Positions 1 through 64,000 of a DNA stretch of 64,000 bases are shown piece after piece (position 1 is the stretch's first letter; every line of letters starts with the position of its first letter). The position numbers and the translations under genes are program-made. Source of the stretch: an uncultured Bacteroidia bacterium (GTDB lineage Bacteria; Bacteroidota; Bacteroidia; Bacteroidales; UBA932); NCBI GenBank assembly GCA_902781705.1, contig CACZKE010000010.1, positions 31,360 through 95,359 of the forward strand. Direction: 5' to 3'. Under the pieces are notes generated by a model. It did no database searches. It saw only the letters and a program-made list of their open reading frames with translations, and was not told the DNA's origin.

Positions 1-107
1 TGCAGCTCTTCTACAACTACATCCTGTCCAAGATCGACACCCTCACCATCGACATGGAAGACGCCTCCATCCGCTTCGTCGACACGATGGTCAAGTACAA
101 CAAGTAA
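1..107 (+). CDS. MotA/TolQ/ExbB-family proton channel, C-terminal fragment (5' end outside window)
   Basis: Frame 3 is open from the window edge to TAA at 105-107 (QLFYNYILSKIDTLTIDMEDASIRFVDTMVKYNK*). It sits directly upstream of two ExbD/TolR genes, the usual exbB-exbD-exbD order. Confidence 0.55.
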   Translation, partial: QLFYNYILSKIDTLTIDMEDASIRFVDTMVKYNK

Positions 108-137
108 TTCATAACGAACCAGATAATCCAAGTAAAA

Positions 138-590
138 ATGGAAAATCCGTTATACGCAAAAATCTTCAAGTGGGTTAGCTGGGCGCTCCTCATCATCAGC
201 GTCGGCCTCGCGGTCTGGGCTTTCACCCGGTTCGGTGGCAGCGGTGAAGATGCGGCTGTGAATACGCTCCTCGTCTGGGCCTACGTGATGCTGGGCATCG
301 CCCTCGTCGCGGTCCTCTGCGTGGGCCTGTACATCTCCGCCACAACCGACCCCAAGAGCCTTGTGCGTATCGGTATCGGCCTTGCCGCCGCCGTGGTCCT
401 GTGCCTGGTCGCCTACTTCCTGGCTTCCGGCGCTCCCGCCATCGGCTTCACCGGCGCGACCCCGCCTACCGCATCCGAGCTCAAGCTTACTGATACTGTC
501 CTGAATCTCACCTATATCCTCGGTGCCGGCGCTATCCTCGCCATCATCTGCGGTGAGATCATTTCCGCTATCCGGACTAAAAAAGCGTAA
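138..590 (+). CDS. Small integral membrane protein (about 4 hydrophobic helices), function unknown
   Basis: 150-aa ORF with an ATG start and GC3-rich codon usage like its neighbours. Four long hydrophobic stretches. Embedded in the exbB/exbD cluster. Confidence 0.6.
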   Translation: MENPLYAKIFKWVSWALLIISVGLAVWAFTRFGGSGEDAAVNTLLVWAYVMLGIALVAVLCVGLYISATTDPKSLVRIGIGLAAAVVLCLVAYFLASGAPAIGFTGATPPTASELKLTDTVLNLTYILGAGAILAIICGEIISAIRTKKA

Positions 591-595
591 AGATC

Positions 596-1165
596 ATGGC
601 AAAGAAAACACCGGAAATCAACTCTAGCTCAACAGCGGACATCGCGTTCCTGCTGCTCTGCTACTTCCTGATGACCACCACGATGGGTGACCAGTCAGGT
701 CTGCAGCGCCGTCTGCCCCCGATCCCTGATTCCAAGCAGGCCCAGGACCAGAAGGTGAACCGCCGTAACATCGTTATCGTGCGTATCAACTCTGCAGATA
801 AGCTTTTTGCCGGTAATGAAGCCATGGATATCGCCTATCTGAAAGACAAGATGAAGGAGTTCCTTGCGAACCCTGCCAACGACCCGAACCTCCCTGAAAA
901 GGAAGAGAAGGAAATCGAAGGCAAGACCTATCAGGTCTCCAAGGGCGTCATCTCCCTGCAGAATGACCGTGGTACCAGCTACCAGGCCTACATTGCAGTG
1001 CAGAATGAGCTCGTCAAGGCCGTGAACGAACTCCGTGACGAATTCGCCATGCGTGAGTTCGGCAAGAAATTCGCCCGTCTTTCCGAGGATCAGCAGGACA
1101 TCGTCAAGAAGGCCGTCCCTCAGAACATTTCCGAGGCCGAGCCTAAGGACACTGGTAAAAAATAA
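596..1165 (+). CDS. exbD: Biopolymer transport protein, ExbD/TolR family
   Basis: N-terminal anchor SSTADIAFLLLCYFLMTTTM typical of ExbD/TolR, followed by a periplasmic domain. 189 aa. Confidence 0.85.
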   Translation: MAKKTPEINSSSTADIAFLLLCYFLMTTTMGDQSGLQRRLPPIPDSKQAQDQKVNRRNIVIVRINSADKLFAGNEAMDIAYLKDKMKEFLANPANDPNLPEKEEKEIEGKTYQVSKGVISLQNDRGTSYQAYIAVQNELVKAVNELRDEFAMREFGKKFARLSEDQQDIVKKAVPQNISEAEPKDTGKK

Positions 1166-1179
1166 AGGAGGAAAGGACT

Positions 1180-1656
1180 ATGTCTAAATTCGGAGGTTCA
1201 AGAAACAACAAGCAGGTGCCCGGCATCTCTTCCGGTTCCCTGTCCGATATCGTGTTCATGCTCCTGTTCTTCTTCATGGTGACCACCCAGATGCGTGAGA
1301 CGGAGAACAAGGTCATCGTCAAGCTCCCGGAGGCCTCCGAGGCCGCCAAGCTCGAGCGCAAGGACCTCTCCGCCAACATCAACATCGGTTCGCCTACCCG
1401 CCAGTATCAGGCCATGTACGGTACCGACGCCCGTATCCAGCTGAACGATTCCTTCAAGACCATCGACGACATCCGCGACTTCATCGCTTCCGAGCGTGAC
1501 GCCATGTCCGAGGCGGACCGTTCCCTCATGACCGTCAACCTCCGCGTTGACGAGGATGTGAGAATGGGTATCGTCTCCGATGTCAAGCAGGAGCTGCGCC
1601 GCTGCTCCGCCTTGAAGATCATGTACGCTTCCAGAAAACCCGGCGGAGACAAATAA
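1180..1656 (+). CDS. exbD: Biopolymer transport protein, ExbD/TolR family (second copy)
   Basis: Anchor SLSDIVFMLLFFFMVTTQM. 158 aa. Followed by an intrinsic terminator. Confidence 0.85.
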   Translation: MSKFGGSRNNKQVPGISSGSLSDIVFMLLFFFMVTTQMRETENKVIVKLPEASEAAKLERKDLSANINIGSPTRQYQAMYGTDARIQLNDSFKTIDDIRDFIASERDAMSEADRSLMTVNLRVDEDVRMGIVSDVKQELRRCSALKIMYASRKPGGDK

Positions 1657-1681
1657 TCCCCGCAGATCATAATTGCAAGAA

Positions 1682-1706
1682 AGCAGCCTTCCCGGGCTGC
1701 TTTTTT
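1682..1706 (+). terminator. Rho-independent terminator after the exbD operon
   Basis: AGCAGCC-ttcccg-GGCTGCT stem followed by TTTTTT. Confidence 0.7.
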
Positions 1707-1749
1707 GTTATCCTTCCCCTGTGTCGTAGGCAAATAGGGTTTTTTTCTG

Positions 1750-1757
1750 TATATTTG
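1750..1757 (+). promoter_or_regulatory. Bacteroidota -7 promoter box (TATATTTG) for asnS
   Basis: Exact match to TAnnTTTG, 22 nt upstream of ATG 1780. Confidence 0.5.
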
Positions 1758-1779
1758 CATGATTTACATGAATCCTACT

Positions 1780-3174
1780 ATGAAAAGAATCAAGATCAAG
1801 GAGCTGCTCGGCATGGAACCGGGTGCAGAGGTACTGGCCAAAGGTTGGGTCCGGACCAAGAGAGGCAACAAACAGGTGAAATTCATCGCCCTGAACGACG
1901 GCTCCACCATCAACAATATCCAGGTCGTCGCCAATACGGAAATCATTGACGACGAGACCATCAAGCGGATCACCACCGGCGCTTCCATCGCCGTGAAGGG
2001 CGAGCTTGTCGCTTCCATCGGCAGCGGCCAGCATGTGGAAATCCAGGCGAAGGAGATCGAGGTCATCGGCGAATGCGACCCGATGCGTTTCCCGCTCCAG
2101 AAGAAGGACACCTCCCTGGAGTATCTCCGTTCCGTGGCCCACATGCGTCTTCGCACGAACACCTTCGGTGCGGTGCTCCGCATCCGCCACGCCATGGCGT
2201 TCGCCATCCATAAGTTCTTTAACGACAAGGGCTTCGTCTATCTCCATACCCCGCTCATCACCGAATCCGATGCGGAGGGCGCCGGCGACATGTTCCAGGT
2301 CACCACGATGGACCTCAAGAACATTCCGCTGGACAAGAAGGGCAATGTGGATTTCTCCAAGGATTTCTTCGGCAAGAAGACCAGCCTCACCGTGAGCGGC
2401 CAGCTCGAGGGTGAGCTCGGCGCCACCGCCGTGGGCGAAATCTACACCTTCGGCCCCACCTTCCGGGCGGAGAACTCCAACACCCCGCGCCACCTTGCGG
2501 AGTTCTGGATGATCGAGCCGGAGATGGCCTTCTACGACATCAACGACGACATGGAGCTGGCGGAGGAATTCGTGAAGTACCTCGTCCAGTACGCCCTGGA
2601 CCACTGCATGGACGACCTCCAGTTCCTCAATGACAAATATGACGAGGGCCTCATCGAGCGCCTCCGGAGCGTGCTCGGCATCGCTTTCGAGCGCGTCACC
2701 TACACGCAGGCCGTGGAGATTCTCGAAAAAGCCATTGCGGACGGCAAGCAGTTCGAGTACCCGGTCCACTGGGGCACCGATTTCCAGAGCGAGCACGAGC
2801 GCTACCTCGTGGAGCAGCACTTCGGAAAGCCGGTCATCCTCATCGACTTCCCCAAGGACATCAAGGCCTTCTACATGAAGCAGAACGAGGACGGAAGGAC
2901 CGTCCGCGGCATGGACGTCCTCTTCCCGAAGATCGGCGAGATCATCGGCGGTTCCGAGCGTGAGGCGGACCTGAAGAAACTCGAGACCCGCATCGACGAA
3001 CTGGGCATGTCCCGCAAGAACCTCGAATGGTACATCGACACCCGCCGCTACGGCACCGTGCCGCACAGCGGATTCGGCCTCGGTTTCGAGCGCCTGCTGC
3101 TCTTCGTCACCGGCATGGCGAACATCCGCGACGTCATCCCGTTCCCGCGCACCCCGAAAAACGCCGAGTTTTAA
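1780..3174 (+). CDS. asnS: Asparagine--tRNA ligase
   Basis: Class II aaRS motifs [21 protein letters not shown] and [10 protein letters not shown] with an N-terminal OB fold. The ORF is open from 1759. ATG 1780 ([10 protein letters not shown]) is preferred because the -7 box at 1750-1757 would place the TSS after ATG 1759. Confidence 0.93.
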
Positions 3175-3202
3175 GAGAATAACCGCCTAACCACACCACG
3201 CT

Positions 3203-3832
3203 ATGCTTGTCATCGGTATCGCCGGAGGATCCGGCTCAGGAAAGACCACGGTCGTCAGGGCCATCACGGAGCAGCTCCACGGCAAGGTGACCGTCATTCC
3301 GCAGGATTCCTACTACAAGGATTCCAGCCATGTGCCCGTCGAGGAAAGGAAGAACATCAACTTCGACCATCCCGACGCCATCGACTGGAAACTCATGTGC
3401 CAGCAGATCCGGGAACTCAAGCAAGGCAAGACCATCCAGCAGCCGGTGTACTCCTACATCACCTGCTCCCGGTCCACGACGGAAACCGTCACCGTGGAAC
3501 CGGCGGAGGTCATCATCGTGGAAGGCATCCTCATCTTCACCTGCAAGGAACTCCGCGACCAACTGAACATCAAGATCTTCGTGGATGCCGATGACGACGA
3601 CCGCGTCCTGCGCATCATCGTCCGGGACGTCGCCGAGCGCGGCCGGAGCATCGACACGGCCATCGAGCACTACTGCGAGACCGTGAAGCCCATGCACCTG
3701 CAGTTCATCGAACCCTCCAAGCGCTACGCCGACATCATCGTTCCCCAGGGCGGCCACAACAAGGTGGCGATCGACGTCCTGACGACGACTGTGGAGGAAG
3801 CGCTGGAAAAACGCAGCAAACGCCGCAGATGA
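3203..3832 (+). CDS. udk: Uridine kinase
   Basis: P-loop GIAGGSGSGKTT. 209 aa. Uridine/cytidine kinase-like sequence (NFDHPDA, IVEGIL). Confidence 0.9.
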   Translation: MLVIGIAGGSGSGKTTVVRAITEQLHGKVTVIPQDSYYKDSSHVPVEERKNINFDHPDAIDWKLMCQQIRELKQGKTIQQPVYSYITCSRSTTETVTVEPAEVIIVEGILIFTCKELRDQLNIKIFVDADDDDRVLRIIVRDVAERGRSIDTAIEHYCETVKPMHLQFIEPSKRYADIIVPQGGHNKVAIDVLTTTVEEALEKRSKRRR

Positions 3833-4539
3833 AACTCTCCCCCGACCAAAAAGCAGGCCTTCTCATCACCGCGATCGTACACCTCGCGGTGATTATCGTC
3901 TTGCTGCTGGGCGGGATCGGCTACTCCCTCCAGCGGGAGAATTCCTTCGTGCTGGATTTCACGAAAGAGGAAGAACAGGAACGGGTCGAGAAACAGGAGC
4001 AGCTCCACCAGAGCGCCCTGGAGCAACTGGAAAGCATGATCGCGGCCCAGCGGATGGAAGTCCGCAACGTCGCCGTGAACCGTTCCACCCAACTCAAGGA
4101 CGACCGGAACACCGATGCGGACCAGTTGTACCGCGACGCCGAGCGGCTGGCCCAGGAACTCAAGGACGGCCAGAACCGCGTCCAGGACAATCCCGAAGAC
4201 TTCGTCCAGGACCCTGTCACCCCTTCCAAACCCGAGCCCCGCAAGAAAGAGACCTACAGCGGTCCCTCCGTCCTATCCTGGTCCCTGGACGGGCGCAAGG
4301 CCACCCGTCTCCCCATCCCCGCCTACCGCTGCGTGGGCGCCGGACAGGTGACGGTGATCATCACGGTGAACAACCAGGGCAAAGTCATCGACGCCAAGGT
4401 CGATAACGGCTCCTCCTCCGGCGACGGCTGCCTCCGCGCCTTCGCCACCCGCGCCGCCCGCATGAGCCTCTTCAACGCCTCCACCACCGCCCCCGCCCGT
4501 CAGATGGGGACGATCACCTATGCGTTCATTGCGCAGTAA
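3829..4539 (+). CDS. TonB-family energy transducer-like protein
   Basis: N-terminal TM anchor, charged/Pro-containing linker (PVTPSKPEPRKKE) and a C-terminal TonB-like domain (GQVTVIITVNNQGKVIDAKV). ATGA start/stop overlap with udk. Confidence 0.7.
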   Translation: MKLSPDQKAGLLITAIVHLAVIIVLLLGGIGYSLQRENSFVLDFTKEEEQERVEKQEQLHQSALEQLESMIAAQRMEVRNVAVNRSTQLKDDRNTDADQLYRDAERLAQELKDGQNRVQDNPEDFVQDPVTPSKPEPRKKETYSGPSVLSWSLDGRKATRLPIPAYRCVGAGQVTVIITVNNQGKVIDAKVDNGSSSGDGCLRAFATRAARMSLFNASTTAPARQMGTITYAFIAQ

Positions 4540-4542
4540 GGA

Positions 4543-6279
4543 TCAGATCAACTCATCCCGCTCCCGCATGTCCTTGATCCTCAATTGGAGGGTGGAGGAG
4601 CCGCGGTAGAAGTTTTCGACGATGGAGTAGCAGACGTCGATGGGGTTGCCGGCCTTGATGTGGTCGTAGAAGTCGGCCATGTTGAAGCCGATGGCCGGAA
4701 TCTGGCGGTAGGGCTGGGATTCCTGCATGAGGTCCAGCTTGAGGTGGATGCCGCCGGCGCCTACTTTGCGGCCGTTTCCGGCGTCATAAACGTCCTCGGT
4801 GAGGAACACGGGGTTCGCGTTCCCGGGGCCGAAGGGCTGGAACTGCTTGAGGATGCGGAAGAACTTCGGGGTGATCTGCGAGAAATCCAGCCGGGCGTCG
4901 ATGTCTACGACCGGGGTGAGTTCCTGCTTGGTGATATTGCCGGAGACGAAGGTGTTCATCCGCCGGCAGAACTCTTCCAGATTCTCCTCCTTCATCGTGA
5001 GGCCGGCGGCATACACATGGCCGCCGAAGTTCTCCAGGAGGTCCGCGCAGCTCTCGATGGAGGCATACAGGTCGAATCCGGCGACGCTGCGGGCCGATCC
5101 GGTGACGAACCCGTTGGACTTGGTGAGAACGACCGTGGGCTTGTAATAGGCCTCCACGAGGCGGGAGGCGACGATGCCCACAACACCCTTGTTCCAGGTG
5201 GGATTATAGACGATGGTCACGTTCTCCGTCTCCAGGGCGGTGCCGTTCGCGACCATCTCCAGGGCTTCCTGGGTGATCTCCCGGTCGATGTTCTTCCGTT
5301 CGTTGTTGTTGTCGTTGATCTTCTCGCCGATCTGGAAGGCCGAGCGGTCGTCCATCGCCGTGAGGAGTTCCACGGCCAGCCGTCCGGATTCCATACGGCC
5401 GGCGGCATTGATGCGGGGACCGATCTTGAACACGATGTCGTCAATGCCCACATGGCCGGGTTCCAGTTTCGCCAGGTTGATCATCGCCAGCAGGCCCTTG
5501 CGCGGATTCTCGTTCAGCCGCTTGAGGCCGTAGTGCGCCAGGACGCGGTTCTCCCCCACCATGGACACGAGGTCGGAGGCGATGGACACCACCTGCAGGT
5601 CCAGGAGGGGTTCCAGGGTCTCGAAATCGATGTTGTATTTCTGGGAATAGCCCTGGACGAACTTGAAGCCCACGCCGCAGCCGCAGAGGTCGTCGAACGG
5701 ATAGTGGTCGTCCTCCTGCTTGGGGTCCAGCACCGCTACCGCGGCCGGGAGTTCGTTCTCCGGAAGATGGTGGTCACAGATGATCACGTCGATGCCCTTG
5801 CTCCGGGCATACTCCACTTTCTCGATGGCCTTGATGCCGCAGTCCAGGGTGATCAGGAGGTCGATGCCGTTGTCCGACGCCCAGTCCAATCCCTTGTAAG
5901 ACAGGCCGTAGCCCTCATCGTAGCGGTCCGGAATGTAGTACTCGACCCGCTTGGTGAAGCGGCGGACGAAGGAATAGACCAGGGCGACGGCCGTCGTGCC
6001 GTCCACATCATAGTCGCCATACACCAGGATCTTCTGGCCCTTCTGGATGGCGTCGTGGAGCCGTTCCACGGCCTTGTCCATGTCCTTCATCAGGAAGGGG
6101 TCATGCAGGTCGCTGAGGGAGGGGCGGAAAAACCGGCGGGCCTGCTCGAAAGTCTCCACGCCGCGCTGGACCAGCAGCTCCGCCAGAACCCGGTCCACGC
6201 CGAGTTCCGTCGCCAGCCGTCCTACCGTTTCCGGATTTCCCGGTTCCCGGACGGTCCATTTCCGCTCCGAAATGCCCAT
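4543..6279 (-). CDS. recJ: Single-stranded-DNA-specific exonuclease RecJ
   Basis: DHH motif (VIICDHH) and DHHA1 motif (FGGHVYAAG). 578 aa. Confidence 0.93.
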   Translation of the reverse strand: MGISERKWTVREPGNPETVGRLATELGVDRVLAELLVQRGVETFEQARRFFRPSLSDLHDPFLMKDMDKAVERLHDAIQKGQKILVYGDYDVDGTTAVALVYSFVRRFTKRVEYYIPDRYDEGYGLSYKGLDWASDNGIDLLITLDCGIKAIEKVEYARSKGIDVIICDHHLPENELPAAVAVLDPKQEDDHYPFDDLCGCGVGFKFVQGYSQKYNIDFETLEPLLDLQVVSIASDLVSMVGENRVLAHYGLKRLNENPRKGLLAMINLAKLEPGHVGIDDIVFKIGPRINAAGRMESGRLAVELLTAMDDRSAFQIGEKINDNNNERKNIDREITQEALEMVANGTALETENVTIVYNPTWNKGVVGIVASRLVEAYYKPTVVLTKSNGFVTGSARSVAGFDLYASIESCADLLENFGGHVYAAGLTMKEENLEEFCRRMNTFVSGNITKQELTPVVDIDARLDFSQITPKFFRILKQFQPFGPGNANPVFLTEDVYDAGNGRKVGAGGIHLKLDLMQESQPYRQIPAIGFNMADFYDHIKAGNPIDVCYSIVENFYRGSSTLQLRIKDMRERDELI

Positions 6280-6286
6280 AGTCCTA

Positions 6287-6294
6287 CAAAATTA
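6287..6294 (-). promoter_or_regulatory. Candidate -7 box (TAATTTTG) for recJ
   Basis: Reverse complement reads TAATTTTG and ends 7 nt before the recJ ATG (6279). This would give a near-leaderless mRNA. Confidence 0.4.
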
Positions 6295-6318
6295 CGAAAT
6301 CGGATCGGCAAAAGCAAG

Positions 6319-6336
6319 AAAAACCGGAGCGCTCCG
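6319..6336 (-). terminator. Weak candidate terminator downstream of the OMP gene
   Basis: 12-bp perfect palindrome CGGAGCGCTCCG followed on the minus strand by GTTTTTCTT. The loop is very tight, so confidence is low. Confidence 0.3.
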
Positions 6337-6375
6337 ACGAAACCGGCTTCCACCCTTCGCTTCTCAGCCAGGGTG

Positions 6376-6480
6376 TTTTGTACAAGGTGTGATTTCAGGT
6401 GGCATATCTTGTACGTAAAACTTGCTTGGAGGATGTTCCCGCGTACAAGGTGTCACACATGAAAACACACCTTGTACGAC
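6376..6480 (+). repeat. REPIN-like double-hairpin repeat, copy A
   Basis: Hairpin 1 at 6380-6414 (GTACAAGGTGTG...CATATCTTGTAC) and hairpin 2 at 6443-6477 (GTACAAGGTGTC...CACACCTTGTAC). Same unit as at 11333-11437 and 12794-12898. Confidence 0.85.
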
Positions 6481-6486
6481 AGTGAA

Positions 6487-7266
6487 TCAGAAAAGCCAAC
6501 TGATGCCGCCGGAGATGGAGAAATACCAATGGACGGGCTTTTCGGAAGGGGCGCCCACGGGGCGGTCGGTGAGCGGGTCGATGGACTGTTGGAATTCGGT
6601 GAAGTTGTTGGTGACCAGGTAGTGGAACGCCGGCGAAAGGTCCAGGCTGAAGCGCCAGATGGGGATGCTGAGGTTGAAACCGGCATCCGCCGTGAGCATG
6701 AAGCGTTGGTTCAGCAGGATGCCTTGGTCGGATTCGTAACGGGTGCCGTCCATGGAATACCCTTCCAAGCGCCTGCCTATGGAACCGTCGCCGAACACAT
6801 AGCCCGGCGTCACACCCGCAAAGACTTCCGCCCGGCGGAATATGGAAAGCAGGAACACGCCGATTCCTCTCCCGAAGGACTCCTTCACGTCATAATCCAT
6901 CCAGGCGTCGTGAACCAGCTGGGAGGCCGCGCTTTCCGCTCCACGGACCATGGTTTCCCCCCAACTCTCCGTCCCGCTCCGGAGAACCGCCGCAACCGGA
7001 AGGCCGATCCCGTCCTGGACCGACGTGTTCTCCGTCTGGTACATCAGCCCGACCCGCCATCCCCAGTGCCTGGAATAACGACGGGTGTAATTCAGGGAGA
7101 GGAAAGCGTCCCCAGAGGACATCCGGGAATCCATCGGCGTCCAGTATCCATATTCGGCGCGGAGGGTATTCCAGCTCAGGTCCGGATTGAAGCGGGGCTT
7201 TTCCTGGGCGTGTGCCGAAACGGAAGCCACGGCAAGGGCCACCAGCAAAGCAGTAAGCTGTCTCAT
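6487..7266 (-). CDS. Outer-membrane beta-barrel-like protein, function unknown
   Basis: Signal peptide MRQLTALLVALAVASVSAHAQ, alternating-residue strands and C-terminal ...GGISWLF. ATG 7266 chosen over the longer ORF start at 7320. Confidence 0.7.
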   Translation of the reverse strand: MRQLTALLVALAVASVSAHAQEKPRFNPDLSWNTLRAEYGYWTPMDSRMSSGDAFLSLNYTRRYSRHWGWRVGLMYQTENTSVQDGIGLPVAAVLRSGTESWGETMVRGAESAASQLVHDAWMDYDVKESFGRGIGVFLLSIFRRAEVFAGVTPGYVFGDGSIGRRLEGYSMDGTRYESDQGILLNQRFMLTADAGFNLSIPIWRFSLDLSPAFHYLVTNNFTEFQQSIDPLTDRPVGAPSEKPVHWYFSISGGISWLF

Positions 7267-7280
7267 GGTCAGTGAATTTC

Positions 7281-7997
7281 CTAAAGGCCTTCCAATTCTA
7301 TGCCGTCCTGCTTCCACCATTCCGTGTCCGGCTCGTTGAACGGGACGAGGAAGGGGTTGGTCGTGGCTTCACGGCCGATGGAAGTGGGATGGCCGTGGCC
7401 GGGAATGACATCGGTATCGCCGGGAAGTCCCATCACTTTGTCCATGACGGACTTGATGAGGGAATCGTAGTCGCCGCCCTCCAGGTCGGTCCGGCCGATG
7501 CTGCCGGCAAAGAGGGTGTCGCCGGAAAGGAGGACGCCCGCCGCCTCGCAGTAGTAGCAGACGCAGCCGGGCGTATGGCCGGGGGTGGTGATGACCATCC
7601 AGTCCGCTCCGCCGGAGTGGATGACTTGTCCGTCCGAAACATCCTGATAGTCGAACAGTTCCACGGTCTTATGGAGCTGGAGCCGGTCCAGCAGGGAGGA
7701 CCCGAAGCGGAGGGCATAGTCGTCGGCCTGGCTCATATAGACCGGGCAGCCGAAGCGCCTGACGAGCGGCGCGACACCCCAGGTGTGGTCAAAGTGTCCA
7801 TGGGTCAGAAGGATGGCGTCGGGCGTGAGGGCGTTGTCCCGGAGGAACGAAAGCACCTCGTCTTCCTCCTCGTCCCGGAAGAAGCCGGGGTCCACGACGG
7901 TGCAGGGCGTAAGTCCCTCACTCTTTGCGGAATCCTCCCAGAGGACGACGCAGTTTTCACCCAGCGGATTGACCTGGAATATCTTGACCTGAAGCAT
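7281..7997 (-). CDS. MBL-fold metallo-hydrolase (glyoxalase II-like)
   Basis: HxHxDH motif (THGHFDHTWG). 238 aa. Confidence 0.85.
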   Translation of the reverse strand: MLQVKIFQVNPLGENCVVLWEDSAKSEGLTPCTVVDPGFFRDEEEDEVLSFLRDNALTPDAILLTHGHFDHTWGVAPLVRRFGCPVYMSQADDYALRFGSSLLDRLQLHKTVELFDYQDVSDGQVIHSGGADWMVITTPGHTPGCVCYYCEAAGVLLSGDTLFAGSIGRTDLEGGDYDSLIKSVMDKVMGLPGDTDVIPGHGHPTSIGREATTNPFLVPFNEPDTEWWKQDGIELEGL

Positions 7998-8017
7998 GGC
8001 GGAGTCGGATTAGGTTG

Positions 8018-8025
8018 CAAATTTA
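8018..8025 (-). promoter_or_regulatory. -7 box (TAAATTTG) for the MBL hydrolase gene
   Basis: Reverse complement TAAATTTG, 20 nt upstream of ATG 7997. Confidence 0.45.
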
Positions 8026-8066
8026 CGGATATTTTCCCAACTTTGTAAAGATAAGCACCCATCTGT

Positions 8067-8678
8067 ATGCACATCGGAATCGCAGGCAATATCGGCAGCG
8101 GAAAGACGACGCTCACCACCCTCCTCGCCCGCCACTACGGCTGGACACCGAAGTTCGAGTCGGTGACCTATAACCCCTATCTGGCTGACTATTACGCGGA
8201 TATCAAGCGCTGGTCCTTCGCCCTGGAGATGTATTTCCTCAACAAGCGCCTTCACGACGTCATCGAGATCGCGAAGTCCGACGAGGTCGTCATCCAGGAC
8301 CGTACCGTGATGGAGGGCGTCCATATTTTCGTCGCGAACAATTACGCGCAGGGGAACCTCTCGGAACGGGACTACAACACGTTCATGGATTCCTACAACG
8401 TGATGATGGAGGTTGTGAAACAGCCGGACCTGCTGATCTACCTGAAGAGTTCCATCGAACACCTCGTCGCCCAGATCGCCAAGCGCGGGCGGGACTATGA
8501 ACAGAGCATCTCCATCGAGTACCTCGCCGGTCTGAACGATCGGTACGAGGAGTGGATCGGGAACTACACCGGGCGCCTCATCACCATCGACGTGGACGAC
8601 CTGGATTTCCTCAACCGCCCCGAGGATTTCGCCCTCATCACCGACCGCATCGACGCGGAGCTTTATGGTTTATTCTGA
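8067..8678 (+). CDS. Deoxynucleoside kinase (paralog 1)
   Basis: P-loop GNIGSGKTT. dNK-family length (203 aa). Roughly 55-60% identical by eye to the next gene. Confidence 0.85.
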   Translation: MHIGIAGNIGSGKTTLTTLLARHYGWTPKFESVTYNPYLADYYADIKRWSFALEMYFLNKRLHDVIEIAKSDEVVIQDRTVMEGVHIFVANNYAQGNLSERDYNTFMDSYNVMMEVVKQPDLLIYLKSSIEHLVAQIAKRGRDYEQSISIEYLAGLNDRYEEWIGNYTGRLITIDVDDLDFLNRPEDFALITDRIDAELYGLF

Positions 8679-8687
8679 TTTATTTGC

Positions 8688-8695
8688 TACTTTTG
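8688..8695 (+). promoter_or_regulatory. -7 box (TACTTTTG) for the second dNK gene
   Basis: TAnnTTTG match, 17 nt upstream of ATG 8712. Confidence 0.45.
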
Positions 8696-8711
8696 TAAAA
8701 ATATAGACGCT

Positions 8712-9332
8712 ATGCATATCGCCATCGCCGGAAATATCGGCAGCGGAAAGACCACGCTGACCAAGATGCTCGCCGCCCATTACGGCTGGACCCCGAAGTT
8801 CGAATCCGTGGACTTCAATCCGTATCTTGCTGATTTCTACGAGGATATGGAGCGCTGGTCCTTCAACCTCCAGATTTACTTCCTGAACAAGCGTTTCCAG
8901 GACGTGGTGGAGATCTCCAAGCAGAAGGACATCATCATCCAGGACCGCACCATCTACGAGGACGCCCGCATCTTCGCCCCGAACCTCCATGCGATGGGCC
9001 TGATGAGCACCCGGGACTTCGAGAACTACAGCGACCTCTTCGACCTGATGATGTCCCTCGTGAACCCGCCGGACCTGCTGATCTATCTCCGGAGCTCCAT
9101 CCCGAACCTCATCGCCCAGATCCAGAAGCGCGGCCGTGAGTACGAGCGCTCCATCCGTATCGACTACATCACCGGCCTGAACCAGCGCTATGAGGACTGG
9201 ATCAAGGACTACAAGTCCCGCCTCCTCATCGTGGACGTGGACAACATCAAGTTCGAGAACCGCCCGGAGGACTTCCAGGTCATCACCGACAAAATCGACG
9301 CCGAACTGTTCGGCCTGTTCCCTTCCGCATAA
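8712..9332 (+). CDS. Deoxynucleoside kinase (paralog 2)
   Basis: P-loop GNIGSGKTT. 206 aa. Tandem paralog of 8067-8678. Confidence 0.85.
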   Translation: MHIAIAGNIGSGKTTLTKMLAAHYGWTPKFESVDFNPYLADFYEDMERWSFNLQIYFLNKRFQDVVEISKQKDIIIQDRTIYEDARIFAPNLHAMGLMSTRDFENYSDLFDLMMSLVNPPDLLIYLRSSIPNLIAQIQKRGREYERSIRIDYITGLNQRYEDWIKDYKSRLLIVDVDNIKFENRPEDFQVITDKIDAELFGLFPSA

Positions 9333-9362
9333 CGGAGGGAACTCTTTTATCATCCATAAACT

Positions 9363-11285
9363 ATGACAGAAAGACCTACGATTATCGACTTCGTGGAGAA
9401 GTACTCCCGGCAGTTCGCCGACCATGTGTACCTCCGCGAAAAAGTCGATGGCACCTGGCGTGAGATCACCCAGGAACAGACCCGTAACGAGGCCTACCGC
9501 ATCGGCGCCGGCCTGATTTCCCTCGGCCTGCAGAAAGGTGACAAGATCGCCCTCCTTTCCGAGAGCCGTGCGATGTGGATCATGGCCGAACTCGGTGCCC
9601 TGTACGCCGGGGCGACCGACGTCCCCCTCTCCGTGAACCTCGGGGAAGGGAAGGACCTCGTCTTCCGCATCAACCATTCCGAGTCCAAGTGGATCTTCGT
9701 TTCGGGCAACCACCTGCCCAAGATCCGCGCCATCCTTCCGGAGTGCCCGGACGTGGAAAAGGTCATCGTCTTCGATGACAACGCTTTCGACTACGACAAG
9801 CTCGGGGAGAAGGAGATCCGGATGTCCGAGATCCAGAAGATGGGCGACGAGTTCCTGAAGGCCCACATGGACGAGTTCGTGGCCCGCTACAAGTCCATCG
9901 GCCCGGACGATTATGCCAACATTTCCTACACCTCCGGCACCACGGCGGATCCGAAGGGTATCCTCCTGACGCACCGGAACTACACGGCCAACGTGGCCCA
10001 GGGCAACTCCGTCATCTCCATCGGCGAGAACGAGGTGATGCTCATCATCCTCCCGCTGGACCACTGTTTCGCGCACGTGGCGGGCATGTACACGATGATG
10101 TACTACGGCGGTTCCATCGCCTTCGTGCCCATCGGCAAGAACGCCCTCGCCACCCTGCGGAACGTTCCGGCCGCCATTGCGGAGACGCGTCCGCACGTGA
10201 TGCTGTCCGTACCGGCCCTGGCCCGCAACTTCAAGAAGAACATCGAAGGCGGCATCAAGAAGCAGGGTCCGAAGGTGGAGAAACTCTTCAACTTCGCCCT
10301 TCAGAACGCCATCAAGTACAACAAGGAATACTACAACCGCGGCACCGGCGGAACCTTCTGGCGGAAGCCCCTCGTGGACCTCTTCGACAAGATCCTGTTC
10401 AAGAAGGTGCGCGAGAGTTTCGGCGGTAGGATGAAGTTCTTCGTGGGTGGCGGCGCCCTCCTGGACATCGAGCTCCAGCGCTTCTTCTGCGCCGTGGGCA
10501 TGCCCATGTTCCAGGGCTACGGCCTCACCGAGGCCACCCCGATCATCTGCGCCAATTCCGCGGGCCACGCCCGGTTCGGCTCTTCCGGCCGCCTCGTGAA
10601 GCCCATGGACTGCGTGATCCTGGACGCGGAAGGCAAGGAAGTCCCGCACGGCACCCGCGGCGAGATCGTCATCCGCGGCGAGAACGTGATGGCCGGCTAC
10701 TGGAAGAACCCCAAGGCCACGGCCGACACTGTCATCGACGGCTGGCTCCACACCGGCGACATGGGCTACATCTGCCCGGAAGACCCTGATTTCCTGTATG
10801 TTGTGGGCCGCTTCAAGAGCCTCCTGATCTCCTCCGACGGCGAGAAGTATTCCCCGGAAGGCTTCGAGGACAACCTCACCGAGACGTCCAAGTTTGTCAA
10901 TGCCTGCGTGCTGCATAACAACCAGAACCCGTATTGCGTCGCCCTGATCGTTCCCGACAAGGCCGCGCTGAAGGAAGCCGTGGAAGCCAAGGGACTGGAC
11001 GCCGCATCCGTCGAGGGTCGCAAGGCCATGCTGGACATCCTTCAGGCCGAGGTGGACACCTACAAGAAGGGCGGCAAGCACGAGGGTATGTTCCCGGAGC
11101 GCTGGCTCCCGACTGCCATCGGCATCTGCGACGAGGAATTCACCATCGCCAACAAGATGATGAACTCCACGATGAAGATCGTCCGCGGCAAAGTGGAGGA
11201 GCACTATGCCTCCCTGCTGGATTACCTCTATACCGCCGAGGGCAAGGATATCCGGAACGAACGCAACGTGGAGGCGCTGAAATAG
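9363..11285 (+). CDS. Long-chain fatty acid--CoA ligase (AMP-forming)
   Basis: AMP-binding signature YTSGTTADPKGILLTH, GYGLTE and the later GWLHTGD motif. 640 aa. Confidence 0.88.
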   Translation: MTERPTIIDFVEKYSRQFADHVYLREKVDGTWREITQEQTRNEAYRIGAGLISLGLQKGDKIALLSESRAMWIMAELGALYAGATDVPLSVNLGEGKDLVFRINHSESKWIFVSGNHLPKIRAILPECPDVEKVIVFDDNAFDYDKLGEKEIRMSEIQKMGDEFLKAHMDEFVARYKSIGPDDYANISYTSGTTADPKGILLTHRNYTANVAQGNSVISIGENEVMLIILPLDHCFAHVAGMYTMMYYGGSIAFVPIGKNALATLRNVPAAIAETRPHVMLSVPALARNFKKNIEGGIKKQGPKVEKLFNFALQNAIKYNKEYYNRGTGGTFWRKPLVDLFDKILFKKVRESFGGRMKFFVGGGALLDIELQRFFCAVGMPMFQGYGLTEATPIICANSAGHARFGSSGRLVKPMDCVILDAEGKEVPHGTRGEIVIRGENVMAGYWKNPKATADTVIDGWLHTGDMGYICPEDPDFLYVVGRFKSLLISSDGEKYSPEGFEDNLTETSKFVNACVLHNNQNPYCVALIVPDKAALKEAVEAKGLDAASVEGRKAMLDILQAEVDTYKKGGKHEGMFPERWLPTAIGICDEEFTIANKMMNSTMKIVRGKVEEHYASLLDYLYTAEGKDIRNERNVEALK

Positions 11286-11304
11286 CCTCCTGTCGCATCT
11301 CTTA

Positions 11305-11336
11305 AGCCCGGCTCGTCATGAGACCGGGCTTTTTTT
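11305..11336 (+). terminator. Rho-independent terminator after the acyl-CoA ligase gene
   Basis: AGCCCGG-(12 nt)-CCGGGCT stem followed by TTTTTTT. Confidence 0.7.
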
Positions 11337-11437
11337 GTACAAGGTGTGATTTCAAGCGGCACACCATGTACGTGAAAACCGTTTGTAGTCCATTTTCTTG
11401 TACAAGATGTCACATCTGAAATCACACCTTGTACAGG
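11333..11437 (+). repeat. REPIN-like double-hairpin repeat, copy B
   Basis: Hairpin 1 at 11337-11371 (GTACAAGGTGTG...CACACCATGTAC) and hairpin 2 at 11400-11434 (GTACAAGATGTC...CACACCTTGTAC). The RAYT-like gene's stop codon (11422-11424) lies inside hairpin 2. Confidence 0.85.
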
Positions 11438-12354
11438 ATGGCCTGAATCTCTTCCCGTTTCATCCCGAAGATGCGGGCGAGTTGCGCGACCGTCGTTTTC
11501 CGAGTCCGGTGGAAATAGGGAATGATGCGCATTTTCTGAAGGCGTGACAAAAACGCAGTCTCCAGACCGAACCAGCGGCGCGCCACTTCTGAGGCATCCT
11601 GGACCACTTCGCTGTCCGGACGGAACGTTCGTGGGGCATCCACCAGTTTTTCACGCATCTCCGCCGCGTTCAAGGTGCCGATGGTCCGGATGAAATAGGA
11701 CTGGTCGTGATTGAAAGCCTGCTCCAGGTATTCCGTGTCGCAGAAACTATCCGGGACCAGATGCCCGTCCGCATCCATCAGCCAAGGTACATCCGAAAGG
11801 TCATCTCCGGTGTGGAAATACGCCCGGCACTCGCGCCGGGTCATGTCCCGGACCCGCCAGGGTGGTCCTTTCCCTTTCGCCGAACTACCCGTTTTCTCCT
11901 TGCGGAACATGGCGGGGTAGCCTGACCAGGGATAATCATTGACATTGCAACCGTTGTCCAATGCGTTTCTCGGGACATACGCCAAGGTGTTCCGGACATA
12001 CCAGTCGGAGTCCAGGAGAAAGGCCTTCATGTCCGTCCGACGGAGGATCTTCCTTTCTCCGTACCGTCGGGAGATCCACATGGATGCCATGCGTTTCACC
12101 TCTTCACCATAGGCATCGGCATCCTCCTGGCAGGATGCCAGGACGGTAACGTGGCTATGGTTGGAGACCACGGTATAAATGACCACAATGACATTCTTCC
12201 GGCGTGAGGCGACGGCAATAACCTTGACAAAAGCATCATAATCATCGTCGTCACGACATAACACGGCACATTCCAGTCCTTCCAGGCATACATGGTACGG
12301 CTGGACATAACGGATGCTCCCATCCGGGAGCACCCGCGAGACGATACGCTTCAT
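11422..12354 (-). CDS. REP-associated tyrosine transposase-like protein (IS200/Y1 HUH fold) with an extra C-terminal helix-turn-helix-like region
   Basis: HxH motif in VVSNHSHVTVL. Downstream pattern AYVPRNALDNGCNVNDYPWSGY matches the Y-x3-N...DYPWS signature of COG1943/RAYT proteins. 310 aa. Flanked by REPIN copies B and C. Confidence 0.75.
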   Translation of the reverse strand: MKRIVSRVLPDGSIRYVQPYHVCLEGLECAVLCRDDDDYDAFVKVIAVASRRKNVIVVIYTVVSNHSHVTVLASCQEDADAYGEEVKRMASMWISRRYGERKILRRTDMKAFLLDSDWYVRNTLAYVPRNALDNGCNVNDYPWSGYPAMFRKEKTGSSAKGKGPPWRVRDMTRRECRAYFHTGDDLSDVPWLMDADGHLVPDSFCDTEYLEQAFNHDQSYFIRTIGTLNAAEMREKLVDAPRTFRPDSEVVQDASEVARRWFGLETAFLSRLQKMRIIPYFHRTRKTTVAQLARIFGMKREEIQAILYKV

Positions 12355-12357
12355 CGG

Positions 12358-12711
12358 CTAGCTCCTGCTTTTGGGTGGAGCGACGCCGGGGCCGAAGACC
12401 ATCACCTTTCCGCCTGTTTCCTCGAAAGCCTTGCGGGCGGCTTGGAGGGAATCCGCCAGGCCGGCCGAGGCTTCATTCAGGAAACCGACCATCTGGCGGC
12501 GGTTCACGCTGACGCCGAGATCCGAGATGGCCAGCGCCCGGATCATCGCCAGGACGGCCTGCTCGTTGCCTCCCCAGAGGGTCGTCATCATGGCCATGGC
12601 CAGTTCGATGACGGTTTGGTGGATGATGGACGGATCCTTGGAAGGATCGATATCCGTGTGGAAACGGATGTCATTTTCTCCGTAACGGAGCACTTCAAGA
12701 ATTTTCTTCAT
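12358..12711 (-). CDS. Hypothetical 117-aa protein co-transcribed with the RAYT-like gene
   Basis: ATG 12711 (MKKILEVLRYGENDIRFHTD...). Its stop is 3 nt before the RAYT ATG. I recognise no motif. The longer ORF start (12876) would run through REPIN copy C. Confidence 0.6.
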   Translation of the reverse strand: MKKILEVLRYGENDIRFHTDIDPSKDPSIIHQTVIELAMAMMTTLWGGNEQAVLAMIRALAISDLGVSVNRRQMVGFLNEASAGLADSLQAARKAFEETGGKVMVFGPGVAPPKSRS

Positions 12712-12793
12712 GACGCACAAATCTTTCAACGCTTCGGCGAAAATAGCACATCCTTGAGTGAAATCCAAATCTTTTCCACCGAGGAAGACGCAC

Positions 12794-12898
12794 TTTTGTA
12801 CAAGGTGTGTTTTCATGTGTGACATCTTGTACGCGGGAAGGCCCTCCACGCAAGTTTTGCGTACAAGATGTGTCACCTGAAATCATACCTTGCACAAA
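12794..12898 (+). repeat. REPIN-like double-hairpin repeat, copy C
   Basis: Hairpin 1 at 12798-12832 (GTACAAGGTGTG...GACATCTTGTAC) and hairpin 2 at 12861-12895 (GTACAAGATGTG...CATACCTTGCAC). Confidence 0.85.
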
Positions 12899-12954
12899 AT
12901 CGTCCTCACGGCCAAATATTTGCAGAAAGATTTGGCCGTTCCGGAAAAACAATC

Positions 12955-12962
12955 TATATTTG
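12955..12962 (+). promoter_or_regulatory. -7 box (TATATTTG) for the ABC efflux operon
   Basis: TAnnTTTG match, 30 nt upstream of ATG 12992. Confidence 0.5.
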
Positions 12963-12991
12963 CAGTGTAATAGCATACTAATACACACGAA

Positions 12992-13705
12992 ATGCTGATC
13001 GAACTCAAGGGCGTCAACAAGACGTACGACAACGGACAGCCCCTGCACGTGCTCAAGGGGATCGACCTCGCCATCGAACGGGGCGAGTTCGTGTCCATCA
13101 TGGGCGCGTCCGGTTCCGGGAAGTCCACCCTCCTCAATATCCTGGGCATCCTGGACAATTATGATACCGGCGAATACTGGCTGGACGGGAAGCTTATCCG
13201 GGACCTGAGCGAAAAGACGGCGGCGGACTACCGCAACCGGATGATCGGATTCGTGTTCCAAAGTTTCAACCTGATCAGCTTCAAGACCGCGGTGGAGAAC
13301 GTGGAGCTTCCCCTTTATTATCAAGGAGTTCCGCGAAAGAAGCGGCACGAGATGGCCATGGAATACCTGGAGAAACTGGGACTCACGGACTGGGCCTCCC
13401 ACTTCCCCAACGAGATGTCCGGCGGCCAGAAGCAGCGCGTCGCCATCGCCCGCGCCCTCATCACCCGCCCGCAGATCATCCTGGCGGACGAGCCCACAGG
13501 CGCGCTCGACTCCAAGACCAGCGTGGAAGTGATGCAACTGCTCAAACGCCTCAACCAGGAGGAAGGGATGACCATCATCGTGGTCACGCACGAAAGCGGC
13601 GTCGCCAACGAAACGGACAAGATCATCCACATCAAGGACGGGGTGATCGGGGAGATCGAAGAGAATAAGGGACATGACGCCTGGGGCGGGCCGATGATGA
13701 AGTAG
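12992..13705 (+). CDS. ABC transporter ATP-binding protein (MacB/LolD type)
   Basis: Walker A GASGSGKST, signature MSGGQKQRV, Walker B ILADEPT. Confidence 0.92.
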   Translation: MLIELKGVNKTYDNGQPLHVLKGIDLAIERGEFVSIMGASGSGKSTLLNILGILDNYDTGEYWLDGKLIRDLSEKTAADYRNRMIGFVFQSFNLISFKTAVENVELPLYYQGVPRKKRHEMAMEYLEKLGLTDWASHFPNEMSGGQKQRVAIARALITRPQIILADEPTGALDSKTSVEVMQLLKRLNQEEGMTIIVVTHESGVANETDKIIHIKDGVIGEIEENKGHDAWGGPMMK

Positions 13706-13775
13706 ATTTCTCGACTTCGCTCGAAATGACAAAGGCACGCTCGAAATGACAAAGGCACACTCGAAATGACGATTT
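13704..13775 (+). repeat. 27-nt repeat family, intergenic copy with tandem expansion
   Basis: AGATTTCTCGACTTCGCTCGAAATGACA followed by 2.6 tandem copies of a 20-bp unit (GCTCGAAATGACAAAGGCAC) at 13719-13770. Confidence 0.85.
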
Positions 13776-13779
13776 GACA

Positions 13780-15042
13780 ATGAGGGAGTTATTCCACGAA
13801 ATAGCCTCGACGCTGCGGAACAACAAACTCCGGACGGCCCTCACGGGCTTCGCCGTGAGTTGGGGCATCTTCCTGCTGATCTGCCTGCTGGGTGCTGGGA
13901 ACGGGCTCATGAATTCCTTCTTCGGAAACATGGAACAGTATGTGAGCCAGAGCATTACCGTGGAAGGTTGGCGTACGTCCATGCCTTACAACGGCTACAA
14001 GGAGAACCGGGAGATCAAACTGGACCAGCGCGACGTCCGCCTCACCGAGAGCGGGCAGTGGGGCGCCGAAATCGGCAACATCTCCACATCGACCTCCTCC
14101 ACCAGCGTCACCCTGAGCCTGGACGGGCAGACGGTGAACGGCTGGCTCCTCGGCGCCATGCCGGGATACCGGGAGCAGCAGAAACTGCAACTGTGGAAGG
14201 GCCGGTTCCTGAATCCGGACGACCTGAAGGAAAAGCGGAAAGTCATCGTCATCAACACCGCCCAGGCCAAGGAACTGAATCCGAAATCGCCCGAATCGGT
14301 CCTGGGCCGATGGGTGGCCGCGGGGCCCATTTCCTACCGCGTCGTAGGCATCTATCACACGGACGAGACCAGTTTCAACCGCAGTTGTCCCATCCCCTAC
14401 AGCACCTACAAGGGCATCTACGACAGTTCCGACAAGATCGAACAGATCTCCTTCTCCGTCAGCGGTCCCGTCACCCTGGAGGAACACGAGGCCTTCGAAA
14501 AGCAGTACGCCGGGGCCATCAAGCGGGTCCACGACATCGCACCGGAGGACCGGCGGGGCATCTGGATCAACAATGGCTACACCGAGAACATGCAGATGAA
14601 CAAGGCGGGACGCATCATCCGCACCGCCCTGTGGATCCTGGGCCTCCTGACCCTCGTGAGCGGCATCGTGGGCGTTTCCAACATCATGCTCATCACCGTG
14701 AAGGAGCGCACCCACGAGTTCGGCATCCGGAAGGCCATCGGCGCCCGTCCGGGGGAAATCCTGAAACTCATCATCGCCGAAAGCATCACCATCACGGCCC
14801 TGTTCGGCTACGTGGGGATGTTCCTCGGCATGGTCGCCTGCCAGGTCATGGACAAGACCGTGGGCCAGCAGGCCGTGGACATCGGCGTGGAGAAAATCCA
14901 GATGCTGGTAAACCCCTCTGTGGGCCTGGACGTCGCCCTGGAGGCCACCCTCCTCCTGATCGTGGCCGGCACCCTGGCCGGCATCATTCCGGCGTGGAAA
15001 GCCGCCCGTGTCAAACCCATTGAAGCCCTGCGCGCGGAATGA
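13780..15042 (+). CDS. ABC transporter permease (MacB-like periplasmic domain + FtsX)
   Basis: N-terminal TM helix, large periplasmic domain and C-terminal FtsX-type helices (ERTHEFGIRKAIGA). ATG 13780 is preferred to the TTG at 13774. Confidence 0.88.
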   Translation: MRELFHEIASTLRNNKLRTALTGFAVSWGIFLLICLLGAGNGLMNSFFGNMEQYVSQSITVEGWRTSMPYNGYKENREIKLDQRDVRLTESGQWGAEIGNISTSTSSTSVTLSLDGQTVNGWLLGAMPGYREQQKLQLWKGRFLNPDDLKEKRKVIVINTAQAKELNPKSPESVLGRWVAAGPISYRVVGIYHTDETSFNRSCPIPYSTYKGIYDSSDKIEQISFSVSGPVTLEEHEAFEKQYAGAIKRVHDIAPEDRRGIWINNGYTENMQMNKAGRIIRTALWILGLLTLVSGIVGVSNIMLITVKERTHEFGIRKAIGARPGEILKLIIAESITITALFGYVGMFLGMVACQVMDKTVGQQAVDIGVEKIQMLVNPSVGLDVALEATLLLIVAGTLAGIIPAWKAARVKPIEALRAE

Positions 15043-16286
15043 GAATCGACCGAGACACCTTCCGGGAAATCCTGGACAGCATCACCCGCAACCGCAGCCG
15101 CAGCATCCTGACCGGCTTCGGCGTCTTCTGGGGCATCTTCATGCTGATGCTCCTGGTGGGCGGCGGGCAGGGCCTGAAGGACCTCCTCATGCAGAACTTC
15201 GAAGGGTTCGCCCAGAACACCTGCATCATCGCCACGAACAGCACGTCCAAACCCTACAAGGGTTTCAAGAAAGGAAGAACCTGGAACCTCGAGTATGCCG
15301 ATGTGGACCGCCTCAAGACCCTCGTCCCCGAACTGGAGACCGTCACTCCCTCGGTCAGTCTCTGGGGCAAGACCGTCGTCCACGGGGAGAACACCTATTC
15401 CCGCGGCATCGTCAAGGGAGCGCGGGCGGATTATGTCCATATCGAAACGCCCAAGATGAAATACGGCCGCTACCTCAACGAGGCCGACAACCTCCAGGAG
15501 AGAAAGGTCTGCGTCATCGGCAAACGGGTCTATGAGAACCTGTTCCCGGAAGGCGGCAGCCCGCTGGGCGAACGGATTTCGGTCGATGGAAGTTACTACA
15601 CCGTCATCGGCGTGGACTGGGCCACCGGCGGCATCAGCATCAACGGCGATGCGGCCGACGCCGTCACCATCCCCATCAACCAGGCCCGCAAGGCCTATAA
15701 CCTGGGAAACACCATCCATCTGCTCTGCTTCACAGCCAAGGAAGGAATCACCATGAGCGACGTCACCCCGCGCGTGCGGGAAATCGTCGCCCGCAGCCAC
15801 TATGTCGATCCCACGGACGAGCAGGCCCTGTTCCTGCTGAACACCCAGCTCATCTTCGGCATCGTGGACAACCTCTTCCGGGGAATCAATTTCCTGATCT
15901 GGCTCATCGGCCTGGGTACGCTTCTGGCAGGCATCATCGGCGTATCCAACATCATGATGGTCTCCGTGAAGGAACGCACGACCGAGATCGGCATCCGCCG
16001 GGCCATCGGCGCCACCCCGAACCAGATCCTCGGGCAGATCATCTCCGAAAGCATCGTCCTCACCCTCGTGGCCGGGATGATGGGCATCGTTTTCAGCGTC
16101 CTCATCCTCGCCGGCGTGGAACTGGCGATGACCGAGGACGGCATCCTCAAGGCGGCCTTCCAGGTTCCCTTCGGGACCGCGGTACTCGCCGCCCTCCTCC
16201 TCACCGCCCTCGGCGTCCTGGCCGGCCTCGCCCCCGCCCTCCGCGCCATGGGCATCAAACCCGTCGATGCCATGCGTGACGAATAA
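15039..16286 (+). CDS. ABC transporter permease (MacB-like periplasmic domain + FtsX), second copy
   Basis: Same architecture (ERTTEIGIRRAIGA). ATGA overlap with the previous gene. Confidence 0.88.
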   Translation: MRIDRDTFREILDSITRNRSRSILTGFGVFWGIFMLMLLVGGGQGLKDLLMQNFEGFAQNTCIIATNSTSKPYKGFKKGRTWNLEYADVDRLKTLVPELETVTPSVSLWGKTVVHGENTYSRGIVKGARADYVHIETPKMKYGRYLNEADNLQERKVCVIGKRVYENLFPEGGSPLGERISVDGSYYTVIGVDWATGGISINGDAADAVTIPINQARKAYNLGNTIHLLCFTAKEGITMSDVTPRVREIVARSHYVDPTDEQALFLLNTQLIFGIVDNLFRGINFLIWLIGLGTLLAGIIGVSNIMMVSVKERTTEIGIRRAIGATPNQILGQIISESIVLTLVAGMMGIVFSVLILAGVELAMTEDGILKAAFQVPFGTAVLAALLLTALGVLAGLAPALRAMGIKPVDAMRDE

Positions 16287-16299
16287 TAAAACACACTAT

Positions 16300-17391
16300 A
16301 TGAAAAAATTCGGTAAATACCTGGTATTCATCCTCATCGCCCTCGTCGTCGCGGGCACCTTCGCCTACCTGTTCAAACGGTCCAGGCCGCAGGAAATCCG
16401 CTACGAGGAACTCACCGCCGAGGTGGCCGACATCGTGAAATCGACCGTCGTCACCGGCAAGGTCCAGCCCCGCGACGAGGTGAACGTGAAGCCCCAGATC
16501 AGCGGCATCATCGCCGAACTGTACAAGGAGGCCGGACAGCCCGTCAAGGAAGGCGAGATCATCGCCAAGCTCAAGGTCATCCCGGACATGTCGTCCCTGA
16601 GTTCGGCTCAGAGCCGCGTCCGCCTCTCGGAAGTGAACCTGAAGCAGGCCCGGACCAACTTCGACCGCGAGAAGGCCCTCTACGACAAGCAACTCGTGAG
16701 CGCCGACGAGTACGACAAGGTCGTCCAGGCCCTCCGGCAGGCGGAGGAGGAACTCAAGGCCGCGAAGGAGACCCTGGAGATCGTCCGGGATGGCGTTTCC
16801 TCGTCCAACAAGTCCGGCAGTTCCACCCTCATCCGTTCCTCCGTCTCGGGCCTCATCCTGGACATCCCCGTGAAGGTGGGCAACACCGTCATCAACTCCA
16901 ACTCCTTCAACGACGGTACGACCATCGCCACGGTGGCCGACATGGACGACCTCATCTTCGACGGGAACATCGACGAAACGGAGGTCGGCCGCCTGTCCGT
17001 CGGAATGCCGGTGAAGATCACCGTCGGCGCCCTGCAGGACGTGGTGATTGACGCCAACCTCGAATACATCGCCCCGAAGGCGACGGAGTCCGGCGGAACC
17101 AACCTGTTCGAAATCAAGGCCTCCCTGCAGGTTCCGGAAGGCATCACCGTCCGCTCCGGCTACAGCGCCAATGCTGAAATCGTCCTCCAGACGGCCGCCC
17201 AGGTGATCTCCATCGCCGAAAGCGCCCTGCAGTTCGATGGCGACCAGACCTATGTCTATGTCCTCGGCGACAACGGCTACGAGCGCCGCGACGTCAAGAC
17301 CGGCCTCTCCGACGGAGTGAACATCGAAATCAAGGAAGGCCTCTCCCTCGGGGAGAAGGTCCGCGGCAACCAAATCATCGGAGAGAAATGA
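16300..17391 (+). CDS. Efflux periplasmic adaptor subunit (HlyD/MFP family)
   Basis: Signal anchor MKKFGKYLVFILIALVVAG, central coiled-coil region and beta-barrel region. Operon position between the permeases and TolC. Confidence 0.85.
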   Translation: MKKFGKYLVFILIALVVAGTFAYLFKRSRPQEIRYEELTAEVADIVKSTVVTGKVQPRDEVNVKPQISGIIAELYKEAGQPVKEGEIIAKLKVIPDMSSLSSAQSRVRLSEVNLKQARTNFDREKALYDKQLVSADEYDKVVQALRQAEEELKAAKETLEIVRDGVSSSNKSGSSTLIRSSVSGLILDIPVKVGNTVINSNSFNDGTTIATVADMDDLIFDGNIDETEVGRLSVGMPVKITVGALQDVVIDANLEYIAPKATESGGTNLFEIKASLQVPEGITVRSGYSANAEIVLQTAAQVISIAESALQFDGDQTYVYVLGDNGYERRDVKTGLSDGVNIEIKEGLSLGEKVRGNQIIGEK

Positions 17392-18716
17392 GGAAGCTGT
17401 TGACACTCACCGTCCTGCTCATGCCGATGGCCCTGCAGGCGCAGGACCTCTCCCGTCCATGGACGCTGCAGGAGTGCCTGGACTGGGCCCTGGAGCACAA
17501 CCTGACCATCAAGCAGGGTGAGAACGCTGTCGCCCAGCAGGAAATCCGGCTGAATACGGCGAAAAACGCCTACTTTCCCACCGTCAGCGGATCTGCCAAC
17601 GAGAGCGTGAACTTCGGCCGCGGCCTGACTTCGGACAACACCTACACCACCGGATCCACCACGACGAATACGAGTTTCTCCATCGGCGCAGGTCTCAACC
17701 TGTTCGACGGCATGGCCCGCCCGAACAACATCAAACTTTCGCAGTTGAACCTGGACGCCGCCGTAGCCGACCTGGAACGCGCCCGGGACGATATCCGGGT
17801 CGCCGTCGCCAAGGCCTACGTCCAGGCGGTCTATGACTACGACATCCTGGACGTCGCCCGCGAGCAGGTGGAGCTGGACAGGCAGCAGGTAGCGCGGCTG
17901 GAAGCGATGGTGGAAAACGGAAAGGCCTCGCAGGCGGAACTGTCGGCCCAGAAAGCCACGCTCGCCCAAAGCGAATACACCCTCGTGCAGGCGGAAAACG
18001 GCCTGCGCAGCGCCCTGCTGGACCTTTCGCAGCTGCTGGACTTCCCGACGGCGGACGGTTTCGGGATCGTCAAGCCCGAGATTGCCGTCGGCGACCACCT
18101 CATCGCCCGGCCCGAGGACATCTACGCCGAGGCCGTGGAGCGGCGTCCGGGCATCCGGGCCGAACAGCTCCGCCTGGACGGGACCGACCTCTCCATCAGA
18201 ATCGCCAAGGCCGGCTGGTCCCCCACCCTGTCGCTGAGCGGCGGCATGGGCACGAGTTACTACACCAACAGCGGTTCCCTCTACCCCCAGGACGGCTTTT
18301 GGAAACAACTCTCGCACAACTTCAGCCCGTATGTGGGCCTGTCCCTGAACGTTCCGATCTTCGACCGCTTCGGCACCCGCAACAATGTGCGCAGCGCCGT
18401 CCTCAACCGTGAACTGCAGCAGATTACCCTGGACCGGACGCGCCAGAACCTGTACAAGGAAATCCAACAGGCCCATGCCAACGCCCTCGCCGCGGAGGCG
18501 AAATACCGCTCCGCCACGGAAGCGACCGCCGCGGCCGAGGACGCCTTCGCCCTCTCCACCGCCAAGTATGAAAACGGGAAATCTTCCGTCACCGAATACA
18601 ACGAAGCCCGTACCCGCCTCGCCAAAGCCCGGTCCGACAAGGCCCAGGCCGCCTGCGAGTACCTCTTCCAGTCCCGCCTCCTGGACTTCTACCGCGGCGG
18701 GGCGCTGGAATTATAG
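17388..18716 (+). CDS. TolC-family outer membrane efflux protein
   Basis: Signal peptide and two-repeat OEP architecture. 442 aa. ATGA overlap with the adaptor gene. Confidence 0.88.
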   Translation: MRKLLTLTVLLMPMALQAQDLSRPWTLQECLDWALEHNLTIKQGENAVAQQEIRLNTAKNAYFPTVSGSANESVNFGRGLTSDNTYTTGSTTTNTSFSIGAGLNLFDGMARPNNIKLSQLNLDAAVADLERARDDIRVAVAKAYVQAVYDYDILDVAREQVELDRQQVARLEAMVENGKASQAELSAQKATLAQSEYTLVQAENGLRSALLDLSQLLDFPTADGFGIVKPEIAVGDHLIARPEDIYAEAVERRPGIRAEQLRLDGTDLSIRIAKAGWSPTLSLSGGMGTSYYTNSGSLYPQDGFWKQLSHNFSPYVGLSLNVPIFDRFGTRNNVRSAVLNRELQQITLDRTRQNLYKEIQQAHANALAAEAKYRSATEATAAAEDAFALSTAKYENGKSSVTEYNEARTRLAKARSDKAQAACEYLFQSRLLDFYRGGALEL

Positions 18717-18727
18717 GATTATTTCCG

Positions 18728-18735
18728 TATTTTTG
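18728..18735 (+). promoter_or_regulatory. -7 box (TATTTTTG) abutting the polyprenyl synthase start
   Basis: TAnnTTTG match ending 4 nt before ATG 18740. This implies a leaderless transcript. Confidence 0.45.
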
Positions 18736-18739
18736 CAAC

Positions 18740-19699
18740 ATGATTGCCCAAGAAACCATCGACGAGGCCGTGCAGCGCCTCTTTGCCACCATCGAATTCA
18801 CGCAGGAGCCGGAAGGGCTCTACGATCCGCTCCGGTATATGGTCGCCATCGGCGGCAAACGCCTCAGGCCCAAACTGTGCCTGACGGTGTTCAGTCTGTT
18901 CAACGATGCGTTCGGCCCGGAGATCCTGGGACCGGCCGCGGGGCTCGAGGTGTTCCACACCTTCACGCTCATCCATGATGACATCATGGACCGCTCGCCC
19001 CTGAGGCGCGGCCAGGAAACCGTATGGAAGAAGTGGTCCCCGGATACGGCCATCCTTTCCGGCGACGTCATGTGCATCGATGCCTACAAGCGCATCGCGC
19101 AGGCGCCGGTGAATACGCTTCCGGCGGTGCTGGAACTGTTTTCCACCACGGCGGCACAGGTGTGCGACGGGCAGCAGTATGACATGGATTTCGAGAAGGT
19201 GCCGTCCGTGTCCATGCGGAACTACCTGAAGATGATCGGCCTCAAGACCGCCGTCCTCATCGCCTGCTCGGCGAAGATGGGTGCGCTCATCGCCAGCGCC
19301 CCGGCGGCTATCTGCGACGGCCTCTATGACTACGGATACAACCTGGGCCTCGCTTTCCAGGTGGCGGACGACTATCTGGACGCCTATGGCGACGAGAAAG
19401 TGTTCGGCAAACCCATCGGCGGGGACATCGTGAACGGGAAGAAGTCCTGGCTCACGGTCCGTGCGATGGAAAAGGGCGCGAAAGGCATCGCCGAGGCCCT
19501 GGCCGCGGACCTTTCCCCGGCAGAGAAAATCGCGACGGTCATGGACCTGTATGACTCGGTCCATGTAGCCGAGGATGCGCGTGAAACGATCGCCCGCTTC
19601 CATGAAAAAGCCCTCCAGGCGGCCGCCAAGGTAACCGGCATCGGCGGTTACGAAGTGCTCAAGCAGTTTGCCGACGATCTCGTGGACCGCGTGAAATGA
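18740..19699 (+). CDS. Polyprenyl diphosphate synthase (trans-isoprenyl)
   Basis: First and second Asp-rich motifs: LIHDDIMD and QVADDYLD. Confidence 0.9.
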   Translation: MIAQETIDEAVQRLFATIEFTQEPEGLYDPLRYMVAIGGKRLRPKLCLTVFSLFNDAFGPEILGPAAGLEVFHTFTLIHDDIMDRSPLRRGQETVWKKWSPDTAILSGDVMCIDAYKRIAQAPVNTLPAVLELFSTTAAQVCDGQQYDMDFEKVPSVSMRNYLKMIGLKTAVLIACSAKMGALIASAPAAICDGLYDYGYNLGLAFQVADDYLDAYGDEKVFGKPIGGDIVNGKKSWLTVRAMEKGAKGIAEALAADLSPAEKIATVMDLYDSVHVAEDARETIARFHEKALQAAAKVTGIGGYEVLKQFADDLVDRVK

Positions 19700-20994
19700 G
19701 GCCGGAGGAACTCGAAATCATGGCCCCGGCAGGCAGTTTCGAAAGTCTGACCGCGGCCGTCCAGGGGGGCGCCAACTCCGTTTATTTCGGCATCGGCCAC
19801 CTGAACATGCGCTCGCATTCCGCCAACAACTTCCAGGCGGAGGACCTTCCGGAAGTGATGCGCATCTGCCGCGCCTACGGGCTCAAGGCCTATCTGACCC
19901 TCAATATCACCCTCTACGGCGAAGAACTGGAAGAGGCGCACCGGGTGCTGGACCTGGCGAAGGAGACCGGCGTGAATGCCGTCATCGCCTCCGATATGGC
20001 CTGCATCCTGTATGCCCGCAGCATCGGCCTGGAGGTCCATATTTCCACCCAGCTCAGCATATCCAACGCGGAGGCGCTGCGGTTCTACGCGCAGTTCGCC
20101 GATGTCGTCGTCCTCGCGCGGGAACTCCGGCTGGAGCAGGTGAAGGAAATCCACGAAACCATCGTCAAAGAGCACATCACCGGTCCTTCCGGCGAACTCG
20201 TCCGCATCGAGATGTTCGCCCATGGGGCCTTCTGCATGGCCGTTTCCGGCAAATGCTACCTGTCCCTCGCCGCCTACGGGGAAAGCGCCAACCGCGGCGC
20301 CTGCATGCAGGTATGCCGCCGCGGCTATCACGTGACGGACGAGGAAACAGGGTTCGACCTGGTGGTAGACAACAAGTACATCATGTCCCCGAAGGACCTG
20401 TGCACGATCGAGTTCATGGACAAGATCATCGACGCCGGAGTCCGGGTGTTCAAGATCGAAGGCCGGGCGCGCGCCGCCGATTACGTGAAACGGGTGTCTT
20501 CCTGCTACCGCCGGGCGGCCGATGCCGTCTGCGACGGGACCTACACGCCGGAACTGGCGCAAAGCCTGAAAGCGGAACTCGCCGGGGTGTTCAACCGCGG
20601 CTTCTGGGACGGCTACTACCAGGGCGCCCGCCTGGGCGAATGGAGCGCCGTCTATGGCAGCCAGGCCACCCGGAGGCGAGAGTACATCGGCAAAGTCACC
20701 AACTGGTTCAACCGCATCGGCGTCGCTGAAATCCGGGTCGAGACCGGTTCCATCCGGAAGGGCGACGAACTCGCCTTCATCGGCAAGACCACCGGCTGCG
20801 TGGAAATCAAGGTCGATGACATGCGCGTGGACCTCCAGCCGGTCGATGAGGCCGTCAAGGGAGTCTTCTGCTCCGTTGCCGTCCCGATGGAGGACCAGCC
20901 GGTGGACCACATCAACGAAAACCCCGCGAAGCAGGCGGATGAACGCATCCACCCCCGTCGCGGGGATAAGGTATTCAAGTGGGTGGAGGGCTAA
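19696..20994 (+). CDS. Peptidase U32 family protein
   Basis: U32 signature EMFAHGAFCMAVSGKCYLS. 432 aa. Confidence 0.88.
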   Translation: MRPEELEIMAPAGSFESLTAAVQGGANSVYFGIGHLNMRSHSANNFQAEDLPEVMRICRAYGLKAYLTLNITLYGEELEEAHRVLDLAKETGVNAVIASDMACILYARSIGLEVHISTQLSISNAEALRFYAQFADVVVLARELRLEQVKEIHETIVKEHITGPSGELVRIEMFAHGAFCMAVSGKCYLSLAAYGESANRGACMQVCRRGYHVTDEETGFDLVVDNKYIMSPKDLCTIEFMDKIIDAGVRVFKIEGRARAADYVKRVSSCYRRAADAVCDGTYTPELAQSLKAELAGVFNRGFWDGYYQGARLGEWSAVYGSQATRRREYIGKVTNWFNRIGVAEIRVETGSIRKGDELAFIGKTTGCVEIKVDDMRVDLQPVDEAVKGVFCSVAVPMEDQPVDHINENPAKQADERIHPRRGDKVFKWVEG

Positions 20995-21758
20995 AACTTC
21001 ACCACCACCTTCACCGGGAAATGGTCGGAGAGCGTTTCCGTTCCGGCCGTCAGCACTTCCGAAGAAAGCACCTCCACCGGGGCAGCCTCCTTCCAGGCAA
21101 AGACGTAGTCGATGCACTTGCGGGGATTCTTGGTGGAATAAGTGAAGTCCGTCCCTGAAAGCTGGGTCCAGGATTCCCGCATGAGCCGGATGGCCTCGCT
21201 GTCGGGCTCGGCATTGAAGTCGCCGCACAGGAGGACGGGTTTCTTCGCACCGGTGTAAACGGCTTTGAACCAATCGTTCAGGGCGTTCACCTGATCGATC
21301 TGCGAGCGCTCGCCGACATAGTCCAGATGCACCGATGCAAACACGCACCGGTCCGTCTCCACCACCGCGACGCTGCGCGGCTCGGAGCCGTCGGACTTGG
21401 GCAGATGGACCCTGTAGCGGGAAATCACCCGGTCCCGGGAGACGACGCCGTTGCCGTAGGCCCCGCCCGCAAACGGGAAGGCCGAGGCGAACTGGTAAGC
21501 CCAGCCGCCCAGGTCATCCGCCAGTTCCTTCAACTGGAAGGTCGCGTGGCGGCGGTTGCAGCTGTCCAGTTCATTCAGGGCCACCAGGGTCGCATCCGCA
21601 CCGCGGATCACATCGGCCACCTGGGGAACCGTATTGTCCTCATACTTCGAAAAGACACCCACGTTGTAGGATACGAGGGTCATCGTCACCGGCTCCCGGG
21701 TCTTTCCGCAGGAAAGCAGGAGCAGCGGCAGCAGCAGGAGTGCGCAGGGCTTATTCAT
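20991..21758 (-). CDS. Secreted endonuclease/exonuclease/phosphatase (EEP) family lipoprotein
   Basis: Lipoprotein signal MNKPCALLLLPLLLLSCGK. C-terminal LSDHFPV typical of the EEP fold. The start overlaps the upstream stop (ATGAATAA). Confidence 0.8.
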   Translation of the reverse strand: MNKPCALLLLPLLLLSCGKTREPVTMTLVSYNVGVFSKYEDNTVPQVADVIRGADATLVALNELDSCNRRHATFQLKELADDLGGWAYQFASAFPFAGGAYGNGVVSRDRVISRYRVHLPKSDGSEPRSVAVVETDRCVFASVHLDYVGERSQIDQVNALNDWFKAVYTGAKKPVLLCGDFNAEPDSEAIRLMRESWTQLSGTDFTYSTKNPRKCIDYVFAWKEAAPVEVLSSEVLTAGTETLSDHFPVKVVVKF

Positions 21759-23856
21759 GGACCAGTACGAAATGGGAGCCCACCAAGCGCTCGCCTCTCG
21801 CATCCGTGGGCCGGTTGACGACATGGGTATCGGGATCCCCCTCGCCGGCGACAACGAGGGTGGAGGAACCGCCGCCGTCCATGTTCAGGGCGTAGCGGGG
21901 GTTGAAATTCTTCTTCAGGAAGCGGGTGAGTTCCCGGGCGGTCATGCCTTCGCTCACACCCGGACGGCGGCCGTCCACAACGACCATCAGGAAATGGCCG
22001 TCCTCCGTCAGGGCGACGGCGGTCCGGGGATGGCGGACGCCCTGATGCCGGCGGGCATCCTCGTAATCATAGCGGCTCACGTCCGTCTGGAAACCCGCGA
22101 AACTCTCGCCCACGGGCTGGAAATCGTCGATCAGCATCGGCGCACTGGAGAAGATGTTCGGATCGGTGGATGTGGCATAGAAGGTCCGGATCTCATCGAC
22201 CGTCTTCCCCTTCCCGTCGTAACTGATCCGCACATTGTTTCCGCCGTCGGTATAGACGGCCCCGTCATTCTTCCAGTTGGGGACACCGGTGGACATGACC
22301 GTGTTATTGGGCATGCAGGAAAGATAGTTTCCATCCACTTTTACGACCACGGAAGCCGTCTCGTAACAGGCGTTCATCACCACGACGGCTTCCTTCTCCC
22401 TGAACAGGTCGGACGGGCGGACACCCGGAGCGGACGCGGAGAACTTGAGGGCCAGACCGGGGACGGACGTGTCCCAGTCGATGACGAAAACGCGCTGGGC
22501 ACTGCCGTCCACGGAACCCGTGAACTGACGGTATTTCAAGCCGGGCTCCACTTCCTTCACGGTCCATCCCTGCTCTTCGGGCCGGAAGACGAACCGGTCC
22601 GTCCGCGCCTTCAGATAGGCCTTGACATCGTCCCAACGGTAGTACGGGAAACCTTCCAGGTCGCCCAGGTGCGCTTCTTCCCCATTCAGGAGGACCTTTA
22701 CGAGGGTATCCCCCTTCTTACCCTTCTTCGGATTGAAGAAGACGAACTGGATGTTCGCCGCCATCGGGGAACGGAAGGTCTGGAACCAGTACACGAGATC
22801 GTCCGGATTCTCCGGCGCCCGGTCGAAGCCGTCCAGGTCCATGATCATCTCGAGGGCCATAACCACGTGGTCGTGCCCGTAGCGGAGATGCGCGCCGCGC
22901 TGGCCGGCCACGAGCGCTTCCGTGGCCTTCGCCACCATGTCGTCCACGATGGAAGAGCAGGGCGTCCGATAGGCATGATACTCGCGGAACCGCTCATAAT
23001 TGTCCGTTTCCCAGAGGGTGGCATATTCCTCCACGGTAAAGAAATCGCTGACGTCGATCCGGACGTCCTGCGGCAGGCTGTTCATCCCCGCCACGAACAT
23101 GTACAGGTGGAAGAATACGTTGTACGGATTCCGGTTCCCCAGCGCCTTGTCGGGATTCTTGAAGAAACGGACGAGCACATCCTTGTAATTCGGGAAATGG
23201 CGGAAGAAGAACTGTTCGGAACTTTCCGGATAAGGGAACACCTCCTTGGGCCCCTGGTACTTGAACGGGTTCGCGCCCTGGTTGGGCCGCGTCGCCTGCA
23301 CGTCCATCATTCCCTGGTGCTCATAGACTTCCGTCTGGGGCGACAGGCGGGAAAGGGCCGTGCAGCAAGAGGACATACTCATGATGGAGCGGACCGACGG
23401 AGAGGAACAGGCATCGACGGAACTACCCTTCCCGAATACGGTCGGATAGTTTTTCACCATCGTCTCCGCAATCGCCTGATGCTGGTTCCAGCCGATCTCG
23501 GTCAGGTCGCCCACCCGGTACTGCACATAGTCCCAGAAGGGTTCCAAGTCATTCAGGAGACGCTCGCCCCGCTCGGTCAGGTTTCCCTGTTTCCGGCCTT
23601 CGGCCAGCATGTTCAGGATAATCGAGTAGGCGTCGCCGGTATAGGCATACCGGGAGCCGTGCCGGCCGTAATGGCTGATATAAACGGCCTCATAGCCCTT
23701 CGGAACGGGCGTGAGCGACTTCGGGGAAAGGTCCAGCAGACAGTCCAGGCCGGAAGATTTGTTCCAGTCCGAACGCACTTCCTCGCGGACACCGTAGCGC
23801 TGGGCGGAAGCAGTCAGGCAGGACAGAAGCAGGAGCAGGAAAACGAGCTTTTTCAT
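21751..23856 (-). CDS. Secreted fusion protein: histidine (acid) phosphatase domain + phosphodiester glycosidase (NAGPA/DUF2233-like) domain
   Basis: Signal MKKLVFLLLLLSCLTASAQ. The N-terminal half has RHGSRY and GHDH motifs (branch-2 histidine phosphatase). The C-terminal half has VVVDGRRPGVSEGMTARELTRFL...NMDGGGSSTLV, typical of phosphodiester glycosidases. Confidence 0.75.
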   Translation of the reverse strand: MKKLVFLLLLLSCLTASAQRYGVREEVRSDWNKSSGLDCLLDLSPKSLTPVPKGYEAVYISHYGRHGSRYAYTGDAYSIILNMLAEGRKQGNLTERGERLLNDLEPFWDYVQYRVGDLTEIGWNQHQAIAETMVKNYPTVFGKGSSVDACSSPSVRSIMSMSSCCTALSRLSPQTEVYEHQGMMDVQATRPNQGANPFKYQGPKEVFPYPESSEQFFFRHFPNYKDVLVRFFKNPDKALGNRNPYNVFFHLYMFVAGMNSLPQDVRIDVSDFFTVEEYATLWETDNYERFREYHAYRTPCSSIVDDMVAKATEALVAGQRGAHLRYGHDHVVMALEMIMDLDGFDRAPENPDDLVYWFQTFRSPMAANIQFVFFNPKKGKKGDTLVKVLLNGEEAHLGDLEGFPYYRWDDVKAYLKARTDRFVFRPEEQGWTVKEVEPGLKYRQFTGSVDGSAQRVFVIDWDTSVPGLALKFSASAPGVRPSDLFREKEAVVVMNACYETASVVVKVDGNYLSCMPNNTVMSTGVPNWKNDGAVYTDGGNNVRISYDGKGKTVDEIRTFYATSTDPNIFSSAPMLIDDFQPVGESFAGFQTDVSRYDYEDARRHQGVRHPRTAVALTEDGHFLMVVVDGRRPGVSEGMTARELTRFLKKNFNPRYALNMDGGGSSTLVVAGEGDPDTHVVNRPTDARGERLVGSHFVLVHE

Positions 23857-23885
23857 GGTTGCGGTTTGGTTGGATGAATCTGAAC

Positions 23886-25523
23886 CTACCAACTGATCGC
23901 CGGCTTCGTGAGGGCTTCCTTGAGCTGGTCGTCGTAGCGGAGCCGGACCTGGATGCCGGCCTGCTGGAACCAGTAGCGGACGGCGATCTCCTCCTCGATG
24001 AAGGGGACGATTTCGTCCTTCTTGAGCCGGAGGAAGGTTTCCTTGTCCATGTCCAGGGATTTCTCCAGGGCGGCGAGTTCGCCCGACATCGTCTCGGTCA
24101 GGCCGTCTTCGGCCAGGGTTTTCTTCATCTCGTCGAAGAGGGCGCGGGCGGAGGAACGGTAGTCGAACTCCTTGTCCTTCGCGAAGGCGACAAAGTCGTC
24201 ATAGGCGTCGAAATGGAAATCCTCCACCGAGGGAAGCGCCTCGTGCTCACGCACATACTTCATCGCATACTGGTCCACGATGCCGTTCAGGACGATGGAA
24301 TAGGTCAGACGGGAGTACTTGTGCCCCTTCACCTCGAAATCCGGGGTGATGCCGCCGCCGTCCCGGACGGTGCGGCCATGGAGCGTCTTGAACTCGTGCG
24401 TCAGGGAATCCGGGATATGGCCCACGCTGCCGTCCTCGTTGCGGTGGCTGTAGTCGATGGCCTGCACGCATCGGCCGGAAGGCGTGTAATACTTCGCCGT
24501 CGTCACCTTGAGCTGGCCGTCGTACGGGAGCGGCCGGATGCTCTGCACCAGTCCCTTCCCGTACGTGCGGGTGCCGATGATTGTGGCGCGGTCCAGGTCC
24601 TGCAGCGCGCCGGAAACGATCTCCGAGGCCGATGCGGAACCGGAATCCACCAGCACGACGATCGGAATCTCCAGATCCACGGGATCGGTCATGGTCTTGT
24701 ACTCCTGCCCGGATCCCTTGGCCTTGCCCTTGGAGGTCACGACCACGGAGCCCTTGGGAACGAACAGGGAAACGATGTTCACCGCTTCGCTCATGACACC
24801 GCCGCCGTTGCTGCGGAGATCCAGCACGAGGCGCTTCATTCCCTGTGCTTTGAGGGTATGGTAGCCGTCGCGGACCGCCTGGCCCACCCCTTCGGTGAAC
24901 TTGGTCATGAGGATGTATCCGTCGCTTTCATTGAGCATGCCCACATATTCCACGGACGGGAGGGCGATGCGCTCGCGGGTGACGGTGACGTCGATGGTCT
25001 CCCCGGCCTTCCAGGTGGCTCCGTCACGCAGTTTCTTCACGCGGAATACGACCTGGGTGCCGGGCTTTCCGCGCATCTTGTCGGAACTTTGCTGGCTGGT
25101 AAGGCCGTGCGTGGTTTCCCCATTGATCGCTTCGATTTCATCACCGCACACCAGGCCGGCCTTGGCCGCCGGTGAACCGGCATAGGGCTCGTTGATCTGC
25201 ACGTTGCCGTTCACGTCCGGCTTGTAGATCACGGCGCCGATACCTCCGTAGGTATTGGACAGCATCATCTGGAAATCCTCCTGCTCCTCTTCGGGGACAT
25301 AGACGGTATAGGGGTCCAGGGCTCCCAGCATGGCATCCACGCCTTCCCGCTCGATGCGGCCCACTTCCAGGGAGTCCACATATGAACGGTTGAGTTCCTT
25401 CAGGATGGCGTTGTGCAGTTCCACCCACTTCCCCAGGGAGAAACTTTTGGACTGCGCGGAGGCAGCCGAGGTGGTTAAAAGGGCGGCAGCGAGGACCGCC
25501 AGGGCATATCTTGTTCTTTTCAT
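23886..25523 (-). CDS. S41-family carboxy-terminal processing peptidase
   Basis: Signal peptide, PDZ-like region and catalytic region VLVDSGSASASEIVSGALQD. Confidence 0.9.
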   Translation of the reverse strand: MKRTRYALAVLAAALLTTSAASAQSKSFSLGKWVELHNAILKELNRSYVDSLEVGRIEREGVDAMLGALDPYTVYVPEEEQEDFQMMLSNTYGGIGAVIYKPDVNGNVQINEPYAGSPAAKAGLVCGDEIEAINGETTHGLTSQQSSDKMRGKPGTQVVFRVKKLRDGATWKAGETIDVTVTRERIALPSVEYVGMLNESDGYILMTKFTEGVGQAVRDGYHTLKAQGMKRLVLDLRSNGGGVMSEAVNIVSLFVPKGSVVVTSKGKAKGSGQEYKTMTDPVDLEIPIVVLVDSGSASASEIVSGALQDLDRATIIGTRTYGKGLVQSIRPLPYDGQLKVTTAKYYTPSGRCVQAIDYSHRNEDGSVGHIPDSLTHEFKTLHGRTVRDGGGITPDFEVKGHKYSRLTYSIVLNGIVDQYAMKYVREHEALPSVEDFHFDAYDDFVAFAKDKEFDYRSSARALFDEMKKTLAEDGLTETMSGELAALEKSLDMDKETFLRLKKDEIVPFIEEEIAVRYWFQQAGIQVRLRYDDQLKEALTKPAISW

Positions 25524-25583
25524 ATCCGGGGCGCTCACGCGCAAAGGGCGTGCCAGCGCACGCAAAGTTACGAAAAAATGGAG

Positions 25584-25591
25584 TATCTTTG
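25584..25591 (+). promoter_or_regulatory. -7 box (TATCTTTG) for rdgB
   Basis: TAnnTTTG match, 25 nt upstream of ATG 25616. Confidence 0.45.
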
Positions 25592-25615
25592 CGCCGTAAT
25601 AACGAACTGTGATTT

Positions 25616-26242
25616 ATGAAGATTGTCTTTGCCACCAACAACCCCGGCAAACTCCGCGAGGCGCAGGCCATCCTCGGCGATGGTTTCGAACTCGTCACGC
25701 CCGCCGAAGTGGGCATCACCGAAGAAATCCCCGAGACAGGGAACACTTTCAGGGCCAACTCCCTGCAGAAGGCCCAGTATATCTATGACAAGACCGGCCT
25801 GGACTGCTTTGCCGACGACTCCGGCCTCGAGGTGGACATCCTCGGCGGCGGCCCCGGCGTCCACACCGCCCGCTACGGCGGTCCCCAGCGCGACCCCGCC
25901 GCCAACATCGCCAAACTGCTGTCCGAAATGGCGCGCCGCGAACAGGAGGCCTCCGTCGCCCGCGCATACGGAATCCCCACCCCCAAAGCCACCCGCAAAG
26001 CCCGTTTCCGCACCTCCGTCGCCCTCATCCTCCACGGAGAGAAGCATTTCTTCGAAGGGACGATGGAAGGCCGCATCGCCCGGAAATGTTCCGGCCACGG
26101 CGGCTTCGGCTACGACCCCGTCTTCATCCCGGACGGCTACGACATCACCAACGCCGAACTTCCGGAAGGCGGTAAGAACGCCATCTCCCACCGCGGCAAG
26201 GCCCTCCGCGCCATGGCGGAATTCCTGAAGGGGCAGGGGTGA
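25616..26242 (+). CDS. rdgB: Non-canonical purine NTP pyrophosphatase (RdgB/HAM1)
   Basis: FATNNPGKLREA, GFGYDPVF and ISHRGKA motifs. Confidence 0.9.
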   Translation: MKIVFATNNPGKLREAQAILGDGFELVTPAEVGITEEIPETGNTFRANSLQKAQYIYDKTGLDCFADDSGLEVDILGGGPGVHTARYGGPQRDPAANIAKLLSEMARREQEASVARAYGIPTPKATRKARFRTSVALILHGEKHFFEGTMEGRIARKCSGHGGFGYDPVFIPDGYDITNAELPEGGKNAISHRGKALRAMAEFLKGQG

Positions 26243-26347
26243 CGGTGGAAAACCTGTGGCCACCCTCGGCCACATAAGAGGGAGGGGCCCAACCGTCAGG
26301 TTGGGAGGGGTCGCGGAGCGACGGTTTTCCACCGTCACCCCTGCCCC
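26230..26347 (+). repeat. 118-nt structured element closed by a perfect 25-bp inverted repeat
   Basis: GGGGCAGGGGTGACGGTGGAAAACC (26230-26254) is the exact reverse complement of 26323-26347. Two inner hairpins are present: TGTGGCC-accctc-GGCCACA and CCCAACC-gtca-GGTTGGG. Confidence 0.85.
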
Positions 26348-26364
26348 GGAAAGAAAGGATTGCA

Positions 26365-27015
26365 ATGATTGAGAATATCGAAGCGATTGTACTCGGGTAC
26401 ACCAAGTTCGGGGAGAACTCGGTGGTCGTGCATACCCTCTCGGAGGAGTATGGCCGGCGCGGGTTCCTCGTGCGCATCGGCAAGAAGGCGGGGATGGCCC
26501 TGCTGCTGCCGATGAACATCCTGGAAATGGACATCGTCCCGAACCCGAAATCCACCCTCTGGAGCGCCCGGAACCTGACGGCCCGGGATCCCCTGAACGG
26601 CATCCGCGGGAACCTGTACAAGAATACGATGAGCCTCTTCCTCTCGGAAGTCCTCCTGCGGACGGTCAGGGACGGCCAGGCCGAGGACGGCCTTTATCCC
26701 TGGTGCACCCGCAGTATCCTCACCCTGGACACCCTGGAGGCCGATTTCTCCAACTTCCACATCCGCTTCCTCCTGGAACTCGCCGGCGCCCTGGGCTTCC
26801 GCCCTTCCCTGGAAGACATCGCCCCCTTCGCGGAAAAGCACCTCGCCCAGTTGAAGCCCTTCCTGACATCGACATTCACCGAATCGATGCTCATCCCCCT
26901 GCGGGGCGAAGACCGCAACGCCCTCTGCGAAGACCTTTTACGCTATCTCGAATACCACACCGAATCGTCTATCCGTGTCCACTCGCTGGCGGTGCTGCGG
27001 GAGGTGTTCGGATGA
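26365..27015 (+). CDS. recO: DNA repair protein RecO
   Basis: 216 aa. N-terminal OB-like region MIENIEAIVLGYTKFGENSVVVHTLSEEYGRRGFLV resembles RecO. Confidence 0.8.
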   Translation: MIENIEAIVLGYTKFGENSVVVHTLSEEYGRRGFLVRIGKKAGMALLLPMNILEMDIVPNPKSTLWSARNLTARDPLNGIRGNLYKNTMSLFLSEVLLRTVRDGQAEDGLYPWCTRSILTLDTLEADFSNFHIRFLLELAGALGFRPSLEDIAPFAEKHLAQLKPFLTSTFTESMLIPLRGEDRNALCEDLLRYLEYHTESSIRVHSLAVLREVFG

Positions 27016-27106
27016 TTATCCTGCATTTTTCCGACTTGGTCCGGTACAAATTCCGGGGAGTTTTCCTATCTTTATCCCCAGAACCACATAACCTGACCAA
27101 ACCGAT

Positions 27107-30100
27107 ATGTACAAGATCTCGGAGCATCCGATTCTGGACATCCCGCAGGAAGACCTGCACGCATTTCAATTCGAAGGGAAGACCGTTTACGGCCAGAAAG
27201 GCCAGACCATCGCCGCCGCGCTGCATCAGGCCGGATTTCCCGTCCATCACCATAGTCTGAAAGACCGCAACCGCACGATGGAGTGCGGCATCGGCAAATG
27301 CGGCGCCTGCGAAATGATCGTGGACGGCCACATCCGCCGGATCTGCATCACCAAGGTGGACGGCGTAAAGGAGGTACACCGCACCGGGGAAGACAGTTTC
27401 TACGACGTGGAATCCCCCTCGGCCACCGATGCGCCTAAGAAAGTCTACAAGACCACGGTCGCCATTATCGGCGCGGGCCCGGCCGGCCTCGCCGTGCGGG
27501 AGGAACTCCGGAAAGCCGGGGTGGACAACCTCGTAATTGATAACAACAGCGCCATCGGCGGGCAGTTCCGGATGCAGACGCACCAGTTCTTCTTCTTCGA
27601 GAAGGAGAAGAAGTTCGGCGGCATGCGGGGATTCGACATCGCCGAGACCCTCGCCGGGGACTCCCGGGAAGGCATCCTGCTGGACAGCGTGGTCTGGGAT
27701 ATCCTGGAAGGGAAGCGTCTGGCAGTCAAGAATGTAGCCACCCAGGAGATCTTCTATGTCGATGCCGACCAACTCGTCGTCGCCGCCGGCGCCCTGCCCT
27801 TCATGCCGGCCTTCAAGAATGACGACCTGCCCGGCGTCTATACCGCCGCCGTCGTGCAGCGGATGATGAACACGGAGTTCACCCTCCTCGGAAAGAACAT
27901 CCTCACGGTGGGTGCCGGCAACATCGGCTATCTCACCTCCTACCAGGCGATGCAGGCCGGGGCCAAGGTCAAGGCCATCATCGAGGCCATGCCCCACGAA
28001 GGCGGTTTCCCCGTCCAGGCGAACCGCGTCCGCCGGCTCGGCATCCCGATCCTGACCGCCTATACCCTCGTGGAAGCCATTCCCAACGAGGACCGCAGCG
28101 GCGTTGTGGGCGCCATCATCGCGAAGTGCGAGAACTTCAAACCCATCCCGGGAACGGAAGTGCGCATCGACGGGATCGACTGCATCAACATCTGCACGGG
28201 CCTCCTGCCGGACAACCAACTGCTCCGCAAGGGCGCCGAGGTCTTCGGCCGCGCCTGCCACGGCGTGGGCGACGCCGTCCGGATCGGCGAGGGTACCTCT
28301 GCCGTCCTCCGGGGCCGCCAATGCGCTTACGAGGTGATGCAAGACTTGGGCAAGCGGATCGACTACAACGCCTATCTCACAATCTCCAAGGAGTATATCG
28401 ACTCCCAGCAGCGCCCGGTGCGCCTGCTGGACGAACCCCGGAAGCCCAGCCCGGAGCGCCAGGCCGGCAAGGGATTCGTCATCGCCGACTGCCTGTACGG
28501 ATTCGCCTGCAACCCGTGCTCCTTCTCCTGCAAGCAGGGCGCCATCACCAAGAGTTCCACCTCCGTCACGCCGGTCATCGACTACGACAAGTGCATCGGC
28601 TGCATGGAGTGTGTCGCCCAGTGTCCGGGCCTGGCCATCTTCGGCTACCGGCCTGACCGTCAGCAGGTTTTCCTGCCGCTGGAATTCAATCTTCCGGTGG
28701 ATTCGACTGGCTCACCAACCGCCCGCGAGGTATTCCTGGTCGATGACAACGGCGCCAAGGTGGGCGAAGGCGTCATCGAACGCGTGATGAAAAAGCCCGG
28801 CAAGACGAATATCGCCGTCGTGAAGGCCACGAACCTCGCCGGCGAACTGACCGACGCCCATGGCTTCATCCTGAAGGAGGATTATCCCGAGCCGCTGCAA
28901 CTTACCCCCTGCAGTGCCGAGGCGGCGGCCGAAACCTATGTCTGCCACTGCGAGGACGTGAGTCTCAAGGACCTGCTGGAGACATTGAAGGGCCGCAAGT
29001 CCATCACCGCCCAGGAACTCAAGCACATCACCCGACTGGGCATGGGTCCTTGCCGCGGTTCCCGCTGCCTCCCCCGCGCCAAGCAGGTCCTCCGGGCCCA
29101 TGGCATCGAGGTCACGGGCGAGTTCACACCCCGCGGACCGATGGCGAATCTCGTGGAGATCGGCAACGTCGCGAACCTCTCCGGCAAAGCCGCCCTGGTC
29201 ACTTCCCCGCAGTTCTCGGAAGAAGCGGCCGTGGAAGTGGGTGCCTTCGTCGCCGGCGGCGGCATGGCCGGCACGGCCACGTTCCGCTACCTTGCCGAAG
29301 CCGGTCTCAAACCCGTCCTCGTGAACAAGGACCACGGCAGTTCCTGGCGCTGCATCGCCGGCGGACGCCCGGCTTTCTCAGTCCCCGCCCTCGCGGAGAT
29401 TGCCAATGGGAACCTGCAGATTTTCAGGGAGCTTACCGCAGAAGCCGACATCGACTTCAAGATGACCCGGTATGTGAACTTCGTCCATGACGAGGCCACT
29501 TACAAGAGCCTGGACGCTTCCCGCGCCTGGTCCGACGCCTACATGGTGGAGAAGAAGGACTTCGCCCGGGAGATTTCCCCGTACATCAATCCGGACCTGG
29601 ACATCTACTCCCACGCCCTCATCTCCAACGACTGCTGGCAGGCCAGCCCCGGCAAGACCATCGACCTGGTCCGGCAGAAGGGTATCCGTCTCGGCGGGAC
29701 CGTCCTGGAAGACACGGAGTTGGTGGACGTTGCCAAATCCGGTGATACTTACCTTGTTACGGTCAAACTCCCGAACGGGTGCTACCGCCGGTACAAGACC
29801 GCCGTCTTTGTCAATGCCCTCGGCGCCGGTGCGGAGAAGTTCGCGAAGATGCTGGGCCTCGACACCGGCCTCTTCCCGGTCCGTCACCAGGCGTTCATCA
29901 CGAAACGGCTGCCGCTCATCGGCAAGGACGGCGACTCGCTGGACATGCTCATCGACCGCCGCCACTACAAGGGCTTCTCCGCCGTCTATGGGCAGCAACT
30001 CGCCTCCACCGGCCAGATCATCGGCTGCGCCTCCCCCGCCTCGGATGCCTCAGAAGCCGGGAAGAACCTCAAGGTCAATACGCAGGCCTTCCTGGAAATC

Positions 30101-30361
30101 GCGACGGAAGTCTTTACCGAATGGATCCCGAAACTGAAGGGCATGTCCCTCCAGGCCACCTGGTGCGGTTACTATACGGAGCCGCGGTACATCGTGGACC
30201 CGGCCGCCGGCCTGTTCGTGGGCATGCGCGGCCACGGCTTCATGCTCTCGCAGTATATCGGCAAACTCTACGTGGACAGCCTCCTCGGCCGCCCCGTCCC
30301 CGCCTTCTTCGCCGACCTCGGCCTCGCCGGCTCCGGCCTGAGCGAGAACGCATTCAAATAG
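27107..30361 (+). CDS. Multidomain flavo-iron-sulfur oxidoreductase (2Fe-2S + pyridine-nucleotide-disulfide oxidoreductase + 4Fe-4S + BFD-like 2Fe-2S + DAO-type FAD oxidase)
   Basis: CGIGKCGACEMIVDGHIRRIC (Fer2_4-like). IIGAGPAGLA and VGAGNIGY Rossmann motifs. CIGCMECVAQCP (4Fe-4S). CHCEDV...GPCRGSRC (BFD-like). VAGGGMAGTA (DAO). Confidence 0.8.
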   Translation: MYKISEHPILDIPQEDLHAFQFEGKTVYGQKGQTIAAALHQAGFPVHHHSLKDRNRTMECGIGKCGACEMIVDGHIRRICITKVDGVKEVHRTGEDSFYDVESPSATDAPKKVYKTTVAIIGAGPAGLAVREELRKAGVDNLVIDNNSAIGGQFRMQTHQFFFFEKEKKFGGMRGFDIAETLAGDSREGILLDSVVWDILEGKRLAVKNVATQEIFYVDADQLVVAAGALPFMPAFKNDDLPGVYTAAVVQRMMNTEFTLLGKNILTVGAGNIGYLTSYQAMQAGAKVKAIIEAMPHEGGFPVQANRVRRLGIPILTAYTLVEAIPNEDRSGVVGAIIAKCENFKPIPGTEVRIDGIDCINICTGLLPDNQLLRKGAEVFGRACHGVGDAVRIGEGTSAVLRGRQCAYEVMQDLGKRIDYNAYLTISKEYIDSQQRPVRLLDEPRKPSPERQAGKGFVIADCLYGFACNPCSFSCKQGAITKSSTSVTPVIDYDKCIGCMECVAQCPGLAIFGYRPDRQQVFLPLEFNLPVDSTGSPTAREVFLVDDNGAKVGEGVIERVMKKPGKTNIAVVKATNLAGELTDAHGFILKEDYPEPLQLTPCSAEAAAETYVCHCEDVSLKDLLETLKGRKSITAQELKHITRLGMGPCRGSRCLPRAKQVLRAHGIEVTGEFTPRGPMANLVEIGNVANLSGKAALVTSPQFSEEAAVEVGAFVAGGGMAGTATFRYLAEAGLKPVLVNKDHGSSWRCIAGGRPAFSVPALAEIANGNLQIFRELTAEADIDFKMTRYVNFVHDEATYKSLDASRAWSDAYMVEKKDFAREISPYINPDLDIYSHALISNDCWQASPGKTIDLVRQKGIRLGGTVLEDTELVDVAKSGDTYLVTVKLPNGCYRRYKTAVFVNALGAGAEKFAKMLGLDTGLFPVRHQAFITKRLPLIGKDGDSLDMLIDRRHYKGFSAVYGQQLASTGQIIGCASPASDASEAGKNLKVNTQAFLEIATEVFTEWIPKLKGMSLQATWCGYYTEPRYIVDPAAGLFVGMRGHGFMLSQYIGKLYVDSLLGRPVPAFFADLGLAGSGLSENAFK

Positions 30362-30470
30362 CGTCCCGGCCAGTCAATTGACATTCAGCCACTTAAGTAA
30401 AATTCCCTGGTGCAAATGTACCAGGGAATATCATTTAAACAACTGATTGTCAGACAGATTAGCGGGACGC
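30361..30470. repeat. 110-bp long-palindrome element filling a convergent gene junction (copy 1)
   Basis: Outer arms GCGTCCCG / CGGGACGC. Core 10-bp hairpin ATTCCCTGGT-gcaaatgt-ACCAGGGAAT (30402-30429). Homologous to 55325-55434. Confidence 0.8.
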
Positions 30471-32615
30471 TCTCCGCTTCTTGCGCCGGGCCCGCGGGGG
30501 CATCGGGGCATCGGTGAGGGATTCGATGTATTCGTCCTCCGAAGGGGCGGGCTCGTTTTCATGCTCGGGTTCAACCAACTCGTAGTCAAGCAGTTTCTGC
30601 TCCAGGTTGGTACCCTTGACACGGATGCGGAGCGGGTCGCCGAGTTGGATGACCTTGTGATGACGACGGCCGACGGCGCGGTAGTGCTCCTCGTCGAAAT
30701 CGTAGAACTCGGACTTGATGGTGCGGTAGGGAATCATGCCCTCGATCTTCGTGGGCTCGATTTCCACGTAGATGCCCCACTGGGTGACGCCGGAGACGTG
30801 ACCGTCGAACTCCTGGCCCACCTTGTCCTCCATGAACTCCACGAGCTTGTACTTGATGCTCTCCCTTTCCGCCTCGGCGGCAACGACTTCCCGTTCGGAA
30901 GCGTGCTTGCACTGGGCCGAGTAGTAGTCCAGGGACTGGGACTCCGCTCCGGCGAGGTACATGGCGAGGAGCCGGTGGACCATCAGGTCCGGATAGCGGC
31001 GGATCGGGGAGGTGAAGTGCGTATAGAACTTGAAGGCCAGGCCGTAGTGGCCGATGTTGTCGGTGCTGTAGCAGGCCTTGGCCATGGAGCGGAGCGCGAG
31101 GATCTGGATGGCGCCGAGTTCCGGCTTGTCCTTCGCATCCACCATCAGGCCGTTCAGGGCGTCGGCGATATCCTTGCCGGAGCCGATGGGGCCCATCTTG
31201 TAGCCGAAGTTGCCGGCGAACTCGCGGAGGCCGGTAATCTTCTCCAGGTTCGGTTCGTCATGGACACGATAGACGAAGGTCTTGGGATTCTTGACCGCCT
31301 TCCCGCCCATCTTGCCGTCCGAGGCGACGAACTCGGCGACATTCTTGTTCGCCAGGAGCATGAACTCCTCGATGAGCCAGTTGGCCTCCTTGGAGTATTT
31401 CTGGTGGACGGACACGGGCTTGCCGTATTCGTCGATCTCCACCTTCATCTCGGGACGCTCGAAATTCACGGCGCCGTTGGCGAAACGCTTCTTGCGCAGT
31501 TTCAGGGCTATCTTGTTGAGAATCAGTACGGCTTCCTTCACGTCATCCGGGACGATGCCGCACTCGGTGCCTTCGCCGAACTGCGTTTTCATCGCGTTGT
31601 CCCCGGCCTCGATGATGGCCTGGGCGCCTTCGTAGGCGAAGCGGTAGTCGGACTTGATGACGGTGCGGCCGAACCAGGGGTTGATGACCTTGGCCATGGG
31701 CGTCACCTCGAAGACGGCGGAGAAGGTGAGTTTCTCTTCGTTCGGACGGAGGGAGCACAACTTATTGGAGAGTTTCTCCGGCAGCATGGGCACGGTCCGG
31801 TCCACCAGATAGACGGATGTTCCGCGGGCCTGGGCCTCCACGTCCACCGGCGTTCCCGGCTTGACATAGTAGGAGACGTCGGCAATATGGACACCCACCT
31901 CGTAGTTGCCGTTGTCCAGTTTCCGGAAAGACAGGGCGTCGTCGAAGTCCTTGGCGTCGGCCGGGTCGATGGTGAAGGTGAGGACCTTCCGGAAATCCCT
32001 GCGGCCAGCGCGGTCCTTGTCGGTGATTTCCTCGGAAATCCCGTCGGCAGCGTTCTCCACGGCCTTTTCGAACTTGTACGGGAGGCCGAACTCGGCGAGG
32101 ATGGCGTGCATCTCGGTGTTGTTCTCGCCCGGCATGCCCAGCACGTCCACGACGTGTCCATGGGGACCGCTCTCACCGCGCTCCCACCCGTCCACGACGG
32201 CGGCGACTTTCATTCCGCGCACGCCCCCTTCCGGGATGGGCACGGAAATATCGTAAGGCATGGTCTTGGAGGACATGAGCACCCAGGCGCGTTGTCCGAC
32301 GATATGGAGGATGCCCACGAAGGGCTTCTTGGAACGCTCCACGATGGCGATGATCTCGCCACTGCGACGCTTGGCGGCGCCTTCCTTCTCCTGGGTGACG
32401 GCAACGCGGACCGTATCGCCATGCAGGGCACCACGCGTCTTGGACGCCTTCACGTACACGTCTTCTTCCTGTCCCTCGATCCTGACGAACACGAACCCTT
32501 CGCGGGACATCATCACCGTTCCCTCGTACTCGGGAACGATCCTCACTTTCTTCTTCTTTCTTCCGCCGCCGGCCTCGGAGCCGCGGCTTCGTCCGCTGTT
32601 TTTCCTTCTGGACAT
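30459..32615 (-). CDS. rnr: Ribonuclease R
   Basis: 718 aa. Basic N- and C-terminal tails, an RNB catalytic core and a C-terminal S1-like domain. Confidence 0.9.
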   Translation of the reverse strand: MSRRKNSGRSRGSEAGGGRKKKKVRIVPEYEGTVMMSREGFVFVRIEGQEEDVYVKASKTRGALHGDTVRVAVTQEKEGAAKRRSGEIIAIVERSKKPFVGILHIVGQRAWVLMSSKTMPYDISVPIPEGGVRGMKVAAVVDGWERGESGPHGHVVDVLGMPGENNTEMHAILAEFGLPYKFEKAVENAADGISEEITDKDRAGRRDFRKVLTFTIDPADAKDFDDALSFRKLDNGNYEVGVHIADVSYYVKPGTPVDVEAQARGTSVYLVDRTVPMLPEKLSNKLCSLRPNEEKLTFSAVFEVTPMAKVINPWFGRTVIKSDYRFAYEGAQAIIEAGDNAMKTQFGEGTECGIVPDDVKEAVLILNKIALKLRKKRFANGAVNFERPEMKVEIDEYGKPVSVHQKYSKEANWLIEEFMLLANKNVAEFVASDGKMGGKAVKNPKTFVYRVHDEPNLEKITGLREFAGNFGYKMGPIGSGKDIADALNGLMVDAKDKPELGAIQILALRSMAKACYSTDNIGHYGLAFKFYTHFTSPIRRYPDLMVHRLLAMYLAGAESQSLDYYSAQCKHASEREVVAAEAERESIKYKLVEFMEDKVGQEFDGHVSGVTQWGIYVEIEPTKIEGMIPYRTIKSEFYDFDEEHYRAVGRRHHKVIQLGDPLRIRVKGTNLEQKLLDYELVEPEHENEPAPSEDEYIESLTDAPMPPRARRKKRRASR

Positions 32616-32637
32616 ACCTTTACGTTATTATCTGATG

Positions 32638-32645
32638 CAAAGATA
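32638..32645 (-). promoter_or_regulatory. -7 box (TATCTTTG) for rnr
   Basis: Reverse complement TATCTTTG, 22 nt upstream of ATG 32615. Confidence 0.45.
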
Positions 32646-32675
32646 CTAAAAAACACGCATATCGATTATTTTCAT

Positions 32676-32683
32676 TAAATTTG
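32676..32683 (+). promoter_or_regulatory. -7 box (TAAATTTG) for the GH3-GH2-GH92 operon
   Basis: TAnnTTTG match, 19 nt upstream of ATG 32703. Confidence 0.5.
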
Positions 32684-32702
32684 TAGGATAGACAATAACA
32701 CG

Positions 32703-35012
32703 ATGAAACTGCATACCCTCGCCCTGTGTTCCCTGGCCGCCGCCGCTTTACTGACGGCCTGCGGCCCGAAAACCCCTGTGTATAAAGATGCAAACCGCCC
32801 TGCGGAAGAGCGGGCGGACGACCTCATCAAGCGGATGACGGTGGATGAGAAACTGGGACAACTGCTGTGCCCGCTGGGATGGCCGATGTATGAGAAAGTG
32901 TCGGCCGACAGCGTAACCATCTCCGACAAATACCGCGATTTCATCCAAAACCAGCACGGAGGTATGCTCTGGGCCGTGTTCCGCGCAGACCCGTGGACCC
33001 GGAAGACGCTGGAAAACGGACTGGATCCGACGCTCTCCGCAAAGGCATACAACGCCCTGCAGCGCTATGCGATGGACTCTACCCGGCTGGGGATCCCCAT
33101 CATCCTCGCTGAAGAGGCGCCACACGGGCACATGGCCATCGGAACGACGGTGTTTCCCACCTCAATCGGCCTGGCATCGACCTGGGACACGGAACTGGTG
33201 GAGAAGGTGGGCGAAACCATCGGCACGGAACTGCAGGCGCAGGGAGCGACGATCGGGTACGGCCCGGTCATCGACCTGTCCCGCGAACCGCGCTGGTCCC
33301 GCGTGGAGGAGACCTACGGCGAGGATGTGCACCTGACTTCGCAGATGGCATCCGCCATGGTGCGGGGCACTTCCTCCCAGGGCGTGATCTCCACCCTCAA
33401 GCACTTCGTCGCCTACGGGGTTCCGGAGGGCGGCCATAACGGCAACCCGTCCATCATCGGGATGCGCGACCTGAAGGAGAATGTCCTGCCCACTTTCAAG
33501 GCCGCCATCGACGCGGGTGCCCTTTCAGTCATGACCTCTTACAACTCCCTGGACGGCATCCCGACCACCTGCAACAAAGAACTCCTGACCAGCGTCCTGC
33601 ACGACGAGTGGAACTTCAAAGGATTCGTAGTCAGCGACTTGGAGAGCATCGACGGCATTGCCCGGGACCACAGGGTCGCCGCATCCAAGCAGGAAGCGGG
33701 CGAATTGTCGCTGGAAGCCGGCGTGGACGTGGACCTCGGTGCGAACTGTTTCTCCCTGCTCCGGGAATCCGTAGAAAGCGGCCGCGTGAGCATGAAGACG
33801 CTGGACCAGGCCGTGAAGCGCGTACTCCTCCGCAAGTTCGAAGCCGGGCTCTTCGACAACCCCTATGTCGATGAATCCGCTGCGGCGGGCCTGGTCCGCA
33901 CGCCGGAGCACATCGAAGTGGCCGCCCAGGCCGCCCGGGAAGGGGTGGTCCTGCTGGAGAACAACGGCATCCTGCCGCTGTCGAAGGGCGCCCGCATCGC
34001 CCTCATCGGCCCGAATGCGGACAACCAGTACAACCAGCTCGGCGACTACACCGCCCCGCAGGCGGAGGACCACGTGGTCACGATGCTTGAGGGCCTGCAG
34101 GCCAAGGGGGCCGATGTCCGCTATGTCAAGGGCTGCGCCGTCCGCGACACCCGGGACAGCCAGATTGCCCAGGCGGTCATTGCGACGATGCTCTCGGATG
34201 TGGCCGTCGTCGTGGTCGGAGGCTCTTCCGCCCGCGATTTCAAGACCAAGTACATCGACACCGGCGCGGCCGTAGTGGACGAAAAGTCCGTCTCCGACAT
34301 GGAGGCCGGCGAAGGCTTCGACCGCGCCTCGTTGGACCTCCTGGGCCTGCAGAATGAGCTCCTGAGGGCCGTCAAGGCCACCGGCAAGCCAGTCGTCGTC
34401 GTATATGTGGAAGGCCGTCCGCTGGACAAGAACTGGGCCTCGGAGAAGACTGACGCCCTCCTCACGATGTGGTACCCCGGCGGCGAAGGCGGCACGGCCC
34501 TCGCCGACGTCCTCTTCGGCGATTACAACCCGGCCGGACGCCTCCCCGTGAGCGTTCCCCGGAGCGCGGGCCAGCTCCCGGTCTATTACAACAAGAAGAA
34601 TCCCCGCGGCCATGACTATGTGGAAATGTCCGCCAATCCCCTCTATCCCTTCGGATACGGCTTGAGTTACACGACCTTCGAGTACTCCGGGCTCACGGTT
34701 TCGGGCTCCGTTCCGAATATCGAAGTGACGGTCCAGGTGAAGAATACCGGTTCCCGCGACGGCGACGAGGTAGTCCAGCTGTATGTCATCGACCCGCTGG
34801 CCTCCACCGTCCGACCCCGAAAGCAGCTCCGCGCCTTCGACCGCGTATCCGTCAAGGCCGGTGAAACCGTACCGGTCACCCTGAAACTCGGTCCCGAGGC
34901 CTTCTCGCTGGTGAACGCCGCTGGCGACACCGTCATCGAACGCGGCGACTTCATCCTGGAAGTGGGCGCTTCTTCGCAGGACATTCGTTTGAAAGAAACC
35001 ATAACATACTGA
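32703..35012 (+). CDS. Glycoside hydrolase family 3 (BglX-like beta-glucosidase)
   Basis: Lipoprotein signal (LLTACG), KHFVAYG and GFVVSDLESIDG motifs, C-terminal FnIII-like domain. 769 aa. Confidence 0.9.
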   Translation: MKLHTLALCSLAAAALLTACGPKTPVYKDANRPAEERADDLIKRMTVDEKLGQLLCPLGWPMYEKVSADSVTISDKYRDFIQNQHGGMLWAVFRADPWTRKTLENGLDPTLSAKAYNALQRYAMDSTRLGIPIILAEEAPHGHMAIGTTVFPTSIGLASTWDTELVEKVGETIGTELQAQGATIGYGPVIDLSREPRWSRVEETYGEDVHLTSQMASAMVRGTSSQGVISTLKHFVAYGVPEGGHNGNPSIIGMRDLKENVLPTFKAAIDAGALSVMTSYNSLDGIPTTCNKELLTSVLHDEWNFKGFVVSDLESIDGIARDHRVAASKQEAGELSLEAGVDVDLGANCFSLLRESVESGRVSMKTLDQAVKRVLLRKFEAGLFDNPYVDESAAAGLVRTPEHIEVAAQAAREGVVLLENNGILPLSKGARIALIGPNADNQYNQLGDYTAPQAEDHVVTMLEGLQAKGADVRYVKGCAVRDTRDSQIAQAVIATMLSDVAVVVVGGSSARDFKTKYIDTGAAVVDEKSVSDMEAGEGFDRASLDLLGLQNELLRAVKATGKPVVVVYVEGRPLDKNWASEKTDALLTMWYPGGEGGTALADVLFGDYNPAGRLPVSVPRSAGQLPVYYNKKNPRGHDYVEMSANPLYPFGYGLSYTTFEYSGLTVSGSVPNIEVTVQVKNTGSRDGDEVVQLYVIDPLASTVRPRKQLRAFDRVSVKAGETVPVTLKLGPEAFSLVNAAGDTVIERGDFILEVGASSQDIRLKETITY

Positions 35013-35014
35013 AT

Positions 35015-38000
35015 ATGAGAATTTTTCCGATATTTTTAGGCCTCACTCTTTCCGCCGCGGCCTCCGCCCAGACCCTGCCCTACTGGCAGGACATGAATGT
35101 CACCTCCGTGAATGCGGAGACGCAGCGGACCGAAGCCGTCTGGTTCGCCGACCGGGCCGATGCGCTCACAAAGGGATTCCGCGAGAGCGAGAACTACGTG
35201 AATCTGAACGGGACGTGGGATTTCAAGTATTTCGACGATTACCACGAGATGGAAAGATTTCTCGACTCCGCCTCCGGCTCCGCTCGAAATGACAGGACTT
35301 GGGACAAGATCACGGTGCCGGGCAACTGGGAGGTGCAGGGGCACGGTGTCGCCATCTACACCAACATTCCGTACGACTTCTGCCCGCGGGATCCGCAGCC
35401 GCCGGTGTTGCCGGAGGTGTTCCCCGCTGCCATCTACCACCGGACTTTCACCGTCCCGGAAGGATGGAATGGCCGTACGGTGTTCCTGAATCTCGCCGGC
35501 ATCAAGTCGGGTGCCTATGTGTATGTTAACGGAAAGGAGATCGGCTACTCGGAGGATTCCAAGAGTCTGGCCCGTTTTGACATCACAAGCGCCCTGAAAG
35601 ACGGAGACAACGACCTGACGCTCAAGGTGTACCGTTATTCTACCGGTTCCTGGCTGGAGTGCCAGGATTTCTGGCGCATCAGCGGCATCGAGCGGGACGT
35701 GTACCTCTCCTCCGAGAAGACGCCCGCCCGGTTCGACTTCAGCGTGATCTCCACCCTGGACCCTACCCTCACGAAAGGCGTATTCACCCTGAAAATGCGT
35801 TCCCAGAAACCGGTAGAGGTGTTTTACGAACTGCTGGACAAGGATGGCGAATGCGTCGCGGACGCCGTTTTCGAGTTCAGCGGCGAACTGGTTTCGGTGA
35901 CGGACACCATCCCGCAGGTACGGAAATGGACCGCCGAGACGCCGGAACTCTATACCCTCCTGCTCCGCGTAGGCGGGGAATACACCCGGTTCCATGTAGG
36001 ATTCCGCCGGATCGAGATCGCAACCGTGAAGGACGGTGACCGCGATGTGAAGGCCCTCCTCGTGAACGGGCAGCCGGTCAAGTTCAAGGGCGTGAACATG
36101 CACGAGCACAACCCCTACACCGGCCACTACCTGACGAAGGAGAACATCCTGCAGGACCTCCAACTCATGAAGATGGCCAATATCAACGCCATCCGCACCT
36201 GCCACTATCCCCAGCCGCGGGAATTCTACGAACTGTGCGACAGCCTGGGCTTCTATGTCTATGACGAGGCGAACATCGAATCCCACGGCATGGGCTACAA
36301 ACTGGACCGCACTCTCGGGAACAATGCCGCCTGGTACGGGAAGCACATCGACCGGATCCTGAACATGTACTACCGGACGTCCAACTATCCGTGCGTCACG
36401 ATCCTCTCCCTCGGGAACGAGGCCGGCAACGGCGTCAATTTCTACGAGGCCTATCGCGTCCTGAAAGCCCTCGAAAAGGACGGCCAGAACCGTCCGGTAT
36501 GCTACGAACGCGCTGAGCGCGAGTGGAATACCGACATGCTTGTACCGCAGTATCCCGGTGCCGACTGGTTCGCCCGGATGGGCGAGAAGGAGTCCGGCCG
36601 CCCGGTCTGTCCGTCCGAATATGCCCACGCGATGGGCAATTCCACCGGTTCGCTGGACCTCCAGTGGGAGCAGATCTATGCCCATACGCACCTGCAGGGC
36701 GCCTTCATCTGGGACTGGGTGGACCAGGGCCTGTATGACGCCGAGAAGGGATGGACCTATGGCGGCGACTACGGCGTGGACGCCCCGTCCGACGCGAACT
36801 TCCTGTGCAACGGCATCGTGAATCCGGACCGCACCCCGCACCCGGGATATTATGAGGTCAAGCACGTGTACCAGGACATCGCCATCACCGGCACCGCCCC
36901 GGAGGAAGGCCGGTTCTCCATCCAGAACCGTTTCTATTTCAAGGATTTGAAGGATTATATCGTCCACTGGCGGATTGAAAGGGACGGCAAAACCGTGAAG
37001 AAGGGCAAACTTTCCTTCTCCACCCCGGCCCAGTCGTCCGAGGAATTCTCCGTCAAACTGCCCAAGTGGAAGATGCGCAAAGACGGTGAATACCGGATCT
37101 TCTTCGAGACCGCGACCGCCCAGGCCCTGCCTCTCCTTCCCACCGGTACGATCATTGCCGCCGATGAGGTCCTCCTGAAGGATACCGGAGCGAAGAAGGA
37201 ATACGGAGCCTCCCGGCGGGACATCGAAGCCGTGGAAGGCGATGCCGAAATCTGCCTTTCCGCCGGACGGAGCGAATTGGTTTTCGACAAGACCCAGGGA
37301 TTCGTGAAGCGCTATGCCTACAAGGGGGCCGATGTCTTCGACCCGGACTTCGGCCTGCGCCCGAATTTCTGGCGCGGTCCCACCGACAACGACTACGGCA
37401 ACGGACTTCCCTCCCGGCTCTACGCCTGGAAGGAAGCCTCCCGGACTTTTCACGCCACGACGACTGTGGAAGGCGGTACCGTCCGTGCCACCTATACCCT
37501 GCCGGACAAATGCACGATGACGGTTTCCTACACGCTCCTGCCGAGCGGTCTGCTCCGGATCGAATCGGCCTTCCAGGGCGCCGAGAGCAAGAAGCCGTTG
37601 GACATTCCCCGCATCGGATTCCGTTTCCGCGTTCCGGAAAACGACTTCCGGTACTTCGGCCGCGGTCCGGTGGAGAACTACATCGACCGCAACAGCGGCA
37701 CATTCAAGTCCCTGTTCACCACGACGGCCGCCGCGGAGTTTTATCCGTATGTCCGGCCGCAGGAGACCGGCCACCACACGGAGACCGAATGGATTGCCAC
37801 GAAACACCTGACGGTCGTCGCCGACGACACCTTCGAGTTCAACGCCCTGCGCCACAGCGTCGAGGACCTGGACAGCGAAGAGTCCGGCCGTCCCTACCAG
37901 TGGAACAACTTCGACACTCCGCCTGTCCATGACGAAGAACTGGCCGCGAAGACCCACATGCGCCGTCAGACGCACCTCTGCGACGTCCCGGACCGGGATT

Positions 38001-38173
38001 TCACCGAAATCTGCATAGACGGGGCCGCCACCGGCGTGGGCGGTTACGACAGCTGGGGCTCCCGTCCCGAACCTTCCCGGACCGTCTGGAGCAACCAGTC
38101 CCATGCCTTCGGCTTCACCCTCGTCCCCGCCAAAGCCGTCAAAACTGCCAAAGCCATCCGTTATGCGTATTAA
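35015..38173 (+). CDS. Glycoside hydrolase family 2 beta-galactosidase (LacZ-like)
   Basis: LGNEAGNG (acid/base Glu) and PSEYAHAMGNS (nucleophile Glu), as in LacZ. 1052 aa. Carries an in-frame copy of the 27-nt repeat at 35255-35296. Confidence 0.92.
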   Translation: MRIFPIFLGLTLSAAASAQTLPYWQDMNVTSVNAETQRTEAVWFADRADALTKGFRESENYVNLNGTWDFKYFDDYHEMERFLDSASGSARNDRTWDKITVPGNWEVQGHGVAIYTNIPYDFCPRDPQPPVLPEVFPAAIYHRTFTVPEGWNGRTVFLNLAGIKSGAYVYVNGKEIGYSEDSKSLARFDITSALKDGDNDLTLKVYRYSTGSWLECQDFWRISGIERDVYLSSEKTPARFDFSVISTLDPTLTKGVFTLKMRSQKPVEVFYELLDKDGECVADAVFEFSGELVSVTDTIPQVRKWTAETPELYTLLLRVGGEYTRFHVGFRRIEIATVKDGDRDVKALLVNGQPVKFKGVNMHEHNPYTGHYLTKENILQDLQLMKMANINAIRTCHYPQPREFYELCDSLGFYVYDEANIESHGMGYKLDRTLGNNAAWYGKHIDRILNMYYRTSNYPCVTILSLGNEAGNGVNFYEAYRVLKALEKDGQNRPVCYERAEREWNTDMLVPQYPGADWFARMGEKESGRPVCPSEYAHAMGNSTGSLDLQWEQIYAHTHLQGAFIWDWVDQGLYDAEKGWTYGGDYGVDAPSDANFLCNGIVNPDRTPHPGYYEVKHVYQDIAITGTAPEEGRFSIQNRFYFKDLKDYIVHWRIERDGKTVKKGKLSFSTPAQSSEEFSVKLPKWKMRKDGEYRIFFETATAQALPLLPTGTIIAADEVLLKDTGAKKEYGASRRDIEAVEGDAEICLSAGRSELVFDKTQGFVKRYAYKGADVFDPDFGLRPNFWRGPTDNDYGNGLPSRLYAWKEASRTFHATTTVEGGTVRATYTLPDKCTMTVSYTLLPSGLLRIESAFQGAESKKPLDIPRIGFRFRVPENDFRYFGRGPVENYIDRNSGTFKSLFTTTAAAEFYPYVRPQETGHHTETEWIATKHLTVVADDTFEFNALRHSVEDLDSEESGRPYQWNNFDTPPVHDEELAAKTHMRRQTHLCDVPDRDFTEICIDGAATGVGGYDSWGSRPEPSRTVWSNQSHAFGFTLVPAKAVKTAKAIRYAY
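35255..35296 (+). repeat. 27-nt repeat family, in-frame copy inside the GH2 gene (with a 12-nt internal duplication)
   Basis: AGATTTCTCGACTCCGcctccggctccgCTCGAAATGACAGG, translated as RFLDSASGSARNDR. Confidence 0.85.
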
Positions 38174-40460
38174 ATGCCTTGCCGCGGCCCTTTTCGTGGC
38201 CGGAACCCTGCACGCGCAGGTGGAATATGTAAACCCCTTCATCGGCACCACCAACTTCGGGGCGTGCAATCCCGGCGCCGTGACGCCGAACGGTCTGATG
38301 AGCGTCACGCCCTTCAACGTGATGGGCTCCCGCCTCAACACCTGGGACAAGGACAGCCGCTGGTGGTCCACCCCGTACGTAGAGGAGAACAGTTACTTCA
38401 CCGGTTTCGCCCATGTCAACCTCTCCGGCGTAGGCTGTCCGGAACTGGGCTCGGTCCTGACGATGCCCACCATCGGTCCGCTGGAGGTGGATTATCACCA
38501 GTACGGGTCTGAATATGAGGACGAAACCGCCCATCCGGGCTATTACTCCCTGCAACTTGCGAGCGGCATCCGGGCGGAGGCGACGGCGACGACCCGCACC
38601 TCCCTGGAACGCTATACCTTCCCCGGCGGCGCCGGCAACATCCTCGTGAACCTGGGCGAAGGCCTGACCAACGAATCGGGGGCCTCGGTCCGCCGGGTGT
38701 CCGACATGGAGATCGAGGGCAGCAAGCTCATGGGCACGTTCTGCTACAACCGGAACGCCGTATTCCCGATGTACTTCGTCCTTCGCGTGAGCAAGGCGCC
38801 GGAGCGGAGCGGTTACTGGAAGAAGCAGCGGCCGATGACCGCGGAGGCGGCCTGGGATGCCGATGCGGGACGCTACAAACTCTACGAGGCCTATGCCCGG
38901 GAACTTTCCGGCGACGACATCGGCTACTGGTTCCGCTTCGAGAATCTCGCCGAGGGCGAGCAGGTGATGGTCCAGGTAGGCGTGTCCTTCGTGAGCATCG
39001 ACAACGCCCGCGAGAACCTGGAGGCGGAGCAGTCCGGCTTTGATTTCGCCGGCTTGCAGACAGCCGCTGAAAAGGCATGGCAGGAGCAACTGGGGCGCAT
39101 CCGGATCACCGGCGGCACCGAGGAGCAGAAAACCATCTTCTACACCGCCCTCTACCATGCGCTCATCCATCCCAACATCCTGGAAGACGTGAACGGAGAG
39201 TATCCGCTGATGGAGTTCGGCAATCCGGAAGCCGTGAACAGTTACAGGATCGCGACCGGGCGCAACGGACAGGGGCAGTTGAAGATGCGCGCCCGCGGCG
39301 TGGGCCGCGTGCCGGAAGGGCAGCACCGTTACACGGTGTTCTCCCTCTGGGACACCTGCCGGAACCTGCACCAGCTCCTGACGCTCCTCTACCCCGAGAA
39401 GCAGATCGACATGGCCCGCTCGGTCGTAAGCATGTACCGCGAGTGGGGTTGGATGCCCAAATGGGAACTCTACGGACGCGAGACCTTCACGATGGAGGGC
39501 GATCCGGTGATCCCGATGCTTACCGACACCTACCTCAAGGGGCTGACGGATTTTGACATCGCCACCGCCTATGAGGCGTTCCTCAAGTCCGCCGACACGC
39601 CGGGCGCACAGAACCGGATGCGGCCGGACGTGGACCCGTACATCGAACGGGGCTATGTCCCGCTGGGCTGGTTCGCGCAGGACTTCTCCGGCGACAACTC
39701 CGTCTCCCACGCCCTGGAGTACTATATGGCCGATGCCGCCCTGGCCCGCCTGGCCGATGCGCTGGGGCATCCGGAAGACGCCGCCAAGTTCCGCCAGCGT
39801 TCCCTGGGATACAGGCACTACTGGGACACCGAGTATGGCTGCCTGCGCCCGCTGCGCAAAGACGGCACGTTCCTGACCCCGTTCAATCCCCGCCAGGGCG
39901 AGAACTTCGAGCCCGTGCCGGGCTTCCACGAGGGAAGTGCCTGGAACTACACGTTCTATGTGCCGCATGATGTGGACGGTCTCATCCGGCTTACCGGCGG
40001 CTCCAAGGCCTTCGTCAAAAGCCTGAACCGGGTGTTCAACGACGGGCTGTACGATCCCGCCAACGAGCCGGACATCGCCTATCCTTACCTGTACAGCCGG
40101 GTAAAGGGTGAACAGTGGCGTACCTGGGCCACGGTCCATGACCTGCTGGGCAAGCACTACCACAATGAACCGAACGGCATCCCCGGCAATGATGACACGG
40201 GCACGATGTCGGCCTGGGCCGTGTTCTCCATGATCGGCTTCTACCCCGACTGTCCGGGCGATCCGTCCTACACGCTCACCCTCCCGGTCTTCGACCACGT
40301 GGACATCGACCTGCCCGGCGGAAAAACACTCACCGTGTCTAAGGCTGCCAAGGCCAAGCCCGCCAAGGGTACCACCGCCCGCGTCGCCGGCCGCAAGGTC
40401 ACGAACTACCGCATCTCCCACGACACCCTCGTGAATGCCGGAACAATCCGCTGGCAATAA
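38163..40460 (+). CDS. Glycoside hydrolase family 92 alpha-mannosidase
   Basis: Signal MRIKCLAAALFVAGTLHAQ. GH92 signature GIPGNDDTGTMSAWAVFSMIGFYP. The start overlaps the GH2 stop by 11 nt. Confidence 0.9.
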   Translation: MRIKCLAAALFVAGTLHAQVEYVNPFIGTTNFGACNPGAVTPNGLMSVTPFNVMGSRLNTWDKDSRWWSTPYVEENSYFTGFAHVNLSGVGCPELGSVLTMPTIGPLEVDYHQYGSEYEDETAHPGYYSLQLASGIRAEATATTRTSLERYTFPGGAGNILVNLGEGLTNESGASVRRVSDMEIEGSKLMGTFCYNRNAVFPMYFVLRVSKAPERSGYWKKQRPMTAEAAWDADAGRYKLYEAYARELSGDDIGYWFRFENLAEGEQVMVQVGVSFVSIDNARENLEAEQSGFDFAGLQTAAEKAWQEQLGRIRITGGTEEQKTIFYTALYHALIHPNILEDVNGEYPLMEFGNPEAVNSYRIATGRNGQGQLKMRARGVGRVPEGQHRYTVFSLWDTCRNLHQLLTLLYPEKQIDMARSVVSMYREWGWMPKWELYGRETFTMEGDPVIPMLTDTYLKGLTDFDIATAYEAFLKSADTPGAQNRMRPDVDPYIERGYVPLGWFAQDFSGDNSVSHALEYYMADAALARLADALGHPEDAAKFRQRSLGYRHYWDTEYGCLRPLRKDGTFLTPFNPRQGENFEPVPGFHEGSAWNYTFYVPHDVDGLIRLTGGSKAFVKSLNRVFNDGLYDPANEPDIAYPYLYSRVKGEQWRTWATVHDLLGKHYHNEPNGIPGNDDTGTMSAWAVFSMIGFYPDCPGDPSYTLTLPVFDHVDIDLPGGKTLTVSKAAKAKPAKGTTARVAGRKVTNYRISHDTLVNAGTIRWQ

Positions 40461-40772
40461 CTAAGTCCTGGAGAATTTCACAATCTCGATATCCCTCCCG
40501 AGCGCATGCAGCAGCCTGCAATAGGCCCCGATGCTCGGGAGGATATTTCCGTGTTCCACCTTGGAGATGTAACTTTTGGATGTTCCTACTCTACGGGCCA
40601 ATTCCGACTGGGTAACCTTAGCTTCTTTCCGGGTATCCCTGAGCGCCTGGCCGAAATAGAATGAATAAGCCTCTTCTTCAAATCGGGCCCGGGCCGGCGT
40701 GCCGGTTTTACCATATTTTGCATCCAGCACAACATCATATCTGTGGACGGGAGACATTTCATTCTTTTCCAT
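40461..40772 (-). CDS. XRE-family helix-turn-helix protein (HigA-antitoxin-like or regulator)
   Basis: HTH VTQSELARRVGTSKSYISKVEHG. 103 aa. Its stop codon abuts the GH92 stop with no spacer. Confidence 0.8.
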   Translation of the reverse strand: MEKNEMSPVHRYDVVLDAKYGKTGTPARARFEEEAYSFYFGQALRDTRKEAKVTQSELARRVGTSKSYISKVEHGNILPSIGAYCRLLHALGRDIEIVKFSRT

Positions 40773-40794
40773 AATCGGTCGGCCCCATGTTCGA

Positions 40795-41805
40795 CTATTT
40801 CAGCATATTTATATATTTTCCCAATTCCTCGATCAGTCTGCAAAACTCTTCACTCTTGGGAATCTCAACGATTCGATCTATTTCCTTCTGAATTGCATAT
40901 AATAATTTCTGATCAGTATGTATCTTCAAAAACCGCATCCAATTTTTGGCAGGAATGCCTAAAATATCCGTCTCCAGTGACTCGCTTACAAAATCATCCA
41001 AAAGCCCAGTCCGAGCAAGACGTCCAAAATTGTTACTGGAATCCTTCTTGGGCATGTAATTCGCCTTTTCTCGATTATTGCTGTAAGGAACAATGTCTCC
41101 CGGCTCTGTGACGGATCTTTCATCGATATTTAAAGGGACGTCCGTTTTCCGGTACATCCAGTACCTTTTACAATACTCTGATGCGGCTTTTGCAGGATAC
41201 ACCCACGGTTTTATTAATACAGGATTTCCGCTTACCGCATCACTCAGATACCACGGCAATACACAAATCAAATCAGCCGGAGAACATGCTTTTGATGCGG
41301 TTCGATATCTAAAAGAAGGCTCCCCTTCTTTAGAAATCAAAAACCAACTCTTCAATTCGATGCCGAAGACGATATGGTCTGTCGTTTTATTGACAAGCCG
41401 GACATCCGGAAAAAACTCACTGGAGCGAACGAATCTACAATCAACCCATTGCCTGTCCTTATCCCAAAGATCTCGATTCTCATTGAGAAAACGGACAACC
41501 GCAACTTCAACGGTTGAGCCCAGAAGAGTGTTCAAGCTAAATAAATCCGTTGCCATGATTCCCTTGTAAATATGGGGAATCTTCATCATATCTGCAATAA
41601 GAGGCAGGACACTTTCCTTTATCCTATTGACTAAATTCCGAACTTCCTCATCTGAAATGCGACAAAACTCTTCTGGGTCAAACTTCGGAAGAGTCTCTGG
41701 TTGTATCTCATTAAAACGGTCCCCTCTCCCTATTTCACAGAAAGGGATGATTATTCTTTCTTTCGTTTCTGTTTTCTTTGACATAAGGAAGACTCTATCC
41801 GACAT
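40795..41805 (-). CDS. Putative type II restriction endonuclease (PD-(D/E)xK)
   Basis: FPDVRLVNKTTDHIVFGIELKSW fits the PD...ExK motif. Immediately downstream of and overlapping the methyltransferase gene (ATGTCGGATAG). An alternative start exists at 41784. Confidence 0.65.
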   Translation of the reverse strand: MSDRVFLMSKKTETKERIIIPFCEIGRGDRFNEIQPETLPKFDPEEFCRISDEEVRNLVNRIKESVLPLIADMMKIPHIYKGIMATDLFSLNTLLGSTVEVAVVRFLNENRDLWDKDRQWVDCRFVRSSEFFPDVRLVNKTTDHIVFGIELKSWFLISKEGEPSFRYRTASKACSPADLICVLPWYLSDAVSGNPVLIKPWVYPAKAASEYCKRYWMYRKTDVPLNIDERSVTEPGDIVPYSNNREKANYMPKKDSSNNFGRLARTGLLDDFVSESLETDILGIPAKNWMRFLKIHTDQKLLYAIQKEIDRIVEIPKSEEFCRLIEELGKYINMLK

Positions 41806-42805
41806 TAAACAACAATGAGTGATCTGCAATGCGGTCACTTGCCACATCAAACGTCTCCTCGTTTATTTCAGAACAGTAACAATCCCGGCCCAGGTTCTGG
41901 CAACAAAAAGCGACTGTGGCAAGTCCGGCGAAGGGATCCCAAATAACATCTCCTGGATCAGAAGTTGTTTGAATCAGATAATTGATTATTTCTGAGGGCT
42001 TTTGATTATAATGAATTGACTTCCCGGTTCTAGCATCCTTAAGTCGCTCTTTGCCATGAAGAGAGGGAACATCCCATACATTTGTATAACCGTGAATGTG
42101 ATTCCATTTAGCACGCATCAGCTTCCACGTTTCCACTTGGAATGGTCTTCCATTGATAGAAAAATAAGGAGCAAATTGACTGTTTCCAAATTCGTTAGCA
42201 AAGGCAACAATACGCTCCAACGTTTCAGCTGGAGGGAAATACCACAAATCGTCTTTAGTAAAATACTTTCGGGTAGCTGCATTCTTCACACCACAAGCTT
42301 CATTGGTCTTACTGAAAGGCAGCCCCGTCAAAGACCACTCATCCCTTAACCAATTCTGGAGAGACAACATCTCACCTCCTCGATTTGGCAAGAGGACATC
42401 CCTCGTATATCGTACACAAATCTCTGTAACCACAGGAGCACGACGGATAGTCAAAGAATTAACATTACCAGCTGCATGTCCTATTCCTTTGTTCCAAATA
42501 AATGCCTGTTCATAGTGCCAACCGTTCAATTCTAACAATTGATTAACCCGGGACCATCCTAATTCTGTTCCCCAAAACCAAAGAGTCGTGTATGGCAAGG
42601 CGGCCTTGGACCAAGCCGCGATATGAGGAGCATACCATTTCGGGAGCTCTACCGTGTCCGTAGGATCCCCCGGAAAACCTCCGATGCCGTACGGGCCATC
42701 AATAATAATGGAAGCCGGTGCAGGCCAATGCTCGTAACAATCAAGAGCATCGGCATTGTCTATTTCTATAAAAGAATTTGCGGAACTATTAATTGTTCTT
42801 CTCAT
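41795..42805 (-). CDS. DNA methyltransferase, N4/N6 beta-class (PF01555-like)
   Basis: Motif IV-like IIIDGPYG comes first, then HYNQKPSEIINYLI and motif I VIWDPFAGLATVA near the C-terminus. ATG 42805 is preferred because a TAATTTTG box lies just upstream. Confidence 0.85.
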   Translation of the reverse strand: MRRTINSSANSFIEIDNADALDCYEHWPAPASIIIDGPYGIGGFPGDPTDTVELPKWYAPHIAAWSKAALPYTTLWFWGTELGWSRVNQLLELNGWHYEQAFIWNKGIGHAAGNVNSLTIRRAPVVTEICVRYTRDVLLPNRGGEMLSLQNWLRDEWSLTGLPFSKTNEACGVKNAATRKYFTKDDLWYFPPAETLERIVAFANEFGNSQFAPYFSINGRPFQVETWKLMRAKWNHIHGYTNVWDVPSLHGKERLKDARTGKSIHYNQKPSEIINYLIQTTSDPGDVIWDPFAGLATVAFCCQNLGRDCYCSEINEETFDVASDRIADHSLLFNVG

Positions 42806-42811
42806 TGTTTT

Positions 42812-42819
42812 CAAAATTA
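42812..42819 (-). promoter_or_regulatory. -7 box (TAATTTTG) for the methyltransferase gene
   Basis: Reverse complement TAATTTTG ending 6 nt before ATG 42805. Confidence 0.45.
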
Positions 42820-42901
42820 AAAAAGATTTCCCGTATTCACAACACTTATTCCCCATTTGCGTGAATGGGATTCTCCTTTGACTGAGCAAAAGTAATAAAA
42901 G

Positions 42902-43603
42902 TTATCTGATATTACAACTTTTCTTCTTGATGGATATGCGCGTACCATCTGCGAGAACGACGGGGTCCAGCGGTTTCAGGACGATGCCCTCGCAAAGGTT
43001 GCCTTCCAGCAGCGGAAGGTCCAGTTCCGCGGGGATGGTCGTGGGGAAGGCACAGGGGTAAGCCAGGCACTCGTCCAGCGGACCGACATGCAGGTTTCGC
43101 GCATACAGGAGGCCGGCGGTGGAGAAAAGGGCATTCGCCTCCACGACGGGCAGGAAGAAGCCGCCGTCCGGCGTGAAGACATAGATGTCAAAGGCATAGA
43201 AATCATGGTCCGGACTATACCAGATGCCTTTCTGGACGGGATTCGGCCGGCGTACTGCAGGCACATCCGGATGCGGATACGCTCCGCCGAAAAGTTCCCC
43301 GTACACGGCGATGGAGGTCATCTCCGGCATCGCGAGCCGGATCAGATTATAGATGTGATAGATGTGACCGGAATACCGCTCCAGCACTTCCCGGTAGTTG
43401 AAAAAGGGTTCCAAAGGCGTCAGGATGGCCGTCCGCCGGGCCATCCGGATCGTCAGGTCGTCACAGAGGAAGGACACGTTGGCCCCGTCCACTTTCTCCT
43501 GGACCGCCCAGGTCGCTTCCGCCGGCACGGCCGCCCGCACCCGTGCCATCCATCCTTCATCCGTACTGTTCCCGATCGAGGGATAAGGTTTGAACTGTAT
43601 CAT
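42902..43603 (-). CDS. ATP-dependent RNA ligase, Rnl2-type nucleotidyltransferase domain only
   Basis: Motif I EKVDGAN (KxDG), motif IV EGIVLKP, motif V ISIKKK. Co-linear with the T4 Rnl2 N-terminal domain. 233 aa from ATG 43603. Confidence 0.8.
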   Translation of the reverse strand: MIQFKPYPSIGNSTDEGWMARVRAAVPAEATWAVQEKVDGANVSFLCDDLTIRMARRTAILTPLEPFFNYREVLERYSGHIYHIYNLIRLAMPEMTSIAVYGELFGGAYPHPDVPAVRRPNPVQKGIWYSPDHDFYAFDIYVFTPDGGFFLPVVEANALFSTAGLLYARNLHVGPLDECLAYPCAFPTTIPAELDLPLLEGNLCEGIVLKPLDPVVLADGTRISIKKKSCNIR

Positions 43604-43659
43604 AGACTCGTTTTCCTTTTTTTGCAAAGGTCGGGAGAGGAGACGGAAACGTCGATACG

Positions 43660-43701
43660 ATTGCAAGGTTTGCAATGTCGGATTTCCTGCAAGGCTTGCA
43701 G
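43660..43701. promoter_or_regulatory. Two adjacent palindromic operator-like sites in the divergent intergenic region
   Basis: ATTGCAA-ggt-TTGCAAT (43660-43676) and CTGCAAG-g-CTTGCAG (43687-43701). A third TTTGCAAA palindrome lies at 43621-43628. Confidence 0.45.
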
Positions 43702-43727
43702 ACTTTTTTGAGGTTGGGACGTGAAAA

Positions 43728-44327
43728 ATGCGTATCTTCGTAGGTGGAATGTGGAGAGAGGAAGCATACCTGTTCCTGCAGTACTGGCTGGACGGCGGCG
43801 GGGCCTTCGAGGACCCGGCCGTGGACTACCTGGCGGAACGGGTGGACGAGATGGATGCCGCGGCCCTGCTGGCAGCCATGGGCCTGATCAAAAGACGCCT
43901 GGCGGAGATCGAAGTCCTGGAAGGGACGGACCCGGGAGAAAGGGTCCTCATTACCAAGGATTTCCGAATCCTCCTTCCGGAGAGGTTCGATACCGAAATC
44001 CGCCTGCGGCCCCTGGTGAAGACGGTATTCCTGCTGTTCCTCAGGCATCCGGAAGGCATCCGGTTCGGGGACCTGCAGGACTACGGGAAAGAGTTGACGG
44101 ACCTGTACATGGGCATCAGCCACTGCAACGATGCGGAAACCGTCAGGGAACGCATTGCACGGCTCACCGACCCCCGGGACAACTCCATCCATGAAAAGGC
44201 GTCGAACCTCGCAGCGGCCCTCTCGAAATACTTCCGGCCGGCCCAATTGCCGGCCTATACGATTACCGGCAGGGCCGGGACACCCAAGCGGATCCGGCTG
44301 GACCGGGCCCTGGTGGAATGGGAATGA
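43728..44327 (+). CDS. Hypothetical protein (199 aa), function unknown
   Basis: GC-rich codon usage like the host genes. Divergent from the RNA ligase gene, with its stop just upstream of the GH125 start. No motif I can name. Confidence 0.6.
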   Translation: MRIFVGGMWREEAYLFLQYWLDGGGAFEDPAVDYLAERVDEMDAAALLAAMGLIKRRLAEIEVLEGTDPGERVLITKDFRILLPERFDTEIRLRPLVKTVFLLFLRHPEGIRFGDLQDYGKELTDLYMGISHCNDAETVRERIARLTDPRDNSIHEKASNLAAALSKYFRPAQLPAYTITGRAGTPKRIRLDRALVEWE

Positions 44328-44341
44328 ACACACAAAACGAT

Positions 44342-45769
44342 ATGAAACCACAGAAAGCACTCATCCTGGCTCTTGCCGTCCTGACGGCCTGCGGCAACCC
44401 GCAGCCCCAGGAGAAGACCACGAAACTTTACACCGACCGCCCTCCCGTGGAGGAACGGGCCTTCGTCTCCCCCGCCGTGGATGCGGCCACGGAGGCCATC
44501 GCCGCGCAGATCACGCACCCCAAACTCGCGGAGATGTTCCGCAAATGCTTCCCGAACACCCTGGATACCACCGTCCACTATTCCGAGGACGAGGACGGCC
44601 GCCCGGACACCTACGTCTATACCGGCGACATCCCGGCCATGTGGCTCCGCGATTCCGGTGCCCAGGTCTGGCCCTACGTGGAGTATGCCAATGAGGACGA
44701 AGCCCTGAAGAAAATGCTCGCGGGCGTCATCAACCGGCAGTTCAAGTGCATCCTCATCGACCCGTACGCCAATGCGTTCAACGTGGATCCCGTGGGTCCG
44801 GCCGACAAGACGGACCTCCCCGCTCCCGGCCCGTACGTGTTCGAGCGCAAGTGGGAGATCGACTCGCACTGCTATCCGGTACGTCTTGCCTATGCCTACT
44901 GGAAGAAGACCGGAGACACCTCCGTCTTCGGCGACCTTTGGCTGCAGACGGCGAAGACCATCCTCGCCACCTTCAAGGAGCAGCAGCGGAAGGAAGGCCA
45001 TGGCAGTTACTGGTTCCTCCGCGAGACCGACCGCCAACTGGATACCAAGTGCGTGGTGGGCCGGGGCAATCCGGTGAAGCCGGTGGGCCTCATCGCATCG
45101 GCCTTCCGTCCCTCCGACGACGCCACGACCTTCGAGTTCCTCGTACCCTCCAACTTCATGGCTGTCACGACGTTGAAGAAGATGGCGGAGATCCTATCCA
45201 CCGTGAACAACCAGCCGGACATGGCCGCGGAATGCATCGCCCTCGCCACCGAGGTGGACCAGGCCCTGCACACCTACGCCGTGGTCCAGCACCCTGTCTA
45301 CGGTCCCATCTACGCCTATGAGGTCGATGGTTTCGGATCCCACCAACTCATGGACGACGCCAACGTCCCGTCCCTGCTGGCCCTCGGCTACCTGGACCCG
45401 GAGATGTACGCCGACCCCGTATACCTGAACACCCGGAAGTTCGTCTGGAGCGAGGACAACCCCTACTTCCACCGCGGCAAGGCCGGTGAAGGCATCGGCG
45501 GCCCCCACATCGGCATCGAGAACGTCTGGCCCATGTCCATCATGATGAAGGCCTTCACCGCGCAGGACGACGACGAGATCCGCGCCTGCCTCATCCAACT
45601 GCTGAACACCGACGCCGGCACGGGCTTCATGCACGAGTCCTTCAACAAGGACGACGCGAACGATTTCACCCGTCCCTGGTTCGCCTGGCAGAACACCCTC
45701 TTCGGCGAACTCATCGTGAAACTCGTCGGCGAGGGCAAACTTGAACTCCTCAACAACCTCCCCCGATGA
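44342..45769 (+). CDS. Glycoside hydrolase family 125 (exo-alpha-1,6-mannosidase)
   Basis: Lipoprotein signal MKPQKALILALAVLTACG. GH125/DUF1237 signature GDIPAMWLRDSGAQVWPY. The ORF is open from 44318. Confidence 0.88.
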   Translation: MKPQKALILALAVLTACGNPQPQEKTTKLYTDRPPVEERAFVSPAVDAATEAIAAQITHPKLAEMFRKCFPNTLDTTVHYSEDEDGRPDTYVYTGDIPAMWLRDSGAQVWPYVEYANEDEALKKMLAGVINRQFKCILIDPYANAFNVDPVGPADKTDLPAPGPYVFERKWEIDSHCYPVRLAYAYWKKTGDTSVFGDLWLQTAKTILATFKEQQRKEGHGSYWFLRETDRQLDTKCVVGRGNPVKPVGLIASAFRPSDDATTFEFLVPSNFMAVTTLKKMAEILSTVNNQPDMAAECIALATEVDQALHTYAVVQHPVYGPIYAYEVDGFGSHQLMDDANVPSLLALGYLDPEMYADPVYLNTRKFVWSEDNPYFHRGKAGEGIGGPHIGIENVWPMSIMMKAFTAQDDDEIRACLIQLLNTDAGTGFMHESFNKDDANDFTRPWFAWQNTLFGELIVKLVGEGKLELLNNLPR

Positions 45770-48048
45770 AAAAATCCCTTCTGATCCTGGCCGTCCTCGC
45801 AGCGGCCTGCAGCGCCCCGGTCCAAGAAGAACTTGTGACCGACCCGGTTGAATACGTGTCCACCCTCGTGGGCTCCCAGTCGGACTTCACCTTGTCCACG
45901 GGCAACACCTACCCGGCCATCGCCCTTCCCTGGGGCATGAACTTCTGGACCCCGCAGACGGGGAAGAACGGGGACGGATGGGCCTATACCTACGGCGCCC
46001 ACCACATCCGGGGCTTCAAGCAGACACACCAGCCTTCCCCGTGGATCAACGACTACGCCGCCTTCTCGCTGATGCCCGTCCGGGATGCCTCCAAGCCCGG
46101 TGAGAACGAGCGCGCGAGCATCTTCTCCCACCTGAGCGAGGTGGCGAAGCCCTATTACTACAGCGTCTATCTCGCCGACCATGACATCAAGGCCGAAATC
46201 ACCCCGACCGACCGGGCAGCCATGATGCGTTTCACCTTCCCCGAGAGCGAGACCTCCGGCGTGGTGATCGACGCCTATGCCGGCGGCTCCTACGTGAAAG
46301 TGCTGGACGACAAGCGCACGGTCGTGGGATACTGCACCAACAACCACGGCGGCGTGGAAGGCGACTTCAAGAACTGGTTCACCGTCCTCTTCGACAAGGA
46401 CATCGTCTCCTTCGACATCTACAACGGGGACGCACTGGAGTATCCCGAGGACCGTCCCCGGGAGCATGCGATCGCCGTCGTGAAGTTCGCGACCGTCCGG
46501 GGCGAGCAGGTCAACGCCCGCATCGCTTCCTCCTTCATCTCCCCGGAGCAGGCCGACCGCAACCTCCGCGAGGTGGAAGGCGCCTCCTTCGACCAGGTCT
46601 GCGCCGATGCGAAAGCCCGCTGGAACGACGTTCTGGGCCGGATTGCCGTCGGCGGCGGATCCCCGGAGCAGTACCGAACCTTCTACTCCTGCCTGTACCG
46701 CAGCGTCCTCTTCCCGCGGAAACTGTATGAGCTGGACGAGAACGGCCAGCCCGTCCACTACAGCCCCTACAACGGGAAGATCGAAAAGGGCTACCTGTAC
46801 ACCGACACCGGCTTCTGGGACACCTTCCGCGCCCTGTTCCCGCTGCTGAACCTGGTCTATCCCGACGTCAACGCCGAGATCCAGGCCGGCTATGCGAGCG
46901 TCGCCCGCGAGAACTCCTTCCTTCCGGAATGGGCCTCCCCGGGCCACCGCGGCTGCATGGTGGGCAACAATTCCGCCTCCGTCATTGCCGACGCCGTCGT
47001 CAAGGGCGTGAACGACAAGGATCTGCAGGTCCTTTACGACTGCATCCAGTACGGCACGGAACACGTGCATCCGACCGTGAGTTCCACCGGCCGCCTGGGC
47101 CACGAGTACTACAATACGCTGGGTTACGTCCCTTGCGACGTGGGAATCAACGAAAGTGCCGCCCGCACACTGGAGTATGCCTATGACGACTGGTGCATCC
47201 TGCAACTCGCCAAGAAACTCGGCCGTCCGCAGGAAGAACTGGACAAATGGGCTGCCCGCGCCAACAATTGGAAGAACGTCTATAGCGCCGAGGACCGCCT
47301 GATGCGCGGCCGCAATGCCGACGGTTCCTTCCAGGCCGATTTCAGCCCTTACCGCTGGGGTGGTCCCTTCACCGAGGGCAACTCCTGGCATTACACCTGG
47401 TCCGTCTTCCACGACGTGCAGGGTCTGGTCGATGCCATGGGCGGCGAAGCCTCCTTCGCCCAGATGCTGGACTCCGTCTTCGTGGTCCCGCCCATCTATG
47501 ACGACGCCTACTACGGTTTCCGCATCCACGAAATCGCCGAGATGCAGGTGGCCGACATGGGCAACTATGCCCACGGCAACCAGCCCGCCCAGCATATGCT
47601 CTATCTCTACGACTGGGCCGGACAGCCCTGGAAGGGCCAGCAGCACATCCGCGAGACCATGGACCGCCTGTACCGTGCCACGCCGGACGGCTACTGCGGC
47701 GACGAGGACAACGGCCAGACATCGGCCTGGTACGTCTTCTCCGCCCTGGGCTTCTACCCGGTATGTCCGGCCAGCACGCAGTACGCCCTGGGCACGCCCC
47801 TGTTCAGGAAAGCCGTCGTCACCCGCCCGGACGGGAAGAAGGTCGAGATCGACGCTCCCGCGAACGGTGCCGACGCCTTCTATGTGCAGGACATGACCCT
47901 GGACGGCAAGGCCTGGGGACACAACTATCTGGAATACGGCGACCTCGTGAAGGGCGCCCGGGTGCATTTCGACATGGGCACGGCCCCGGCGACGGCCCGT
48001 GGGACGAAACCCGAGGACAAGCCCTACTCCTTCAGCACCGGAAAATAA
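45766..48048 (+). CDS. Glycoside hydrolase family 92 alpha-mannosidase
   Basis: Signal peptide. Signature YCGDEDNGQTSAWYVFSALGFYP. ATGA overlap with GH125. Confidence 0.9.
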   Translation: MKKSLLILAVLAAACSAPVQEELVTDPVEYVSTLVGSQSDFTLSTGNTYPAIALPWGMNFWTPQTGKNGDGWAYTYGAHHIRGFKQTHQPSPWINDYAAFSLMPVRDASKPGENERASIFSHLSEVAKPYYYSVYLADHDIKAEITPTDRAAMMRFTFPESETSGVVIDAYAGGSYVKVLDDKRTVVGYCTNNHGGVEGDFKNWFTVLFDKDIVSFDIYNGDALEYPEDRPREHAIAVVKFATVRGEQVNARIASSFISPEQADRNLREVEGASFDQVCADAKARWNDVLGRIAVGGGSPEQYRTFYSCLYRSVLFPRKLYELDENGQPVHYSPYNGKIEKGYLYTDTGFWDTFRALFPLLNLVYPDVNAEIQAGYASVARENSFLPEWASPGHRGCMVGNNSASVIADAVVKGVNDKDLQVLYDCIQYGTEHVHPTVSSTGRLGHEYYNTLGYVPCDVGINESAARTLEYAYDDWCILQLAKKLGRPQEELDKWAARANNWKNVYSAEDRLMRGRNADGSFQADFSPYRWGGPFTEGNSWHYTWSVFHDVQGLVDAMGGEASFAQMLDSVFVVPPIYDDAYYGFRIHEIAEMQVADMGNYAHGNQPAQHMLYLYDWAGQPWKGQQHIRETMDRLYRATPDGYCGDEDNGQTSAWYVFSALGFYPVCPASTQYALGTPLFRKAVVTRPDGKKVEIDAPANGADAFYVQDMTLDGKAWGHNYLEYGDLVKGARVHFDMGTAPATARGTKPEDKPYSFSTGK

Positions 48049-48073
48049 CCTTGCCCAATCCCGGAAGATTCCG

Positions 48074-48081
48074 TACATTTG
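48074..48081 (+). promoter_or_regulatory. -7 box (TACATTTG) upstream of the GH130 gene
   Basis: TAnnTTTG match, 21 nt upstream of ATG 48103. Confidence 0.45.
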
Positions 48082-48102
48082 CGACGCAAAAACTGACAGA
48101 AC

Positions 48103-49092
48103 ATGAAAATCTTTGGTAATCCGCTCCCGGGCATGCCCTGGGAGGAAAGGCCCGAAGGATGCAAGGACGTCCTCTGGCGCTATAGTGCCAACCCTGTGAT
48201 TCCGAGAGACTTGCTCCCGGACAGCAACAGCATATTCAACAGCGCGGTGGTCCCGTTCAAGGGCGGTTTCGCCGGTGTTTTCCGTTGCGATGACAAGAAC
48301 CGCCGGATGACCCTCCACGTGGGCTTTTCCAAGGACGGTATCAAATGGGACATCAAGCCGGAGACCATCAAGTTCTCCTGCGACATCCCCGAGGTCGCGG
48401 AGTGGGTGTATGGCTACGACCCCCGCGTCGTGGAAATCGAGGGCCGCTACTACGTGACCTGGTGCAACGGTTACCATGGTCCCACCATCGGCGTGGCCTG
48501 GACCGACGATTTCGAGACCTTCCATCAGGTGGAGAACGCCTTCCTGCCGTACAACCGCAACGGCGTACTCTTCCCCAAGAAGATCGACGGCCGTTTCGCG
48601 ATGCTGTCCCGTCCTTCCGACACCGGCCATACGGCCTTCGGAGACATCTTCTACAGCGAGTCGCCGGACCTCGAGTTCTGGGGACACCATCGGCACGTGA
48701 TGGCGCCGGCCCCGTTCGAGGTGAGCGCCTGGCAGTGCATGAAGATCGGCGCTGGCCCCGTCCCGATCGAGACCTCCGAAGGCTGGCTCCTCCTCTATCA
48801 CGGCGTCCTCCGTTCCTGCAACGGCTATGTCTATGCATTCGGCAGCGCCCTGCTGGACCTCGAGCAGCCCTGGAAAGTGCTTGCCCGCAGCGGCCAGTAC
48901 CTCATCAGCCCGCGCGAGTATTACGAACTCGTGGGCGACGTGCCCAGCGTAACCTTCCCCTGCGCCGCCCTGCATGATCCTGAGACCGGCCGCATCGCCG
49001 TCTATTACGGCTGCGCCGACACCGTCACCGGCCTCGCCTTCGGGTACATCCCGGAGATCGTCGAGTTCACCAAGCGCACGAATATCCTGTAG
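48103..49092 (+). CDS. Glycoside hydrolase family 130 (beta-1,4-mannoside phosphorylase-like)
   Basis: No signal peptide. 329 aa. N-terminal WEERPEG...[13 protein letters not shown]...IFNSAVVPF pattern typical of GH130. Confidence 0.85.
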
Positions 49093-50874
49093 ATGTTGAG
49101 CGTCCTGCTGGCTGCCCTGTTCGCAGCCGATACCCTGCAAATGCCCCGGATGGTAGAGATACCTTCCGGGACATTTTGGATGGGTACGGACAACCCGCCG
49201 ATGGAGGACTGGGACGAGGCGCCCCGGCGGGAAGTGAAGGTCGATGCGTTCCGGATGAGCGCGACGGAAATCACGAACGTGCAGTACGAGGCGTTCGACC
49301 CGACGCACAAGCGGGGCGAGCAGGGATTCTCCACCGGGGACGACGAAGCCGTGACCATGGTATCTTGGGAGGATGCCATGGCCTATTGCCGATGGCTCTC
49401 CAAGCAGACCGGGAAGCACTACCGCCTCCCCACCGAGGAGGAGTGGGAGTACGCCTGCCGGGCGGGAACGACCACGGCCTACAACACGGGCGACACCTTC
49501 CCGGAAAGCCAGTGGAAGGTGCAGCGCAACACCCGCGACAAGGAGCCCGTTTCCTTGCAAGTGGCTCAGTTCGAGCCCAATGCATGGGGGCTCCATGATA
49601 TGCACGGAAATGTGGAGGAATGGTGCTATGATTATTATGGCGACACGGAATTCCGTGTCGTCCGCGGCGGCAGTCACAACACGCCGGTGCGGTATCTGAG
49701 GAGCGCCAACCGGTCCGCATCCGTCCAGGCCGACCGTTCGGTCCTGCTGGGATTCCGGGTCGTGGAGAGTCCCAAGGAGGCCATCCGTGTCCGCTACGGA
49801 CTGTCCTGCCATCCGACTGGATGGCTCAAGACAGTCAGACGTTCGCGGAGACCGGTCTTTCTGGAACCGATTCCCTACATCGTTCCCCCGACGGACAGTC
49901 TGACGCCCTTCTATGCCCATAACCACCAGCCCGCCGTCACCTGGACGGGAGAAGGCAACCGGCATTCCCTTGACCTGCTGGCCGTCTGGTTCTCCACCGA
50001 TGCCGAGGCCGGACGCGAAATGGTCGTCCTGCAATCGCGCTTCCATGGTGGGAAGTGGGATCCCGCCACGCTGTTCTACAAGGTTCCCGACCGGAACATG
50101 ACCGGCAGCGCCCTGCTGACTTACGGAAACAAGATTCTGCATTTCCAGGGCATCGGTGACGCCGGCGAGTGGAAGGATCTCGCGCTCGGCCTGCGGGAAA
50201 GCAAGGACTGCGGCCACACTTGGATGGATACGCGGCTTATCGAACCCCAACACCGCGTCCGCCACCAGGTCATCGCCGGGCCCATCGTCACGAAAGACGG
50301 ACGGATCCTGCTGTGCTGCGACGCCGGACCGGACGGCGAGGCCGGGACTTCGCTCCACGTGTCCAAAGACGGCGGAAAGACCTGGGAGGACACCGGCAGC
50401 AAGATCGCCGGCATCCATGCGGGCATCGTGGAGCGCAAGGACGGCTCCCTGATGGCCTTCGGGCGGGGCAACGCCATCGACGGCCATATGCCCTGCAGCA
50501 TTTCTTATGACGGCGGGTACACATGGACCTACAGCGCTACGGAATTCCCTTCCATCGGCAGCGGCCAGCGTCTGGTACTCAAGCGTTTGCAGGAAGGGCC
50601 CATCATGCTCTGCTCCTTCGACGAGAACGGGCTCTTCGTCGCCCTGAGTTATGACGAAGGCGCTACCTGGCCCGTGAAGAAACTCCTCACCGACGGAAAA
50701 ACCCGCGTCCTGGACGGCGGCGCCTGGACCGGCACCTTCACCCTGGACGCCACCCATGCCGAGCCCAAGGGCTACCTCGCCTGCACCCAATCCCCGGACG
50801 GAATGATCCATCTCCTCTCCAGCCGCGTCCATTACCGCTTCAACCTCGCCTGGATCGAAAAGAAGAATTTGTAA
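49093..50874 (+). CDS. Fusion protein: FGE/SUMF1-type domain + BNR-repeat beta-propeller
   Basis: The N-terminal half has MVEIPSGTFWMG...WEYACRAG...RVVRGGS (formylglycine-generating-enzyme fold). The C-terminal half has four SxDxGxTW BNR repeats: SKDCGHTW, SKDGGKTW, SYDGGYTW, SYDEGATW. Confidence 0.8.
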   Translation: MLSVLLAALFAADTLQMPRMVEIPSGTFWMGTDNPPMEDWDEAPRREVKVDAFRMSATEITNVQYEAFDPTHKRGEQGFSTGDDEAVTMVSWEDAMAYCRWLSKQTGKHYRLPTEEEWEYACRAGTTTAYNTGDTFPESQWKVQRNTRDKEPVSLQVAQFEPNAWGLHDMHGNVEEWCYDYYGDTEFRVVRGGSHNTPVRYLRSANRSASVQADRSVLLGFRVVESPKEAIRVRYGLSCHPTGWLKTVRRSRRPVFLEPIPYIVPPTDSLTPFYAHNHQPAVTWTGEGNRHSLDLLAVWFSTDAEAGREMVVLQSRFHGGKWDPATLFYKVPDRNMTGSALLTYGNKILHFQGIGDAGEWKDLALGLRESKDCGHTWMDTRLIEPQHRVRHQVIAGPIVTKDGRILLCCDAGPDGEAGTSLHVSKDGGKTWEDTGSKIAGIHAGIVERKDGSLMAFGRGNAIDGHMPCSISYDGGYTWTYSATEFPSIGSGQRLVLKRLQEGPIMLCSFDENGLFVALSYDEGATWPVKKLLTDGKTRVLDGGAWTGTFTLDATHAEPKGYLACTQSPDGMIHLLSSRVHYRFNLAWIEKKNL

Positions 50875-50913
50875 TCCAACACGGTTTTTCGTAAATTTAC
50901 ACGATTTAACCGC

Positions 50914-53136
50914 ATGGACATGAAATTCCACACTCTCCTTCTCGCCGCAGCCGCCGCCGTCCTGGCCGCCTGCACGGCGAACCCTTCCACCGAAGACTAC
51001 GCATCCTATGTGAATCCCAAGATCGGCACCGGCGGCCACGGGCATGTGTTCGTGGGCGCGAACGTGCCTTTCGGCTTCGTGCAGTTGGGCCCCACCAGCA
51101 TCCCGCAGACCTGGGACTGGTGCTCCGGCTACCACGACAGCGACCGCACCGTCATCGGCTTCAGCCATACGCACCTCAGCGGCACCGGCATCGGCGACCT
51201 CTTTGACATCACGGTGATGCCGACGACCGGTCCCACGACCCCCGCCCGCGGAACCGAGGCCGATCCCGAGTCCGGCGCCTGGTCCTATGCGGACCGTACG
51301 CAGGAAATCTGCGAGCCCGGCTACTACAGCGTCCCCCTGGAGCGCTACGGGATCAAGGCGGAAATGACCGCCACCGCCCGCGTGGGTTTCCACCGCTATA
51401 CCTTCCCCGCCACGGAGAACGCCAACCTCGTCTTCGACCTGGAGAACGGCGGCTGCTGGGACGATGTGACCGACGCCGGCTTCGAGGTCGTCAAGGATGA
51501 GGATGGGCACGTGAAGGCCCTCGGCGGCTACCGCTTCTCCACCGGATGGGCCCGGAACCAGAAGGTGTTCTTCTGGGCCGAATTCTCCCGCCCCTCCGTG
51601 CAGTTCTCCGTCGCCGAAAACCCGAACAACGACAGCGAACGCCGCCGCGTCCGCAAGCCCGTTTACGGTTACTATGACCTCGGCGCCGTGGAGGAAGGCA
51701 CCCAGGTGCTCGTGAAGGTCGCCCTCTCCCCCGTTTCCGTCGAGGGCGCGAAGGCCAATATGGCCGCGGAACTCCCCGGCTGGGATTTCGAGGCCGTGAA
51801 GGCCGATGCCCGCAAGGCCTGGAACGAGGAACTGGGCCGCGTCGCCATCACCTGCGGCGACCCCGACACCAAGACCGTCTTCTACACCGCCCTCTACCAC
51901 ACGATGGTGGCTCCGTCCGTATATAACGACGTGGACGGCCAGTACCGCGGCTCCGACGATGTCGTCCGCCAGGGCAACTTCCAGAACTACACCACCTTCT
52001 CCCTGTGGGACACCTACCGCGCCGCCATGCCGCTGATGACCCTCATCCATGCGGACCGCTGCAACGACATCACCGCCACCTTCTACAACATCTACAAGGA
52101 GCAGGGCGACCTTCCGGTATGGCACCTGATGGGTAACGAGACCGACTGCATGGTGGGCAATCCGGGCCTCATCGCCTTTGCCGACAACATCGTCAAGGGC
52201 TTCCAGGCCGGCCTGACCAAGGAGCAGATGATCGAGGCCATGACCAAGACGGCCACCACGCCCGACCGCGGCCAGGACCTCCGCATGGAATACGGCTACA
52301 TTCCGGCCGACCTGTACCGCGAATCCGTCGCCAACGACATGGAATACGCCGTCGCCGACGGTGCCCTCGCGAATGCCGCCGCCTTCCTGGGCGACGAAGC
52401 CACGGCCGCCGTCTATCGCGACCGCAGCCACTCCTACCGTCATTTCTGGGATCCCGAACTCCAGTTCATGCGCGGCCGCAAGGTCGATGGCTCCTTCACC
52501 GAGCCCTTCGACCCGATCTACTCCCGCCACGAGACCTCCGACTACACTGAAGGTACCGGCTGGCAGTACATCTGGCTCGTCCCGCAGGACGTGCAGGGTC
52601 TCCAGGACCTCTTCGGTTCCCGCGAGGCGATGCTCGCCAAGTTGGACGGCCTCTTCGAGGCACCGGACCATGTGGAGGGCGAGAACGCCTCTCCGGACAT
52701 CTCCGGCCTCATCGGCCAGTATGCGCACGGCAACGAGCCGGGTCACCACACCCTGTACCTGTACTCCATGCTGGGCGAGCCCGACAAGGCCGCCGACCGC
52801 ATCCGCCAGGTCTATAAGGAGATGTATTTCAACGATGTGGAAGGCCTGGCCGGCAACGAGGACGTGGGCCAGATGAGCGCCTGGTACGTCCTGTCCAGCC
52901 TGGGCTTCTACCAGGTGGAACCCGCCTGCCCGCGCTTCTGGTTCGGCGCCCCGAACTTCGAGAAGGCGGTCGTCAAGGTCGCCGGCGGCGAATTCACCGT
53001 CACGGCCCAGGGCCTTTCCGAGGAGAACCGCTACATCCGCGGCATCAAACTGAACGGCCAGCCCTACGACCTCCCCTACATCGAATACAAGGACATCGTG
53101 AAGGGCGGTACGCTTGAATTCACAATGGGCCGCTGA
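50914..53136 (+). CDS. Glycoside hydrolase family 92 alpha-mannosidase
   Basis: Lipoprotein signal (LAACT). Signature LAGNEDVGQMSAWYVLSSLGFYQ. Confidence 0.9.
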   Translation: MDMKFHTLLLAAAAAVLAACTANPSTEDYASYVNPKIGTGGHGHVFVGANVPFGFVQLGPTSIPQTWDWCSGYHDSDRTVIGFSHTHLSGTGIGDLFDITVMPTTGPTTPARGTEADPESGAWSYADRTQEICEPGYYSVPLERYGIKAEMTATARVGFHRYTFPATENANLVFDLENGGCWDDVTDAGFEVVKDEDGHVKALGGYRFSTGWARNQKVFFWAEFSRPSVQFSVAENPNNDSERRRVRKPVYGYYDLGAVEEGTQVLVKVALSPVSVEGAKANMAAELPGWDFEAVKADARKAWNEELGRVAITCGDPDTKTVFYTALYHTMVAPSVYNDVDGQYRGSDDVVRQGNFQNYTTFSLWDTYRAAMPLMTLIHADRCNDITATFYNIYKEQGDLPVWHLMGNETDCMVGNPGLIAFADNIVKGFQAGLTKEQMIEAMTKTATTPDRGQDLRMEYGYIPADLYRESVANDMEYAVADGALANAAAFLGDEATAAVYRDRSHSYRHFWDPELQFMRGRKVDGSFTEPFDPIYSRHETSDYTEGTGWQYIWLVPQDVQGLQDLFGSREAMLAKLDGLFEAPDHVEGENASPDISGLIGQYAHGNEPGHHTLYLYSMLGEPDKAADRIRQVYKEMYFNDVEGLAGNEDVGQMSAWYVLSSLGFYQVEPACPRFWFGAPNFEKAVVKVAGGEFTVTAQGLSEENRYIRGIKLNGQPYDLPYIEYKDIVKGGTLEFTMGR

Positions 53137-53166
53137 CCTGTCATTTCGAGCGGAGTCGAGAAATCT
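53137..53166 (-). repeat. 27-nt repeat family, intergenic copy (inverted orientation)
   Basis: CCTGTCATTTCGAGCGGAGTCGAGAAATCT is the reverse complement of AGATTTCTCGACTCCGCTCGAAATGACAGG. It starts right after the GH92 stop codon. Confidence 0.85.
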
Positions 53167-53199
53167 GATAGAAAAAGAAACAAACAAAACACTGATAGA

Positions 53200-54303
53200 A
53201 TGGGTAATTATTCCAATGACAGCAGGATCGTCCTTACCCTGGACGCCGGCGGCACCAACATGGTGTTCGGCGCAATGAAGGGCGAACAGTACGTAGGAGA
53301 GCCGATTACGCTCCCCGCCAACGCCAATGACCTGGACCTGTGCCTGAAGACGATGGTCGTCGGGTTCGAGTCCGTGATGAACACCCTCACCGAGAAGCCC
53401 GTCGCCATCAGTTTCGCCTTCCCGGGACCTGCCGACTACCCGAACGGCATCATCGGCGGATACCTTCCCAACTTCCCGTCCTTCCGCGACGGGGTGGCGC
53501 TGGGACCGTTCCTCCAGGAGAAGTTCGGCGTGCCCGTGTTCATCAACAACGACGGTGACCTGTACGCCTTCGGCGAGGCCCTCGGCGGCGCCCTGCCGGC
53601 CGTAAACGAGAAACTGGCTGCCCTGGGCAGCGCCAAGCGCTACCACAACCTCATCGGCTATACCTTCGGCACCGGTTTCGGCATCGGCTGCGTCATCAAC
53701 GGCCAGCTCAACCGCGGTGACAACTCCTGCGTGGAAACCTACTGCCTGCCGCACAGCCGTATCGACGGTGTCATCGTGGAAGACGGCGTCGCCGTCCGCG
53801 CCGTCAAGCGCGTATACGCGGAACGCTCCGGCGTGAACGACCCTTCCCTCACCCCGAAGGACATCTATGACATCGCCGAAGGCAAGCGTCCCGGCAACCC
53901 CGAGGCCGCCAAGGCCGCCTTTGCCGAGATGGGCACCGTCGCCGGCAACGCGATGGCCCTTGCCGCCCAACTTATGGACGGCCTGATCGTCATCGGCGGC
54001 GGCATCACCGCGTCCAAGAAATACTTCATGCCCAGCCTGCTGGAAGCCCTCCGCGGCACGGTCCGGACCCTTTCCGGCGACACCCTCGCCAAACTCCAGA
54101 TGAAGGTTTACAACCTGGACGACGAGGCCGAATTCGCCGCCTTCGCAAAGGGCGACGCCCGCGAACTCAAGGTCTATGGTTCCGACAAGACCGTCACCTA
54201 CGACCCGCAGAAACGCATCGGCGTCATGATCTCCCGGATCGGCGCCTCCAAGGCCATCTCCGTGGGCGCCTACGACTTCGCCCTGGCACAATTAGACGCT
54301 TAA
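53200..54303 (+). CDS. ROK-family sugar kinase
   Basis: LDAGGTNMVFG phosphate-1 motif. ROK-like length (367 aa). Context next to manA. Confidence 0.8.
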   Translation: MGNYSNDSRIVLTLDAGGTNMVFGAMKGEQYVGEPITLPANANDLDLCLKTMVVGFESVMNTLTEKPVAISFAFPGPADYPNGIIGGYLPNFPSFRDGVALGPFLQEKFGVPVFINNDGDLYAFGEALGGALPAVNEKLAALGSAKRYHNLIGYTFGTGFGIGCVINGQLNRGDNSCVETYCLPHSRIDGVIVEDGVAVRAVKRVYAERSGVNDPSLTPKDIYDIAEGKRPGNPEAAKAAFAEMGTVAGNAMALAAQLMDGLIVIGGGITASKKYFMPSLLEALRGTVRTLSGDTLAKLQMKVYNLDDEAEFAAFAKGDARELKVYGSDKTVTYDPQKRIGVMISRIGASKAISVGAYDFALAQLDA

Positions 54304-54307
54304 TACT

Positions 54308-55324
54308 ATGTATCCGCTGAAATTTAAACCTATTTTCAAGACCATCGTCTGGGGTGGTGAGAAGATCGCCCCTTACAAGGGAGTGGAGACCACGCAGGAG
54401 CACATCGGCGAAAGCTGGGAGCTGTCCGGCGTGAAAGGGAACGAGTCCGTCGTGGCGAACGGCGCCCTGGCCGGAAAGACCATCGCGGAGCTCGTGAAGG
54501 AGTACAAGGGCAGCCTCGTAGGCGAGCATGTGTATGCCAATACCGGCGACGAGTTCCCGCTCCTAATCAAGTTCATCGACGCGCTGAGCGACCTGTCCAT
54601 CCAGGTCCATCCGAACGACGAACTGGCGGCCGTGCGGCACAACGGTTCCAAGGGAAAGACCGAGATGTGGTATGTCGTGGCCGCCGAGCCGGGGGCCCAT
54701 CTCCTCGCCGGCATGACGCAGGAAATCACGCCCGAAGAGTATGAGAAACGAGTCGCCGACGGTACGATCACCGACGTGCTGGCCCGCCACGACGTGCATC
54801 CCGGAGACGTGTTCTTCCTCCCGGCCGGACGTATCCACGCCATCTGCGGCGGTTGTTTCATCGCCGAGATCCAGCAGACTTCCGACATCACCTACCGCAT
54901 CTACGACTACGGCCGCCTGGGCCTGGACGGAAAGCCCCGCCAGCTCCACACGGAACTCGCCAAGGACGCCATCGACTATAAAGTGTATCCGGAGTACCGC
55001 ACCCCTTACACTCCCGTCAAGGACGCGGAGAACGAAGTCGTTTCCTGCAAGTACTTCACCACCAGCATCTACGACCTGGACAAAGCCGTCACGAAGAACC
55101 TGGAGGACACCGATTCCTTCCTCGTGGTGATGTGCCTCTCCGGTCACGGCACGCTCACGGACGCCGAACCCGTCTATGACGAGGAAGGCCGTCGCGGCCC
55201 CACCAAGGGTCACCTCATCGACCTCCGTCAGGGCGAGACCGTCCTCATTCCCGCCACCTCCACCGGCGTCACCTTTACCCCCGCCGAGGGCGGCATGAAG
55301 GTGCTGACGAGTTACATCCGGTAG
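54308..55324 (+). CDS. manA: Mannose-6-phosphate isomerase, class I
   Basis: Cupin metal-site motifs LSIQVHPND, GKTEMWYV and GRIHAICGG. Confidence 0.88.
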   Translation: MYPLKFKPIFKTIVWGGEKIAPYKGVETTQEHIGESWELSGVKGNESVVANGALAGKTIAELVKEYKGSLVGEHVYANTGDEFPLLIKFIDALSDLSIQVHPNDELAAVRHNGSKGKTEMWYVVAAEPGAHLLAGMTQEITPEEYEKRVADGTITDVLARHDVHPGDVFFLPAGRIHAICGGCFIAEIQQTSDITYRIYDYGRLGLDGKPRQLHTELAKDAIDYKVYPEYRTPYTPVKDAENEVVSCKYFTTSIYDLDKAVTKNLEDTDSFLVVMCLSGHGTLTDAEPVYDEEGRRGPTKGHLIDLRQGETVLIPATSTGVTFTPAEGGMKVLTSYIR

Positions 55325-55434
55325 CCGTCCCGGCCAACTTTCGACAAATCAAGCGGTTAAAAGAAATTCCCTGGTGCAAACGTACCAGGGAATATCTTTT
55401 AATCATCTGTCGGTCAATCACATGACCGGGACGC
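55325..55434. repeat. 110-bp long-palindrome element filling a convergent gene junction (copy 2)
   Basis: Outer arms CGTCCCGGCC / GACCGGGACG. Core hairpin ATTCCCTGGT-gcaaacgt-ACCAGGGAAT (55366-55393). It spans exactly from the manA stop to the dcp stop. Confidence 0.8.
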
Positions 55435-57450
55435 TTATTCCAGCCCGCGGGCGCGGAGGAGGGCCGACGGATCGGGATCCTCACCCATGAACTGGCGGAA
55501 GAGGACCATCGGCTCTTCGGAGCCGCCCTTCTCGAGGAAGGTCTGGCGGAAAGCCTTGTTGGTGGCGGGGTTGAAGACACCGTCGGCCTTGAACTTCTCC
55601 CAGGCATCCACGTCCAGGACCTCGGACCAGAGGTAGCTGTAGTAGCCGGCGCTGTAGCCGCTGTTGAAGATGTGGTTGAAGTAGGTGGTACGGTAGCGCG
55701 GAATGATCTCCTCGATGAGGCCCATTTCACCGCATACCTTCGTCTCGAAGTCGCGGATGGACTGGGCGTCGGTGAAATTGGCGAGGTCGTCGAGCGTGAG
55801 TTCGTGCCACTTCATGTCCAGGATGGAGGCGGCGCAAAGTTCGCCGGTCGTGAATCCCTGGTTGAATTTCAGGGAGTTTCCGATCTTCTCCACCAGGGCG
55901 GCCGGGATGGGCTCGCCGGTCTGCCAGTTATTGGCATAGGCCGCGAGGATTTCCGGTTCGAAAGCGAAGTTCTCGTTGAACTGGGAGAACATCTCCACGA
56001 AGTCGCGCTTGACGGACGTGCCGCTCACGGAAGGATAATGGCACTTCGTGAGGAAACCGTGCAGGGCATGGCCGAACTCATGGAAGGCGGTCTGGACCTG
56101 GTCGATGGTGAGCATCGACGGAAGCTCCTCCGTCGGGGGGACGAAGTTGCAGACGTTCACGATGATGGGACGGACGTCGACAGATTTCTCGACTCCGCTC
56201 GAAATGACAGAATCGACATACTGGTCCCGGAAGTTGTTCATCCAGGCGCCGCCGCGCTTGGTGTCGCGGGAGTACCAGTCCTGGTAGAAGATGCCCAGCA
56301 GGGAGCCGTCGGCATCCGTGAGTTTGTAGGCCTTCACGACGGGGTTATAGACCTCCACCTCGGGAGCGGGTTCCACGTTCACGCCATAGACCTTCTTGGC
56401 GGCGTAAAAAACACCCTTGGAGACGCTGTCAGCCTGGAAATAGGGCTTAGTGACGGACTCGTCCAGGTCGTACTTAAGGGCACGAACCTTCTCGGCATAG
56501 TAGAACCAGTCCCAGGGCTCGATTTCGTGACCGGCAACGGCCTCCATGTCGGCCATTTCCTCGCGGGCCTTCCGCATGGAAGCGTCCATGATGGGCTTCA
56601 GGAAGGCATCGACGGTCTCCGGATCGCCGGCCATCTTGTCGGCGAGGAGGTATTCGGCAGAATTCTTGTAACCCAGCAGGTTGGCCTTCTCCGTCCGGAG
56701 TTTCATGATCTCCAGGACGATGGCGTTGTTGTCATACTCGTTTCCGTTGTTGCAGCGGTTGGAGTAGGCCTTGAAGGCCTTCTCGCGCAGGGCCCGGTCC
56801 TCACAGGTGGTCATGAAGGCCGGATACTCGGACACGGTCACGCCGATGGCGTCGCGGAAGGCGTTGTTCTCCGCCAGGAGGTTCTGGCCGAACTTCTGGC
56901 TCAGGACCGCGAGGCGGGAATTGATCTCCGCGAAACGGGCCTTGCCCGCGGCGTCCAGGCCCACGCCGTTGCGCTCGAAGCGCTGGTAGAGCTTGGTCGT
57001 CACCATCTGCTGCTCCCGGTCCAGGCCGGACATGTCGTCATACACCGCCTTCACGCGGGCGAAGAGCGCCTCGTTCATGAAGATGGCGTCGTCGGCCTCC
57101 GTCATGATCGGGGTGATTTCCTCCTCCACGGCCTGCATGGCCGGGGTAGAATCGGACTCGGAAAGGTTGTAGAACACGCCGGAAACCTTCGTCAGGAGCT
57201 TTCCCGCGCGTTCGTAAGCAGCGATTGTATTCTCGAAGGTGGGAGCCTCCGGATTGGCGACGATCGCGTCGATTTCGGCCTTCTGCGCCTCGATGCCGGC
57301 CTTGACGGCGGGAACGTAATCCTCCACCGCAATCTTGCTGAACGGAGCCGTCCCGTAGGGGGTGTTCCACTCCTCGTCAAATATCTTCCCGGCCTTCGGG
57401 CCGCACGCTGCCGTCATCATCACCATCAAAAGTAAAGCTGTCTTCTTCAT
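55435..57450 (-). CDS. dcp: M3-family peptidyl-dipeptidase (Dcp)
   Basis: HEFGHALHG zinc motif. Lipoprotein-type signal. 671 aa. Carries an in-frame copy of the 27-nt repeat. Confidence 0.88.
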   Translation of the reverse strand: MKKTALLLMVMMTAACGPKAGKIFDEEWNTPYGTAPFSKIAVEDYVPAVKAGIEAQKAEIDAIVANPEAPTFENTIAAYERAGKLLTKVSGVFYNLSESDSTPAMQAVEEEITPIMTEADDAIFMNEALFARVKAVYDDMSGLDREQQMVTTKLYQRFERNGVGLDAAGKARFAEINSRLAVLSQKFGQNLLAENNAFRDAIGVTVSEYPAFMTTCEDRALREKAFKAYSNRCNNGNEYDNNAIVLEIMKLRTEKANLLGYKNSAEYLLADKMAGDPETVDAFLKPIMDASMRKAREEMADMEAVAGHEIEPWDWFYYAEKVRALKYDLDESVTKPYFQADSVSKGVFYAAKKVYGVNVEPAPEVEVYNPVVKAYKLTDADGSLLGIFYQDWYSRDTKRGGAWMNNFRDQYVDSVISSGVEKSVDVRPIIVNVCNFVPPTEELPSMLTIDQVQTAFHEFGHALHGFLTKCHYPSVSGTSVKRDFVEMFSQFNENFAFEPEILAAYANNWQTGEPIPAALVEKIGNSLKFNQGFTTGELCAASILDMKWHELTLDDLANFTDAQSIRDFETKVCGEMGLIEEIIPRYRTTYFNHIFNSGYSAGYYSYLWSEVLDVDAWEKFKADGVFNPATNKAFRQTFLEKGGSEEPMVLFRQFMGEDPDPSALLRARGLE
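56182..56210 (+). repeat. 27-nt repeat family, in-frame copy inside dcp (antisense to the gene)
   Basis: AGATTTCTCGACTCCGCTCGAAATGACAG. It is read on the minus strand as ...SVISSGVEKSV... within Dcp. Confidence 0.85.
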
Positions 57451-57456
57451 AAAGGA

Positions 57457-58551
57457 TTATTTCTGGATCTTCACGCTGTTTTCGTCCACCAGGGCCAACT
57501 GGGCAGCTCCGTTGTACACGGTCAGGATACCCGTCGCCGAGCAAAGCGCGCCGTCCCGCTCGGAGGGATTGCCGAGGATGGCCGGGTCGATGGCCGTATC
57601 CGCGAACTTCGCATAGCCGCTGGTGCGGATCTGGACCGACTGGCCGCCGGGCATGTGGAAGTAGTGGCTGGTGGTGATGGCGGTGGCATTGGCCCGGATG
57701 GTCTGCTTGACCGTCAGACCGGTCTTCTCGTCGAAGATGTCGTCCATTCCCTTGTCGGAACTGCCGCAACTGTCGAAGCAACCGTTGTCCAGGTACTCCA
57801 GGAACTTGTTCTTGGACATCGCCCAGGTATTCACGCCGAAGGTCTGCGTAGAGCAGAACACCCGGTTGGTGGACGCTTTCTTGTCCTTGTACGGATCGAT
57901 GTAGATGAGGATGAAGATACGCTTGTACGCCTCCGTATTGTACTCGGGCTCAGCGCCGTACTGGAGGTCCTCGATGGTCACGAGTTGCCCCCAGAGTTTG
58001 TTCGTGTAGCCCTCGGCGATGGCCGCCTTGAGTTCCTCCTCCGTGACAAGCGTCGGAGCGACAGGGTCGCCCCAGGCGCCCCGGATCACATGGGCATCGA
58101 TCAGATAGCGGCTGTCCAGGTAGGCGGTCTCATACTCGCCGGTCGGATCCTCCACACCCAGTTGGGGCATGCCGTTGTAACTGCCGATGGTCAGGCCGCC
58201 GCAGCGGACATACACCGTCTGGCCCAGTTTGTAATCGCTGTACAGGGAGGACAGGCCGATCTTGACGCTGATCACGCCCGTCTCGTCCTGGATATACAGT
58301 TCCCGGTAGATGTTGCCGGAATGGTCGTCGGAAATGACCTTGCCCGCGATGACCATGTCGTCGTCCTCGATCTTGAGGGCGCCGTCCTTCGCATACAGGG
58401 CCTTGAGTTCGGCAATGGTCGCGGTCACTTCCAGTTTTCCGGGTTCGTACATGTACACGTCGTCATACTCCGTCGTGAACACCGGCTCCCACTCGCGGCA
58501 GGAGACAAGGGCCGCAAGGGCCGCTGCAATGAAAATAAGGGTCTTTTTCAT
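57457..58551 (-). CDS. Surface lipoprotein of unknown function (possibly the ligand-binding partner of the adjacent TonB-dependent receptor)
   Basis: Signal MKKTLIFIAAALAALVSC. 364 aa. 3-nt gap to the receptor gene. Assignment to a DUF5689-type family is from my memory of similar neighbourhoods and is not demonstrable here. Confidence 0.6.
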   Translation of the reverse strand: MKKTLIFIAAALAALVSCREWEPVFTTEYDDVYMYEPGKLEVTATIAELKALYAKDGALKIEDDDMVIAGKVISDDHSGNIYRELYIQDETGVISVKIGLSSLYSDYKLGQTVYVRCGGLTIGSYNGMPQLGVEDPTGEYETAYLDSRYLIDAHVIRGAWGDPVAPTLVTEEELKAAIAEGYTNKLWGQLVTIEDLQYGAEPEYNTEAYKRIFILIYIDPYKDKKASTNRVFCSTQTFGVNTWAMSKNKFLEYLDNGCFDSCGSSDKGMDDIFDEKTGLTVKQTIRANATAITTSHYFHMPGGQSVQIRTSGYAKFADTAIDPAILGNPSERDGALCSATGILTVYNGAAQLALVDENSVKIQK

Positions 58552-58554
58552 GGC

Positions 58555-61449
58555 CTAGAACCGGAAATAGATGTTCAACATGTAATTGAATCCGCTCATG
58601 TAGAAGTACTTGGGGTCGAAGCGGTAGAACTGCTCCTTCGCCACGGTGTTCTCCACGATGCGGGTCTGCTCGTAACCGCCGGTCTTCACCCACTTGTTGT
58701 TCAGGAGGTTCTTGGCGTTCAGGGAGAAGCCCAGTTGGTATTTCCGCTGGATGTACCAGGACTTGCCCACGGAGAAGTTCAGCAGCCACTGCGGGGCGAA
58801 TTTCTCCTGGGCGGCCATGTACTCGACCTCCTGGGGAGTCACGATCCGGTCGGGACCCGCCGTCACGTAGTCCGTGCGGTAGAGCGGGTTCATGGACAGG
58901 TAGGAATGTCCGAAGTAGTCGATGTCGGCATCCACGAACCAGTAGTTCCAGTTCCAGGCGAGACCCAGGCTCACGGCCAGTTGCGGGGTGGATTCCACGT
59001 AGTGGCGCTGCACGCCGCCGTCCGCCGTCGGATGGCTCTTCCAGTAAGGGATCACCACACCGTAGGTTTCCGGGACGATGGAGGCGTTGTTGTCGATGGT
59101 CTGGTACATCTTCGGATTGGACGTGTAGTAGTACTCGCCATAGCCGATGACGCCCTGCAGGGCCAGGTTCGGGAAATCGGTCGGGATCTTGAAGCCCATC
59201 TCCATGCCCACGTGGCGCTCGTCGATGCCGGTGAGGGCGAAGTTCGTGAAGGAATTCTGCCCGTCGTCATAGAAACTCATCACCTTGCTCTGGTCCATGA
59301 TATCGGTATAGTAACCGGTGATGCGGAAGTTGTACCCGTTGGAGGACACCTGGTAGTTGATGTCGCCGGTGAGCGTCTTCACGGTGGTCAGCTCCGGAGC
59401 CACGGAGTTGCGGGTGCGCGGAGACATGAACGCCTGACTGAAAGTAGGCGCGTCGTTGAAATAGCCCGCATTGGCATAGAAGCGGTGACCGCCGGGAAGG
59501 ATGTAGTTCAGGTTCACCTTCCCTGCATAGGTCAGGAAGTCCACGACCTTGGACTTGCCGTAGGACGTGATCGGATCGCCGTTCTCGTCATAGGTAGTCA
59601 CTTCGCGGCCATTGATCACATACGGGGTGCCGTCGTCATTCACGCCCGGGAAGAGGCCTTTGCGGTTCAGGCCGTGGCGCCAGAAGGCGGTGCGGCCCAC
59701 GCGGCCGCCGGCCGTCATCTCGAAGTTGCCGACGTTCAGTTTGCCGGACAGCCAGCCGTTCCACTTGCGGACATTGGCATAATAGTCGTACCCGTACTTG
59801 TCCCCGACGCGGATCTTCTGCGCGGTACCGTTCTTCATCCAGTACTCCAGGTCGTTCTGGGTCATGTACGGGAAGGCGGCGTAGTCGCGCTCCGCGAAGG
59901 AGTCCATGTTGTAGAAGTAATCGCCGCCCAGCAGGTCGTCCATCTTCTGGTAGTACTCCGTCCGGTTCATCTTCGCGTCGAAGCCGCCGGTGAAGGTAAG
60001 CCACCGGGCCGCCCGCCACTTGAAGTTCAGAGCGAAGTTCAGGTCCTGCTGGTCCACCCGCCGCTCCTGGAGGGCGTACTTGGAACGGCGCTCGCCGTCC
60101 TCGACGTTGAGTTTGTTCACGGCATAGAGACGGTCCCAGTTCACATGGGCGTAATTGTCCAGGTTCTTCGTCCAGGCCTCGGCCGCCCAGGCCGCCTTCA
60201 TCGGATTCAGGCGGTTCATGTCGCCGACATCCATGTAGAAGTAGCTCGGGAGGTTCCGGTAATAGTCCGGACGCGGATCCTGCGCATCGTACCAGTCCAG
60301 GGCCGTGTAGCCGTTCTTGCCGAAGCGGTACAGGACCGTGGCGGCGGCGTTGAACGCCTGGGACGGCGTGAAGTCGTACTTGAGGATGGCGATGGGCTCA
60401 TGCGTCTTGCGGACGCGGGAGTTGCGGACCTTGCCGTTCTGGTAACCCCAGTTGGAGTTGTACATGTTGTCGCCCATGAGGTCATACACCTCCTGGGTGG
60501 AAGCGTTCTGCGCACCGCGCTCGCCGGGCGTGCCCATGATCACGGCTCCCAACTTGTGGGCGTCGTTGAACTGCTTCTCCACGGCCGCATAGTAGGCAAA
60601 CGAACGGTAGTACACGCCCTGGATCCAGTCGTTGCCGCCCAGGCGGGCGGAAACGTTGAAGGCGTAGGACCAGCCGTTGTCCTGCGGACCGGAAGCGTAC
60701 GTCATCATCAGGCGCAGCCGGTAGAGCTGGCTGTTGGTGAGGACGCTGCCCCGCCAGCCCTTGCGCACGGACAGGGCGTTCACCGGGATGTTGGTGAGGC
60801 CGTTGTAGCCGCCGATCCCATAGTCCGAAATCTCGGCGCCGTTCACGGTGTACTTGGTGCGGGTGGCTTCATTAAGGCCGCTCCACAGGGAAAAAGGAGA
60901 GTATCCCGTGATGGCGTCGTTCATCTTGACGCCCGCAAGATACACGTCCTGGGACTCGGAGGAGTATCCCCTCACCCGGTAACGGACGGAACTGAAGTTG
61001 TATCCGGCCATGTTGTTGAACACGTCGTTCTGCCCGAACAGGACGGTCGGGGAATCGCTGTAACCGGTATCGTCCATGTCGAACTCCACCATGTTGTCCG
61101 CATCGACTTCGCTCACGATGGCCCCGCGCGTCATGGAGAGGTTGAACATATTCTTGACATAACCGTCGTTGACGGTGACGTTGACCCGGGTTTCCAGGTA
61201 TTCCGGTGCATAGATGACCAGGTCATAGACGCCGTTGACGAGGTCCTCGATGAGGAAACGGCCGTTCTCGTCCACGGCTGCGGTAGCCACCAGCGTGGTA
61301 CCCTGGTAGAGTTCCAGCACCGCGTCCGGAATCGGCGTCCGGTCGGCACGGCTGACCACCGTTCCCCGCACGCCGCCGGTGTACGTCTGGGCGGAAAGGC
61401 CCACGGCGTACAGGAGGGTGACAAGTGCTATGGTTATTCTCTTGAACAT
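58555..61449 (-). CDS. TonB-dependent outer-membrane receptor with N-terminal carboxypeptidase-regulatory-like domain
   Basis: Signal peptide, CarboxypepD_reg-like GTVVSRADRTPIPDAVLELY...GRFLIEDL, long beta-barrel and C-terminal ...NIYFRF. Confidence 0.85.
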   Translation of the reverse strand: MFKRITIALVTLLYAVGLSAQTYTGGVRGTVVSRADRTPIPDAVLELYQGTTLVATAAVDENGRFLIEDLVNGVYDLVIYAPEYLETRVNVTVNDGYVKNMFNLSMTRGAIVSEVDADNMVEFDMDDTGYSDSPTVLFGQNDVFNNMAGYNFSSVRYRVRGYSSESQDVYLAGVKMNDAITGYSPFSLWSGLNEATRTKYTVNGAEISDYGIGGYNGLTNIPVNALSVRKGWRGSVLTNSQLYRLRLMMTYASGPQDNGWSYAFNVSARLGGNDWIQGVYYRSFAYYAAVEKQFNDAHKLGAVIMGTPGERGAQNASTQEVYDLMGDNMYNSNWGYQNGKVRNSRVRKTHEPIAILKYDFTPSQAFNAAATVLYRFGKNGYTALDWYDAQDPRPDYYRNLPSYFYMDVGDMNRLNPMKAAWAAEAWTKNLDNYAHVNWDRLYAVNKLNVEDGERRSKYALQERRVDQQDLNFALNFKWRAARWLTFTGGFDAKMNRTEYYQKMDDLLGGDYFYNMDSFAERDYAAFPYMTQNDLEYWMKNGTAQKIRVGDKYGYDYYANVRKWNGWLSGKLNVGNFEMTAGGRVGRTAFWRHGLNRKGLFPGVNDDGTPYVINGREVTTYDENGDPITSYGKSKVVDFLTYAGKVNLNYILPGGHRFYANAGYFNDAPTFSQAFMSPRTRNSVAPELTTVKTLTGDINYQVSSNGYNFRITGYYTDIMDQSKVMSFYDDGQNSFTNFALTGIDERHVGMEMGFKIPTDFPNLALQGVIGYGEYYYTSNPKMYQTIDNNASIVPETYGVVIPYWKSHPTADGGVQRHYVESTPQLAVSLGLAWNWNYWFVDADIDYFGHSYLSMNPLYRTDYVTAGPDRIVTPQEVEYMAAQEKFAPQWLLNFSVGKSWYIQRKYQLGFSLNAKNLLNNKWVKTGGYEQTRIVENTVAKEQFYRFDPKYFYMSGFNYMLNIYFRF

Positions 61450-61453
61450 AGGC

Positions 61454-62533
61454 TTACTTGTTGCTTACTACAATATAGGTCGGATAGTGGTCGCTGAAGC
61501 CGCCCACGAACGCACCGTTGGAGAAGGTGCGGAACGGCTGCCCCTTGTACTGGCCTTCCTGCTGGGTCATGAAGGGCTGCTGGAAAATGCGGCCATAGTA
61601 CTTTTTCTTGACGATGGGCTGGATCTTCAGCGTCCCCTTCGGCGCGTTCAGGAGGTTGTAATTGACCACCAGGATGTCGTAGATGTTGTTCTCGCCCCGG
61701 TAGTACAGGGAACTGTAGCCGGCCTTGAGCATGGACAGGAACGGGGAGAAGAAATCCTCCGGGCCCACCTCTTCCACTTTCTCGCGGCCGCGCATGTACA
61801 CGGCCATGCTGTCGTCGGTGGGGTTGTCGTTCATATCGCCCATGGCGACGATCTTGATGCCGGGGAATTCCTTCATCAGGCGCGCGCTTTCTTCATACAT
61901 GATCTCGCCGCCGCGGGAGCGGAGGGCGCCGCTCTTGGCACCCAGGCGGGACGGAAGGTGCGCCACGAAGAAGGCGAACATTTCCCCGCCCAGCAGGCCG
62001 CGGACCATCAGGATGTCACGGGTGCGGAAAGCATCCTTCTCCTCCGGGGTCATCCCGAAGTCGAGGGCGCTGTCGAAGGTGAATGGAATGGACTTGGACT
62101 CCAGGACCGTGAACAGTTCCGGCCGGTACAGCAGGGCGACGTCCACGCCGCGGCGGTCCGGACCGTCATAATGGACGATCTGGAAATTCGCATCGGCGAT
62201 GGCGGGCTCGATCACGAGGTCCTCCAGCACGTGGCGGTTCTCGATCTCGGAAACGCCCAGGACCGCGTGGTAGGCCTTGTTCTCATCCCGCATGGCCCGG
62301 ATCACCCGCGCCATGTTGGAGAGCTTCTTGGCATACTTGAAATCGGTCCATTCGTTGGCGCCGTCAGGGAGGTACTCGTAGTCGTTCTTCCCTTCGTCGT
62401 GGTAGGTGTCAAAGAGGTTCTCCAGGTTGTAGAACCCGATGACATAGTTCTTCTGGCCGCTCTGGGCAAGCGCCGGGACGACGGCGAGAAGAAGGGCAAG
62501 GATGGTCAGGTATCTTTTCATCACATTACTCAT
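61454..62533 (-). CDS. Secreted endonuclease/exonuclease/phosphatase (EEP) family protein
   Basis: Signal peptide, N-terminal GFYNLENLFD and C-terminal FSDHYP, as in EEP nucleases/phosphodiesterases. Confidence 0.8.
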   Translation of the reverse strand: MSNVMKRYLTILALLLAVVPALAQSGQKNYVIGFYNLENLFDTYHDEGKNDYEYLPDGANEWTDFKYAKKLSNMARVIRAMRDENKAYHAVLGVSEIENRHVLEDLVIEPAIADANFQIVHYDGPDRRGVDVALLYRPELFTVLESKSIPFTFDSALDFGMTPEEKDAFRTRDILMVRGLLGGEMFAFFVAHLPSRLGAKSGALRSRGGEIMYEESARLMKEFPGIKIVAMGDMNDNPTDDSMAVYMRGREKVEEVGPEDFFSPFLSMLKAGYSSLYYRGENNIYDILVVNYNLLNAPKGTLKIQPIVKKKYYGRIFQQPFMTQQEGQYKGQPFRTFSNGAFVGGFSDHYPTYIVVSNK

Positions 62534-62534
62534 T

Positions 62535-63695
62535 TTAATTCCACCACCAGTTCACGGAATTCGGGTTCTCCGTCTCCACGGCCGCGGCGACGCCGTCACC
62601 GACAGCGCCGGGCAGGTTCACGAAGAAGTTGATTCCAAGCTTGTTCTCCAGATCCCGGATGGACATCACGGAAGGATGGTTCTTCGCGACGGTCTCGCCC
62701 GGGTTCGCCGTATGCTCCAGATACACGGCGCAGCCGCGATAGCCGCCGTTGGAGCCGTAGGAGGAACTGTAACTGAGGACCGTCTTGTAGTAAGCCGCCG
62801 GAACCGCGACACGCTTGCCGTCGATGTCCGTGGTCTTCTCGGGATTTTCGCCCACCACGCAGCCCGTCACCACATACAGGGTGTCGCTCTTGGCCGCCCA
62901 GCCGCGCACGGACTCTTCCAGGCGGGCCCAGATCTGCTCGTTGAAACTGTAGTTCTGGGGCGTCATGTTCGTGCCGTAGAACGTGGCAAGGTTGGCATTG
63001 TAGTTCAACCGGTCGGCCGACGGGATCTGGTGTCCGCGCGCCCAGCCACCCCGGAAGGTGCCGGTTACGTTGGGCTGCTTGCTCGAAGGAAGGAGCGGAT
63101 CCAGGGCCCAGGCATTGGTCCGGCTTCCGGTACCGCGAAGCGCGGTGTTCAGCGGATAGGCCACCCAGTGGGACACGAGATTCGAATAATCCCAGTAGAA
63201 GGAGTAGTTGCGGCCGGAGTAACCGGTCTGGCTCATGGTGTGCCAGAAGAAGTTCAGGCCGTCGTCGTCCCGGGTCTCGGGCAGTTCCATCCAGCCTTTC
63301 CGGGTGGAGGATCCGCCGTTGATCTCGGGTTCGGGTTCGTCGGAAGGGGCATTCTGGAAGAGGGTCACCACGATGGACTTCCCTTCGGAGAGAAGGACGA
63401 TGTCTGCCTGACGGGCGTCATCGCCGGTATTGGTATCGTAGGACAGGGCGATGGAGTGGGAGTTACCCCTCCCCTTGTCCGGAGTGATCTGGATCCAGTC
63501 CGCCGTCGTGGAAAGCGTCCACTTCCCCGTGGTCGTCACTTCGAGGAACTGGCTTCCCTTCCGGCTGGACACGGTGGCCTTCGCCAGGGACAGCGTCGGG
63601 TCCGGGATGACGGGTTCCTCTTCGCAGGATACCGCCCCGAAGGCCGCGAGGCCGACGATGGCAAGGCCCAGGATATGTCTGAATCGTTTCAACAT
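62535..63695 (-). CDS. Lipoprotein DNA/RNA non-specific endonuclease (NUC/Serratia-nuclease family) with an N-terminal Ig/BACON-like domain
   Basis: Lipobox AFGAVSC. Catalytic WARGHQIPSADR and NMTPQNYSFNEQIWARLE motifs. Confidence 0.85.
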   Translation of the reverse strand: MLKRFRHILGLAIVGLAAFGAVSCEEEPVIPDPTLSLAKATVSSRKGSQFLEVTTTGKWTLSTTADWIQITPDKGRGNSHSIALSYDTNTGDDARQADIVLLSEGKSIVVTLFQNAPSDEPEPEINGGSSTRKGWMELPETRDDDGLNFFWHTMSQTGYSGRNYSFYWDYSNLVSHWVAYPLNTALRGTGSRTNAWALDPLLPSSKQPNVTGTFRGGWARGHQIPSADRLNYNANLATFYGTNMTPQNYSFNEQIWARLEESVRGWAAKSDTLYVVTGCVVGENPEKTTDIDGKRVAVPAAYYKTVLSYSSSYGSNGGYRGCAVYLEHTANPGETVAKNHPSVMSIRDLENKLGINFFVNLPGAVGDGVAAAVETENPNSVNWWWN

Positions 63696-63706
63696 ACGCC
63701 CGTTTC

Positions 63707-64000
63707 CTATTCAAATTCGATGGTGACACCCGATATCCGCACCTGGGCCGCCGTGGCATGGAGGACCACCTTGCCGGCGGAGCCGCTCCACGTGACGGTG
63801 AGGGCAGCCTTGTCGGCCGTAGCGCCGCTGCCCCCTTCCAGACCCGTCATGTCCACGCAGTACTGACCGTTGCCGGTACCGGGGGTCGTCATGACGATCT
63901 TCTTGAACTTCTTCCCATCCGGTGCCGTAAAGGCCAGGGCGGAATTCTTGTAAATGCGCACTTCGCTATCCTTCGGAGCGACTGCGGCACTGGTAGAGGT
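63707..64000 (-). CDS. Hypothetical protein, C-terminal fragment (5' end outside window)
   Basis: The frame stays open to the window edge. TAG stop at 63707-63709. First gene of the nuclease operon as far as is visible. Confidence 0.5.
   Translation of the reverse strand, partial: TSTSAAVAPKDSEVRIYKNSALAFTAPDGKKFKKIVMTTPGTGNGQYCVDMTGLEGGSGATADKAALTVTWSGSAGKVVLHATAAQVRISGVTIEFE

Follow-up and report, generated by a model that had tools for sequence, protein, structure and literature searches.

What kind of genetic system is represented by two closely spaced genes lying between double hairpins in the DNA of an uncultured Bacteroidales bacterium (UBA932)? The question is raised by a stretch of 64,000 nucleotides (positions 31,360 to 95,359 of contig CACZKE010000010.1, assembly GCA_902781705.1), here called the window, for which an initial annotation had proposed a Bacteroidota REPIN-RAYT system with an enlarged transposase. 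Our analysis supports that proposal, and none of the three refutation tests that we ran refuted it. We put at roughly 75% the probability that the locus is a REPIN-RAYT system, or 'REPtron', belonging to a divergent lineage specific to rumen Bacteroidales; the estimate takes in mobilisation of the repeats in trans as well as local rearrangement.

The larger gene occupies positions 11422-12354 on the minus strand and encodes a RAYT-like Y1 HUH transposase of 310 residues, an identification drawn from its reading frame, its motifs, the Y1_Tnp matches of its family and its predicted fold. The NHSHV and Y-x3-N...DYPWS motifs that had first marked it out (AYVPRN...DYPWSG in the translation) are borne out by an alignment of 21 homologs, 57-91% identical, in which they stand invariant at H66, H68, Y126, N130, Y141, W143 and S144. 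The catalytic domain comprises residues 1 to about 145, with the HUH histidines at H66/H68, the tyrosine at Y126 and the asparagine at N130. Across the family the middle position of the HUH motif, usually hydrophobic, is atypically occupied by Ser, Cys or Phe, and the tyrosine motif reads Y[VI]PRNA, not YxxxNP.

Recognition of the protein by standard models is marginal. All 21 family members match the Pfam Y1_Tnp model (PF01797; best E 2e-6), although the window protein itself scores 17.3 bits (E 0.0055), below the 23-bit cut-off. NCBIfam gave no match, PHROGs and PADLOC searches returned nothing, and a PDB search with the family sequence profile produced a chance match only. Family members fall below standard family-model thresholds, and routine annotation therefore calls them hypothetical proteins; for three homologs the IMG label is 'REP element-mobilizing transposase RayT'. 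Alignment of the family with a single E. coli RayT sequence by hhalign was not significant (probability 0.13), despite which the HxH, YxxxN and (D)(Y/W)P(W/F)S motifs fall in register with that protein (HMH, YIYIN). The same three motifs are in register with a Skermanella Y1_Tnp protein (NHFH, YVEAN) that passes the Pfam threshold and is the best match outside the family (tblastn E 1e-4, 24% identity over residues 1-258).

Structure prediction adds support for the Y1/HUH assignment. The AlphaFold2 model (pLDDT 80.5, pTM 0.80) has as its top Foldseek matches the TnpA proteins of ISDra2, IS608 and Sulfolobus together with the E. coli RAYT 4er8, at probabilities of 0.94-1.0 and TM-scores on the target of 0.5-0.59, with E-values of just 0.016-0.3; ISDra2 TnpA, IS608 TnpA and 4er8 are the best PDB matches (probability 0.99-1.0, target TM-scores 0.5-0.57). 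As modelled, then, the 310-residue protein folds like the Y1 HUH transposases that act on single-stranded DNA, and in alignment it has their invariant catalytic residues.

Beyond the catalytic domain lies a family-specific extension. Its presence had been noted correctly, but it spans about 165 residues (146-310) rather than the estimated 100 or so, and its helix-turn-helix-like character is confined to the last 35 or so. There, within residues 275-307, the Pfam matches are weak: HTH_PafC in 10 of the 21 members (best E 0.0012), and CENP-B_N, Crp, Sigma70_r4 and MarR_2 in one or two members each. The DnaA C-terminal domain (Bac_DnaA_C, PF08299) that the initial annotation had put forward for checking has no Pfam match in the window protein or the 21 members, nor do HTH_23 and HTH_28.

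Directly upstream on the minus strand lies a gene for a 117-residue partner protein (12358-12711), whose TAG stop (12358-12360) is separated by 3 nt from the transposase ATG (12352-12354). A longer, 172-residue reading from a GTG start was rejected because the conserved sequence of the homologs begins at MKKILEV. The earlier description of this frame as tightly spaced and without a recognisable family holds by coordinates and by both family and fold searches: no family was found in Pfam, NCBIfam, PHROG or PADLOC, and a fold search with the structure model, itself mediocre (pLDDT 69), gave no match above probability 0.2. Among 425 homologs most are 117 residues long. A profile search of 1.84 billion proteins yielded just 77 representatives, all stand-alone and of about equal length, with none fused to another domain; remote homology thus gives no functional lead. 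The partner gene is conserved and under purifying selection (dN/dS among strains 0.07-0.08), as is the transposase gene (0.08). Metatranscriptome contigs span both genes and one contig bridges their junction, with contaminating DNA possible at the contig level. Conservation of the pairing had been suggested as a further check, and it is partial: the partner lies directly upstream of the transposase in 38 of 80 homologous loci, with a divergent version in two more, and thus accompanies about half of the family.

The gene pair is bracketed by two REPINs. R2 (11333-11437) consists of inverted 37-nt REP units at 11336-11372 and 11399-11435 around a 26-nt spacer; its left end adjoins the T-run of the acyl-CoA ligase gene terminator, and its right arm encodes the end of the transposase, namely the last four codons and TGA (CTG TAC AAG GTG TGA; 11422-11435), so confirming the placement of the stop codon inside a hairpin arm. 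R3 (12794-12899; units 12797-12833 and 12860-12896) lies upstream of the small gene, beside the promoter region of an ABC-transporter gene. Both flanking hairpins are therefore where they had been placed, but they are not the same repeat: R2 and R3 are just 71-74% identical and are mutually inverted, with 103-nt arms that are 76% complementary. A third doublet, R1 (6376-6484; units 6379-6415 and 6442-6478), had been missed. It lies 4.9 kb from the transposase and repeats the R3 type in the opposite orientation, being 86-87% identical to reversed R3, or to its ortholog Rb, over 109 nt with the spacer included. R3 is 88% identical to Rb, and R2 87% identical to its own ortholog, Ra, both in strains of the arrangement that we call type B. 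The window thus holds three doublets, two of them adjoining the gene, all intergenic and situated at gene ends beside terminators and promoters. Each folds as a single long hairpin (z-scores -5.5 to -7.9), and none of 200 shuffles folds as well. A CRISPR-like array was considered, given 36-nt repeats and 27-nt spacers, and rejected, there being two units per site in inverted orientation.

That the palindromes belong with the gene is seen across the family. A search anchored on the 10-nt outer stem found the 37-nt design (YG-NNN-AAGGT...) next to the gene at 73 of 80 homologous rumen Bacteroidales loci. These contain 150 units within about 0.5 kb of the gene, where a back-of-envelope estimate gives fewer than one by chance; 145 of the 150 have a length of exactly 37 nt, and units are most often spaced 75 nt apart. 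The consensus, Y-G-N-N-N-A-A-G-G-T ... A-C-C-T-T-N-N-N-C-R, is palindromic to its ends. While the length stays constant, the outer-stem sequence varies with transposase lineage at the variable positions, positions 3-5 giving the stem variants GTACAAGG, GATCAAGG and GGGCAAGG. The fact that R2 abuts a terminator T-run and that the doublets are all intergenic might suggest ordinary terminators or chance inverted repeats with no relation to the gene. We regard that explanation as refuted, and give it hardly any credence, on three counts: the window contains 15 occurrences of the 12-mer arm (two mismatches or fewer) where 2.5 would be expected, a count of 15 being reached in none of 100 shuffles; the repeat co-varies with the protein lineage; and the fixed-design units recur beside the gene in the census just described, against the rough expectation of less than one.

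The repeats also occur well away from the gene, as the initial annotation's check for copies elsewhere had asked; besides R1 in the window, they appear in about 43 metagenome contexts. The window repeat type accounts for 98 matching stretches in metagenome contigs, and 72 of the 80 fetched loci carrying it have no transposase nearby. Its 84 sites reduce to those approximately 43 distinct contexts. Spacers come in discrete lengths of 28, 40 and 49 nt, one 40-nt type being found in at least six contexts. Doublets with common spacers thus stand at separate sites, from which it follows that the doublet is the copied unit. Within the family, similar copies lie more than 0.5 kb from the gene in 23 of 80 loci according to a hairpin census that may include unrelated terminators. 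Density, as judged from long metagenome contigs, is about one exact match per 100-400 kb, which looks low.

The transposase gene, for its part, appears to be a long-term resident. Every examined strain of the species that has it carries it at the same locus, and no near-identical copies were seen at different sites among the contigs of the species. In two sister lineages, L005 and L006, the orthologous site holds a transposase only 64-68% identical and a different REP (TGATCAAGGTC); alleles so diverged at one locus point to long residence and vertical descent. Several metagenome-assembled genomes (MAGs) hold two or three divergent paralogs, about 70% identical at most and with different repeats, these MAGs being incomplete and at least one of them mixed.

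This history bears on whether the gene pair and its flanking doublets might instead be an autonomous insertion sequence of IS200/IS605 or 'TIRYT' type, in which the doublets act as terminal inverted repeats and from which the scattered REPINs derive as miniature forms. Such an element would account for the mutual inversion of the flanking doublets (103-nt arms, 76% complementary), for more than one copy in several MAGs, and for the presence or absence of the cassette among strains that share an identical ABC ATPase protein, the empty sites L082, L085 and L089 having no repeat whatever. The nearest protein outside the family also resembles subclass 2.1, which includes TIRYTs (PMC6006769). Two other empty sites, L084 and L086, speak against it, since each keeps a 16-nt repeat remnant and they therefore represent losses rather than unoccupied targets. 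So do the single locus in every gene-bearing contig of the species, the diverged alleles at the orthologous site, the paralogs within one MAG that differ in both sequence and repeats, and a lack of close relatives on mobile DNA: IMG/VR viral contigs yielded none, and those found on plasmids were all remote. We therefore think an insertion sequence quite improbable and retain the REPIN-RAYT reading, in which the repeats move and the gene stays.

Strains of the species differ in further ways around the locus. Near-identical strains are distinguished by deletions ending in a REP loop, and a 4.9-kb segment between R1 and R2 (6485-11332) has the opposite orientation in close relatives. It carries a 259-aa gene, a metallo-beta-lactamase-fold gene, two deoxynucleoside kinase genes and an acyl-CoA ligase gene. 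On the R2 side the inversion breakpoint is exactly the first base of GTACAAGG, a REPIN end. At the far side, R1 is present in just some strains, and a stretch of about 52-56 nt between the recJ promoter region and R1 (6324-6375, or 6324-6379 with the TTTT shared with R1) occurs solely in strains with the window arrangement. An assembly artefact was rejected: the arrangements recur in independent assemblies (at least nine of the window type, at least eight of the repeat-free type and two of type B), and R1 and R2 are too unlike to be confused. Simple homologous recombination between pre-existing REPINs was likewise rejected, because no REPIN is found at the distal breakpoint in type-B strains or in the sister lineage L006.

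It is tempting to speculate that the transposase and the 117-residue protein form a two-component machine that goes beyond the copying of REPINs to site-specific breakage and joining at REPIN ends in the chromosome, and that this machine caused both the 4.9-kb inversion and the REP-loop deletions. The breakpoint at a REPIN end is consistent with this, as is the identity of just 76% between the two REPINs, which is poor for homologous recombination. We consider the idea rather unlikely as it stands; were it true, gut Bacteroidales would possess a natural system of chromosomal rearrangement guided by hairpins, with a new family of accessory proteins.

For the REPIN-RAYT reading we envisage a mechanism in which both mobilisation by the transposase and the role of the partner are inferred by analogy. 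As may be extrapolated from E. coli TnpA-REP and the TnpA proteins of IS608 and ISDra2, the transposase would bind REP hairpins that are extruded where DNA is single-stranded, as at replication forks, cut beside the hairpin through a covalent 5'-phosphotyrosine link, and then rejoin the ends. The repeats bracketing the gene pair are most likely what it mobilises. REPINs would thereby be copied or moved in trans while the transposase gene remained at one chromosomal site; REPINs, or cleavage at them, would also drive the local rearrangements, namely cassette loss, REP-loop deletions and the 4.9-kb inversion. What the C-terminal extension with its HTH-like end and the co-transcribed 117-residue protein contribute is most likely DNA binding, oligomerisation or regulation of activity, though these roles are guesses.

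On a different view, the protein has been domesticated as an HUH nuclease or DNA-binding protein that has ceased to mobilise anything. The palindromes would then be host elements, for instance terminators, stabilisers of mRNA or binding sites for proteins, whose spread was ancient or took another route, and the gene pair would have its host function at these elements. Strong purifying selection on both genes, a fixed locus, low copy number and REPINs adjoining terminators and promoters at the ends of genes all sit comfortably with such a view, as do the strains without the gene pair and the one strain with a nonsense allele. It fits poorly with the invariance of the catalytic tyrosine, both histidines and the asparagine in a family whose members share as little as about 50% identity, with a repeat whose sequence shifts with protein lineage at a fixed 37-nt length, and with same-spacer doublets at several unrelated sites. 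Moreover, R1, found in some strains only, was copied recently and in reverse from R3, and this points to ongoing copying. We judge domestication unlikely, and a REPIN-RAYT system remains our preferred interpretation.

Among replicators that live within genomes and are inherited vertically, RAYT-REPIN systems offer the best example. To our knowledge, detailed work on them comes nearly all from Proteobacteria, and the present lineage extends them to abundant, uncultured rumen Bacteroidales. The initial annotation had expected the system to be little characterised, which fits the lineage but not the phylum, because REPtron-like Bacteroidetes subclasses 2.4 and 2.6 are described in PMC6006769. The kind of system is known, whereas its enlarged two-gene form is undescribed. 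The features previously undescribed in combination are the doubled protein length ending in an HTH, the conserved, co-transcribed partner without a recognised fold, and the rigid 37-nt repeat with a few variable 'address' positions. As these positions change with the protein, the family supplies many natural protein-repeat pairs for the study of how Y1 enzymes read hairpins. Additionally, the strain variants (cassette loss, nonsense allele, repeat-loop deletions and REPIN-bounded inversion) offer a natural experiment on the effects of RAYTs on their hosts.

How, then, does the locus compare with known systems? With IS200/IS605 elements it shares the catalytic fold, the TnpA proteins of IS608 and ISDra2 being among its top structural matches, and DNA partners that form hairpins. 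In those elements TnpA is about 130-150 aa long with a YxxxQ motif, the left and right subterminal hairpins are distinct, and the element is multi-copy and often carries tnpB. Here, by contrast, the protein has 310 aa and YxxxN, the flanking doublets are symmetric, each strain has one locus, and no tnpB was found in the neighbourhood of the transposase gene.

Subclass 2.1 of the TnpA-Y1 transposases (Bertels Group 1, including 'TIRYT'; PMC6006769) resembles the window protein in its Y1 core, in a long C-terminal extension ending in an HTH and in an NHxH-type HUH motif; judged on motifs (NHFH, YVEANP) and length alone, the Skermanella match would also be 2.1-like. Subclass 2.1 genes are reported there as having either no REP-like sequences nearby or short GGGG[AT][CG]A[CG] terminal inverted repeats, and a C-terminal Bac_DnaA_C, HTH_23 or HTH_28 domain. 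The present locus differs in having clear cognate REP doublets and in matching none of those three domains. Subclass 2.6 (Bertels Group 5; PMC6006769) consists of RAYTs from mainly Bacteroidetes that have 'atypical secondary structures' on their flanks; it shares with our locus the phylum, a REPtron-like layout and the recurrence of the flanking structure at other genomic sites. Its proteins, however, have a mean length of 179 aa and carry NH[LIV]H, WQ and YIH[QN]NP motifs (PMC6006769, Table 1), as against 310 aa with NH[S/C/F]H, MW and Y[V/I]PRNA, and the long C-terminal extension and partner gene found here are not reported for subclass 2.6 in the parts of the paper drawn on.

The reference REPIN-RAYT systems fall within class 2 TnpA-Y1 (PMC6006769) and have been treated by Bertels and Rainey (PMC3116915, PMC5581495). 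Classical RAYTs are about 150-200 aa long, with xH[hydrophobic]H and YxxxNP motifs, whereas the family described here has 310 aa with NH[S/C/F]H and Y[V/I]PRNA, a co-transcribed 117-aa gene, a sequence too divergent for NCBIfam (and, in the window protein, for the Pfam threshold) and a seemingly low copy number. Likewise, the GTAG or CGTC tetranucleotide at the foot of REPs in the classical super-families (PMC3733652) is absent from the fully palindromic 37-nt unit, YG-NNN-AAGGT. Shared with E. coli RayT/TnpA-REP (4er8) and the Pseudomonas fluorescens RAYTs are a predicted HUH fold with HxH, a tyrosine and an asparagine at +4; a gene bracketed by its own palindromic repeats, in inverted doublets that fold to one long hairpin; a doublet with its spacer as the copied unit, apparently scattered over intergenic sites that lack the gene; and what looks like a single gene for each repeat type, constant in its location, several such gene-repeat pairs being able to share a genome.

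The 310-aa transposase gene (11422-12354, minus strand) and the 117-aa small gene (12358-12711, minus strand), which ends 3 nt upstream of the transposase ATG, are bordered on one side by an acyl-CoA ligase gene (9363-11285, plus strand) with its terminator and on the other by the promoter region serving an ABC-transporter operon (plus strand, from 12992). The initial annotation described the same double hairpin on both sides of this gene pair. Doublets of about 105 nt do indeed stand on either side, R2 at 11333-11437 and R3 at 12794-12899, although they share only 71-74% identity. Each comprises two inverted 37-nt palindromic units whose starts lie 63 nt apart, and each folds into one long hairpin (z-scores of -5.5 to -7.9; 0 of 200 shuffles fold as well). 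The transposase stop codon was rightly placed inside a hairpin arm: together with the four codons before it, it constitutes the arm of one unit. A third doublet, R1 (6376-6484), had been overlooked; once reverse-complemented, R3 matches it at 86% identity, spacer included. Allowing at most two mismatches, the window contains 15 occurrences of the 12-nt arm where chance would give 2.5, and no repeat of the 37-nt-unit design beyond R1-R3 was found in the 64 kb.

Homolog matches, invariant residues, predicted fold and motif register agree in being consistent with a Y1 HUH enzyme. The window protein itself scores 17.3 bits against Pfam Y1_Tnp, below the cut-off of 23, but 21 of 21 homologs match this family (best E 2e-6). 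Searches of NCBIfam, and of solved structures with a profile of the 21 homologs, returned no match. Residues H66, H68, Y126 and N130 are invariant among homologs down to 57% identity. The AlphaFold2 model (pLDDT 80.5, pTM 0.80) finds its best PDB matches in ISDra2 TnpA, IS608 TnpA, a Sulfolobus IS200 transposase and the E. coli REP-associated transposase 4er8 (probability 0.94-1.0, TM-score on target 0.5-0.59). The HxH, Y-x3-N and (D)(Y/W)P(W/F)S motifs are in register with E. coli RayT, with an hhalign score that is not significant, and with a Skermanella plasmid ‘transposase’, which exceeds the Pfam threshold (37.7 bits) and is the best match outside the family (24% identity over residues 1-258). 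In the classification of PMC6006769, asparagine four residues after the tyrosine is the class 2 (RAYT) signature, whereas class 1 IS200 enzymes carry glutamine there. The catalytic mechanism is inferred by analogy with the E. coli and IS608/ISDra2 enzymes. Residues 146-310 form a family-specific extension, of which the last ~35 residues weakly resemble the proposed helix-turn-helix while the remainder shows no such likeness; the DnaA-like domain also proposed was not found. A search of viral contigs gave no relatives, and one of plasmids gave only remote ones. Three loci (L020, L055 and L062, about 4835-5999) carry a transposase homolog without the small gene directly downstream of dprA, encoding DNA-processing protein A.

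Relatives of the large protein were collected at 80 loci, all from uncultured ruminant-gut Bacteroidales MAGs except two short gene-bearing contigs, assigned to one Clostridia and one Fibrobacter MAG and probably misbinned. One MAG, RGIG3197, holds two alleles of the same chromosomal locus (L001 and L005), and this bin therefore mixes two strains or species. An anchored search within ~0.5 kb of the gene recovered 150 units in 73 of the 80 loci, against fewer than one expected by chance on our rough estimate. Unit length is exactly 37 nt in 145 of the 150, and the commonest distance between neighbouring units is 75 nt, or 63 nt in the window's clade. The consensus, Y-G-N-N-N-A-A-G-G-T ... A-C-C-T-T-N-N-N-C-R, contains positions that vary by lineage (for example GTACAAGG, GATCAAGG, GGGCAAGG, GGGGAAGG, GGGAGAGG and GGACCTGG), and a MAG that holds two paralogs also holds two types of repeat. 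Gene and repeat co-vary across the family, the defining trait of REPtrons.

The repeat is also present away from the gene pair, as had been expected. An exact-pattern search with the window's unit matched 98 stretches of JGI metagenome contigs; 84 repeat sites resolved into ~43 distinct flanking contexts, and 72 of 80 fetched repeat loci encode no relative of either protein. Spacer lengths are quantised (28, 40 and 49 nt) and a single 40-nt type is shared by at least six unrelated contexts. The copied unit is thus doublet plus spacer, as a REPIN is defined (PMC3116915, PMC5581495). On long metagenome contigs the density seems low, at about one exact match per 100-400 kb. Separately, one contig (L112, 11201-11859) has a 420-nt segment between two REPINs where a related contig (L123, 11029-11146) has a single REPIN and no segment, another REPIN-bounded rearrangement, away from any transposase gene.

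Strain variation was followed in contigs encoding an ABC ATPase or deoxynucleoside kinase identical to that of the window, itself part of a 216-kb ENA contig. Three arrangements were observed. Type A is represented by the window and by at least nine assemblies; here recJ is followed after 56 nt by R1, the 4.9-kb segment from the 259-aa gene to the acyl-CoA ligase gene (6485-11332), R2, the transposase and small genes, R3 and the ABC operon. In type B (two assemblies) this segment is reversed, the gene pair has a REPIN on either side and the recJ junction has none; on the R2 side, the sequences of A and B become homologous precisely at the REPIN's first base. In type C, found in at least eight assemblies, the segment is oriented as in type B, with gene pair and REPIN absent. 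Two type-C contigs retain a 16-nt remnant, TACACCTTGTACAAAA, at the former cassette site, and have therefore lost the cassette. One type-B strain (L206, 8380-9363) has a nonsense codon at transposase residue 212 (YLE*AF), and of the REPIN beside it only the last arm, AAATCACACCTTGTAC, survives; this deletion has also taken away the stop codon of the 259-aa gene next to it. In this strain, as in the two type-C contigs with a remnant, the deletion ends where the loop of a unit meets its arm. Two sister lineages, with ~93% identity to the window in the neighbouring proteins, have at the same site a gene pair of 64-68% identity and a different repeat (TGATCAAGGTC), and each of the two segment orientations occurs in one lineage. 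These comparisons indicate long residence of the gene at this locus; gene and repeat evolve together, faster than neighbouring genes, and the adjoining DNA rearranges repeatedly.

The region varies in other respects. Transposase dS between the window and strains L209 and L210 is 0.52-0.54, about twice the neighbours' 0.15-0.30, which suggests older alleles or allele exchange at the gene. The 259-aa gene (6487-7320) has a ~650-nt internal deletion in L082, L085, L086 and L089, and its intact copies show the highest dN/dS of the neighbourhood (0.24-0.25). The deoxynucleoside kinase genes (8067-8678 and 8712-9332) are adjacent paralogs with ~71% DNA identity. A tandem ~20-nt unit, CGCTCGAAATGACAAAGGCA, separates the stop codon of the ABC ATPase gene from the start of the FtsX permease gene (13710-13775), with three copies in the window, two in L084 and none in L082; L084 and L091 also carry a duplication of a related motif, TGTCATTCTGAAC, between the second permease and membrane-fusion genes. 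Some strains (L084 11751-12002; window 18710-18722) have a ~250-nt insertion between the outer-membrane efflux and polyprenyl synthase genes; that of L084 includes a hairpin whose stem is 15 bp long (GCGGCAAGGGGTACC...GGTTACCCCTTGCCGC), and the insertion could be a further small mobile element.

The small ORF is a real gene: it has 425 homologs, mostly 117 aa long and almost invariant at the centre (LWGGNEQAVLAMIRAL), and a dN/dS among strains of 0.07-0.08, the same as the large gene. Searches of Pfam, NCBIfam, PHROGs and PADLOC assigned it to no family. The mediocre predicted model (pLDDT 69; a beta-hairpin and three helices) gave no match in a fold search, and an exhaustive profile search of 1.84 billion proteins yielded only 77 representatives, none fused to another domain. 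Its supposed co-occurrence with the transposase proved real but not universal: the gene lies directly upstream in 38 of the 80 family loci, and two more have a divergent ORF with the same N-terminus. In a distance tree built on the large protein the gene is patchily distributed, best read as old presence with repeated losses; it is therefore an optional partner. Ruminant gut metatranscriptome contigs cover both genes at a depth below that of neighbouring genes, and one spans their junction, which fits a single transcript, although these are contig-level data in which DNA carry-over is possible.

The locus fits none of the subclasses in the tabulation of Quentin et al. (PMC6006769). Subclass 2.6, from Bacteroidetes, is given there a mean length of 179 aa, against 310 aa here, with motifs NH[LIV]H and YIH[QN]NP; subclass 2.1 shares the long helix-turn-helix tail, but its REPs are reported absent, whereas doublets flank the gene pair here. 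Classical REPs bear a GTAG or CGTC tag (PMC3733652), unlike the 37-nt unit of this family. Apart from this tag and from curated sequence thresholds, which the window protein does not reach, the locus works like a REPIN-RAYT system, with most of its defining features.
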